Below, in pieces: positions 1-64,000 of a stretch of 64,000 nucleotides of DNA (the first letter of the stretch is position 1; each line of letters opens with the position of its first letter). A program made the position numbers and the translations under genes. This DNA comes from Octopus vulgaris. Its lineage: Eukaryota. The stretch lies in the NCBI GenBank assembly GCA_951406725.2, contig OX597818.1:33480001-33544000 (forward strand), read 5' to 3'. The notes below the pieces were generated by a model. It was not told the DNA's origin. It ran no database searches and saw only the letters and a program-made list of their open reading frames with translations.

Positions 1-374
1 CTTTAGATGTTATGTTCGTTCACAACTCAATCTTAATTACTATTCATATATTAAAAGAATGGTTGAAAGAAAAAGCATTGTATACTGGTATATGGTAAGT
101 CAATAAACCCAACGTCCTTGTCTGGATAATAATTACGTATTTGCAAAGATAGTTACAATATGGCTAAAAATGCATTTCTTTTTTGTGTTTTTTTTTACTT
201 ACGTTGACCTGAAAGTGTCGACTGTTGATCAAATCTTGGCGGCCAGTTTTAGTTTAAAGTAATAAAGTATTCTGATCAAAGAAGCAAAAATACGTATAAA
301 TTAAATGAATCTAAACTCATTATACACAAATTACATATTTTAAACATAGTGTTGTAGAGTTGTACAAAATATGT

Positions 375-408
<34 letters not shown>

Positions 409-409
409 C

Positions 410-448
<39 letters not shown>

Positions 449-1115
449 TACAATGAGTGAGAGGGAGAGCCTAACGGCAATTTAAATCGAACTTCTATCT
501 GCTTTGTCGATCTGAAATGAATGATTTACTTACATAGGAAATAAAGCATACGGCATGACAGCTGAATATTCGTTTTAACAGAGAGAATTAAATTTAATGA
601 ATGTAAAATCATTAAATGTAAGATTAACAACAATATCAGAGACATCCGTAGATAAGGAGAATAGTATTAACATAATACAGAGTATATAAGTCAGAATTAT
701 TTGCTCTGAAGTGTCAACTACAATATAAGTTTGATTATCACTAAGTTTTCGTATATTAAATTGTAAATACTTTACATATTTGCAATCGGTCGGCGAATAA
801 AATTCAACACACACAAAGCACAAACACATACACACACAAACAATATACATAAAATATACATGCATACATGTATACGCACACGAACAGTCACGTATGTGTG
901 TGCGTATGTGTACATGTATTTATCTTAATTCACCGCGAAAATTTCGTAAAATTAATCAGTAAAATGTCATAAATTTAAACGTATCGAATTGTTATCAATC
1001 AAATATATTCCCAAGCAATATTGAAAAGTATGGTTCCATTTAAGCATTTGCACGCGTCAATAAAAGTTTCTGGACATATTTATGTGTATGTATATATGTA
1101 TATACATATGTGGAG

Positions 1116-1411
1116 GCAGTTTCGATTCCCAGACCGGGCGTTGTGAGTGTTTATTGAGCAAAAACACTTAAAGATCCACGAAGATCTGGCAGGGGGTTGT
1201 GGCGAACCCTGCTGTATTCTTTCACCACGAATTTCTCTCACTCTTTCTTCCTGTTTCTGTTGTATCTGTATTTCACAGTGGTCAGTCTTGTAACGCTGCA
1301 CCTCTCCGAGAACTACGTATCTGTGGAATGCTCAGCACGTCAATTTCAAGAGCAGGCTGTTCTGTTGATTGGATTAACTGGAACCCTCGTCGTCGTAACT
1401 GACGGAGAACC
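1116..1411 (+). mobile_element. 5'-truncated tRNA-derived SINE
   Basis: B-box-like TTCGATTCC. The 5' part matches the fuller copy at 38826-39125. The 3' part (GAGCAGGCTGTTC...ACTGGAACCCTCGTCG) matches 18250-18300. Confidence 0.75.
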
Positions 1412-1436
1412 GTAATATATATATAATTATATATAT

Positions 1437-3208
1437 ATAACATAAGGGACTAAAGCCATCTGAATATGGCTAGGGACAGGGCAGGGTGGTGGGGGTGTTA
1501 CTGTTGCATTTAGCCCCAGGCGAACATCGACGTCACCAGAAAGGCTAGACACCGTCACGGTGTCCTTATCCTGCAAAGGGAGGTAATTCCCCGATGAAGC
1601 GGAAACCACACACGGATCATGGTTTCAAGGTGTATTGCCTATCGTCGGCGTGTGGTAGGCTTCCGCTTCCTCGACGAATTCTCACTCTGCAGGATATTCA
1701 TATATAGATTTTCAAGCAAAATACATTTGCTGATTTCGAAAATCTGTTCGAAAGCAATAATAATTCTCTAAAAGAGATATAGACAGTAACTGCTCGATAA
1801 CATAAGGGACTAAAGCCATCTGAATATGGCTAGGGACAGGGCAGGGTGGTGGGGGTGTTACTGTTGCATTTAGCCCCAGGCGAACATCGACGTCACCAGA
1901 AAGGCTAGACACCGTCACGGTGTCCTTATCCTGCAAAGGGAGGTAATTCCCCGATGAAGCGGAAACCACACACGGACCATGGTTTCAAGGTGTATTGCCT
2001 ATCGTCGGCGTGTGGTAGGCTTCCGCTTCCTCGACGAATTCTCACTCTGCAGGATATTCATATATAGACTTTCAAGCAAAATACATTTGCTGATTTCGAA
2101 AATCTGTTCGAAAGCAATAATAATTCTCTAAAAGAGATATAGACAGTAACTGCTCGATAACATAAGGGAATAAAGCCATCTGAATATGGCTAGGGACAGG
2201 GCAGGGTGGTGGGGGTGTTACCGTTGCATTTAGCCCCAGGCGAACATCGACGTCACCAGAAAGGCTAGACACCGTCACGGTGTCCTTATCCTGCAAAGGG
2301 AGGTAATTCCCCGATGAAGCGGAAACCACACACGGACCATGGTTTCAAGGTGTATTGCCTATCGTCGGCGTGTGGTAGGCTTCCGCTTCCTCGACGAATT
2401 CTCACTCTGCAGGATATTCATATATAGACTTTCAAGCAAAATACATTTGCTGATTTCGAAAATCTGTTCGAAAGCAATAATAATTCTCTAAAAGAGATAT
2501 AGACAGTAACTGCTCGATAACATAAGGGAATAAAGCCATCTGAATATGGCTAGGGACAGGGCAGGGTGGTGGGGGTGTTACCGTTGCATTTAGCCCCAGG
2601 CGAACATCGACGTCACCAGAAAGGCTAGACACCGTCACGGTGTCCTTATCCTGCAAAGGGAGGTAATTCCCCGATGAAGCGGAAACCACACACGGACCAT
2701 GGTTTCAAGGTGTATTGCCTATCGTCGGCGTGTGGTAGGCTTCCGCTTCCTCGACGAATTCTCACTCTGCAGGATATTCATATATAGACTTTCAAGCAAA
2801 ATACATTTGCTGATTTCGAAAATCTGTTCGAAAGCAATAATAATTCTCTAAAAGAGATATAGACAGTAACTGCTCGATAACATAAGGGAATAAAGCCATC
2901 TGAATATGGCTAGGGACAGGGCAGGGTGGTGGGGGTGTTACCGTTGCATTTAGCCCCAGGCGAACATCGACGTCACCAGAAAGGCTAGACACCGTCACGG
3001 TGTCCTTATCCTGCAAAGGGAGGTAATTCCCCGATGAAGCGGAAACCACACACGGACCATGGTTTCAAGGTGTATTGCCTATCGTCGGCGTGTGGTAGGC
3101 TTCCGCTTCCTCGACGAATTCTCACTCTGCAGGATATTCATATATAGATTTTCAAGCAAAATACATTTGCTGATTTCGAAAATCTGTTCGAAAGCAATAA
3201 TAATTCTC
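1437..3208. repeat. 360-bp tandem repeat, ~4.9 near-identical copies, strongly structured monomer
   Basis: Lines at 1441, 1801, 2161, 2521 and 2881 repeat at an exact 360-bp period, with only about 4 variable positions. The left flank is (TA)n. Confidence 0.98.
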
Positions 3209-3411
3209 CTTTGTCACTTGCATTATATATTTGAAAAACTAACTGTTAAAATCGAACTGCACTCTTCAAAACTTGCACTAAGAATAAGTACAAGGTAAAA
3301 TTACTACTTGCTGTTATAGAAAGTTGATGCAGATAGTTTATCCCGTTCCCTTCAAACTTTTAGTTCATGCAATTGAAAAAAAACCGCATTATTTATGGGA
3401 TGACACAACAT
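3209..3411 (-). mobile_element. Terminal fragment of a mariner-type DNA transposon
   Basis: GTTTATCCCG...GCAATTGAAAAA.CCGCATTA..TGGGATGAC matches the terminus (33765-33833) of the mariner remnant. Confidence 0.6.
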
Positions 3412-6400
3412 ATATATTATATACTATGTTTTGATTGAAAAAGACAAAGATTACAGAAAGAAAATTATTAACTCAGTATATTCTTTGATGTATTAGACTC
3501 TAGAACATTTTTTAGAGAATAAACAAGGAATCTGCAGAAGTTAATAATTATGTCTACAAATTACTTGTAAAAATATATATCTTGTAATTTTAAAACATCG
3601 GATTGAACCCTCTATAGAGTCATTGCAGGTTATAAATATTCCACTGGATCTGTATATGTAAACAGTGTGTTTAGCTTTTGTGTTTAACTATGGCACTTCC
3701 GAATTGTCACCGCATCTAGCTACCCTCCGCAGAAATATCATCCGATTTTATTCCGCCAAAAAAATTATCATCCCAGCTTGCAAGGAATGTAATTTGTATA
3801 AATAAGATACTATAAATATATTCCATTGTGTTAAGCATCTTTATTGTGAAAAGATTTAAGAAAAAAATGAATATATACCGCGTTCCAAAAATTTACTAAA
3901 GCTTTACTAATTATACGGATAATACTTCAAAATTCACTCTGCCAAGCAGTAAGAGTATCGGTAAAAAGAAATGCACATTTTATCCAAGGTTAACTGAAAC
4001 AACAATTACTCAACATTCCAAAATACAGTAAGTGGTGCATATTTAAAGAATACTAACAGGAACCAATAAAAATCCCTAGACTGAAAAAAACTATCATGCC
4101 ACATGAAATCTTGTAGGTAAGAATTTAAAAGGTTTCATTGTCAGTCACTAATTATTTTAGATTAATTCATGTGCTTACTCTAATGTGATTCCTTTGTTAA
4201 TGAGTGCATAACTGTATCACCTTCAGAGAATTGAAACGCAGTTTTGTGCAATTTATCCAGCAACATAAATATTGAGGTATACTTCTCATCATCATTGTTC
4301 GACCGTGGTCGAGACAATGGAATTTACCATGTTGCGCCAGACTTCACGGTCCATCATAGCATTACGGAGGTACAACAATGTCCAGCAAACTGGACTCTCC
4401 TACCCTTCACAAGAGATGACACAGGTGGTAATTTCCCATATATTTGCATTTTAGTTGGTATACTTCTAGTTAATCACCATGAATGAGTAATCATTGTTAA
4501 AGCTCTTTGAGTATTATAGGAATTATCTGTTTTAATGATTTATTTGTAACCAATTGAAGTAGTCTACTGATATCGAGACTACCGATTGGTGCACGTCCAC
4601 AAAGATGTTTCGGCTTATGAGATATGCAAGTTTCATAAATTTCTTCAGTGATTCCCAAGTCTGCCAAATTTTCATTGATTTGCTTCAATGCACACAACAT
4701 AGATTTTCCCCAAAATGTTGAGACAATCAATACTCGTTTTCTGAGAAAGAGCTAGCGACCTGCCGCCGCTGTTTCTCAAACATGTTTGTTTCAATGATAT
4801 GCAGCATGAACCCAATTCTAAAGAGAGTTATTGTTTTAGGCCTAGAGGAAAGCAGTCTTTTGCGACGGTTTTCTTAGAAAGCTAAATTTGAATATTAAAT
4901 ATACTGTCTTCTTCATTCAATTGTTATATTTATTTCACACTTTAACTGTATTTTGCTCAAGTCAGCATCCTAACATTGGAAGACCTATCTCACAACAGCG
5001 ATAGCGTAAAAATTTGGAAGTTACTGCGGTACATGGTCGACTAAGGACTATAAATATGAAAGAAATTTTGGAAGACCATTTATTCTTGTTTAGTAAAACA
5101 CATCAGGGTTCTAACCTCATCTTTACCTCCCCTAAAATTTATTGTCGCAAGTATTGCCCCCTCATTCAAAGATATTCCACCTGAAGAAATGTTACGATTT
5201 TTCAGGTAATCCCGATGTAGTCTTTATCCAGCAGTTACATTAACAACACATATCTTAAGAATCAAGCTTTTAAAGAAATTACCAGTCGAGTCGACAAGGT
5301 ATATGTTAGACAAATGACACTTTAAGCAAATTAAACACTTGAGGGTCATCATAAAAACCTAGTATAAACAACTATAACATTACTTTTCGACGTCCAAGTA
5401 TCTTTCCTATCGCACTTCTAAACACTCTTACCAATAACAAAGGCAAACCTTATAACTTTTGAAATTAAATACAGGTAATAGTTAATGAAATGTTACTTCT
5501 TATGAGGAATTTAAGAACTTTTCAAGTAAATTTATTACTAATCTTATTAAATCGGAAATTCGTCCACTTTATTTTAGCTAATTTAGAAGTTGAGCTATTA
5601 TTAACAAGAACAACGCAGCTCAACAATGGGTCCATTTGAAAAGAATTTAATTAAACACAAGAACACCTAACATACGTAACATTAATATGTTACTCCATAC
5701 TCATTATTTAACACTTCCTTCTTGTACCATTCAATTTGCTCTTTCTTTATGTCTTTCGATCTCTATATTAATCAGTTAACATGTGCATGCGTTTCAAACC
5801 GGGTGTTCGATATTCTATACAACCTTTCCCTGAATCATTTCCTAATTATCTGTCTCCCAGGCACTTTAGCTTTCTTTCTTACGCTCTCTTTCTCTGTGAT
5901 ATTCTATTTTTCTATATCTTTCTATTAACACAAAACTTTAAATTCAGATGTGGACGTATTCATTAGACTATGCATCATCTACATAGTAATATGGACATCT
6001 GCGCTTCTCTGTATGCCACACTTGACGGCGTAGCTTGTCAGTCTGCTTGTCTGTTTGTCTGTGTCGAATGGAAAAGAACAACTCATTCATAGTGTTCGAC
6101 AACTGCATTTTGCTTGTCAAATTGAAGACATAATTGATGATGCCTTAAGAAGCAATGGCTTCTCGTATGTACATCTTGCATTTCCTCCACATTCTCTTTT
6201 ACTTATGTACATCTGACGTTGTGGATTTTGTTGTAGTTGTTCAGCGCCAGGCCTGACCTGATAGGGTAGATCTATTTTCAATAGAATTTAAGAACTACAT
6301 TGCCCAATGGACTTTTCCTTATCTAAGATACTGTGGTATCATTTGAAAGAGAAATTGAGGTCGAACAAACACGCAAAAGCTCCCTCATACAAGGCGAATG

Positions 6401-7509
6401 CACATCATGGCTCTGACAGTTACTGTTTTGCACAATCTTATCATTCTAGTATCCTTTCAGTACAGATTTGATGATTGGTGCATGTTTGGTACTTCTTGTA
6501 ATTTCTCAAGACATGAGCTCTTAGTTGTTCAATCAGCTGAACTGCCTGATTAGTTGATTAGCCTGTGAAGCGAGTGTTCCAGAGACTCAGGTAATCCTAA
6601 CATAATTCTCAGACAGAATCGGTTTCAAGTCGAATTGAAACTATATATCAGCGACCAACAGAATATAATACGGTGCTTAGATTTTTAGTAGTTGAAATAT
6701 TTAAGCTGTGAGTGAGTGACCATCCCCCGTTTCGTTCGATCTGCTACATATACCAGCCAGCCTTTCTTCAAAATACATCCCCAGTCCTAAAAATGAAAAG
6801 AACTGATTATATCAATAACACTAGATACAGCGTCTTAAAGAGAAAAAGTCGGAATGATTGGTGAATGGGTCACATTTGATCATATATTTACTCACCTAAA
6901 CCTACACAATAACTTCTCTATATGAATGTAATAAAATTCTGTGATTTAGCTGTAACTAACGAAGTCACCTATTAGAAAAACAAAATACTGTATTTAATTT
7001 TCTCTCCAGAAATTGTTTCTGTTGAAATTCTGCCAAGATCTGCCTTGTTTTATATTTCTCTGGGTGTCAATAGAATAAGTAACAATAACATACTAGACGT
7101 AATTTTGTCTGTCATAAAAGTTGGCCTTGTTTACTTTATTAGAAGTAAGGAAAGTAACTGATTAACAGGGGAATACCGGTTTGTGCTTAGAAGATAAAGT
7201 GATGGATTAAATAATTTATGTGATATAGCTGTTATCTTACTGAGTTTAAATCCAGTGATGATAGACTTCGTTGCTTTATCATTCTGATACAATTAAAGTA
7301 AGTACTAGTTGCCCAAAGTGGTAGTATGGCGCATAGTTAATTCTGATATTTTCTACAAAATAAGACAGAGACTATTCTAGAGAGAATATTGGTTGCAAAA
7401 TGGTAAAGATTCTATACTTTGTGCAAGTGAGAAGTTTCCAAGAGGAAATAATTTTGTAGGATAAATCAAGTAGAACAATGAGAGAACGAGAGAAGAAATA
7501 AAAAATATA

Positions 7510-7750
7510 TGAAATTTCTGAGAGTTGTACCATATATTCTTCGAATCATAGCAGGCTGAGCTCTCAGAGAGCGAAGTACTGGAAGAAATATTTCAAGGTA
7601 TATAACCCGTCCTTTAAGTAGTTCTGTCCATTCAGTGCCTAGAATTCGTAATTTTTTATCGAATCCAAACTGAAGAAAGTACATGTTGCTCAGATTTGGC
7701 GCTTGTAGCAGACAATGCGAAAGAATACAGAACGTAGAGCGTCTGTAACC
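7510..7750 (-). pseudogene. Highly decayed RTE-like LINE ORF2 C-terminal remnant
   Basis: The peptide GTEWTELLK...SLRAQPAMIRRIYGTTLRN resembles the RTE 'YGxETW' and 'QRAMERRMLGITLRD' motifs. Judged by eye only. Confidence 0.35.
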
Positions 7751-7901
7751 CAATTACTTCATTCACAGTCGAATGTGTTTTCATGAAAGTCATCTTGGAG
7801 GGGATTTTCCCGAGAATTTTTGCGTAGAGTATATCTTCACACTTCTTAGTGCAATCGAAGTTCTTAAATATTGCTTTACACAAATATATGTGTGTGTGCG
7901 A

Positions 7902-7951
<50 letters not shown>

Positions 7952-8067
7952 CCTATAAAGTAGTTTTCTAAACAGGGCCTGTAACGCTACTAGTCCGTAG
8001 TAAAATAAATGCTGAACAACATTATTCGAATCTTATATTGGATCCTCATCAGAGGCGTCTACGTCAA

Positions 8068-8107
<40 letters not shown>

Positions 8108-8539
8108 GACAAGCACACACATGCACACGCCCTGGCACACAAACACATAGACATGCACATAAATATAATGTACCCGTCGCTTGTTGATAGAAGCAACAAA
8201 ACATATTCAATCCATTGAGAGATAAGTATCAGTCAATGAATACAGGTGTTAAATGTGAGCTATTTCAAGTTTCATGCCTATATAGTGCAATAATCGGACG
8301 TGCTTATATAGTGAACCATGTAGGATCTGGCAATAGCTCAAGCTCAAAAGATAAGGCTTCTCTCGAAATGCGAGTAAAGAATTAGAAAAATATGCGTAAA
8401 AACAAAACGAGAAGAAAACGTTTTAAGGGAAAGGAGTAATGACTGTGTCCCTTTGGTCCGTTACGTGAACCATATAGTTAACATTGATAGACTGCTTCTA
8501 AATCAAACTGTATCCCATGGGTCGAATGTAGGAAAAGCT

Positions 8540-8870
8540 AGTGCGTTAAGCTGTGTGTCCAATCCTCTGAAATGGAGGTTTTCCAGTTCGATAATAGAAA
8601 CTTGTCAAGAAGCGTACATCATTTTTTTTTAAATATGAGATTTTGAGTTTGAAAGATCGATACGGTTCTTCGATCTTATAGAAGCTGCGAATTGTTTTAG
8701 CTCCACAGAGTCCGAACTTTTTGACCCGTTAGTATATATCCAATAGCTACTGACACTGCTCCATTTGATGTATGGTATATTGTTGCTGGTTTTGTGCTTT
8801 TCTTCTTGGCCACGTGCTTCAAAGAAGATTAGTAGTTGACATAACTCTTTTTGAAACCACTTTCGCACAG
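8540..8870 (-). pseudogene. Possible decayed retroelement RNase H remnant
   Basis: WIYTNGSK resembles the RNase H 'IYTDGSK' motif. The rest is degenerate. Confidence 0.3.
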
Positions 8871-9725
8871 TCTAATATAATTTTTTATGTTGGTTCCCAT
8901 ATTTTATAGAACTGAGATGACCTCAGCTTCAAACACGACTGACCTAAGCATACATGCTTCTTCTTCAACGGGCAAGCATCTGTGTGCTTTGGTGCATATG
9001 TTTTTTGATCTGTTATCCTGCCTTAAATTCTAACGTGTGCATATATGCATTTCTCACTATGTCAGCATTCACACGTTAACTCCGCGTTTATGTATGTTCG
9101 TGTGTTACTGTGCACATGTGAGCTTGTACATGCATCTCTTAGGGTTTCCTTTTTCCTTCCTTTTTATATCGGCTTTTTCTCGTGTAGAAAGTCATAAATA
9201 AATAGGGTCTCATGTTCCGAAATGGAGCCTAACCATCTAAGTAACACCGTCATGCTAACAACAAATGACTTTCTATTCCGTTGACGCGGTTGTCAATGAG
9301 ACACCTCGATGTTGCTGCATTCATTTACATGCTGATATTTGCAGCAAACACAACAGAGTAAATCTATTATTGGAATAGATAAAAATACACCCGTTGCATT
9401 GATGTATTAATCTATCTGCTTTTCGTGTTGTCACTACTAGGGAATTTCCTCATCAATATTTTACGAACGTCAAAGTGTCAATTACTTTCCGTACTTTCTT
9501 AAGTTCTACTGTCTTAAACTGCTCTCTCTCTCCCTCTCTCACCCTCTCTCACTTTCTCTATCAGCCTCACTCTCTTTTTCCCTCACTGTCTCTCTCTCTT
9601 TCACTCTCTTACTCTTTCTCTCTCTCTCTCATTATTTGCGTATGTGTGTATATATCTATCTATTTATCTATGCGTCTGTCTGTTTGTCTATCTATATATA
9701 TTCATAGACAGAAAGAAAGATAGAT

Positions 9726-9774
<49 letters not shown>

Positions 9775-9940
9775 CGTACATATATACAAACATACATACA
9801 TACATATATACATTCATACATAGGAACGTAGATAGATAGATGATAGAAAGAAATCTGACAGACAGACAGGCGTATATATACATATACTCATAAACATATA
9901 TGTATGTATGCATGCGTGCATGCATGTATGTATGCATGCT

Positions 9941-9972
<32 letters not shown>

Positions 9973-10292
9973 TGTATGTATGTATGTATGTATGTATGTA
10001 TGTATGTATGTATGTATGCATGAATGCATGTATATGCGTTTATATAGTCTGCAGTACAGGCATGAAATATGCAGCAAATTCCATTTGCCAATGATTCAGC
10101 AATAGAATTTTGATGAAGTCTTTCGACATCGTTAATTCTGTGGAGTATTGCAACTAAATAATGAATATCGTGTATCGCCTTTTCGTTACATAAATATCCT
10201 GATGTGAAAGTGAATAACATATCAAGGCCATAGTATTGAGTAAGAAGAGCATGTTAGAGCGTGCATTTAGGTATTGACAGGTGTCGATTCTG

Positions 10293-10337
<45 letters not shown>

Positions 10338-10399
10338 CGTGTGTGTGTGTATGTATGAATGTATATATATATGTGTATATATATATATATATGTATATA

Positions 10400-10508
<109 letters not shown>

Positions 10509-10552
10509 TGGAGTAAGCATAAACATGCGAAACATTTAGATTCTAAACAAAA

Positions 10553-10590
10553 CTGTCCGACGAACGGGAACGCGAAACTCTGAGTAGCAG
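10553..10590 (+). ncRNA. Minimal type I hammerhead-like motif (U4C core, 10.1-11.1 mismatch)
   Basis: CTGT-CCGACGA-ACG GGAA CGC-GAAA-CTCTGA-GTA-GCAG. Stem I is CTGT/GCAG, stem III is the palindrome ACTC.GAGT, and the triplet is GUA. Confidence 0.65.
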
Positions 10591-10631
10591 ATTTTGTGAT
10601 ATTTTTGCTCCTTTTTATAAAGTATATGCAT

Positions 10632-10695
<64 letters not shown>

Positions 10696-11120
10696 AAAGT
10701 GTATGTACGCCGCTATATACACTGTATAGCCTCGCAATTTCCGCTGATTAATCTTGAGATTGCTCCAATCTGGACAGCCCCGAGGAAAAACTAAGCTAAG
10801 GGCATTACATTCCTTGCCTGAGGATAAAAGGCTTCAAATGACCCGTCCTTGTTTTTTAGCATCGTCTATCTGGATATTTTGTTGTCCCTTTTTGTATCAC
10901 CTAGTTGTCCGGATGCTTTGCGTTCTTGTCTCAATTTGTATCTCATATAACCGAGTTAGTAAATGTTTTTATCTTCATTTCACTAAATTTATCTAGCTTC
11001 TGTGTTCCTAGCACATATTTCGCCTTAATGTACTGATATATGAAAAATATATGGCTTGTGCTAGAAATACCAGCGATAATAATTATTTTTATTTTATCGC
11101 AATTTGACTTGTTTATATAA

Positions 11121-12279
11121 TCTTTATATATATAAAACTGAGAATGTGTGTCTGTCTGTCTGTCTGTCTGTGTGTTTCCCTAAAGCTTGAGAACTACACA
11201 ACCAATTTCATTCAAATTTTACACATGCCTTACTTAGGGTCCGGTAAGTGTCATCGGCAAAAAAATTTTGAACTTTTTGCCTAGGGCGAGCCCACATCAA
11301 TTTCATATCTTCTCCACTACGATTCCATAAAACTTGAGAACTACACAACCAATTCCATTCAAATTTTACACATGCCTTACTTAGGGTCCATGTTCAACTT
11401 CTTGCCTAGAGCGAGCCCATAGCAATATCATATCTTCTCCACTATTTCAGTATTACGTGTTAAAAGTGAAACAAAAACGTTTCTCTATTTTATGTCAGAT
11501 ACTTTCACTTTAACAATAAAAATAATAATAACAATTGAATTATATGTAGTAAGTAATAATTAAAATCAAACTAAAGTCTAGTAACATAACAAAAGTAAAA
11601 ATAGCAATTGGTATAAAATTGCATCAATGATTTGAACTTGAATAAGTGGTTTCACATGAATGGGAATAAATTTAAAATAAAATTAGCGTGCAGAAATGGA
11701 ATAGTCCAGATGAATAATAAAAAAATTAAATCAAAGAAAACACTATTGTCTATAAAGTATACAATGTAGAGAAAAAAGAATATTTGAACACCTGGAGGAA
11801 AGCACCTTCGAAAAGTGTCTTGGTGCGACTATGAAATGTATCTAATCAGAGGCGGTAAATTCGCCACAATAGAAGCAAGGTTCGAGTCAACGGAGCGTGC
11901 AAGGGAGTACTCGACTCGAACTTGCAAAGTGGAAATATTTTATTTTTACCTATATATCTGGGACGTAGGACGTCCCGGAAAAAAAATTAAGAAACCCACC
12001 CCCACCAAGAAGTAGAAGTAGGCTGGATTGTAGCCAAACTTCTATACAAGAGGGAGGACAAGATACAATTGATCGAAACTACAAGAGAAGGGCTAACAAT
12101 TCCAGTCTGTTATATATTTTGAGTATTGTTATCACTAGCGATATCAAGATATAACTTTGTACTTTGTATTTTATGTGTAGATGCATATATATAAATGTAC
12201 ATGTAATATGTACACATATATATACACATATATACATGCACTAGCACTATGACCCGGCAACGACGGGTCTTTAATGCTA

Positions 12280-12280
<1 letters not shown>
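11121..12280 (+). mobile_element. Non-autonomous Helitron
   Basis: A|TC 5' end, internal (TCTG)n, subterminal hairpin GACCCG-GCAACGA-CGGGTC, CTAG|T 3' end, no TSD. A second copy lies at 60662-61582. Confidence 0.85.
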
Positions 12281-12353
<73 letters not shown>

Positions 12354-12354
12354 A

Positions 12355-12520
12355 TGCGCAGGAGTGGCTGTGTGGTAAGTAGCATGCTTACCGACCACAT
12401 GGTTCCGGGTTCAGTGACCCTGCATGGCACCATAGGCAAATGTTTTCTACTATAGCCTCGGGCCGACCAAAGCCTTGTGAGTGGATTTGATGGACGGAAA
12501 CTGAAAGAAGCACGTCGTAT
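12355..12520 (+). mobile_element. tRNA-derived SINE, 5' portion
   Basis: Head GCGCAGGAGTGGCTGTGTGGTAAG...GGGTTCAGTGACC. Same family as 49853-50275. Confidence 0.8.
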
Positions 12521-12523
12521 ATA

Positions 12524-12570
<47 letters not shown>

Positions 12571-13731
12571 TTGTGAGTATGTGTTTGTGTGTGCATGTGT
12601 ATGTATTTATATATGTATTCATCTATGCATGTCTTCATTGCGTTTATGTATTGGTATATGTCTGGAATTACCTATTCAAAATAAAATTATTAGGAATAAT
12701 AGGTTATTATCTAATGTTATTGTCTGTGCAAACAATATGTCGTCGTAGACATGGTTTGGAATCCATTACTTTCGGACATTTATGAAACGTGTACTATTGT
12801 ATCCATTGCCATCATGTTTCCTTGCACTTGCAGACTGTACACATGCATAGCGGCTAACCATCATCCTTTACCAAAATGCATCCTTGACCTAGTCCCTGAG
12901 AATGTTCATTTTTACACCAGCACGTACACTCTAAATTTTTTGACTGAGAAAATATCATCACTGATGCAATACATCATGCCAACCGTACGAAGAGATTAAA
13001 CATATAATAGGTCAGACTATGAAACCCTTCAGACACAGCAAAACTATGGCCACAGCTCAACTGACCTAAGGATGTATGCAATTGTGTCCACAGTTTTACT
13101 CAGTGTATCGCACATAATGCATTATAAGTGGGAGAGATTAGCGCATCTATTCACAAACTGTATAGATGCCTTAAAAACCATGTTGAAATGTTTCCTGTGT
13201 TTGAAAATATCTAGAGAGATGACATGAACAGATCATCTCATTAACCAGCAAATATACATCAGTAAGGAATGAGAAGGCTGAAGTTATTAAAAACATCTTA
13301 AACACAATATGGGCTACATGCGTGTATGAAGACGCTATGCTAATTCGTTAGCATAAAAATACCAAACTTATAACTTAACTCTCTATCAAAACAAAATCTG
13401 TTCAAATCAGTCTCCATTTTCCTCCTGATAAGTACATTTAAACCTGAAATACGGAAATACACTCTAAAAGATTTAACTATTGCTTTCGGCGTATTTTTAT
13501 TCTAATTCTCTCTTTCCATTTGGATTGACGTAACTTTCTAAAGTACTTTTATTTTTAGTTCATATTCACTTCACTGCTCAATATATTCGTTTTACATAGA
13601 CACACATATGTATCAAAATACAGAAGGATCAAAGGTTCTTCCCGAGTTATATGCTTCTAAGTTCGGTTTCCGGTTTCTGCGGCTTATATATATTCCTTCA
13701 TGGACCGAACTCTGCTACATTGCAGGGATAC

Positions 13732-13880
<149 letters not shown>

Positions 13881-14134
13881 ATGTATATATATATATATAT
13901 ATATATGTTTCAGAAATGTTAGAGTACTGATTTATTTAATCAAAGTATGATCCATATTCATTTATGATGTTTACCCAACGTTTCTCTATGTCATATATTC
14001 CATATTTAAAAAAGATTCATCTTTTGCTGTGATAAACTGACTGAATACTTCATTTACCTCTCTATTCAATAATGTTTTATTACTTATGAAATGCTCAAAA
14101 TGTTTAAATAATTGATGAACAGTAAGAGAGATAT

Positions 14135-14890
14135 CAGGGGAACAGGGAGGGTGTTACAAAATCTCATAATTGCAACTTTTGAACCGTAGCTTGAGGAGTG
14201 TTAGGACGTGCATTGTCGTGGTGCAAAATTGGGTCATCTGTATTCACTAGTCTGGGTTACTTCTTTTTCAAATTCTCGTTCATACAATTAATTTCTTGGC
14301 AATACGATGTTGCTGGTACACTTTCTCCTTGTTGCAAAAATAAATAATGAATAACTCCCTTCGCAGACCACCATACAATGACCACTAACTTTTTAGGGTG
14401 CAATAGAGGGTTTGGGTAGTGTTTAGGTGACGCTCGTGCATCTAATCGCTGTCCTGTTCTCCTGCTGTTGTTACAAAAATTGTCTTTTTCCAGTCAAGAA
14501 AGCAATAAGGAGCGGACTTCGAGGCGCCTGCTTTTTTTTCTATCTCGTTCAGTTGATGTGGAACAAACCCATCCGTTTTCTTAAGTTTTCCAATCTCTTC
14601 CAGATGTCTAAAAACACTTCTGTGAGATGTTTGGGGTACTGATAAAAGTTTTCGAACCTTTGTCTTCGGATTTTGTTCAAACAAAGCATTTAATCCATCA
14701 TGCCAAATAACTGATTTTGGCCTACCTCTTGGTTTATTTTCAAGGCTATCATCTCCTGAACAAGAGCTTTGGAACCATCTCTGAACAGTTCTGATGACAA
14801 CAAAACCATTACTAAAGGCCCAGTCGATATTCCGTAGAGATTCTGCGACAAAGTGACTCAGTTTGTACTCATACAAGAAAATCACTCAAC
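14135..14890 (-). mobile_element. Decayed mariner transposase
   Basis: HTH region (IFLYEYKL...RTVQRWF...LENKPRGRP), a WVPHEL-like FVPHQL motif, and LHHDNARP at ~14200-14235. Frameshifted. Confidence 0.85.
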
Positions 14891-15559
14891 ATAGTTTTTT
14901 AGTCGTTGTCATTTTCATAAGGTCAGTGAGTACGAATTTTGTATACCAATATTGTTGAGAAAGAAAAAGAGTCAAGATTAAATGCAAGATATACATAACT
15001 GAGTTTTTAAATGACTGAAATAACAATTAAAGATATGACATTTCATGTGAAGCAACCTAATATATGTATGAATGCATGTATGTATGTATATATGTATGTA
15101 TATGTATGTGTGTATATATATATGCATGTATATGAGTGTGTGTATGATTATATATATATATATGTGAGTAAATATAATCATGCATATATACATACATGTT
15201 TGTACGGTGAGTGTGTGTTCTGTTGCTTTTTTGCTTTTGTTTATTAGAATTCTTTCAAACCTGTAAAACGATCAACTTGCCAATAGGGAAAAATCTCCTT
15301 CACTTGAACTTTTAAAAATTGTTACGTGTTACAGGATGTACTTTAGAAAAGACTTCATATTTTTTTGTTAAACTTGAAGATTGTATTTTAAAAGTGCATA
15401 TTAGCTTGTCTCTTTTCACATGTGAAAATTTTACATGTTGCCGATTATCACATAACATAGCAAATCAATATTTATTGGCATAAAATGCAGATTTCAAAGC
15501 CGTCGTTCAGAAACACTCTCTTCCTCGCAAATTTTGAAAGTCAACTCCACGACTATATA

Positions 15560-15644
<85 letters not shown>

Positions 15645-15752
15645 CGAGAGGTGTATGAAAAGCCTTGAGCCTCAAAAAACAAGACATGGTGTGAGACTTC
15701 TGATGAAGTTACAAGACTTGTTTAACGGACATTTTCATAGCATTTTTTAATT

Positions 15753-15823
15753 GCCTTGATAACTGACGAGATGCCGGAGCAGATTTCCGCCCCGACATCC
15801 GTAACTCGGAGTTTTATTATGGC
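15753..15823 (+). ncRNA. Degenerate type I hammerhead-like motif (GAAA changed to GTAA)
   Basis: GCCTTGATAA-CTGACGA-GATGCCGG..CCGACATCC-GTAA-CTCGGA-GTT-TTATTATGGC. Stem I pairs at 9 of 10 positions and stem III is palindromic. Confidence 0.55.
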
Positions 15824-15918
15824 AACCGAATAATTGTCACATATTATATTACAGATAAATTCCTCTATTTACATAATTTCGAGGTCTCAATCATACTTTG
15901 GTTGTCATACCATTACTA

Positions 15919-15964
<46 letters not shown>

Positions 15965-16384
15965 GCACTAGTTTATTTTTTGTCTTGGCATAGTAGAAGT
16001 TTATAGAGGGAACTTTCGACTAATATTTCTCATGATTATGCATGTACATGCAGCAACAGAGGTGCTGTTCATAGTTACGCCTGGAAGTCTATTCTGCTGA
16101 TGATATCGTAAGAGTCGTAATGAGAGATAGTGCTTCAATGACAACTTCTAAGCGGCTGCTGATCGTATGTTTTATATCTTTCACAAAAGACTGGAATAAT
16201 CGACATTTACAGTTGTAACTTGGGAGTTTAAAGGCTTCACAGATTGAACATTTTTTTTTTTAGATATTTCTTAGCTATTACTTGTTGCATGACTGCATAT
16301 GCATAATTTTACAGGTATGATGTGATGCAACAGTCAAGATTCCAATAATGCTACGCTTCATTTTAATGTTGTTATCCTTCTTAA

Positions 16385-16840
16385 GATGGTGAGATGGTAA
16401 ACCCGTTAGCACACGCGGCACAATGCTTAGAAGCATATCGTACGTTTTTCCGTTCTGAGTTCAAAGTACAGTGTGGTCGACTTTGCCTTTCATCCCTTTT
16501 GGGCTAGTAGAATAAGAAACAAGTGATTGTTGGAGGTGATGTAATTGACTTACCATCTCACCCCTCCAAAATATTGTTCGGCTCGTGCCAAAATCTGACA
16601 TCAATATTATCATCCTTCTTAAGGTTGCGAGTTGGCAGAATAATTTATAGGGCGGGTAAAATGCGGCATTTTACTTGTATTTACATTTTCAGTTCAAATT
16701 CTGTTGATTTTCACATTTGCCTTTCATTCTTTCGCGGGGTCGATAATATAAATACCAGCTAATCAGTGGGACTGAGGTAATCGACTTATCTTCTGTAGCC
16801 CCCAAATTGCTGGCTTTGTGCCAAAATTTGAAACCAATAT
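16385..16840 (+). mobile_element. Two adjacent diverged tRNA-SINE copies with a Nin-like central domain
   Basis: GAGTTCAAA...GTCGACTTTGCCTTTCATCC and a second similar copy. Same family as 42530-43590. Confidence 0.65.
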
Positions 16841-17989
16841 TATCATATATCTTAAATTTACAGGAAATGTACTCATGCAACGATTTTTGTGGTACGCATG
16901 CTTCTCTTCCAAATCTTCATTGAAGTGTGCTGCTGCTGCAGCTCTGGGTTCACACGGGTGAGAAGCAAGAAATGCCGGTGTACGGAATATTATTTACTTT
17001 GTTTCTGAGCACTTTATTGGTGTATTGATGTTTATTGCTTTATGTAGCAAGCGCTTTCTGATTGATATCATACGCACTCGAAGACTATTTGCATCGACAC
17101 GAACCCCCTGTCTCCATATGTTCTTTTGACAGAGATTCTCCTAAAGCATTGTTTTTGTGGAAGTTTTTGGTTGATGTTAAGATCTAGCGGGTTTTAGTAT
17201 CGATGAAGCAGAAAAATCTGCTTTTCCGAGTGTATATGGCTATAGAACATTCGTAGCTTGCGACAATACAGAGCACAGTTCTAGCATCTCGACAAGCAGA
17301 AACAATAAATAGACAAAGGTAAAATAATGAAATGATATAGAAAGAGCTTCTCATAGGTTATTGGCTTTATAAGATCATTCCAAGTCTATGTACGAGTAGG
17401 TGTGATCTGGTTTAGACATGGGCAATAATATTTAAAATTCTTTCTGTAGGCATAATGGCAGATTTATTGCTGCCGGTTGCAGTTACACCATACAGCAACC
17501 AAGAAGGAAATATTCAAGGATAAATAAAAACCCTCTGAAATTATATCAAACACAAATACCACTATGATTCTGAAACCAAAATATGATATTAAATCAGGGT
17601 TCTGCATTTTTATCAAGAGAAACGCCTCTAATTCTCCAGATAGATTTAAATCTAAATACTGGGTATAATTGTTCCAAATGGGTAAAGTAAGAAGCATGTA
17701 TGATGCATAAGGTTGCTATTAGAGCGTGAATACCCATGCAACATGTGATACAAGATTAGATTTCGCTACATAATGTGGAGTTAAGGAATATACGAGAAAT
17801 AGGGGCTGACGAGAAAAAGAAAAGAAATTAAAACAAAAGGAATAAAAACTAAGAAAGAAAAGAAATTAAGAAAAGATTTAAGAGGGAAGAGGGATGGGAC
17901 AGATATTAATGGGGTTCAAGCATCGTTTGAAAGGGCAGAGAGTAGTACGGAGGAAGAAGTGATATATAATATAGTATGTATTACAGAAA

Positions 17990-18305
17990 GTGAAGTCGCG
18001 TGGCTTAGTGGTTGGGTTATTCGCTTCACGATCGTAATTTCATTTCGATATTCGATGGCGTATTGTATCCTTGAGAAAGACACCATTTCACGTCATATAG
18101 TCTACGCAGTTGAAAAAAAAAATGAGTAGTGCCTGTATTTCAAAGGGTCAGCTTTCCCACTCTTGTGTCCATCTGAATCTCCAAGAGAACTTCGTTAAGG
18201 GTCCGCGTAACTGTGGAAGTGCTCATCCACCTTCACGTTAATTGCACGAGCAGGCTTTTCTGTTGATCAGATCAACTGGAACCCTTGTCGTTTTAACCGA
18301 GGGAA
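17990..18305 (+). mobile_element. Diverged tRNA-derived SINE
   Basis: A-box TGGCTTAGTGG. The 3' region is shared with 1116-1411. Confidence 0.7.
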
Positions 18306-18971
18306 TGTCAATTCTCACACGTACCGAAATACGATACCAATGCTGAGGGATAACGAAATTATCGGATGTTATTCTAGAGGCATTCAGATTTGGACATCAG
18401 GGATAGTATAAGAGAAATTTGGGAAATATTTGGTTTTGGTTTTTAAAGAGTCAACATGTCCGGTGCTATTGCCCCCCTCCCCTTGAACGTAGAAAATTCA
18501 TGATTCATCTGTGATAACGCAAGACCAAAACGGGTTGTGTGCTGCAATTCATTAACATAACAATTTAGTTCATGGATAAATAGGATTTAAATTACAACAA
18601 ACATATTTGTACATAAATTTATAATTTGTAACCAAATAGAGAACTGTTCTCCCTGGTCTGCTAAACCTATCATGAAAGGCATAATGCCTTCCTGTTGGTA
18701 CAAATCAATTTTTAAAAGGTTTTCATAGTTGCCTTTAAGATTACAAGAAAATGAAGAAGCCCAAAATAGTAAATAGTAAATTTCAAATATGAATGTTCTA
18801 TTCTAAAAACGCATACTGTAATATATCTAGTGCTATATATATGGTTACATATGCAATAATAGTTATATTATATATTTACATAATATATCTAGAAAAATGC
18901 TTATACAAGAAAATAACTTACGCTTACATTTATATATGCAATTTCTCTCTCTCTCTCTCTCTGTCTCTCTC

Positions 18972-19010
<39 letters not shown>

Positions 19011-19147
19011 TATTAGAGAGTTATCCACTATGTGGATAACTCTAGTGCTAAAAATAGCTCCGAAGCAACCACAGAAAAACCGTTTCCAACTAGAATCAAC
19101 ACACATTCAACTGAAGGAAAGTGAAATACAACGAATAAAATAGATTG

Positions 19148-19223
19148 ACTCTATACAATTGTTTCATTACTAATGCAATATGTAGTTTTACTTACATTTG
19201 CATCCATAAATCTTCGGTAGAGT
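19148..19223 (-). ncRNA. Type I hammerhead-like motif, array copy 1 (copy 2 at 19639-19714, also minus)
   Basis: The reverse complement reads ACTCTA-CCGAAGA-[long stem II]-GAAA-CAATT-GTA-TAGAGT. Confidence 0.7.
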
Positions 19224-20211
19224 TTGTCAGAAATGCAATTAATTAGATCGATTCGGGCGTCAAAAACACGAGCGGTCCAACCAATTACATTTTTAGTTAT
19301 GTCTCAAATTCCGCGCCAAGGCATGCCTAGACTCCATTGAAAACGTATGCCGCATCAAATAAAATATTGACTGCCGCGTAGTTAAATTTATAAAATTATA
19401 AATGAGGGTGAAAAATCGATATTAATTTAATAATACCGTCAATTTAACACCAAGTGGCTTAGCACAAAAAACTACGGAGAAAATACAAATTTATACATAA
19501 ATTATTAGAGAGTTATCCACTATGTGGATAACTCTAGTGCTAAAAATAGCTCGAAGCAACCACAGAAAAACCGTTTTCAACTAGAATCAACACACATTCA
19601 ACTGTAGGAAAGTGAAATACAACGAATAAAATAGATTGACTCTATACAATTGTTTCATTACTAATGCAATATGTAGTTTTACTTACATTTGCATCTATAA
19701 ATCTTCGGTAGAGTTTGTCAGAAATGCAATTAATTAGATCGATTCGGGCGTCAAAAACACGAGCGGTCCAACCAATTACATTTTTAGTTATGTCTCAAAT
19801 TCCGCGCCAAAGGCATGCCTAGACTCCATTGAAAACGTATGCCGCATCAAATAAAATATTGACTGCCGCGTAGTTAAATTTATAAAATTATAAATGAGGG
19901 TGAAAAAATGAGGGTGGATAACTCTCTAATAATTTATGTATAAATTTGTATTTTCTCCGTAGTTTTTTGTGCTAAGCCACTTGGTGTTAAATTGACGGTA
20001 TTATTAAATTAATATCGATTTTTCACCCTCATTTATAATTTTATAAATTTAACTACGCGGCAGTCAATATTTTATTTGATGCGGCATACGTTTTCAATGG
20101 AGTCTAGGCATGCATTTGGCGCGGAATTTGAGACATAACTAAAAATGTAATTGGTTGGACCGCTCGTGTTTTTGACGCCCGAATCGATCTAATTAATTGC
20201 ATTTCTGACAA

Positions 20212-20288
20212 ACTCTACCGAAGATTTATAGGATGCAAATGTAAGTAAAACTACATATTGCATTAGTAATGAAACAATTGTATAGAGT
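20212..20288 (+). ncRNA. Type I hammerhead-like motif, array copy 3 (further plus copies at 20706-20781, 21199-21274, 21692-21767)
   Basis: Stem I ACTCTA/TAGAGT (6 bp). Core CCGAAGA...GAAA. Stem II contains ATGCAA/TTGCAT and ATGTA/TACAT. Stem III is the palindrome ACAATTGT with a GUA triplet. Deviations: U4C and a U-U at the base of stem II. Confidence 0.7.
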
Positions 20289-22010
20289 CAATCTATTTTA
20301 TTCGTTGTATTTCACTTTCCTTCAGTTGAATGTGTGTTGATTCTAGTTGGAAACGGTTTTTCTGTGGTTGCTTCGGAGCTATTTTTAGCACTAGAGTTAT
20401 CCACATAGTGGATAACTCTCTAATAATTTATGTATAAATTTGTATTTTCTCCGTAGTTTTTTGTGCTAAGCCACTTGGTGTTAAATTGACGGTATTATTA
20501 AATTAATATCGATTTTTCACCCTCATTTATAATTTTATAAATTTAACTACGCGGCAGTCAATATTTTATTTGATGCGGCATACGTTTTCAATGGAGTCTA
20601 GGCATGCCTTTGGCGCGGAATTTGAGACATAACTAAAAATGTAATTGGTTGGACCGCTCGTGTTTTTGACGCCCGAATCGATCTAATTAATTGCATTTCT
20701 GACAAACTCTACCGAAGATTTATGGATGCAAATGTAAGTAAAACTACATATTGCATTAGTAATGAAACAATTGTATAGAGTCAATCTATTTTATTCGTTG
20801 TATTTCACTTTCCTTCAGTTGAATGTGTGTTGATTCTAGTTGGAAACGGTTTTTCTGTGGTTGCTTCGGAGCTATTTTTAGCACTAGAGTTATCCACATA
20901 GTGGATAACTCTCTAATAATTTATGTATAAATTTGTATTTTCTCCGTAGTTTTTTGTGCTAAGCCACTTGGTGTTAAATTGACGGTATTATTAAATTAAT
21001 ATCGATTTTTCACCCTCATTTATAATTTTATAAATTTAACTACGCGGCAGTCAATATTTTATTTGATGCGGCATACGTTTTCAATGGAGTCTAGGCATGC
21101 TTTTGGCGCGGAATTTGAGACATAACTAAAAATGTAATTGGTTGGACCGCTCGTGTTTTTGACGCCCGAATCGATCTAATTAATTGCATTTCTGACAAAC
21201 TCTACCGAAGATTTATGGATGCAAATGTAAGTAAAACTACATATTGCATTAGTAATGAAACAATTGTATAGAGTCAATCTATTTTATTCGTTGTATTTCA
21301 CTTTCCTTCAGTTGAATGTGTGTTGATTCTAGTTGGAAACGGTTTTTCTGTGGTTGCTTCGGAGCTATTTTTAGCACTAGAGTTATCCACATAGTGGATA
21401 ACTCTCTAATAATTTATGTATAAATTTGTATTTTCTCCGTAGTTTTTTGTGCTAAGCCACTTGGTGTTAAATTGACGGTATTATTAAATTAATATCGATT
21501 TTTCACCCTCATTTATAATTTTATAAATTTAACTACGCGGCAGTCAATATTTTATTTGATGCGGCATACGTTTTCAATGGAGTCTAGGCATGCCTTTGGC
21601 GCGGAATTTGAGACATAACTAAAAATGTAATTGGTTGGACCGCTCGTGTTTTTGACGCCCGAATCGATCTAATTAATTGCATTTCTGACAAACTCTACCG
21701 AAGATTTATGGATGCAAATGTAAGTAAAACTACATATTGCATTAGTAATGAAACAATTGTATAGAGTCAATCTATTTTATTCGTTGTATTTCACTTTCCT
21801 TCAGTTGAATGTGTGTTGATTCTAGTTGAAACGGTTTTTCTGTGGTTGCTTCGGAGCTATTTTTAGCACTAGAGTTATCCACATAGTGGATAACTCTCTA
21901 ATAATTTATGTATAAATTTGTATTTTCTCCGTAGTTTTTTGTGCTAAGCCACTTGGTGTTAAATTGACGGTATTATTAAATTAATATCGATTTTTCACCC
22001 TCATTTATAA

Positions 22011-22048
<38 letters not shown>

Positions 22049-22103
22049 CATACATATATATATATTTACATATGCATATACAACTATATCTGTATCTATC
22101 TAT

Positions 22104-22153
<50 letters not shown>

Positions 22154-22258
22154 GCATATACAACTATATCTGTATATATATATATATATATATATACAGA
22201 TATATATGTGTGTGTATGTATATTTATGAGTGTATTTACATATATATATACGTACATA

Positions 22259-22341
<83 letters not shown>

Positions 22342-23524
22342 TAGATAGATAGCTATAGATAGATGTATATACTCATGGATGGAGGGATGGATAGATACAT
22401 GTATGTATGTAAATATATATGTGTGCGTCTGTGTATGTGTGCTGGTGTATGTACATATAAACATACGCACACACAAACACAAAAACACACACATATCTAT
22501 AGAAAGTGAGACAACTATAGCATAGAAACCAAAGGACTTCCGTATCAAATCGTCTTAATTCTTTCGCTTAGCAACCCTTCTTTTTGTAGGACAGGTTTCA
22601 CTTGGAAACCGGATATTGGGATTTTGTCGACTGCACACCATTACGCGCATGTAAGGTTTCAATTCAAACAACTTGTTTATGATTACCACACCCTGTATCG
22701 TATCTCTTTCAATTCCGAATATCCCGCTGTCTTCGGCAATGGCAGCTTTCATTTATAGCATGCAATCAGATATCACCAGTTATTTCCTTTACTTGTTGCA
22801 AAGCTTCAATCAGGTTTAATCGCAATATTACATTCGATAATATCCTATGTCACTTTATCAGTAGAGTATTCTTTTTCTCCCACGTCTATCTTACCTCTCA
22901 CGTTATTATTCCGATGAATGTTTGCTATAAAATCAGGGTGGAACTTTTTCTTATTTAACGAAGTAATGTAATTTGGCATTTAGTACAAGGTGACCTTACT
23001 TTTAGCTTGGATCAATGTACGGCTTGTGTTTCATTATTGTTTCTTTATAATCTTTCACCAAATACTTTCGAAAGCAGATTAAAAATTCTTAGAAGTGAAA
23101 TAAAAACCATTTAGATTTCTGCTCGAGAAAAGAATCTGTCGTAAGTTGATTTGCAATATTTTTTGCATAGTATCTCCTCTGTATAAGTAAAGAACTAATA
23201 CCATTCTTATGTTTGTGTATGTATGTATGTATGTATGTATGTATGTGCGCGCGCGTGTGTGTGTGCGTGTGTGTATGAGTGTGGAACAAATATTTGTTTG
23301 TGTTAGCACTACCGCACGTAAACACATACATATGCACGTATGTGCAAGTTATCACATAAGTGTGGAGATACGTAGTTTTTATGTATACTGAGTATGTTAC
23401 ACATAGCTCACATCTATTTTCTTTCTTCCACCTCACTCTCTATTTTGTATCCTATCTAAATTAATTATTACTTAACCATCCTCTCACGCCGTCTCCGATG
23501 AAGTGATATAATATATATACATAT

Positions 23525-23580
<56 letters not shown>

Positions 23581-23582
<2 letters not shown>

Positions 23583-24942
23583 TTTCCGACCAGGAAGAAG
23601 CTGCTTAACTCAGCTCCTGCAGCACTATGACTGGGTGCTGAAACAACTGCTCAACCACTCAAATGTGGAAGTCATATATCTCGACTTCGCAAAGGCCTTC
23701 GATAAAGTCGATCATGGAATGATATGTCACAAACTGCGTGATCTTGGCATAGTTGGAAAACTAGGAGAATGGCTTCACGACTTTCTGAAGAATAGAAGTC
23801 AGGTGGTAGTAGCCAATGGGGCCACTTCCATTAGCACGCAAATAGTGAGCGGTGTTCCACAGGGCACTGTTTTGGGACCACTACTGTTCATAATGGCCCT
23901 CTCAGACATGCCCTCAGCCACGCGGAGAGCCACGATCACAAGTTATGCAGATGATACAAAAGTTTCACAGGCAATACAGAACCCTGAAGACACTAGGCAC
24001 ATGCAATATGAGCTGGACGAAATATACAAGTGGGCTGAAAAGAATAGCATGCAGTTCAATGCTGAAAAGTTTCAAGCTTTATACTATCAGCATGCAAAAC
24101 TGAATGCAATACCCAAGGAATACACTGGACCCGGAGGGATTGCAATCCCAGAGGCACAATCAGTGCGTGACCTGGGTATTCACATGAGTGATGACGCGAC
24201 CTTTCATGTACATGTTGCTAAACTGACAATGAAATGCAGACGGCTGGCTGGATGGATTCTTAGAACCTTTAGAACAAGAGAACAAGAAACCATGATGGTC
24301 CTCTGGAAGACACTTGCCCTAAGTCACTTTGACTATTGCTCTCAGCTATGGTCACCATCCAGTGTCAAGTTGATCACAGAACTTGAGGCGATCCAACGAA
24401 GCTACACGAAGAAGATAGCCTCTATGCAGAATGTAAGCTACTGGGAAAGACTCAAGAGATTAAAATTATATTCCCTGGAGCGTAGGCGGGAAAGATATGC
24501 CATAATATACATCTGGAAGATCCTGGAGGAAGTGTCCTGAACTTTGGCATCGAGAGTTACGCAAACGCCAGAACTGGGCGCCACTGCGTGGTGCCTAGGA
24601 CTCCAAACTTGCCATCAAGATGTAGGACAAGATTCTGTGATAGCCTGGGCTTCCGAGGCCCACAGCTCTTCAATATCCTCCCGATGAACCTGAGAGACCT
24701 GCATGGGGTGGATACAGATGTCTTTAAAATGGAGCTGGATCTCTTCCTGTCAGGTGTCCCAGATGAACCAACTTCACGGCAGGAGGGGCAGATGAGGGCA
24801 GCTGCATCGAACTCTCTCATGCACCAAATAGCAGTTGCTAGAAAGCCTCCATGAAGTGAAACCAAGTAGCAACACCAAATGGCGGTGCCCCAGCATGGCC
24901 ACAGCTCATAAGCTGAAACTGGAATTAATCAATCAATCAATC
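23581..24942 (+). mobile_element. 5'-truncated CR1-group LINE (RT domain, 3' UTR, (AATC)n tail) inserted in (TA)n
   Basis: GFRPGRSCLTQLL, YLDFAKAFDKVDH, SGVPQGTVLGPLLF, YADDTK and SLERRRER motifs. One frameshift near 24535. Tail AATCAATCAATC. Confidence 0.95.
23635..24540 (+). pseudogene. Reverse transcriptase ORF fragment of the CR1-group LINE (301 aa)
   Basis: ORF track; canonical non-LTR RT motifs. No endonuclease domain, because of the truncation. Confidence 0.93.
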
Positions 24943-24961
24943 ATATATTTATATACATATA

Positions 24962-25011
<50 letters not shown>

Positions 25012-25065
25012 AAAAACACAACAAGGCGAGGACGTGGAACAAATATAGTATTATTGGACGCTCAG

Positions 25066-25105
25066 GAAAGAAGGAACGTTTCGAGCGGAGCTTTTCGTCG
25101 GAAAG
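25066..25105 (-). ncRNA. Degenerate minimal hammerhead-like motif
   Basis: The reverse complement reads CCGACGA-AAAGC TCC GCTC-GAAA-C-GTT, with palindrome AACGTT. Stem I cannot form in this copy. Confidence 0.4.
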
Positions 25106-25424
25106 ATCCAGAGAAGGGAAGACAGAGGAGAAAAAAAACAGAAACAAAGAAAAGAAAAAAAAGATGTATATATATATATATACATACATACAAACACACG
25201 CACGCATTTACCAATGTATGTGCGTATGCTTGTTTTATACGTGTGTATGTATTCATGTATATGTATATACTTGTAACTTAATCTACGTATCAATTTTGAA
25301 GGAAAAATCCAAAAGAACAGTTACAGGGTAGCCAAATAAGTAGCAAAATAAGCGCCTCAGAAATTAGTAAGCACACTTGCGTGGGTATTAATTGGGAGAA
25401 GTGAGACGTGTTTTTGGAGAACAT

Positions 25425-25785
25425 GAGACAAACGCTTAAGATGCTATTTAAATCATGTATATCATCATATCACCGACATATGTTTCGATTGAAGCATTAA
25501 AATAAATCTGAGAGGAAAAATAATGTGCAAAAATGCATCAATCGCATCAGGAAAGCGATTATAAACAACAGTGCTCATCAAGAGGTCATTTTTACAGATG
25601 TAAGCAAAAGTACAATATATAATATATATATGGAAAACATAGGTGTTTATAATCTCGTCCCTGATGAGATTGATGCTTTTTCCACATTATTCTCCCTCTC
25701 GGATTCATTTTAATGCATCAATAGAAACATATGTCGGTGATAGGGTGGTATAAAATGATTTAAATATCCTCTTCAGCTTTGTCTC
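25425..25785. repeat. ~140-bp imperfect inverted repeat; each arm carries a type I hammerhead-like motif
   Basis: 25425-25567 is the reverse complement of 25644-25785. Plus motif 25655-25740: CTGATGA-GATTGATGC..GCATCAATA-GAAA-CATAT-GTC. Minus motif 25470-25558: CTGATGC-GATTGA..TCAATC-GAAA-CATAT-GTC. Confidence 0.8.
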
Positions 25786-25799
25786 CATTTTCCATTATT

Positions 25800-26892
<1,093 letters not shown>

Positions 26893-27204
26893 AACATATA
26901 TACATGTTTGTATGAGTGTGCGCGTATGTAGACGTTATAAATGCAGTAAGTTTTATGTCTATGTATTGTGAGAATATGGTTATGTGTATTTTTATCGTTT
27001 TGCCTTTTATCTTTTTTCCTACCCATTAGAGTAACTTACCTTCTATTCAACGGTTTCTCATAGCGTCTATTGCCATTAATAGCCGAGAATGCATCGTAGC
27101 TCTTCGCTCCGACATTTAGGACAACTAGCTGCTTGTCCTAAATTATACATATATAAATAATCCTCTATTTACTTCATATCGAGGTCTTATTCTTTTTTTG
27201 TCAC

Positions 27205-27247
<43 letters not shown>

Positions 27248-27323
27248 TGTCCAATTTACATGATAAGGAAATATACGTGTGTTTTTGTAGATAAACATAT
27301 ATATAGAGATATAGATAGATAGG

Positions 27324-27375
<52 letters not shown>

Positions 27376-27376
27376 G

Positions 27377-27409
<33 letters not shown>

Positions 27410-27433
27410 GTATATATATATAATATATATATA

Positions 27434-27491
<58 letters not shown>

Positions 27492-27703
27492 TAACAAAAT
27501 AGAAAATTGAGAAATACATCCCAATCAAATATCAATTACCAGATAATACCCAATCACATACTTTATTAAACCACCACATAAGAAACTTCAGGGTCGAACA
27601 TAATAATATATAACCAAACAGTGTACATAAAGGAGTAATTTGATACAATAAGTATAATATGTATAAGAGAATATAAATATAAATAAATATAAATATAAAC
27701 TAC

Positions 27704-27822
27704 ATCTTACAGCTGTTTCGGCCATGCATGTCTCATTTTATTTATATTAGCTTTGTATGGTAGGTTAATATGTAGTTATAAATGAGACATTTACAAAAAA
27801 ATCCTAAGGCCTCTTCAGAGAT
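27704..27822 (-). ncRNA. Type I hammerhead motif with canonical core and extended stem II
   Basis: The reverse complement reads ATCT-CTGAAGA-GGCC..[ATGTCTCATTT/AAATGAGACAT]..GGCC-GAAA-CAGCT-GTA-AGAT. All core nucleotides and the G10.1-C11.1 pair are intact. Stem III is the palindrome ACAGCTGT. Confidence 0.8.
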
Positions 27823-29279
27823 TATGAAATACAAATCAGATTACATATACTTTATATATGTGTGGGTACATACCCATAATAAATCATTTACATATACATA
27901 GGAGTGCATATACTCATACCCCCATACACATACACATACATATACATAATAATATAAATAATATAAGTCAATAAACAAATAAACATACACATGTTCCACA
28001 CTGAACGTTAGAGTTTTTCAACTTGATATTGTGTTATTACAATGTATAAAACATACACATATTAATACCCAAATACAGAGTCAAGAGTACATTATATTAA
28101 TTCTTATTAATTTACCAAATGTCATTAATGTTAACATTATTACCATTATCATTACCACTAATGCTACCAATATCATTGTTCTCATTATTAATAACGCTAA
28201 TACTATTAAAACAATATATAGATCTCATTATTAGCATTATAGTAGCAAAACTAAGGACCACATTGGTACTACAGTACTATGCAAAGCGTTAAATATCTGC
28301 ATATACATACAAAATATGAAATAAAAGCATTCCGTTTACATGACATTAAGATCCACAGGTGCACAGATGTATATCCGAGTTTAAATTTATAATTTCCATT
28401 GTGACACAGATATAGTATTACTTACAGAAATAGTTACGAATCTAGCGCTAAAATCTGATTGGCTTGTACATTTAAATTTACACACGCACACAGACACAAA
28501 TACATACATATATATATATACATAACTACACACACATATATGAATATATACTTATGTATTATGTATGTATGTATGTATGTATGTATTTATATGTAATGTA
28601 TGTGTACGTACGAGTGTAAATAAAGTACAATTCGTATACGCAGATAAATTCTAAATCAGGAACTTTTAATAGTAAGACAATACGTTCGCTAATCGAATAT
28701 AAATCATGTATTACTTGCCAGACTAATACCCTGACGATTACAACATCATTGAGTTTCCAGACGGTTTAATGCATAAGATGTTTAATACAAAATTTAAATA
28801 ATATCTCTCTCGCTGGAAAACCTAGGCGTTAATTAAAAGCGCATTCAGATTTTTTGTGTGAATTGTCGTTGAAAATATTGGATCAAGTAGCTGATGACTG
28901 GCTGATAAATTATCTGTGAAGCGAAAGATATTCTATGGAGATAAAAGGTCAGTTGAATGCAAATAAACAGTTTAACTTAATCTAAAAGAGAATAGAATGA
29001 AAGCAACTGTGATGGAGCGCCTCACATCGACACACGGCAAATAAGCGATGTTCGAACGTAGGCAAAAGCACGTTATGTATATTTTTCTAAACGAAATAGG
29101 TAACTACAATGATTGTATAATTGTCAAGTCATTCATTACAAACAGACATACACATACATACGTACATATATATGTATATGTATGCATGTATGCATGTATG
29201 TATGTGTGCATGTATGTATGTATGTATGTATGTGTGTGTGTATTCATATATGCATGCATGTGCTTATATGTAGACAGAC

Positions 29280-29344
<65 letters not shown>

Positions 29345-29345
<1 letters not shown>

Positions 29346-31310
29346 GTTAATTTATTACCCACACCGAAGGGACAAAATACAATATAGAACCTTTCTTTCT
29401 GAAAATAAACAAAAAGGAGGAGAAAGTAAATATCCGATCAAAAGGGATCATGTATCACAGAAAATATCACTAATGTCCAAAAATAAGACAGATTAGGTTT
29501 ATCCGTGGAAAGAAAAGCGTATGGAAAAGACCATGGTAACCTCAGGCAGGGAGGGAAAAAACACATGAGAGCAAAGTGCTCTCTCTCTCTCTCTCTCGCT
29601 CTCTGTCTCTCTCTTTTCGATTTATAGGATCATGCTCAAAGTGGTTTCGTCATTCTTGCGTACCATCTTTGCTACATTCACCCACCTTTTATTGAATCTT
29701 TCACGAGATAAAATTTGCCTCTCTATTCTCGCCTTCCTTTTCAAATGGTACTTGAAAACATTGATAAGCGATTGGCCAGAGAGGAATGTGTTTGTCTCTA
29801 ATCCTTTCGCTCGAGTCAACCACACACATTCTTTCACCATGCCCACCAATACGATGAATACCAACTTGCCTTCCCGGTAGACTCGGCTGACAAGCGAACT
29901 CGTTCCACACGTGACAGCTAGTTGTTCGGCATAAGCCTACAGGTCCGAAATGGTTGGACACTGCAGAACGGTCTCGTGAGTGCAGAACGATCTCGTGCCT
30001 CTGACCACATCTCGGGCAAGTCGGTCCGGTATGTCTCGAACCGTGCCTGTAGATCTTATCCCGAACGAGCATTGCTTGACGATAGCACTGACAGGCCAGG
30101 GGCTCTGGTGATTGTCCATAGGTCCCGGCCCGAAAGTTGTCCTGAACAGGTGGGTCAGGTGTTCCTCGTAGACGCCCAGATTCTGCCCGAGAACGTCGTC
30201 GCACCTTCCCTCCACTAATCCTCTATAGAAGGCCTTTGTGGAATTGGAGTCGCATAAGTTTGGTCCCGGACAGCAGAGTTGCTTGAGAGCAAGGCGGTAC
30301 TCGCGGTGCCATTCGTCTAGCCTCGGTCTCTGTTTGATCCACGACTGCAGTTCGGTGAAAGAGACGAGCTGCGAGAAATCGCGCAGCACAAACAGCGACC
30401 ACGCCTGTTCACTGTCGTCTATGAAGCGCCGGAGATGTCACAGTCTCAGCTCATGTCTGCGCATCATCAACCACGACATGCCCAGCCCTCCATCGGAACA
30501 CTTCCCATCCACAAAAAGCGGAAGAGTATGCGTTCCACTTTGGTGATGGTAGGGTCGGGACAAGGTATGACTGTCAGCCGGTAATCGATGACGGATACGA
30601 TGTATTCGTTCGCCACCTCCACCCGACCTTTTAGGGACAGCTTCTCGGCCCATTGCTGTTTGAGAGTGGCCACCCTACTCGTTATCTCACCCAAATTCTT
30701 CTCCATTTCGAGGTCCGAACCGAACCATACTCCAAGCAATTTAACCGGTCCATCAGTCCAGCGTCCCACGATGGAAACGCTTTTGGACGGCATATGCTTG
30801 CTTCTCCAGTTGCCGAGCTGCAAGCCCACTGACTTTCGCCGGTTAATTTTTGCTCCCGTTACCGCTTTGTATTCTTTTAGTGTTCCAATCCCCCATTAGA
30901 CGTAAAGGTCGAGACGTTCGCAGGAAAACCTCTAGATGTCGAAAGAAATCTGGTCGGCCTGTTAAGGACGGTGCATAAACTGTTATGAGTCGAAAACCAC
31001 ACCCATTACTGCCATCAACATCCAAGACGACCAGCCTACACTCAGGACCTAGGAAAATTGCTCTTACTTTAAGGTCCAGACTATACCGAAGAAGCACCGC
31101 GGTGCCGCCTCCGCCTCATCTCGGTAGACACGGAGAAAAATATCGAAATGTCCGCTGAACATGTGCTGGAGGGCCCGCAGGGTGTGGAGCCTGGACTTGC
31201 TGATGGTTATCATTTGCAGATTCTGTGACTTGGTGTCATTTAACAGGTAGCCTTGTTTCCAAGGCGGTCCCAAGCCACATACATTTATACTACCTATTTT
31301 AAGCATGTTC
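29345..31310 (-). mobile_element. Decayed L1/Tx1-clade LINE with the RT core deleted; 3' end abuts (GATA)n
   Basis: APE start MLKIGSINVCGL, VYAP and GDWN motifs are joined directly to the post-YADD region. C-terminal CPRC zinc motif. Collinear with 50972-53933. Confidence 0.9.
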
Positions 31311-32240
31311 CAATCGAAAGTTGTGTTTTGCGAAAGAGAAAGAAAGAAAGAGAGAGAGAGATAGAAAGAGGCACTTACTGTCCGAAAGTTCTTTGTCCTT
31401 CATCTCACAGTCTTCTCCCAGACAGTTATTTGTGAAATCTCCCTACTGCATCCGGTTACAGAGATTTCAGTGTGCTGTGGGTGTTCTGTGTTATGTGTAT
31501 TATTTTAATGTGTTGTGGCAGTGTTGTGCGTGGGTGATTTTTTGTTTGGTATCGTTTTCTGTTATGTTGGTGTTTGACCTAATGTATTCCATTAGGTCTG
31601 AATTATTGGTGTTTATAGTTGTCAACATTGATGTGGTGTTTGGTGTTAGTGTGTTTGTGTTGATGTTTTTTATTTCCTGCGGGTGTTTTGGCTTCGGGAG
31701 TGGTAAACATCTCTGCTTTGTTTATCCGCTTCTCTATTCTTTTTCCCCTTTTTTCTCCCCTACCCCCTGTAGCCACCTGCCAATCCTATGTGTCGTCTTC
31801 CTCTGACATGTTGGAGGAATCAGAAGGTGAGAAGGGACAGGTATTGGGGTCTATTTCTTAGTATGTTGATTTTGTTGGTGGTGTTGGTGCTGGTTGGTGA
31901 CAGTTGTGATGTGGTGTATGGGATTTTGGGGGTGGGGTATTTTTGGTTTTCTCTTCTTCCATTAGGGTTGTTGTAGGTGGTGGTGATGGTGTTGTTTCTG
32001 TTCTTGGTGACGCTAGTGGTGGCGTTGTTTGGTTGGGCTGGCTTGTTGGTTGCTAATATTCCTTCATTTGTTTGTAGAGCTTTGTATGTGTGTGCGCATA
32101 TGCGTGTGTGTGTGTGTGCGTATGCTTGTGTGTGTGCGCATGCGTGTGTGTGTGAGTATGTGTGTGTGTGTGTGCGTGTGAAGAAATCGAAGGAATGAAG
32201 CATAACAGAAAAGTGTGAGCCACCACATCTATCCTGGTAA
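31311..32240 (-). other. Low-complexity sequence upstream of Tx1 ORF2, possibly a remnant of ORF1 or the 5' region
   Basis: Position only. Strongly G/T-skewed repetitive sequence with no recognisable domain. Confidence 0.3.
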
Positions 32241-32299
32241 CCAAACCTCTCCCCTATCTCGTTTGTTTCTTCTGCAAAGAGAAACAGAGGAAATATTGT

Positions 32300-32760
32300 A
32301 CGATATGTTCTTTTAGAATATGTTCATATCTACAACAAATGCCGAAAACATAGAGGCTCTGTCTTTGCATTGAACTAATTATTTCGCCAGCATTGCCCAC
32401 ACGACCTGAACATTAGTTTCAAGGTTCCTCCAAGGCTGAGACCACGGGCCATACCTCCCCTGCCTAATTCAGGATCACAGTGACATAATTTCTTTTCCTC
32501 AACAGGCCCTGTCCTGTTTAACATTGTCCCGAAAGAGATCAAAGAGGTAAAGGATCCCATCACCCTTAAACGGAGTCTGGACAAATTTCTTCAAGGAATA
32601 TCGGATAAGCCACCCATACCTGGATACAACTCACTCAACAAGAACTCACTACTTGAAAGGACCATAAACAAAACTTGATTTAAACAGGATTTAGATAATC
32701 CTATCAGGTGGTGCTATTAAGTTAGACATGGCCTGGACCAATCTTTGGTCGAAACATATC
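32300..32760 (+). mobile_element. 3' fragment of a second CR1-group LINE family
   Basis: GPVLFNIVPKEIK...LKRSLDKFLQGISDKP parallels GPQLFNILP...LDLFLSGVPDEP at 24655-24770. The 3' end GGTGGTGC..CATGGCC..hairpin-GAAAC resembles the 24881-24920 tail. Confidence 0.75.
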
Positions 32761-32817
32761 TTAGTTTATATACTCCGAAAGCGAAAATATATGGTATGTT
32801 TGGTGAGAGACATTTGG

Positions 32818-33000
32818 CTGCGACCATGCTGGAGCACGCCCTTGGAGGGTTTTAGTCGAATAAATCGACTCCAGGACGTATTCTCTATAAGCCTAGTACT
32901 TATTCTGCCGGTCTCTTTTGCCCCACTGCTAAGTTACAGGGATATAAACATACCAGCATCGATTGTAAAGCGATGGCAGTGGGACTAACACAGGCACATA
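32818..33000 (-). mobile_element. SINE 3' portion
   Basis: Reverse complement of the tail region of the 49853-50275 family. Confidence 0.7.
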
Positions 33001-33010
33001 CATGCATGCA

Positions 33011-33066
<56 letters not shown>

Positions 33067-33069
33067 GTC

Positions 33070-33833
33070 ATCTCATAAAGAACGTAGTCGTTTTATACTT
33101 TTTCTTATTTTTCCAAAATTTCAGATAAACAAAGTTGTTTTTAATCTAAACTACACGCTCCTTCATTTTCTATAATGTTCTTCCGTCTATCTGCTAGAAT
33201 TGCATGGCCCCTCTTCCAGAATTCACTCGTCTGTGACGAAAAATACTTCTCCTGTACTGTTCTAACATCGTCTACAAAATTTATATTTTCCCCGTCCAAA
33301 TAATTTTGAAGATTGTGGAATAAATGAAAGTCAGATGGTGCAATGTCCGGTGACTATATGATTTGTGGGGCATCGTTTCCCATTCAAACTGCTCCAGCCT
33401 TTGGAATATCATCCTGGTTGTATATGCCGAGCATTATCCTGATGGAAGAACACCTTTCGTCTTGAAACCGATTTGCTCACTTCTCCGATGACACGAAGGT
33501 GTCGATGAATGATTGAAGGACCAAATCGAAGCTTCTCTGCTAGTTCCTCAAAAGTTATGATGGGATTTTGTTCCGCTAAGTTTTACAGGACGTCCTCGTC
33601 GAGCTCTAGAGATCTTCCAAAGGGTTCGATCCCCCATATACTGAATTAATATTTCTTGTGCATTCTGTTGAGTTGTTGCTCTTTTTGAACTCATAAAGCA
33701 AAATATGCCGAATATGCTCCACCGTAAATTTACTTCCTGCTTTTATATCAAGTTGGTACAGGTAGTTTATCCCGTCCCCGCTCCGACTTTCAGTTAACGC
33801 AATTGAAAAACCGCATTATGGGATGACCCAGTA
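33070..33833 (-). mobile_element. Internally deleted mariner element
   Basis: The minus strand encodes VFFHQDNARH and DIAPSDFHLFHNLQN, matching the mariner HDNA and YSPDLAPSDY motifs. Terminus TACTGGGTCATCCCATAA at 33816-33833. Confidence 0.8.
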
Positions 33834-33842
33834 CATATATAC

Positions 33843-33998
33843 CACGGGCTTTTTTCAAATTCTGTCTATTAAATCCACTCACAATGATTTGGTCGGCTCG
33901 CGGCTATAGCAAAAAACACTTGTCTAAGTTGCCACACGTTGGGACCGAACCCAGAACCATGTGGTTAGGAAGCAAGCTTCTTACCACCCAGCCACGCA
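33843..33998 (-). mobile_element. tRNA-derived SINE, 5' portion
   Basis: Reverse complement of the 12355-12520 head. Confidence 0.75.
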
Positions 33999-34020
33999 TA
34001 TACATACAAACAAACATACA

Positions 34021-34112
<92 letters not shown>

Positions 34113-34904
34113 CATGTGAGTGCATGCGCATGTAGAATCACATCCACTGAAGTAACAGACGAGCACATTCTCTCAAACACATTCACACACACACACAGCG
34201 AATTAAAAACCCTGTGAATGTCTCAACTGTCTCATCGTTTAATAGAAGCCGAAAGGACAACTAGCGCTCAGACCTGCATTGATTGATGAGGTTAGATATT
34301 AACGATACTTCGACTGTTTGTGCCGTCAATATTGCTTAATCAAGCATTCACTCGCTTGAACGAACAACGCGATAGAAGCATCAACAAATTGAATACAATC
34401 AAGGAAATGTAAAGCATTATGATTAATTCCTCATATCTCTTGAAAAATTGCAGGTGATTTATACATGGCTTTGTGCTTGTAGTATGCGTTGACAGCACAG
34501 TAGGGTGTCGAGCGTGGAAAATAGGAAATTGAAGTCTACTGACTTCTCTCTCATTTTTTCCCGCTCATTTCTACCTTCCGATCCTTCTCTTCTTCGTACT
34601 CATTTCTGTATGTCTAGCTAAGTAAGTATCACTCTAGTTAGTCACTATATTGCCCTCGAGCTGTCTATGTAGCTTTCTAAGAAATTGATTGCTTAGGATA
34701 TGAGATCATTCGCCAAATGTTTAGAGTTTCGTATACGAATTTCGTGCCTGTGAATAACTCTACATCAATATATATATATATATATATATACATACATACA
34801 TACGCACATATAGATATATATGTATATATGTACATATGTATATATATGCATATTTATTTATATGTATATACATGTATATACACACGTTTATATATGCGTA
34901 TAAT

Positions 34905-34952
<48 letters not shown>

Positions 34953-36459
34953 CAGATAGGTCATAGATAGACAGACAGACTGATAGATCAAACCCACACT
35001 CTCTCACATGTGTGTGTTTGTGTGTGTGTATCCATACATATAAACATTATGTACACTCACACACACACACGCACACACACACACATATATATATATATAC
35101 ATACACGCACACATTCACTCACACATACACTTTCGCAGACATCATATTTACTTCTGTATGCATCTGTATATGACGAATGTTTGTTACGTGTAGAGGTTAC
35201 AAACATCTTCGGTCCTTAAGGCGAATACAATAAAGTAAGAAGGACCCAGCACTTCCAGTTCAGCTGTTCAATTGCACGCTAATTCCATTCGAAAAGTGAA
35301 AAACTTTATATATTTAAGTTCTCTTTTCTCTCAAACAAAGAACTAACTCTACTTTATCACAGGGAAATAGTTCTATAGAGTTTAAAGTGAGATATATATC
35401 ACGTCAGGTAACAATATAACATTGGATTAAATACATTAGAAAGTTTAGATTTCATAACCTCGTTCCTAACATTAAAATTTCCAGACTTAGTATTCTTTAA
35501 ATTATATCAACGAATTAAATCTAGAATTGATATAATTTGGATATAAACAGCACAGAAATATTCTATGTCAGTTACACTTGCCCTAGAAATGTCTTAGAAT
35601 TTCTGGAACACACCTCGTGTAAAGGTGTGGTGTGTGTATGTATCTGTGTACATAGGAATAGAAAATAAGAAGAAAAGACGTTAGAGCGACGAACAGACGC
35701 TTTCGAATGCCTAAGCTATGTGTTCTGATGTCAAATATTTCCGCGGTCAATTATGCCTTTTATTCTTCCGAATTTTATAAATATAGTTCCAGTCAATTAC
35801 TGCAGTTAATTTCTTACTCCACTTTCTCCCCCCCCCTCTCTCTCTCTCCTCCTTCTCTCTCTCATACACACACATATACACACTGTCTTTCTCTCTTTCA
35901 CTCTCTCTCGATCGAAATCGACTGCGTCTCACCATAGTATAACAGCATTAGGGTGTCCACTAAAAAAAAGGGAAGTAGAATCATCTCCACATGTGATCAA
36001 CCTGTTTACAGCTTGTAATACCTCATTGTACTCTACATCAAGGAATTATTAAAATAACATTCCGTATGTGTGTGTGTGCACACATATATATACACACACA
36101 TATATATATATATATACGTACAAACGTACATACATACATGCATATGTATACCAAATATATACGTTTTATCTATTATTTTGCACATTACTTAATCATCGTT
36201 ATATGTTTTATCTTATATTTAATGTTTCTATAATATGTAATTTTCTAGATGGTATAATTTAAGTTTTCATTATTGAGTTGATAAAAGCTGATTTTTTTCT
36301 AATTTTTTATATATATATATATTGCGGAGATGTAATTGCAAAGCAAGTGACTTGATCAGAGATCGTGTGCTGAAGCAAAAACAATTGCAGTGTGGAAAGA
36401 TTTATAAGCCATTTAAAAACACATAAAACCGTTAGATTCACTTCAACATTTAAATTAAA

Positions 36460-36508
36460 TTGTCAAAATATTTTCGTCGCTTTGAAACCGCGATCTGTTC
36501 ACTGACAA
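36460..36508 (-). ncRNA. Minimal type I hammerhead-like motif with swapped G3-C8 core pair
   Basis: The reverse complement reads TTGTCA-GTGAACA-GATCGC GGTTTCAAA GCGAC-GAAA-ATA-TTT-TGACAA. Stem I is a perfect 6 bp and stem III is the palindrome AAATATTT. Confidence 0.65.
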
Positions 36509-36540
36509 AATTCCGTGCTGCATATATATTTATATACATG

Positions 36541-36595
<55 letters not shown>

Positions 36596-36642
36596 TGTAT
36601 GTATGTATGTATGTAGGTATGTATGTAGACATTTTTGTATGC

Positions 36643-36785
<143 letters not shown>

Positions 36786-37024
36786 CATCCCTTTCGCCAA
36801 GAATCGGTGCACAGTACTAGAATTTTCGACTTGAGTCATTTATAACAAACCACTCCAATCTCTATCGTGAGATTATCTGCGTAAATATACACTGCACCAC
36901 CTAATTTGTGGTAGCAAAGATTCATGTAATTTTTGATAATGAAGTCACACCAAATAGTGATGTTTCTAAATGATTTACTACGTACGTTTCAGGTTTGCGT
37001 AATAAATGACAGGGAATGCATCCA

Positions 37025-37335
37025 TTACGTAAACCTTCCTCAATCCATTCCAGCATGATCCCCTGTTTGGTGGGAATTTGTGACGATCACTATATCAGGA
37101 TGGAATGTTGTTAGTACTGCGTGATCTGGGAACTTTAACCCTTCCATGAGATTCAGTATCAGCTACCTGTCTGGGGTTGTGGAAAGTAAGAATGATGGTC
37201 GTCGAAATATCAATGAATTCGTCTTCTCTCTAGCTCTGAGAAATGAAATGGCCTTTTTCCTGGTGTGGTATTTACTGCACTAAATTGCGGGCGATATCAT
37301 CTCTGCTACCTCCCTGAGCACTTGGTCATATATAT
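37025..37335 (-). pseudogene. Decayed C-terminal fragment of an RLE-type non-LTR retrotransposon (HERO-like)
   Basis: The minus strand encodes YDQVLREVAEMIS..AISFLRAREK..LKFPDHAVLTTFHPDIVI..TKQGIMLE. This matches the RHD / PD-(D/E) restriction-like endonuclease pattern, with stops and frameshifts. Confidence 0.75.
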
Positions 37336-38028
37336 AAACAGTGAAAGCCACTTGTTACGATCACTTCAAGATGAAGCAATTGCAATCTTGAAAGCAATAA
37401 CCAGATCATAAAATTATCCGTGATTAAATAGGGTGGCCTTTCTATTTATTGTGGTCTTGTTCTATAGCGCAGCGATTGAAATTAACTTCACAACATTGAA
37501 TTTCATTTAATTTTCTTCAGCGTCTATTTGTACGAATTCGATGTCATTCAGCAGTATTTATTTGCAACCTGGCTCCTGCCATCAATTTATAAAGAGGATA
37601 TTGATATGTTGATCACTGTCACAAATGAGGTTCTTAATATCTTCTGTGCAATTAAGTGAACTTCATCATGTTAATATATTTTCCATTTGGTTTGGAATTC
37701 TGAAATTACGATGGTTACAGATTTGTGAGCATTGCATTCAATGTTGTTGATAGAAGGACGTGCGAGAAATCAAGCCTGCAATTTCTTTCATAGCTTCGAA
37801 TATTATTTCGAGACACGCTAACTGTAAATGGGTTTTCACCGGTTTCGACGGTTATTAATCGCTTCCAATGGATTTGCGAATATATTAACTATTCCACAGG
37901 CATTTACGTAAAATCATGTATACGTCTGGCTATACACATACATATAAAAATGTATGCATCTTTTATGAATATTATAAATGTACACATCCCCCTCCGTACC
38001 CCACTCCATATATATATATATATATATA

Positions 38029-38195
38029 GCGAGCAGGCCAACAGAAGAAAGAGTGAGAGAAAGTTATGGCGAAAGGGTACGGCAGGGTTCGCCCCCCGCC
38101 TGCCGGAGCCTCGTGGAGCTTTAGATGTTTTTGCTCAATAAACACTCACAACGCCCGGTCATATAAACCACGATCCTACGATCGCGAGTCCGTGG
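38029..38195 (-). mobile_element. tRNA-SINE fragment
   Basis: Reverse complement of the 38826-39015 family. Confidence 0.75.
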
Positions 38196-38232
38196 ATATA
38201 CTATCCACATATGTATATATGCATATATACGT

Positions 38233-38276
<44 letters not shown>

Positions 38277-38340
38277 GGGTATATATTGTGTATATATATT
38301 AATATATGTATATATTTATCTTATAATGATATATATAAGA

Positions 38341-38393
<53 letters not shown>

Positions 38394-38696
38394 AGTGTTG
38401 ACAGTCATGCTTCACAATATGTATATATATGTATACACACCTCTGTAACTATGCATATGTGTGTATGGGGAGTGTAGGTGTGTATGTGTGTAAGGAAAAA
38501 ATGTCTATATGCACATATGCGTGAAGGGGTGCGTATGTGATTGTCTATGAGCGTATTGAATATTGAAAGAAAATATCTTAAAGGAATGTTCAGCAGGTGA
38601 AATAATCAAAGCCTCAATAAACCAATAATGACTTGAAATTCTGTTTATTCGAAACTAGCCCTGTAGTTAAAAGGAAATAAATTCTTGTGCTGCATT

Positions 38697-38802
<106 letters not shown>

Positions 38803-38825
38803 CACATATATATGCATATATACAT

Positions 38826-39125
38826 ATAATGGCCCAGTGGTTAGGGCAGCGGACTCGCGGTCGCAGGATGGCGGCTTCGATTCCCAGACCGGGCGTTGTG
38901 AGTGTTTATTGAGCAAAAACACCTAAAGCTCCACGAGGCTCCAGCAAGGGGGGGCAACCCTGCTATGCCCTTTCGCCACAACTTTCTCTCACTCTTTTCT
39001 CTGTTGGCCTGCTCGCTTAGCCAGCGGGGTGGCGCCGTTTGAAGTCTAAAACAATGCGAAGCGCATTGTCACCAGCGATGTGTAGCAACATCTGATAGCC
39101 TGGTCGGTCACGGTGATCACGGTGA
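38826..39125 (+). mobile_element. Near full-length tRNA-derived SINE
   Basis: A-box TGGCCCAGTGG, B-box GGCTTCGATTCC, and a 3' tail of (TCACGGTGA)2. Confidence 0.85.
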
Positions 39126-40591
39126 TATATAAATATGAAAAAAATTACGATATGAAACCAACAGAATCTGACCCCATAGTGCCTGCAATAACCTGTAGAT
39201 AAATAAATTTCTTGTGAGTACAGTGTAAATTTCTCCAGTGATTCTATTAAATATATACGCATGCACACATGTATCCAGTAATTTTATTAGATTCATTGAG
39301 CAGTCAGAATTTACACAAACACATTTGACTTTTCCTTCTTATATCTCTGTTTAAATTTTGTTTAAATCTAACGGCCACAAATACAAGAATATACACATGA
39401 AGCTATCACAAAATTTCGCAAAACTCAAACAGCCTTCACTTACGAAATTATTTTTTCTCCTTCACACAAAGAAAGAGAAATACCACTAAGTTATTAACTA
39501 GTCAAGTGATAGAAGGAAATACACATAACAAGCAGAATAAAATCACTTTAGAGAAACTACTATCACCATAACTTTCCACTCGTATATTTCTGTTTAAACT
39601 AACGGCCACATACACAATATTATAAATTTAAAACACAAAAACTCAAACAACTTTCAGTTTCAAAGTTATTTTTTCTCCATCACATAGTGGGTGTTATAGA
39701 AAAAGGATAATCCACCTAAATCATTGACTTAGAAAACAAAAGTAAGAAAAGACATCAAGTACTATCACCATGAGCAAAATAGCCCAAAAGAAACTTCACT
39801 GAACAGAGAATGAAATTAATATTCGACTCAACAGCTGGCTTGACCTTTCACAAAAAGCCAACACACAAGCGTCATGTCTCAGTGACGTTGCTTATAAAAT
39901 TGTCCTACTTCTTGACAATCGAACAACAAAACAAGTGGAATCTAAATTAAAGCATATTTCGAAATCCTACCTCCTCGTTAAGGAGCATTTTATAATACTC
40001 CTCTCGCTGACTCTACTAAACGATTTTACGAAACGAAAACAACCTACAAATTTAATAAATCCCTGAGCGAAGTATAAACAGTAGCTGCACGACATCGTGA
40101 AGTATATATGCCACTTAAATGTGGCTAACCCTTAAGGTTAACCTCTTCCAGCTGGCTATTGACACACTATCTGTGCCCTATCAGTATTTGCAAAGGGAAG
40201 CCATTCTTCCCGTCTCCAACCTGACGCACGGACTCGAGTTTCTGGGTATTGACCCATCATCAGCGCGTGACAATCGCCGGTTATCGATGTGATTCTACTA
40301 AACGAAAACAACATACCGCTACTGACCTGTTAACCGTCCAACCTACTAATGCCCACATACCAAAATCAGCTCACTCCATGATTACCATGACAACCAATTC
40401 CTCATACCCATCATCAGCAACATCACTACCATCACGATTAAAATTCACTACAGCTGTTTCGCTAAATGTAGTTATAAAATATTACCTCATAATGTGCTTA
40501 TCACTATAATCAGGTAAAATTTTAAACAGGTAGTTCAGCAATTATTAGCTAATGTGTGCTGTGTCTGGGTTGGTGCTTAAAATATTACCTG

Positions 40592-40683
40592 TTGTGATCT
40601 GACGATGTTAAATCATATCTTATAATGCTATCCTTTATTACGACATTAAACAGATAATATTCCACCGAAACACCTGTCACAAA
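40592..40683 (+). ncRNA. Degenerate type I hammerhead-like motif
   Basis: TTGTGAT-CTGACGA-TGT...ACC-GAAA-CACCT-GTC-ACAA. The core is intact but the stems are eroded. An orphan minus-strand 3' half (GAAACAGCTGTA) lies near 40430-40441. Confidence 0.4.
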
Positions 40684-40904
40684 TTTTAAGCGCCATTTTT
40701 GTTAAATTTTATACCTACACCACAGTATGGACCGACTCCTAAGTCAAGTCTACGGGTTATATTTGGTACTTGTATATCGGTGTACTCCAAATATTAGACG
40801 TATTTTGTTTCTTTCTCTGAGAGCTGTGTTACCGTACCTATCCATTTGAAGTTTTCTACCAGTTGATGTGCGATGTTCCTTAATAATCCATATAACAAAT
40901 TTAT

Positions 40905-41114
40905 ATATTTCTTTACTGCCCACAAGGGGCTAAACATAGACGGGACAAACAAGGGAAAACGAAAGGATTAAATCGATTATATCGCCCCCTGTGCGAAACT
41001 GGTACTTTATTTATCGAGCCCGAAAGGATGAAAGGCAAAGTTGACCTCAGAACGTAACGACAGACGAAATACCGCTAAGCATTTCGCCCGGCGCGCTAAC
41101 GTGTCTGCCAGCTC

Positions 41115-41115
<1 letters not shown>
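40905..41115 (-). mobile_element. Nin-like SINE copy with internal deletion
   Basis: Matches the unit of the 42530-43590 array. Confidence 0.75.
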
Positions 41116-41197
<82 letters not shown>

Positions 41198-41755
41198 TGT
41201 ATGTATGTGGGTGTGTTTCTAATTTTCGCTTAAGACCCCTTTCAAAGGCATTTTCCTTTTCTCTCTCTAGTTTCAGCACAGAGCTGCGGCCATGCTGATG
41301 CACCGCCCTTTGCTGAAAAAAATTGAAGCTTTGTTACTCTATAATAAATGCAGCACAAGAAGTTATTTCCTTTTAACTGCAGGGCTAGTTTCGAATAAAC
41401 ACAGAATTTTAAGTCATTATTGGTTTATTGAGGCTTTGATTATTTCACCTGCTGAACATTCCTGTAAGATATTTTCCTTCAATATTCAATACGCTCATAG
41501 ACAATCACATACGCACCCCTTCACGCATATGTGCATATAGACATTTTTTCCTTACACACATACACACCTACACTCCCCATACACACATATGCATACTTAC
41601 AGAGGTATGTATACACATATATTTGATATATTTATTATTCACATATATTCACCCACACACATAGACAGACTGAAAGACATATAGAAAGATATATATATAT
41701 ATAATTCACATATATTCACCCACACACATAGACAGACTGATAGACAGATAGGAAG

Positions 41756-41792
<37 letters not shown>

Positions 41793-41796
41793 CAGG

Positions 41797-41874
<78 letters not shown>

Positions 41875-42529
41875 CATTCATAGATAGACAGAAATAGGAT
41901 AGTATAGAAAAGGAAAGACAGCTGGATTTACAAAGTAATTCGTCGAATGTGTTAAAGAACCAGTTAAAACACGTGTTAAAGAGAGTATCTAATTTATTTT
42001 AATTAAAGTGAATCATCGAATTTTAGACTTTAAGAAGAAGGAAAATATAAAAGGAAAATCTATGTAAAACAGAGTAGGGAGTAATAAGATTCTTGTTACT
42101 TGAAAGGAGACAAATAGCGGATATGGGACCGTTTTTATTAAGTGTTTATAACGTTCAAAAGAATGCGGCAAGCTTAACATAATATTTTATTACACGGCGG
42201 AAATTAAAATGTCACACTCCAAGCATCTTTAGAATAAAATATAGAAAAATTATGCTTTTATTAATAACGTTAATAGCAACAGCCTTTGGACTGAAGGAAA
42301 ATTTGCCGACGACGTCTGTTCTCTGGGTAACAATTTATTTTGCGCTACCTAAATAAGTTTTAAATAAACTACTTAGGTTGCAGTTATAATGTTCTTGAAG
42401 TGTATGATACATTTAATAGTTGCAGTTTATGTAGTTTAAAACGACTATTAGGTTATCGCATTCTGCAAAGAAAACTAGATTTGGAATATTCCATGTTGAT
42501 TTTGCTGTAATCAACTTCAATTTTTAGAG

Positions 42530-43590
42530 ATGGGGGGAGTCGATTCGATCGTTCTCAGTACGCAACTGGTACTTAATTTATCTACCCCGAAAGGATGAAA
42601 GGTAACGACGACCTCGACGGAATTTGAACTCACAACGTAAAGACAGACGAAGTACCTATTTCTATTTCTTTACCACCCACAAGGGGCTAAACACAGAAAG
42701 GACAAAACAAGGAGAGACAAACGGATTAAGTCGATTATATCGACCCCAGTGCGTAACTGCTACTTATCTAATCGACCCCGAAAGAATAAAAGGCAAAGTC
42801 GACCTCGGCGGAATTTGAACTCAGAACGTAGCGGCAGACGAAATACCTATTTCTTTACTACCCACAAGGGGCTAAACACAGAGAGGACAAACAAGAACAG
42901 ACAAACGGATTAAGTCGATTACATCGACCCCAAAAGGATGAAAGGCAAAGTCGACCTCGGCGGAATTTGAACTCAGAACGTAAAGACAGACGAGATACCT
43001 ATTTCTATTTCTTTACTATCCATAAGGGGCTAAACACAGAGAGGACAAACAAGGACAGACAAACGGATTAAGTCGATTACATCGATCCCAGTGCTTAACT
43101 GGTACTTCTTTAATCGACCCCGAGAGGATGAAAGGCAAAGTAGACCTCGGCGGAATTTGAACTCAGAACGTAAAGACAGACGAGATACCTATTTCTATTT
43201 CTTTATTACCCACAAGGGGCTAAACGCAGAGAGGACAAACAAGGACAGAAAGACGGTATAAGTCGATTATATCGACCCCAGTGCGTAACTGGTACTTATT
43301 TAATCGACCCCGAAAGGATGAAAGGCAAAGTCGACCTCGGCGGAATTTGAACTCAGAGCGTAACGGCAGACGAAATACCTATTTCTTTACTACCCACAAG
43401 GGGCTAAACATAGAGATGACAAACGGATTAAGTCGATAACATCGACCGCAGTGCGTAACTGGTATTTATTTAATCGACCCCGAAAGGATGAAAGGCAAAG
43501 TCGACCTCGGCAGAATTTGAACTCAGAACGTAACGGCAGACGAAATACCGGTTAGCATTTCGCCCGGCGTTGCTGCCAGCTCGCCGCCGT
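42530..43590 (-). mobile_element. Tandemly multimerised tRNA/Nin-like SINE (one 5' head plus ~5.5 repeats of ~155-185 bp)
   Basis: GAAAGGCAAAGTCGACCTCGGCGGAATTTGAACTCAG recurs six times. The head GGCGGCGAGCTGGCAG occurs once, at ~43573-43588 (minus). Confidence 0.9.
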
Positions 43591-44220
43591 ATAGCATATT
43601 TAATATTACAACAGACGATGTGTCTGACTATTTTAAGACGCAGGACGTGAGTTGAAAGGTATTTGTCCAGTAGTTGCAGGTAAAGTAATTATGTAAAAGC
43701 TCAGTGGATGGATCTTGAACATTATGAGTGATGTAGAGTTTCAAGTAAAATTGAAATTCATTAAAACTTGATTGTTGTGGATCTTATGCATTCCTTTACG
43801 ACAGCACACGTTCTCAATTTGTGAGAATTGATTCACCATCCTAGACTTCACTAAATCTTGAATATAGATTTGTTACATAATTCAATAATACCCACCCAAT
43901 CAGTAATGAATCAAGATGAAAAGTCAGTGGACTCAGCTAAATAGGAAACGGTATCTTTTCTGTCGTTGCTCCAATTCTGCGAAAAAGAGGCATCGAAAGA
44001 GCCTCCATGAGAACAAATTGTTCCTCAAATCATTATTTTGCTTCTTAAGAAAAGAAAAAAGAGAAAGAGTAATATAGTTCTTCATGTGTAAAAAGGTGCG
44101 AATGTAATGGCTAGGATTTTGTGTTCACTGATTCACGCAGTCGGGTTTAAAAGCCGAAAAGTAACAACAACACCAACACTTATGGCCCATACAACTTCAG
44201 AAATTTCCTAGAGCAAAATA

Positions 44221-44636
44221 GGATCTTTTCGGTTTGAACGGCAGTTTTTTCTAGCGGTGTCATATCAAATTGTTACCCATAATTATGACCCTAGAATCGA
44301 TCTACTGCATTTCAATCTCTTTTAGGGTTAGGGTTAGGGGTGGGGGAAGGGTATCTCTTTTTCTTCACAAATGTAAATAAACCCAATCTGTTTCTTAAAC
44401 GCGGGACATATTCATACGGCACAGAATGCTTTTTAACGCAATAGACGTCACTCATTAGTTGAAATTACAGAAATTGAAGAAAAAAAACAACAAATATCTT
44501 ACAAACTATAGAATTTTCTCAATTAAGGCAAGAGAAAAAGATGTTTTATAAACACATTCTACCAGTATACGAGGTTTAAATTTTTTTAATTACCTAGAAA
44601 TTATGTTAAAAACTGCCGTTCAAACCGAAAAGATCC
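44221..44636. mobile_element. MITE with 29-bp perfect TIRs and 8-bp TSD (Merlin- or MULE-like)
   Basis: TIR GGATCTTTTCGGTTTGAACGGCAGTTTTT. TSD GCAAAATA at 44213-44220 and 44637-44644. Contains (TTAGGG)3 internally. Confidence 0.92.
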
Positions 44637-45166
44637 GCAAAATATTTTCTTGCACAGACGAAAAATATTTTGAGATGATGAGCCATTGTAAACGACAGAT
44701 TACATTTATAGAATACAAGATTTATAGAAGTAGCCAATATTAACTTAGATTTAGTTTGGTAAATTTATGACTGTAGCTATAAAGTTCCAGAATTTAATAA
44801 TTTCATTTACTTTCTAGAATACCATAATTGCTACTTTAAAATTAGTGAGATGTTAAGATTCCAAACATTTTAGAATTTCGAGCGTAGTTATATTGATTAA
44901 CGAACAGCCAAATTTCTCTAACACCAGTCTAATTTCCGTACAAAACATTGGCTACCCACGTGAGTCTACTGACGTAATTATGGAAATACTATTGTATGCA
45001 AATTTTGTAAGCGTTTATATTGTATGTGTCCGAGTAAAATTATGTTTATGTGTGAGAAGGGAAAAGAAAAATCTAGTGATAAACAGAAAGACAGAGAGAG
45101 AAAGACAGAAAGAGAGGAGGAAAGGAAAGGAGAGAGCGTGTGTTTATGTTTGGATGGTTAGAGCAG

Positions 45167-45199
<33 letters not shown>

Positions 45200-45304
45200 C
45201 TTATTTATTTTCGATTTAGTCATGGCTCCCAGTATAAATCCAAGTAAACATAATCAGTTCACCTTCTCAATCTTCTCCTCTCTTTCGCGCTCACTCTCTC
45301 TCTT

Positions 45305-45382
<78 letters not shown>

Positions 45383-46899
45383 ATACACACACTTCGCCAA
45401 TATATATACGTGTGTGTATGTTTGTATGTGTGTATGTGAGTGTATATATATATATATATATATCGTATACATTGGCTGCTTTCTTCTAAGGAATCTAAAG
45501 CTCTTAGCTTAGTTTTTCCTTGGGGCTGGCCAGATTGGAGCAATCTCGAGTATAACCAGCCGAAATTGCAAAGATAATCTGGAACTTGACTGAAGAAAGA
45601 ATACTCTAAATGATCCGTCCTTGTTTTCCTTGTATCGTCTGAATGGATGTCTTGTTGTCCCTGTTTTGTATCACCTACCTGTCTGGATGTTTTGCGTTCT
45701 TGTCCCATTTTTGTATTTTTTATATATAAAAAATATAGCGGCGTATGTACACTTTGGTCTCTTATATGAAAGTATATATTTTTCTAAGTCTTGTTCGACT
45801 CTATTATTCTTTCTATTCTTTCATTCTTTCCTTCTTTCTATCAGCCCTTTCACTTATTATTAGTTACATAATTCAAACTGCATAATCAAAACTGAACGTC
45901 AAATCATCAGAGATGTGTAACACTTATACGTAATATTATTGGATTGAAAAATGACAGTATTCACTATCGGGAGAATGGTTAGTGGCTATGCCAGAATTAC
46001 TGCAGAAAGGATGTCGTATTGGTGTGAGATAGTAGGGATAATTAGCATGGAACAGAAAAGAGGGAGGATGAAAGGAGGAAGAACCTTACCAGAACATCTA
46101 TAATGTAGATGTTTGCTCATTTTCTAACAAATAATCTTATTGGATTTTCTTATACATTGTAACGCAGTATGTATGTATGTATGTATGCATGTATTTAACT
46201 ATATATGTGTGTATACAATGACGCACGAATGTGTATGAAAGTAGAAAACAGTGTACGTGTATATGTATGTTTATTTTTGTGTTGATACGAATTGGTATTG
46301 TATTTGGGGTAATTCATTTAATTATTAACTACCCACGAAATTTTGGCGTGTATTGAATATATTCAGTATACCTGCGTATATATATATGTATGTGTATATG
46401 TCTGTGTGTAACTATTCATATCTATATCTACATCGATCTATACACACACACATACACTCATGCGCACACATATGTGCATATCTAAAGTCAGCCTTTCATT
46501 GTATATAGAAATAAGAGTTCTAATGGATCTCATCAAATGATGAAATATTGATGGCTAACAAAAGGATAAAAGGCAGCAGAATGAAAATGGACAGAGTGGA
46601 CAAAAAATAAAAGAAAAAGAAACTCTTAGCAAATCCAGAAAAAATATGACAAAATGGACAATGGTGGGAAAGAATTCTTAAAAACTATATAAAATACAAA
46701 TTGATTTTGGTGTAAGAAATCCTGGTATGAAACGACTAGTCTCAACATATGCAGTGTTGGTCACTGGTAACATGTTAACTGTTCACATTTAATTATGTCA
46801 GGATTATAATAACGGTCATTCGTAGTATCATACCGTTTAAATTAAAGGAAATCTTACATCAAAATAGTATGGACGCATACGCAGACACTATTTGGCTAT

Positions 46900-47080
46900 C
46901 TGGGATGTTGAGGTAAATGCTTAGCGGTATCTCGTCTGTCTTAATGTTTTGAGTTCAAATTCCACCGAGGTTGACTTTGCCTTTCATTCTTTCGGGGTCG
47001 ATAAATTAAGTTCCAGTTGCGTATAATCGACTGGCCTCTCCCCAAAAATTTCGGGCTTTGTGCCTAGAGTAGGAAAGAAT
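46900..47080 (+). mobile_element. Nin-like tRNA SINE
   Basis: GAGTTCAAATTCC..GACTTTGCCTTTCATTCTTTCGGGGTCGAT. Confidence 0.75.
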
Positions 47081-48245
47081 GTGGCTGTGGTAAGTATGGC
47101 TTGCTTTCGTTCACTGCGAGAAAATTATTAATGTATTTCTCTGTGTTGTTTATGGCAATAATTAAAGGAATGCCGCTTAAATTTCATAACAACTTGCGGC
47201 AGAATGCAGATTGGCGATAGTAGCCTGTACAGGTGCCTCACAGCCATATAATGCAGTAGGTATTATCTGAATTATAATGCAAAAGAGCTGACGGCAAAGA
47301 TACAGATGGGGCTTGGGAAAGGTAAGGATTTTGATCTTATGTATTGTATATAATACTGCATTTTAGATGGGTTGGATAAAGAGAAGATCGAGGAGGGAGT
47401 AATACTGTCATATAATATTTTGTCGACGTTTAATAAAATCAGTTTAATATATCAACAAAAACGTACGGATCCTTCATTGACTCAAGTTTCTTTAGCGGTA
47501 ACAATTTGAGTTTCATTTATGTGCTTTAAATTGAAAAAAAAATTATGCAGAAATAAATTTTTTATATTCATGCTCTCAATGCGTCATTCGAAATCGCAAT
47601 GCCAAGGAACGTGTGGTTGTTTTCAGCCACTTTACAACACTTAGCACAAACGCAACAGACTATATTTAGAAGACAGTAAATATTATTCATATACATCATA
47701 TGAAAACCTCATAGGTATAAACATATCAGCATACAGTCCAATATCTATACTTACATATGTATTCATTTATATTTATATATTCAGGCTGTTAGACGTAAGC
47801 ACAGATGCACACAGACACAGAGACACGAATATACAAATATTTACAAAATCAAACATACATATACACACACATTGTGCACATTTACACTTCAGTGCCTGCA
47901 TGTATATAAGTAATATAGTGTTTAGATTTATAAACTGCATCAAATAAATGATAGATTAATAAATGATCTAATATATTTACAGTTAATTTATCTCAATACC
48001 TTGTATCAGTATTCCTAGTTCTATTCATTTGTTATATACTTCATTTCGAATGAAGCCAAACAAAAACAACGGAAAAATTGCCCTCTCCACCATCCCTTCC
48101 ACGACCCTCTCTACCTCTTTAAGACAATGAATCTGATAAATGTGACCCGTGTGAGTTTGAGTTATAAATTCAATATTTTTGACAGAATATATTTCAAGAG
48201 ACAAATACTAGAACGGTTTGAGTGACAGACAGTTATATAGGTAGG

Positions 48246-48334
<89 letters not shown>

Positions 48335-48784
48335 GCTTTTCTTTTCTGGATAAATGCCACATTTAAGTATCAACTAAGAAAAGACGTAGGGGAAATTGAA
48401 TTATTTCAGTATAGTCTCTTGGGACATGTGTAAGTGTTATTTGGGAGATCAGCCAGGCCTAGAAATAGAAAGTCCATTTCGGTTGGTGAAGATTTGCAAT
48501 TTCCTTGATTTTTGTTTCAACTTTAAATTTATTTCGTTCTTCACCGTTAAAACCTCCTCGAAAAGAAAGTGATTGCTTGTATGATGGCTTTCAAGTGAAG
48601 CATTTTGTATACACTTTTAATATTTTTACACTGTAAGTAAACTTCAATACTTCAGCCTAACGGCCATCTCGACCGGTTTGAAGTAATAGCCAAATCTCTT
48701 TCAATCCATACTTTACAACCTTAAAATCGTTTAGAACACGTTAGAGATGGTAGTCCGTTGTACACTTAAACCGAACGGGCAGAA

Positions 48785-49170
48785 ATTGGTTTCAAACTTT
48801 GGCACAAGCCCAGCAAGTTCCAGGGAAGCTGTAAATCGATTTCATCGACCCCATTGCTCAAAAGTTACTTATTTTTTCGACCCCGAAATGATGAAAGGAA
48901 AAGTTGACCTCGGTGGAATTCGAACTCAGAACGGAGCGGCAGACGAAATACCTATTTCTTTACTACCCACAAAGGACTAAACACAGAGAGGACAAACAAG
49001 GACAGACAAATGTATTAAGTCGATTATATCCACCCAGTGCATAACTGGTACTTATTTAATCGACCCCGAAAGGCAAAGTCGACCTCGACGGAATTTGAAC
49101 TCAGGACGTAAAGACAGACAAAATGCCGCTAAGCATTTTGCCCGGCGTTCTAACGTTCCTGCCAGCTCGT
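48785..49170 (-). mobile_element. Dimeric Nin-like SINE
   Basis: Two units of the 42530-43590 repeat with a single head. Confidence 0.8.
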
Positions 49171-49364
49171 TATTCATTGATGAAAGGTTTTAATTAGTGT
49201 TAACCTAGAGTTATATTGGCAACCAAAGAGATATTTGCAGCAGAATAATAGTTTGAAATATTGAGGTACCAGACTTACAGCTATTTTCCTTGTCGGTTTC
49301 GATTCACAGTTGCCCTCGTCACAGCACTCTAATGGGTTTTTTTTAATACAATTACTTCGTTGGA

Positions 49365-49580
49365 TGTGGTGAGCTGACAGAATTATTAAAATGCCTGGCA
49401 TTATGCTTAGCGGCATTTCGCCTGTATTTTCCTTCTGAGTTCAAATTCCTCCAAGATCGACCGTGCCTCTCATCCTTCGTGGTCGATAAAATAAGTACCA
49501 GTCAAATACTCGGGTCGATATAATTGACTCGACCCTTCTCCGAAAATTGCTGGCCTGCCGCCAAAAATGTGAAACCAATA
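49365..49580 (+). mobile_element. Nin-like tRNA SINE
   Basis: Head GGTGAGCTGACAGAA, B-box GAGTTCAAATTCC, and the family's central domain. Confidence 0.75.
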
Positions 49581-49852
49581 TCATAATTTCGTTGTCCCTC
49601 AATATGTTCTCGATTTAAATCTCATTTTGTTGGAATTTTTATGTTGATTCACTCAACCATGTTAAATAAATAGCATTTAACGATTCAATAGGCATTATTC
49701 ATCTTCATTAATATTAATAGTATGTTGGAAGTGAAATAAACACTCTTAAAAAACTGAACGTTCTAATCATTTGTGTTATTCCCAGATCGAGCGAAATCAG
49801 TCAGATCTAGGATCAAATAGAATCCTATCATAACCATCCTGTCTGTTTAAAA

Positions 49853-50280
49853 GGCGCAGGAGTGGCTGTGTGGTAAGTAGCTTTCTTATGAACCACATGG
49901 TTCTGGGTTTAGTCCCACTGCGTGGCACCTTGGGCAAATGTCTTCTACTATAGCCTCGGGCCGATCAAAGCCTTGTGAGTGGTTTTGGTAGACGGAAACT
50001 AAAAGAAGCCCGTCGTATATATGTATATATGCATATATGTGTGTGTGTGTGTATATGTTTGTGTGTCTGTGATTGTCTCCCCCAACATCGCTTGACAACC
50101 GATGCTGGTGTGTTTACGTCCCCGTAACTTAGTGGTTCGGCAAAAGATCCCGATAGGATAAGTACTAGGCTTACAAAGAATAAGTCCTGGGGTCGATTTG
50201 CTCGACTAAAAAGGCGGTGCCCCAGCATGGCCGCAGTCAAATGACTGAAACAAATAGAAGTGTAAAAGAGCAAGTAAAAG
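49853..50280 (+). mobile_element. Full-length tRNA-derived SINE with internal microsatellite and CR1-derived 3' tail
   Basis: Head GGCGCAGGAGTGGCTGTGTGG. The tail GGCGGTGCCCCAGCATGGCC is identical to the LINE 3' UTR at 24881-24900. Confidence 0.9.
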
Positions 50281-50772
50281 AGGACAATATTATCTAATGT
50301 CGTCTTTATTAGACGACACAGTGTGCTAAGGAGGGAGTTTGATTGTTTATTTCTTGTGAATCGAGCAAGCATGTAGAAACCCTTTTTTAGCTAGATCTCC
50401 AACAACGATCTTCATCGTTGTTAATATACGAGTATTTCATGTATTATATTTCTTAATGTTCTTATTCTTTCTTACTGTCTTTTCCACCTTTATGGTTAGT
50501 ATAATTTTCTTTTGGAATTATTAATTACAATCTGAAATTGTAAAATTAAACAAGCAAAGAAATAATTGGGTAGTAAAATCCAAAACTTGTGATATATTCG
50601 CATCATATTAGTTCGCAATCATTGTGAATACTATACTGTCCAGTTTCCATATCATCTTAATTTATAACGCAAATCTATATTGATAGAGCTATAGCCTAAA
50701 GGAAACAGATTCACATGAAATGGTTTACATAATTAAATTGTATTCTTCATTGCTTTTTACCATTCTCGGTGT

Positions 50773-50817
<45 letters not shown>

Positions 50818-50971
50818 GTAGATGGATAGATAGGTAGATGGATAGATAGGTAGGTAGATAGATAGGTAGATAGATAGATAGATAGATAGATAGGTAGGTA
50901 GGTAGGTAGGTAGGTAGGTAGGTAGGTAGGTAGGTAGGTGGATGGTTGGATGGATAGATAGATAGATAGAT

Positions 50972-53932
50972 AAGTTTCTTTATTGGCCACACAGGGCTGC
51001 ACACAGATGGGACAAGTTACAAGGTAGAGCTTTTCTTTTGGGGGATGAAGAAAAGGGGGTGGCGTAGGTTTTCGATCAAGAGGGATCGTAAAAGGGAAGA
51101 AAAGAACAAAAAAAAAAAGAAAAAAAGAAGAAAAAAAATTAGAATAAAAAATATAAAGAATAAAAGAAAAAAAAATGAAAGGGAAAGGAACAAAAGAAAA
51201 GAGAAATGAAAAAGGAAGAAAAGGGGGAAAAAAGGGGAAGAGGAGAGAGAAAAAAAAAGGAACGATCAATAGGGATCGTGTATCACAGTGTTATGATATA
51301 TGGTGTAAAGGGGAAAGCAAGTAAGGTTTATCCGTGGGAAGAAAAGCCTACGAAAAAGACCACGGTAACCTTGGTCAATATTGTTATATGTTACCACATT
51401 TGTTTGCAAGTGGGTAACCCTCTGTTTTCAATTTCTGGGTTCATAGGATTATGCTCAAGGTGGCTTCGTCATTCATACGTGCCATCCTTGCTACATTCAC
51501 CCATCTTTTTTTAAAACATTCGCTAGACAAAACTTGCCTCTCTACTCTCACTTTCCTTTTCAAGTGGTACTTGAAGAAGTTGATGAGAGATTGACCAGAG
51601 AGGAAAGTGTTTGTCTCCAATCCTTTCAGACGCGTCCACCAGATAAATTCTTTCGCCATAGCCACAAGGATGATGAAAATAGCTCTTCCTTCCCGTTTGA
51701 AGGAAGGAGGCGTGACAATATTGACGATAGACTCAGCTGATAAACCGACTCGTCCCACACGTGACAGCAGTTGTTCGACACAAGCCCACAGGTCAGAAAT
51801 TGTTGGACACTGCACGAGTGCGTGCAGAACGGTTTCGTCGCTCTGACCGCATCTCGGGCAGGTCGGCCCCGTGTTTCTCGAGCCGTGTCTGTAGAGCTTA
51901 TCCCGAACGGGTAGCGCTTCTCGGTAACACTGCCAGGCCAGGGATCTCTGGAAGTTGTCCATGGGCCCTGGCCCGAAAGTCGTCCCGAACAGGCGGGTCA
52001 GGTATTCCTCGTCGACGTCCAGGTTCGCCCCGAGCTCGTCGTCGTAGCTCCCCTCTACTAATCCCCTATAGAATGCTTTGGTTGTGTTGAAGTCACTCAA
52101 GGTCGACCCAGGACGGCAGAGTTGCTTGAGAGCAACGCGACACTCGCGGTGCCATTCGCCCTTCCTCGGCCTCTTTTTGATCCACGACTGCAGTTCGGTC
52201 ATGGAGACGAGCTGCGGGAAAGCGTGCCTCACAAACGGCGACCACACCTGTTCACCGTCGTCTACATAGAACCAGAGATGTCGCAGTCTCAGCGCGTGTC
52301 TGCGCATCATCAACCACGGCATGCCCAGCCCTCCTTTTAACGGGTGTTGACAGCAAATGGATCGCCTGACCATCGGGACGCATCCTTTCCACAAGAAGCG
52401 AAAGAGAATGCGTTGTAGTTTGGTGATGGTAGGGTCGGGACAAGGTACGACGTTCAGGCGGTAGTAGATGACGGACGCGATGTACGTGTTCGCCACCTCC
52501 GCCCAACCTTTTAGGGACAGTTTCCTCTTGGCCCATTGCCGGGCGAGAGTGACTATCCTACTCGTTATCTCGTTCCAGTTCTTCTCCACTTGGAGGTCCG
52601 GACCAAACCAGACCCCGAGTAACTCAACCGGGCCGTCGGTCCAGCGTCCCACGACGGAGGCGCTGGTGGACGGCATGGGCTTGCTTCTCCAGGTGCCTAG
52701 TCGCAAGCCCACTGACTTTTCCCGGTTGATTTTCGCTCCTGTCACCGCTTCGTAGTTTTTCAGTGTCTCGCCGACCTGCTCGATGTGCTCGTGGCTAGAC
52801 ACTATGACGGTGACGTCGTCCGCGTATGCAGACACGCTCGTCCCGCATCCCAGTTCTCGCGATTGCCCTTCAAAGTTGCCAGCTTCCGCAATAATGGCTC
52901 GAGAGTCAATACGTATAGAAGCGACGAGAGGGGGCATCCCTGACGGACCGAACGTGCGATGTCGAAGGGTCTCGATAGATGTCCATTCACGTGAATTACC
53001 GAACGGATGCCCCTGTACAAAGCGGCTATCCAGCCGCGGAAGATGGGACCGAAGCCAGCCGCTCTGAGGACCGCCTCCAAGTATCGATGGTCTACCCTAT
53101 CGAAAGCTTTCGATTGATCCAAATTGATCAGCGCCCCACCCATGCCAGGTCCGTTAACTACCCTGTCTATGATGTAGCGCATCAGGTGGAGGTTGTCATG
53201 GATGGTCCGGCCTGGCACGGCGCATGTTTGCGCCTTGTCGACCAGTTTCTGGATGACAAGTGCCAACCTCTTGGCTAGCACCTTGGCCAAAATTTTCAAG
53301 TCTGCATTAAGCAGAGTGATGGGCCTAATGTTATCTATTACATTTCCCTTGTTTAGATCTTTCTTCAGCAGTGTTACGGCTCCTCGGCTCACAAAACCAG
53401 GAATGCTCCCGTTTTGCTGCCAGTTGCAGTACACCGCCGCCAAGAGATCTCCAAACAAGTCTGGCATACAATTGTAAAGCTCGTAGGGTAGACCATCCAA
53501 ACCCGGTGATTTGTCCCTCGAGCATTCTGCCATCGCGTCCTGCACTTCCGCCGCCGTGATGGCACCTTCGCAGCACCCTGCCTTTCTTGTCGAGAGTCGT
53601 GGTAGGCTATGTAGGTAGGCACTGAAGTCCACCCTACGTTCTTGCCCTCCACTCGTCCCGAACAGTCGGGCAAAATGCTGCTGAAAAGCCTCACACATTT
53701 TACTTGGCTCGAGCAATTCGCGGCCCTGTTCATCTACCAGGGACCGAATGGTGGCTTTGTTGCCCTGTTGCGCCTCTGCCACTCGGGCCTCTCTCGCGGC
53801 TCCAACACCTTCGTTCCTTAGAGCACGCATCCTAGCTATGACAGCACATCCTTCGTGTTTGGCGTTGAAGTGTTGGTCGAGGGCCAACCTCGCCGCCAAA
53901 ACGTCGGATGCGATGCCGCTTCTAATTGCCTC

Positions 53933-53933
<1 letters not shown>
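50972..53933 (-). mobile_element. 5'-truncated L1/Tx1-clade LINE flanked on both sides by (GATA)n
   Basis: [51 protein letters not shown] and CPRC..H...C motifs. One frameshift near 52850. AATAAA lies near the 3' end. Confidence 0.95.
51441..53933 (-). pseudogene. ORF2 (RT plus zinc-binding C-terminus) of the Tx1-type LINE, frameshifted
   Basis: ORFs 52802-54154 (whose N-terminus is microsatellite) and 51441-52937 are two frames of one RT polypeptide. Confidence 0.92.
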
Positions 53934-53994
<61 letters not shown>

Positions 53995-54162
53995 GGATGG
54001 ATGGATGGATGGATGGATGGATGGATGGATGGATGGATGGATGGATGGATGGATGGATGGATGGATGGATGGATGGATGGATGGATGGATGGATGGATGG
54101 ATGGATGGATGGATGGATGGATGATGGATGGGTGGGTGGGTGGATAGATATCAAACTTGCTA

Positions 54163-54315
54163 AAGGCGGCGAGCTGGCAGACTCATTAGCACGCCGAGAA
54201 AATTGCTTGGCGGCATTTCGTCTGTCTTAATGTTCTGATTTCAAATTCTGCTGAAGCCGACTTTACCTTTCATCCTTTCGTGGTTGATAAAAGGAGTACC
54301 AACTGAGGACTGGGA
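54163..54315 (+). mobile_element. Nin-like tRNA SINE, 3'-truncated
   Basis: Head GGCGGCGAGCTGGCAGA followed by GACTTTACCTTTCATCCTTTCG. Confidence 0.75.
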
Positions 54316-54479
54316 TCTCTCTCTCTCTCTTTCTCACTCTCTCTATCTCTCTCTCTCTCTCTCCCTCTTTCTCTCTCTGCGGTAAATATATTATCGTTTA
54401 AATAACGCAAAAATGAAAATAGCACTGATATCTCATTTTAACATATATTTACCAAAACGTTCTCCTTGCTTAAGTTGGC

Positions 54480-55202
54480 GAATGCTGCCATAATCCTTGT
54501 CTTCAGTTCATTTTTGTTGTTACAAGGAGTTTTGTTGGTCTCTCCTGCATGTGTGGCATGCTGCAGAGTCTTCTTGCCAAATATAGGGCCTTCTTGACCC
54601 AGGGTAGCGCTACATCCTCTAGTCCAGTAGTTTTCAACCAGGGTTCCGCCAGTATAGTCCAGGGGTTCCGCAAGAAGTTACAAAATTGCTAAAATCGGCA
54701 GTAATTTTTAATTCTCCTGTGCAGATATGTGTGCATAAAACTATTAAATTATTGCACAGGGGTCCCTCAGGCCAGTGGAATGTTTCCTTGGGGTTCTGCT
54801 CCAGCAAAAAGTTTGAAAAGCACTGCTCTAGTCACTTGATATAGGCCTCCATGCTGAGTCTGGGGCCGTGTGGAAAGATGAATAGTGGCATAACGTCACC
54901 ATCACTTATGATAATCCCAAACACCATGATGTTGACTGGATGTTTGATTTTTATCACTCTCGGTACATGTTTTGGGTACACGGCAAGCCAACGGTTGTTC
55001 TATGTGTTCACCATCTGCTCGATTTGGAGAATTCGCCGCTAATGAAAAGCAGCACAGCATGTCGTTTCCAAATGGCGCTGTTTTTCTCACAGATGGTGCC
55101 CAACTGACCCTATTATACTGAGTAGTCAACAATTTTTTTTAAATGCGCATACGCGAAATTAAGAATATAAAATGGCAACAATTTACCCATCACACCCTCT
55201 GT
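54480..55202 (-). mobile_element. Decayed Tc1/mariner-superfamily (maT-like) transposon interrupted by a hAT MITE
   Basis: The minus strand reads IMVFGIIISDGDVMPLFIFPHG..EAYIK*LE|DVALPWVKK, continuing across the MITE insertion. Confidence 0.65.
54625..54825. mobile_element. 201-bp hAT-type MITE with 8-bp TSD
   Basis: Imperfect TIRs CAGTAGTTTTCAACC / GTTTGAAAAGCACTG. TSD CTCTAGTC at 54617-54624 and 54826-54833. Confidence 0.9.
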
Positions 55203-55315
55203 GTATGCGTGTGTGTGTGTGTGCGCGTGGGTGTGGTCTACTACTGAATATTAAGTAATCTTTCAGTTAATTGTTAACTTGATTTTGCATATGACCCCCT
55301 ATAATGTGTGTATAT

Positions 55316-55401
<86 letters not shown>

Positions 55402-56053
55402 ATGCAAACATCATTGCAAAGCGGTAGTACTACAGAGGTAATCTACAATGCGCAAGGGATAGCTGTTCGCTAATTAAAAAATTAGCAATGCCGATTTACT
55501 GACCTACGATCTCTTTTTCATAGTCATTTGTAGCCTAAAACATAACAAGGTGCTACAACCATAATTTCATTCAGATGAGATATTGATGTACTCATTAAAT
55601 TACAAACGATATTTATTTCATATGAAATAGTTAAAAAGTGAAATATAAGAAGACTGATTAAGAATTATGGAAATTATTTAATATGAAGTTTTAGCTCGAA
55701 TACGGATATGCTTTCTCTATAACATGTTCGAAAGGAAAGATTTTTCCTTCTATATATATGTACATGTACACTCATACGTACAGAGCTAAATCAGGAGCAG
55801 GGTAATCTTCATATATATATATGTTTGTGTATGTGTGTGCATGTGTGTGGGCATGTAGGCTCTGTGATGCTGAAGATAGAGGGAAAAACTTCGTTATTGT
55901 GTTGTATGTACTTTAGCATGTAAGCTTACGCATGGTATATTGTTCTACACACAGGTGAAAGCTATATAATCTACTAAACATTTTATTTTTAAATTTGCTC
56001 ATATAGAATATTATTCTCTCCTTCTCCGCGCGCTTACTTTCTATATATATATG

Positions 56054-56084
<31 letters not shown>

Positions 56085-56889
56085 ATATATATACATATAT
56101 GTTCGTGTGTGCGTTTATGTCTGTATATATTGACGATAAACATATGTATTACAGAGTTTATGAAGATGTCTCACAAACATGTGGACCAATCGTAATCTAT
56201 GTATACAAAGAACATAGAGATTACTATCAGGTGTCCTGACTTTCTGAGCACATGTAGTCGGAGAAAGATTGCCAACAGATGCAAGGGAGATCTTATGAGA
56301 TTTTGTTTTGGTTTTGTTTTGTCATATATTTTTATAAAAACCTTTCAGATATCTGCTGTAAACTCATCATCCGTGCTTCGTTACAATGTTTGCATGGCTG
56401 CCAATATGTTAAGCCGTTATAAACAAAACAAGCATAAGCTCTGATTAGGTTCACATGTCTACTAGTTATTATTCTTATTTGTCTGATATGTGCGAATTGT
56501 GTATGTGAATGTATGTGTGTGTGTGTGTGTGTGTGTTCGCTTTGTTTTGTACTTTATTTTAAGTGAAATATATATATCTTAATTATAGTAAATATACACA
56601 ATTATTTTCGATATGTTTAATTGTGGTCCGGACGCGTGGCAAGAAACATTATATTGTTTTAATGTCTCCCTATGACGTAAACGTGATTATGTTTGCTTAT
56701 TTCAACTTTTGGCACTTTGGTATTTGATTTAATAGTTTGGGTTGGGCGCAGTAAATATCACTGGTATATAAATGTAGATTACTTTGACTTTGTGGTACGT
56801 AAAAAAATAAAGTTGCATGTACGTAGTCACTCGGTTTGTTGAAAACGAAAGTTATAACTCCTTCAAAATATACCATTTACTCTCTGTTA

Positions 56890-57103
56890 CTCTCTTACTT
56901 GTTTCACTCATGTGACCGTGGCCATGCTGGAGCACCGCCTTTAGTCGAGCAATTCGACCCCAGGACTTAATCTTTGTAAGCCTAGTACTTATTCTATCGG
57001 TCTCTTTTGCCGAACCGCTAATTTACGGGGATGTAAACAAACCAGTATCGGTTGTCAAGCGATGCTGGAGGGACAAGCACAGACATACAACAAACATATA
57101 CAA

Positions 57104-57144
<41 letters not shown>

Positions 57145-57303
57145 TACGACGGGTTTCTTTCAGTTTCCGTCTACCAAATCCACTCACAAGGCTTTGGTCG
57201 GCCCGAGGCTATAGTAGAAGACACTTGCCCAAGGTGCCACGCAGTGGGACTGAACCCGGAACCATGTGGTTGGTAAGCAAGCTACTTACCACACAGCCAC
57301 TCC
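56890..57303 (-). mobile_element. Full-length tRNA-derived SINE (49853-50280 family)
   Basis: End-to-end reverse-complement similarity. Confidence 0.9.
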
Positions 57304-59999
57304 AACGCCATTTGTCTTTAAAATATACAGACGATACAAAAAAAATATAAACAAGAGTACATTCGGCTTGAGAACGTGCCTCAGATGGAATCCCTTTGGT
57401 AACAAGTCTGCTCAAGTAGAGCTGATCAGGGGTTAAAAATCATCAATATATATTATGTAGCCTTGTGTCGTCGTAATATGTCTGAGTTAATAGAGACTTC
57501 TTGATATCTGCACAAATTATATATTTTGTTATATTAGATAGAATAGATCGTCCGTGCACTTTTCTCCTTAGCAGCAAGGGAACTATTCTTTTCTGTTTAT
57601 ATATCTGAAGCGGTAGTGTTTTGTCGGAGATGATTGTTTGTCGTTCGATTGAGTACAAATTCTGTGACATTCAACTTCCTCCTATTCAGACTTCCCGGTT
57701 CGACATCATAATAGATGCTTGATTCAATAGACTACACTTTACTCCAAGGGATATGTAGTCAAATTGCTTAAAACATAAGGAATCTTCATTACAGCTCTTT
57801 GTATTGAAATCCCGTTTACCAAGAGATAAATACATGCTAAGTAGAAACAGTAACTTTAATTGTAATCTTACTTGAAGCCATCTTGACTTCATTTTCGTCT
57901 CAATTGTTCTTAAGACACGCGCACGCATACATAACAGTCTGTTCATGAGCCTACAGCAGCATCTAAAAAAATCAATGTTTTACTTACATCATATATATAT
58001 AAATAGAACCATCTACACAGTCACTGGATTGGCTGGAAATAGTAGCTGAATGCTCTTCAAATGACACCATACACCCGAAAAATATAATGTGGAAAACATC
58101 GTTATGGATACCCAAAAGAACTGGATGATCCCGACTGGAAGATTGTTCACCTTAGTTCTAGTTTTTGAAAGCCTGGAGCTAAATAATATAGGTGTAGCCT
58201 CCATGGTAAAGATCCTAGTAATTTGAGTTTGCGGTACGGATTCTGGTCTCAGTGGTCCCTAGAAATCATATGTGCCACAGATCCTGTTCCTAGCCCTTTT
58301 GGTTTCACTAAGGTTCAGCGCCCGTTGAACAACTTAGATCACAAATAGGTTGTACTCAAAGAATTACAATAATCTTGAGCGAAATACCATTCGCAATATA
58401 TTTTTTATTTGGTTATGAGAAATACGCTTTTCTCGATCAGGTGTCAGAAATTAATGAGCCAAAAACATATACTGAAAATGCCACATTCAGCGATTTCCAT
58501 CAGAGGTGGCTTTTACGTTATTGCTTGGCTCACAAGAAATGGTAGTAATATCTCCCTCAATTCAAATTTTGATCGCCTGATTTTACCACAGGAAAAACAT
58601 TTTGAAAAACTGTAGTCATATAAACACTGCGTGCGAAGAAAGGACGGATGTGGATTTTTAGAGTTTAAAAGGTTTAATAGATAAACCTGATCAATCAGAG
58701 ATGATTTGGGACTAAATAACAAAAAAAACGAACACAGCAATAGCAGAAACTACTACGACAAAAGCATCCATTATCGTATCAACGCAGCTTCCAGTTGGGG
58801 TTTCCTTGGATTTCTCTTTGATCTCCCCCTATAAAGAACAACTAACGAATTAATTTTTCATAAGAATTCGACAATTCAATCTAATTTGATATGATAAGGT
58901 TTAAAACTGAAATTCTTTGAGTAAAAATATTATTTCAAATATAGTTATGCCTTGTAGCACAAATGCATATTTCTTTATTTTTAACATTTTCCACTGAAAT
59001 GCTATCTTCTAAGGCTTCCAAAGATTGAAACACTTTATTTTGGTCAATGATATCTATCTTTACTCTACTACTCTTGCCGTTTCTGCTGCTGCATCTACTA
59101 CTACTACTACTACTACTATGTATTATTATCATTATCATTATTATTATTATAATTATTATTATTATTATTATTATCATCATCATTATTATTATTGCCGTTA
59201 CATCTCAATAGTACTTCTAAAGAGATCGATAAAAGAAATCTTTAGCAATGAGTAAACTTTAAAAGAAACTGCCAAAAGGCGAAAGAAGGAAAAGCTAAGA
59301 TTCTCCGAAAACTGTCATGTGATGATAGATTGATCAAAGAGACGTAAAAGATGCTTCCGGCTTGCAAGAGTAGCAAGTCTCAAGTACATAGCGCTATCAG
59401 GAATTGGTTCTTTGAAGAAATAGAAACAATACGATATATAGCGATCTTACACACCACATAACCACATACGCAAGCACAGACACTGTTGCACACAAGCAAC
59501 CGGTATACACACAAGATTTCATATATATATATATATATATAACAGGAAGAAATGGAGAGATGCGTACAGCCATGCACACACATATATATATATAATAGGT
59601 ATATGCGTATGAGTGTAGGTTGTGAGTGTATCCGTGTGTCTTCGTGACAACACTAGTGCTCACAGACATTCAGATAATGTGTATTGCGGTACACAGGTGT
59701 GTTAAATGCGCACGCCACTTTTAAGAATATAAATTCAAACCGACGAGCACCTGTACAAGTACACACGGATATATATATACATACATATACATACATACAT
59801 ATATACATATATAAAACACATCACAGACATGCATATACGCGCGCCGACGCAAAAATACACACCTGTGTAAGAGTTCCTATAGTGTGTGCATATACATATA
59901 CATACATATATGTATATATATATCTATATATATATGCATATATATATATATATATATAGTTAATCCAAACAAGAAAACACAAAATAAACACAGCAACGC

Positions 60000-60116
<117 letters not shown>

Positions 60117-60661
60117 GATAGCAGAAGCAATACAGTGACTCGAGGGCCTAGAGTTTTGTGCGTTTGCACTGTACCAACGAAACTATCCTCCTTGTGACAC
60201 ACTGTTGCTTCAGCTAAATATCAATAACAAATATATTATACTCAGATTTTGAGTTCTATTGTTTCTGCTTGCATCACCATACATACATACAGATAGACAG
60301 ACATATAGTGAGTGAGACAGAGAGAGAGATGCGAGCATATACCAGGGTTTGCTTATGTCTCCGTAAGTTAGCAAGACACCCACCTTTATGATGAATACCA
60401 AACTTCAAAGGAAGTTCTGATGTCGATTCCCTTGATTAAATTCTACAAGGCGAAACTGCAACATGACTAGAAAAAGTAAAAGATGAGATGAAAGATATAC
60501 ACACATGATATATATTCAGTAATCCCTCCCACTCTCTGTCTGTCTCTCTTTCTTTCCCTCTCTCTCTTTCTCATACACACATACACATACACACATGTCT
60601 GTGTATCTATTTATGTGCATGTGAGTCTATATGTGTGTATGTGTGTGTATATATATATATA

Positions 60662-61582
60662 CTAGCATTAAGACCCGTCTTTGCCGGGTCATAGTGCTAG
60701 TGCATGTATATATGTGTATATATATGTCTACATATTACATGTACATCTATATATATATATATACATCTACACATAAAATATAAAATACAAAGTTATATCT
60801 TGATATCGCTAGTGATAACAATACTCAAAATATATAACAGATTGGAATTGTAGGCCCGTCTCTTGAAATTTCGATCAATTGTATCTTGTCCTCCCTCTTG
60901 TCTAGAAGTGTGGCTACAATCCAGCCTACTTAATGCTAGCTAATTAGCAGATAATCTAATGTAAAAGCCGTGGTAAAGGGTATTGCACACCCCCATCTGG
61001 ACTATTCCATTTCTGCACGCTAATTTTATTTTTAATTTATTCCCATTCATGTGAAACCACGTATTCAAGTTCAAGTCATTGATGCAATTTTACACCAATT
61101 GCTATGTTTACTTTTGTTATGTTACGATTATATTATACTTCAATTTGATTTTAATTACTACTTACTACATATAATTAAATTCTTATTATTATCTCTAATT
61201 TTTATTGTTAAAGTGAAAGTATCTGACATAAAATAGAGAAATGTTTTTGTTTCACTTTTAACACGTAATACTGAAATAGTGGAGAAGATATGATATTGCT
61301 ATGGGCTCGCCCTAGGCAAGAAGTTGATTTTTTTGCCCATGAAACTACATGGACCCTACATGAATGAAATTGGTTGTGTAGTTCTCAAGTTTTAGAGAAT
61401 CGTAGTGGAGAGATATGATATTGCTGTGAGCTCGCCCTAGGCAAAAAGATGACACTCCCCGGACTCTAAGTAAGGCATGTGTAAAATTTGAATGAGATTG
61501 GTTGTGTAGTTCTCAGGTTTTAGGGAAACACACAGACAGACAGACAAACAGACACACATTCTCAGTTTTATATATAGAGAGA
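60662..61582 (-). mobile_element. Non-autonomous Helitron, second copy with internal deletions
   Basis: Reverse complement of 11121-12280, with the same TC start, hairpin and CTAG|T end. Confidence 0.85.
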
Positions 61583-61620
61583 TATATACATACATATATA
61601 CATATATTTACATATATTTA

Positions 61621-61660
<40 letters not shown>

Positions 61661-61672
61661 CACAATAGTATA

Positions 61673-61710
<38 letters not shown>

Positions 61711-62176
61711 GGTTATAAGAGGTAATGGTATCAGTAAGACCCAAAGGTGTCAGCTAATGCTGAGTAACTGCTATGGATAGATCATAGTTAGGCTCCAGTT
61801 TCGGTGATTATGAGAATAAGGAGTCCAACGTAGGTCATATATTAGCGTGTGTATATATAATTTTTTTTTTCAGAATTCCTCTCTTCCTGCTTTCGATTTG
61901 ACCTTACAAATACATTCCCTACTTTTAGGTCACATTAAATAAAACCCTTGATTCAATAGCGCTGTGTACAAACTCTATACTCGGAATGACCAATTTTAAA
62001 TACTATTGGATTTTACTCACAAGTTTTTGGAATCTTATATGTATACCATTCTGCCTAAATAATGGATCTACAAATGCAATATCTCTGCATATCTCACACC
62101 TATTTTCATTCCTCCTCATCACTCTCTATTTCGTATCTCATCTAGATTAACTATTGCTTAACCATTTTCTCATACC

Positions 62177-62224
62177 GTCTGCGATGATGGGATATAATAA
62201 ATATCCTGGAAACAACTGTAATAC
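62177..62224 (+). ncRNA. Degenerate type I hammerhead-like motif
   Basis: GTCT-GCGATGA-TGGGATAT AATAA ATATCCTG-GAAA-CAACT-GTA-ATAC. The upstream sequence is homologous to 23475-23510, which keeps GTCT-CCGATGA but is truncated by (TA)n. Confidence 0.5.
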
Positions 62225-62261
62225 CTATTTATAAAAGTTCTAAAATTTTCACAGCTTTACT

Positions 62262-62672
62262 CTTTACTCTTTTACTTGTTTCAGTCATTTGACTGCGGCC
62301 ATGCCGGAGCACCGCCTTTAATCGAGCAACTCGACCCCGGGACTTATTCTTTTGTAAGCTCAGTACTTATTCTATCGGTCTCTTTTGCCGAACTACTAGG
62401 TAACGGGGACATAAACACACCAGCATCAGTTGTCAAGCAATGCTCGGAGGACAAACACAGACACACAAACACATACACATACGTACATACAGATATATAT
62501 ATATATATATATATACGACAGGCTTCTTTCAGTTTCCGTCTACCAAATTCACTCAGAAGGCTTTGGTCGGCCCGAGGCTATAGTAGAAGACACTTGCCCA
62601 ATGTGCCACGCAGTGGGACTGAACCCAGAACCACGTGGTCGGTTAACAAGCTACTTACCACACAGCCACACG
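62262..62672 (-). mobile_element. Full-length tRNA-derived SINE (49853-50280 family)
   Basis: End-to-end reverse-complement similarity. Confidence 0.9.
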
Positions 62673-62715
62673 TGCGCCTTGTTTTTTTTTCTCATTCTGA
62701 AAAAAATTATGTATA

Positions 62716-62871
<156 letters not shown>

Positions 62872-62891
62872 TGTATATATATATATATATG

Positions 62892-62944
<53 letters not shown>

Positions 62945-63057
62945 CAAACAAGGGAGTCAGAGAAACGCAGAATGCTACTTATATCTGAACACTACTACAG
63001 AAATATTCTTTTAAAAAAACTTTTCTTCTAATTTTTCTAAATTTAATTATTTAATCG

Positions 63058-63101
63058 TTACAGTTGAAAAGGTCTCAAAATGACCGAAACCGGTACTGAA
63101 A
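63058..63101 (+). ncRNA. Minimal type I hammerhead-like motif with U3-A8 core pair
   Basis: TTACAG-TTGAAAA-GGTC TCAAAAT GACC-GAAA-CCG-GTA-CTGAAA. Stem I is CAG/CTG, stem II is perfect, stem III is the palindrome ACCGGT, and the triplet is GUA. It lies in a ~210-bp island between (TA)n tracts. Confidence 0.7.
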
Positions 63102-64000
63102 GATTCACTATAAAATTATCTTAGCATTTTCTATTTTTGACTTGTTTTTTCATATATATATATATATATATACATGGCATGGAGAGAGAAAGTAAGAGAC
63201 AGGTAAATGCAGTTGATAGATAAAGCGTGAAGTAAAAGAAGGCGAAGGCGTAGAGTAGTAAAATGAGTGAAGAGAAAAGAGTGGGAAATACGTAAGGAAC
63301 AAATGTACGCGTTTCGAATGTCAATGAGTGAAATGGAATATAAATGCGGACAGTAATTCTGACCATGCCTAATACTGTAATGCCTTTATGGTACACAAAC
63401 TAATTCAGAAAATATGTGTGTGTATATATGCACTTGTTCCTGTTTGTCCATCCGTATGTATGTATGTGATCATGTGCATATGTGCATGTGCCTTAGGCTG
63501 TAGGTTTGTTATTTTCTTTAAGAGTTCTATGTATGAATGTGAGTTCCCGCGTGTGGTTATATGTGTGTGCCTCTTTTGGATTTTATAGGAGTGTTATGCT
63601 TTGCTTGTTTGTGTTAATGCATATTTGTGTATGCTTGTGTAAGTGAATGCAGTGTGGTCTCGGGTAGTATTGTTCAGGAGAATGTGCGTGTCTGTCTTGT
63701 GTTATGACTTGTATTTTCGTAGCAAACATCCAGTCGTTCGCTCACTAACACTCACACACACATACACACACACACACACACACACTCATATATCTATGTG
63801 TGTGTGTATGTGTGTGTGTGAGCGTGCGTACGCGTGTGTGTGTGTGTTTGTGTACTTCCATTTTTGCTTTATGGTTTTTTCGTTCTTCGTTTTATTTCTT
63901 CGAACTTCTCAGCAGTGAAAAAAGCTGCATTCTTCATTAGACACCAAAATTGTTATTGGAATTTGGACGACATCAAGCATCAAGAAAATTCCGAAGTTTT

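Follow-up and report, generated by a model that had tools for sequence, protein, structure and literature searches.

In this study, we found that the 360-bp tandem array in a 64,000-nt stretch of the Octopus vulgaris genome (the window, which is the whole stretch analysed) is one copy of a young, widely scattered, non-coding repeat family, here called family A. The family carries a variant hammerhead motif on its minus strand. It is likely that this copy was inserted into a TA repeat by the reverse transcriptase/endonuclease of a Penelope-like element (PLE), probably with a 360-nt RNA circle as template. Among the best 40 of 1041 candidates from a DNA search, copies of 98-100% identity were found on many contigs. 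An exact 33-mer of family A has 1,966 matches in the 2.8-Gb genome, and extrapolation from the first 100 of them, which fall in 44 loci, gives about 870 loci. Two sister families, B (about 355 bp; 373 matches of one 30-mer) and the older D, follow the same plan at about 70% identity. The units are dispersed, non-coding and in tandem, fall within 150-450 bp, and hold one hammerhead motif each. An earlier note on this DNA had treated the array as a second one and had named a single-locus tandem duplication as the alternative; the array belongs instead to a dispersed family, and genome-wide dispersal together with the mapping of insertion arms refutes the duplication. The note's broader suggestion of a dispersed, young, structured and retrotransposed unit resembling a retrozyme is supported.

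Running TRF on the window returned a period of 360, 4.9 copies and 99% identity, in agreement with the earlier description. The unit is indeed richer in GC than its surroundings (46%, vs 38% and 30% in the two flanks), its left end abuts (TA)n, and the helices named before are present in all nine pairs checked, including TATCCTGCA/TGCAGGATA and AATTC/GAATT. The five copies differ at 4 positions in all. With monomer position 1 set at window 1801, the array is a lone arm that starts from the 357 site and is truncated at monomer 328, and a 44-nt tail is present in every unit (Table 1). It is a mosaic, with 10A/62C in copies 3-5 and 269C in copies 2-4, and its units run in the order consensus, three identical permuted units, consensus. 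No frame of at least 100 aa overlaps it, the RT plus GIY-YIG frame of an autonomous PLE is absent from it, and no target-site duplication (TSD) is visible around it. A G-rich run, GGGACAGGGCAGGGTGGTGGGGG, lies at 1831-1856 (+), not far past the 357 start, and could fold into a quadruplex on the plus (cDNA) strand; it is retained only in part in family B.

Table 1. Features of the family A array, in window coordinates
Feature	Position	Strand	Basis
Family A insertion, single-armed, 4.9 units	1437..3208	- (RNA sense)	TRF, end mapping, family dispersal
(TA)n target at the fixed 3' end, monomer 357	1416..1436		sequence; TA flank in 112/120 arms
44-nt 'tail' between both fixed 3' ends, monomer 356 to 313	1753..1796 (copy 1)	-	arm-end mapping
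Variable 5'-truncated end, monomer 328, joined to unique DNA	3195..3208	-	end mapping
Long rod, hammerhead at tip	1927..2056		folding
Type I hammerhead motif, copy 1, carries G16.2A (window 1617)	1609..1655	-	motif reading
Type I hammerhead motif, copy 2, predicted cut between 1975 and 1974	1969..2015	-	motif reading, covariation
Hammerhead motif, copy 3	2329..2375	-	motif reading
Hammerhead motif, copy 4	2689..2735	-	motif reading
Hammerhead motif, copy 5	3049..3095	-	motif reading
Candidate snRNA-type promoter, ATCAGC at 2094-2089	2035..2094	-	inferred from motif spacing

The array had previously been called non-hammerhead and credited with a possibly different processing motif. The first description does not hold and the second is not supported, as a type I motif with a U4C core lies inside the very rod noted earlier, on the strand that had not been treated as sense. 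The minus strand of the unit reads CACACG, CCGACGA, U-AGG-CAAUACA-CCU-U, GAAA, C-CAUG-G, UC, cut, CGUGUG, so that copy 2 comprises helix I CACACG/CGUGUG, the core CCGACGA (U4C), helix II AGG/CCU with U.U at its base, GAAA, the palindromic CCAUGG, and GUC before the predicted cut. Three helices surround the core, helix I is open, and the pairs covary. This type I topology and the lack of a TSD separate the unit from plant-type LTR retrozymes, with their type III hammerhead in LTRs, PBS/PPT and 4-bp TSD. In copy 1, G16.2A breaks helix III and the palindrome. U4C is the sole deviation from the canonical core (C3 U4 G5 A6 N7 G8 A9 / G12 A13 A14 / NUH), and a CUGA core occurs genome-wide in only 8 A/B-type copies. 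In 194 motif copies taken from a sample of A and B loci, CCGACGA is the most frequent core (98 in the top row), followed by CCGAUGA (32), and older copies have UUGAYGA, UUGAUAA (U3-A8) or CUGACGA, with U3.G8 also found in older copies; the core of family D is the canonical CUGAUGA. The G10.1-C11.1 pair is absent throughout, being U.U in A, G.U in B and C.A in D.

Across 17 hand-picked variants of families A, B and D, pairing is held in 99.2% of 238 cells and 5 of the 14 pairs are changed on both sides, vs 19-55% of cells pairing in slid controls; because the variants are related and selected, this shuffle control is lenient. Position 7 varies in the same set, and there is one U3-A8 swap. Loop 3 is palindromic in all (CCAUGG, CCUAGG, CUAUAG, CUCGAG) and able to form 8-bp dimers, and the fold is retained across families only about 70% identical. 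The dimer-type metazoan hammerhead is a known kind that matches this motif (PMC4209133; PMC7229834). U4C is reported to occur naturally and to cut in vitro activity considerably, yet to support a viroid (PMC3088659), and U.U at the base of helix II is also present in axolotl HHR_Amex2, which cleaves (PMC7229834). A plus-strand look-alike, CCGAUGA-AGCG-GAAA (1951-1965), was rejected, since it has no helix II and family B does not contain it. No fit was obtained for HDV-like, hairpin, twister or pistol folds, which were compared by eye with their consensuses and otherwise through an Rfam scan.

That the monomer is mostly base-paired, as noted earlier, was confirmed by z-scores against shuffles. 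Linear folding gave z-scores of -5.7 (+) and -7.0 (-), with 0/100 shuffles equally good, and circular folding gave -4.3 (+) and -6.3 (-) against 60 shuffles, with 62-64% of bases paired; the minus strand beats its shuffles by more than the plus strand in both modes. A stable self-paired monomer is likewise a mark of metazoan non-LTR retrozymes. The folding model predicts that the hammerhead at the rod tip is trapped in an inactive hairpin, the alternative hairpin of the young subfamily having a predicted energy of -20.9 kcal/mol vs -4.4 when the monomer takes up the hammerhead fold; the corresponding figure for the older UU core is -16.5 kcal/mol. Xenopus retrozyme dimers are reported to have cleaved in vitro in only one of nine cases (bioRxiv 10.64898/2026.07.22.740005). 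Judged from its sequence, the ribozyme of the young subfamily may still be active, and we give this the same weight as its having been lost.

The ends of the insertions point to how the family spreads. We mapped 120 arms in 70 loci, comprising 43 of the 44 loci of C1:0-142 Mb and 27 loci picked for full units, leaving out arms shorter than 40 nt and the 5' end of L133, which runs off its locus. The outer ends lie at monomer 355-360 in 59 arms and at 311-320 in 55, with 6 elsewhere, so that two sites with a spacing of 44 nt account for the outer ends of 114 of the 120 arms. A TA flank is found beside 112/120 arms, and the inner (5') ends are scattered. Among the 50 two-armed, head-to-head loci, 44 use one arm per site (357+313), 6 have one eroded end, and none uses the same site twice. 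Twenty of the 70 loci were scored single-armed, including L008 and L116, in which a folded-back second arm is likely (and visible for L008). Families B and D end at the same two sites. Because the fixed ends face outward, the minus strand is taken as the RNA strand, which agrees with the strand of the hammerhead.

Fixed 3' ends, an optional tail, variable 5' ends, an inverted arm and a microsatellite target, all found here, make up the footprint of a PLE-mobilised unit. PLE insertions are described as having a 30-40-bp tail at one end, an inverted 5'-truncated copy and a (TA)n bias (PMC8557442). PLE copying has been reported to initiate internally at two sites, each strand of the target being cut and then extended, and hammerhead cleavage to be dispensable for PLE insertion in vitro (PMC11167929). 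Judged by this analogy, the footprint of family A is that of PLEs, and it is also found on autonomous PLEs of the same genome. Family A is very likely a PLE-mobilised hammerhead retrozyme.

The autonomous elements comprise Neptune-type PLEs (CX2-5CxxC linker, 781-aa frame, RVT_1 and GIY-YIG) together with a second clade whose frames reach 1091 aa; elements of both groups terminate in (TA)n and have two 3' ends. The rule of one arm per site was followed at six autonomous loci (L182, L250, L279, L283, L284 and L285), with L263 as an exception. The tails in the autonomous families examined are 32 nt and about 118 nt, vs 44 nt in family A. The hammerhead of the L182 family (CCGAAGA-U...U-GAAA) has the U4C and U.U variant seen in family A. 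In 107 PLE-bearing loci (30+20+20+25+12), from a search that scored 150 of 6136 GIY-YIG candidates, no autonomous element was found whose 3' end is homologous to the monomer. The best match, in L182, turned out on detailed checking to be an independent insertion of family D; matches to monomers in L234, L267 and L282 were likewise regarded as retrozyme insertions in their own right, and the 8-nt end TTATTGCT common to the monomer and the second PLE clade is not long enough to carry weight.

Other observations were made on these elements. Hammerhead cores with CCGA (U4C) occur at L182:4290-4345, in an autonomous Neptune-type element, and at L188:1784, in another repeat, and other PLE 3' ends carry U3.G8 and U3-A8 cores. 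Since U4C, U3.G8 and U3-A8 occur in several PLEs or repeats, variant cores are common in this genome. L274 (G000:C9:84177000-84184000) and its relatives L276-L285 form a young PLE clade, possibly the Hydra clade, with 980-1090-aa frames, a long Asn-rich linker, a hammerhead whose helix II is long, and a tail that, at about 118 nt, far exceeds the 30-40 nt described for PLEs. The high-copy Neptune-type element at L179:1-1240 has an open frame of at least 327 aa upstream of, and in a different frame from, its 781-aa RT-EN frame.

Several lines of evidence bear on the template. The two arms of one locus share a haplotype (18/22 identical vs 6% between loci; 0/5000 permutations), and therefore both come from one template or one donor. 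Of the 120 arms, 90 cross the cleavage site, at which 5' ends show no accumulation (4 observed vs 2.3 expected), indicating that the template was a circle or an uncut multimer rather than a cut linear monomer. Some variants are private to a locus: genome-wide, 71C is present only in six units of one locus, and 4/7 matches of 11C lie in the two inverted arms of another. When units with more than 6 odd differences were excluded, A>G on the RNA strand accounted for 11/24 multi-unit rare variants vs 2/75 single-unit ones (p 1e-6). ADAR has an expected neighbour bias, and no such preference was found at the A>G sites (5' G at 7/18). Locus-private, A>G-biased variants suit changes made on an RNA circle and copied at each turn. 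Like the window array, L178 and L176 (11C absent from one of five units) are mosaic; therefore one circle pass is insufficient, and template switches, a multimer or later local amplification are needed. The rolling-circle cDNA origin proposed in the earlier note is thus only partly borne out: shared haplotypes, private variants and crossing of the cut site favour the copying of one RNA circle, although this is not proved, and a circular template as such is somewhat more probable than any other.

Each unit may also contain its own promoter. ATCAGC stands 59 nt before GTCG (a possible start, at 2035) and 86 nt before the hammerhead core in every unit, and is the only ATCAG[CT] motif of the monomer, on the minus strand only. 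In this genome, ATCAG[CT] is found at -57 to -61 in 17/20 U2 genes, and the same spacing to (A/G)TCG occurs in 20/20 family A units, most B units and some D units among those listed. Local alignment of U2 upstream regions with the monomers gave no convincing match, only the spacing of the 6-nt motif. We therefore put forward an snRNA-type promoter inside each unit as a hypothesis, a 6-nt motif being weak ground. A look for expression turned up no RNA record with the unit among the entries listed. Contigs of four runs cover the unit and its sister families, contigs being blind to strand, level and circularity.

Taken together, these data are consistent with the following pathway. A tandem locus would be transcribed on the minus strand, possibly from the putative internal promoter. 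Neighbouring hammerheads are predicted to pair through the palindromic loop 3 and to cut at GUC, freeing 360-nt monomers that a host ligase would close into circles; the U4C core and the alternative hairpin probably slow cutting and so keep the circles intact. As its footprint suggests, a PLE protein would cut both strands of (TA)n and use the two DNA ends to prime cDNA on one and the same RNA, with one end placed at each of the two internal sites 44 nt apart. Each cDNA would run a variable distance, often more than one unit, before the two are joined head to head, the outcome that is seen at the loci. Where one arm is missing, as at the window array, a single 5'-truncated array would be left.

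More tentatively, and with less confidence than in the circular template alone, these steps may form one concerted reaction. A dimeric PLE enzyme would prime both ends of the TA repeat at the two fixed sites on a single 360-nt circle and copy it by rolling; A>G changes made at the RNA level, by editing or transcription errors, would be written into all units. The young subfamily would have succeeded by damping its hammerhead (U4C plus the trapping hairpin), so that circles persist, and copying of more than a unit would rebuild the snRNA-type promoter upstream of the next unit.

It is also conceivable, if rather unlikely, that the PLE enzyme inserts an uncleaved linear multimer, in which the hammerhead is a crippled passenger and the extra units reflect how long the donor was, together with local amplification at a later stage. 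The U4C core and an inactive hairpin predicted to be about 16 kcal/mol more stable would fit this, as would mosaic arrays such as that of the window, and unprocessed RNA was the dominant PAc substrate in vitro (PMC11167929). However, locus-private variants fill all units or both inverted arms, the multi-unit variant spectrum is unlike single-unit DNA mutations, and the hammerhead fold has been kept between families of only about 70% identity.

Much less probable, and largely refuted, is the notion that the unit represents an autonomous PLE's 3' end (pLTR), present as truncated stumps and not as a self-standing non-autonomous family. PLE stumps do have the same ends, and retrozymes are described as pLTR derivatives (bioRxiv 10.64898/2026.07.22.740005). 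Nevertheless, arms in the 70 family A loci run on into further monomer units and never into an ORF, 37/72 arms of the C1 set are longer than one unit, and neither family B nor family D has a linked ORF. It is highly improbable that the unit represents a hammerhead-free circular-RNA system that relies on a new processing motif. The Rfam ribozyme scan of the window array, at gathering score and E-value thresholds, found nothing beyond chance, as such a system would predict; but the scan also missed the canonical-core hammerheads of family D and the Neptune hammerheads, so its silence is uninformative, and a covarying hammerhead is present. Least credible is a satellite or foldback DNA transposon amplified at the DNA level, which tandem units and inverted arms would suit but which is disfavoured by outer ends that differ by a fixed 44 nt, unequal arms with variable inner ends, the single-armed loci (20/70) and a strand-biased variant spectrum.

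The window holds further repeats. A 493-bp tandem array at 19500-22011, whose left arm is inverted and whose right end lies in (TA)n, has the same architecture as family A; it contains a CCGAAGA...GCAA hammerhead-like stretch without a clean fit and has a 78% relative in L245. A decayed single copy of family D lies at 40050-40290 (-), with a canonical-core hammerhead at 40218-40274. The stretches at 51441-54226 and 29701-31400 (-) we take to be Tx1/L1-like LINE fragments (RT plus C-terminal zinc-finger region), 23512-24854 (-) a CR1/RTE-like RT fragment, 14442-14885 (-) presumably a mariner-like transposase fragment, and 42771-43549 presumably a tandem SINE-like repeat.

The route by which animal retrozymes return to the genome as copies, and the enzyme responsible, are named as open questions in PMC7229834 and bioRxiv 10.64898/2026.07.22.740005. 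The approximately 870 near-identical loci constrain that step tightly: they have a PLE-type footprint with obligatory pairing of both start sites, their two arms share one template, and their ends bear no relation to the cleavage site. So clean a footprint ties retrozyme spread to PLE chemistry, and a published purified PLE system (PMC11167929) makes circle vs multimer directly testable. The results also show that entire families that look active can escape standard hammerhead searches when their cores are variant. Our literature search found no report on cephalopod retrozymes or on strict start-site pairing, although subscription journals and supplements may hold one.

Compared with known systems, family A resembles endonuclease-bearing PLEs of the Neptune clade and PAc (PMC8557442; PMC11167929; PMC4209133) in that it has a tail at one end, an inverted arm truncated on its 5' side, a microsatellite as target, a hammerhead that lies upstream of the 3' ends, and two sites of internal initiation; unlike them, it has no ORF, and it has no 3' homology to the autonomous families examined in the genome. 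Chlamys non-autonomous PLEs such as MRC1 are likewise non-coding, multicopy, head-to-tail and made in trans by a PLE, but they generally match an autonomous family at the 3' end, and a hammerhead is missing from most Chlamys elements (PMC8557442). With metazoan non-LTR retrozymes (PMC7229834; bioRxiv 10.64898/2026.07.22.740005), family A shares a non-coding tandem unit of 150-450 bp with GC below 50%, one type I hammerhead per unit with a short helix III and a palindromic loop, a self-paired monomer, and the co-occurrence of PLEs; U.U at the base of helix II recalls axolotl HHR_Amex2, and the closest retrozymes are the mussel 350-390-bp repeats and axolotl Rtz353. It differs from them in its non-canonical core (U4C fixed in the young subfamily, U3.G8 in older copies), its predicted sequestration of the hammerhead, and its (TA)n target without a TSD, and its strict two-site head-to-head footprint is not described in the parts of those two sources available. 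By its architecture and its covarying, non-canonical hammerhead, as read from the sequence, family A is a variant of the known animal non-LTR retrozymes.
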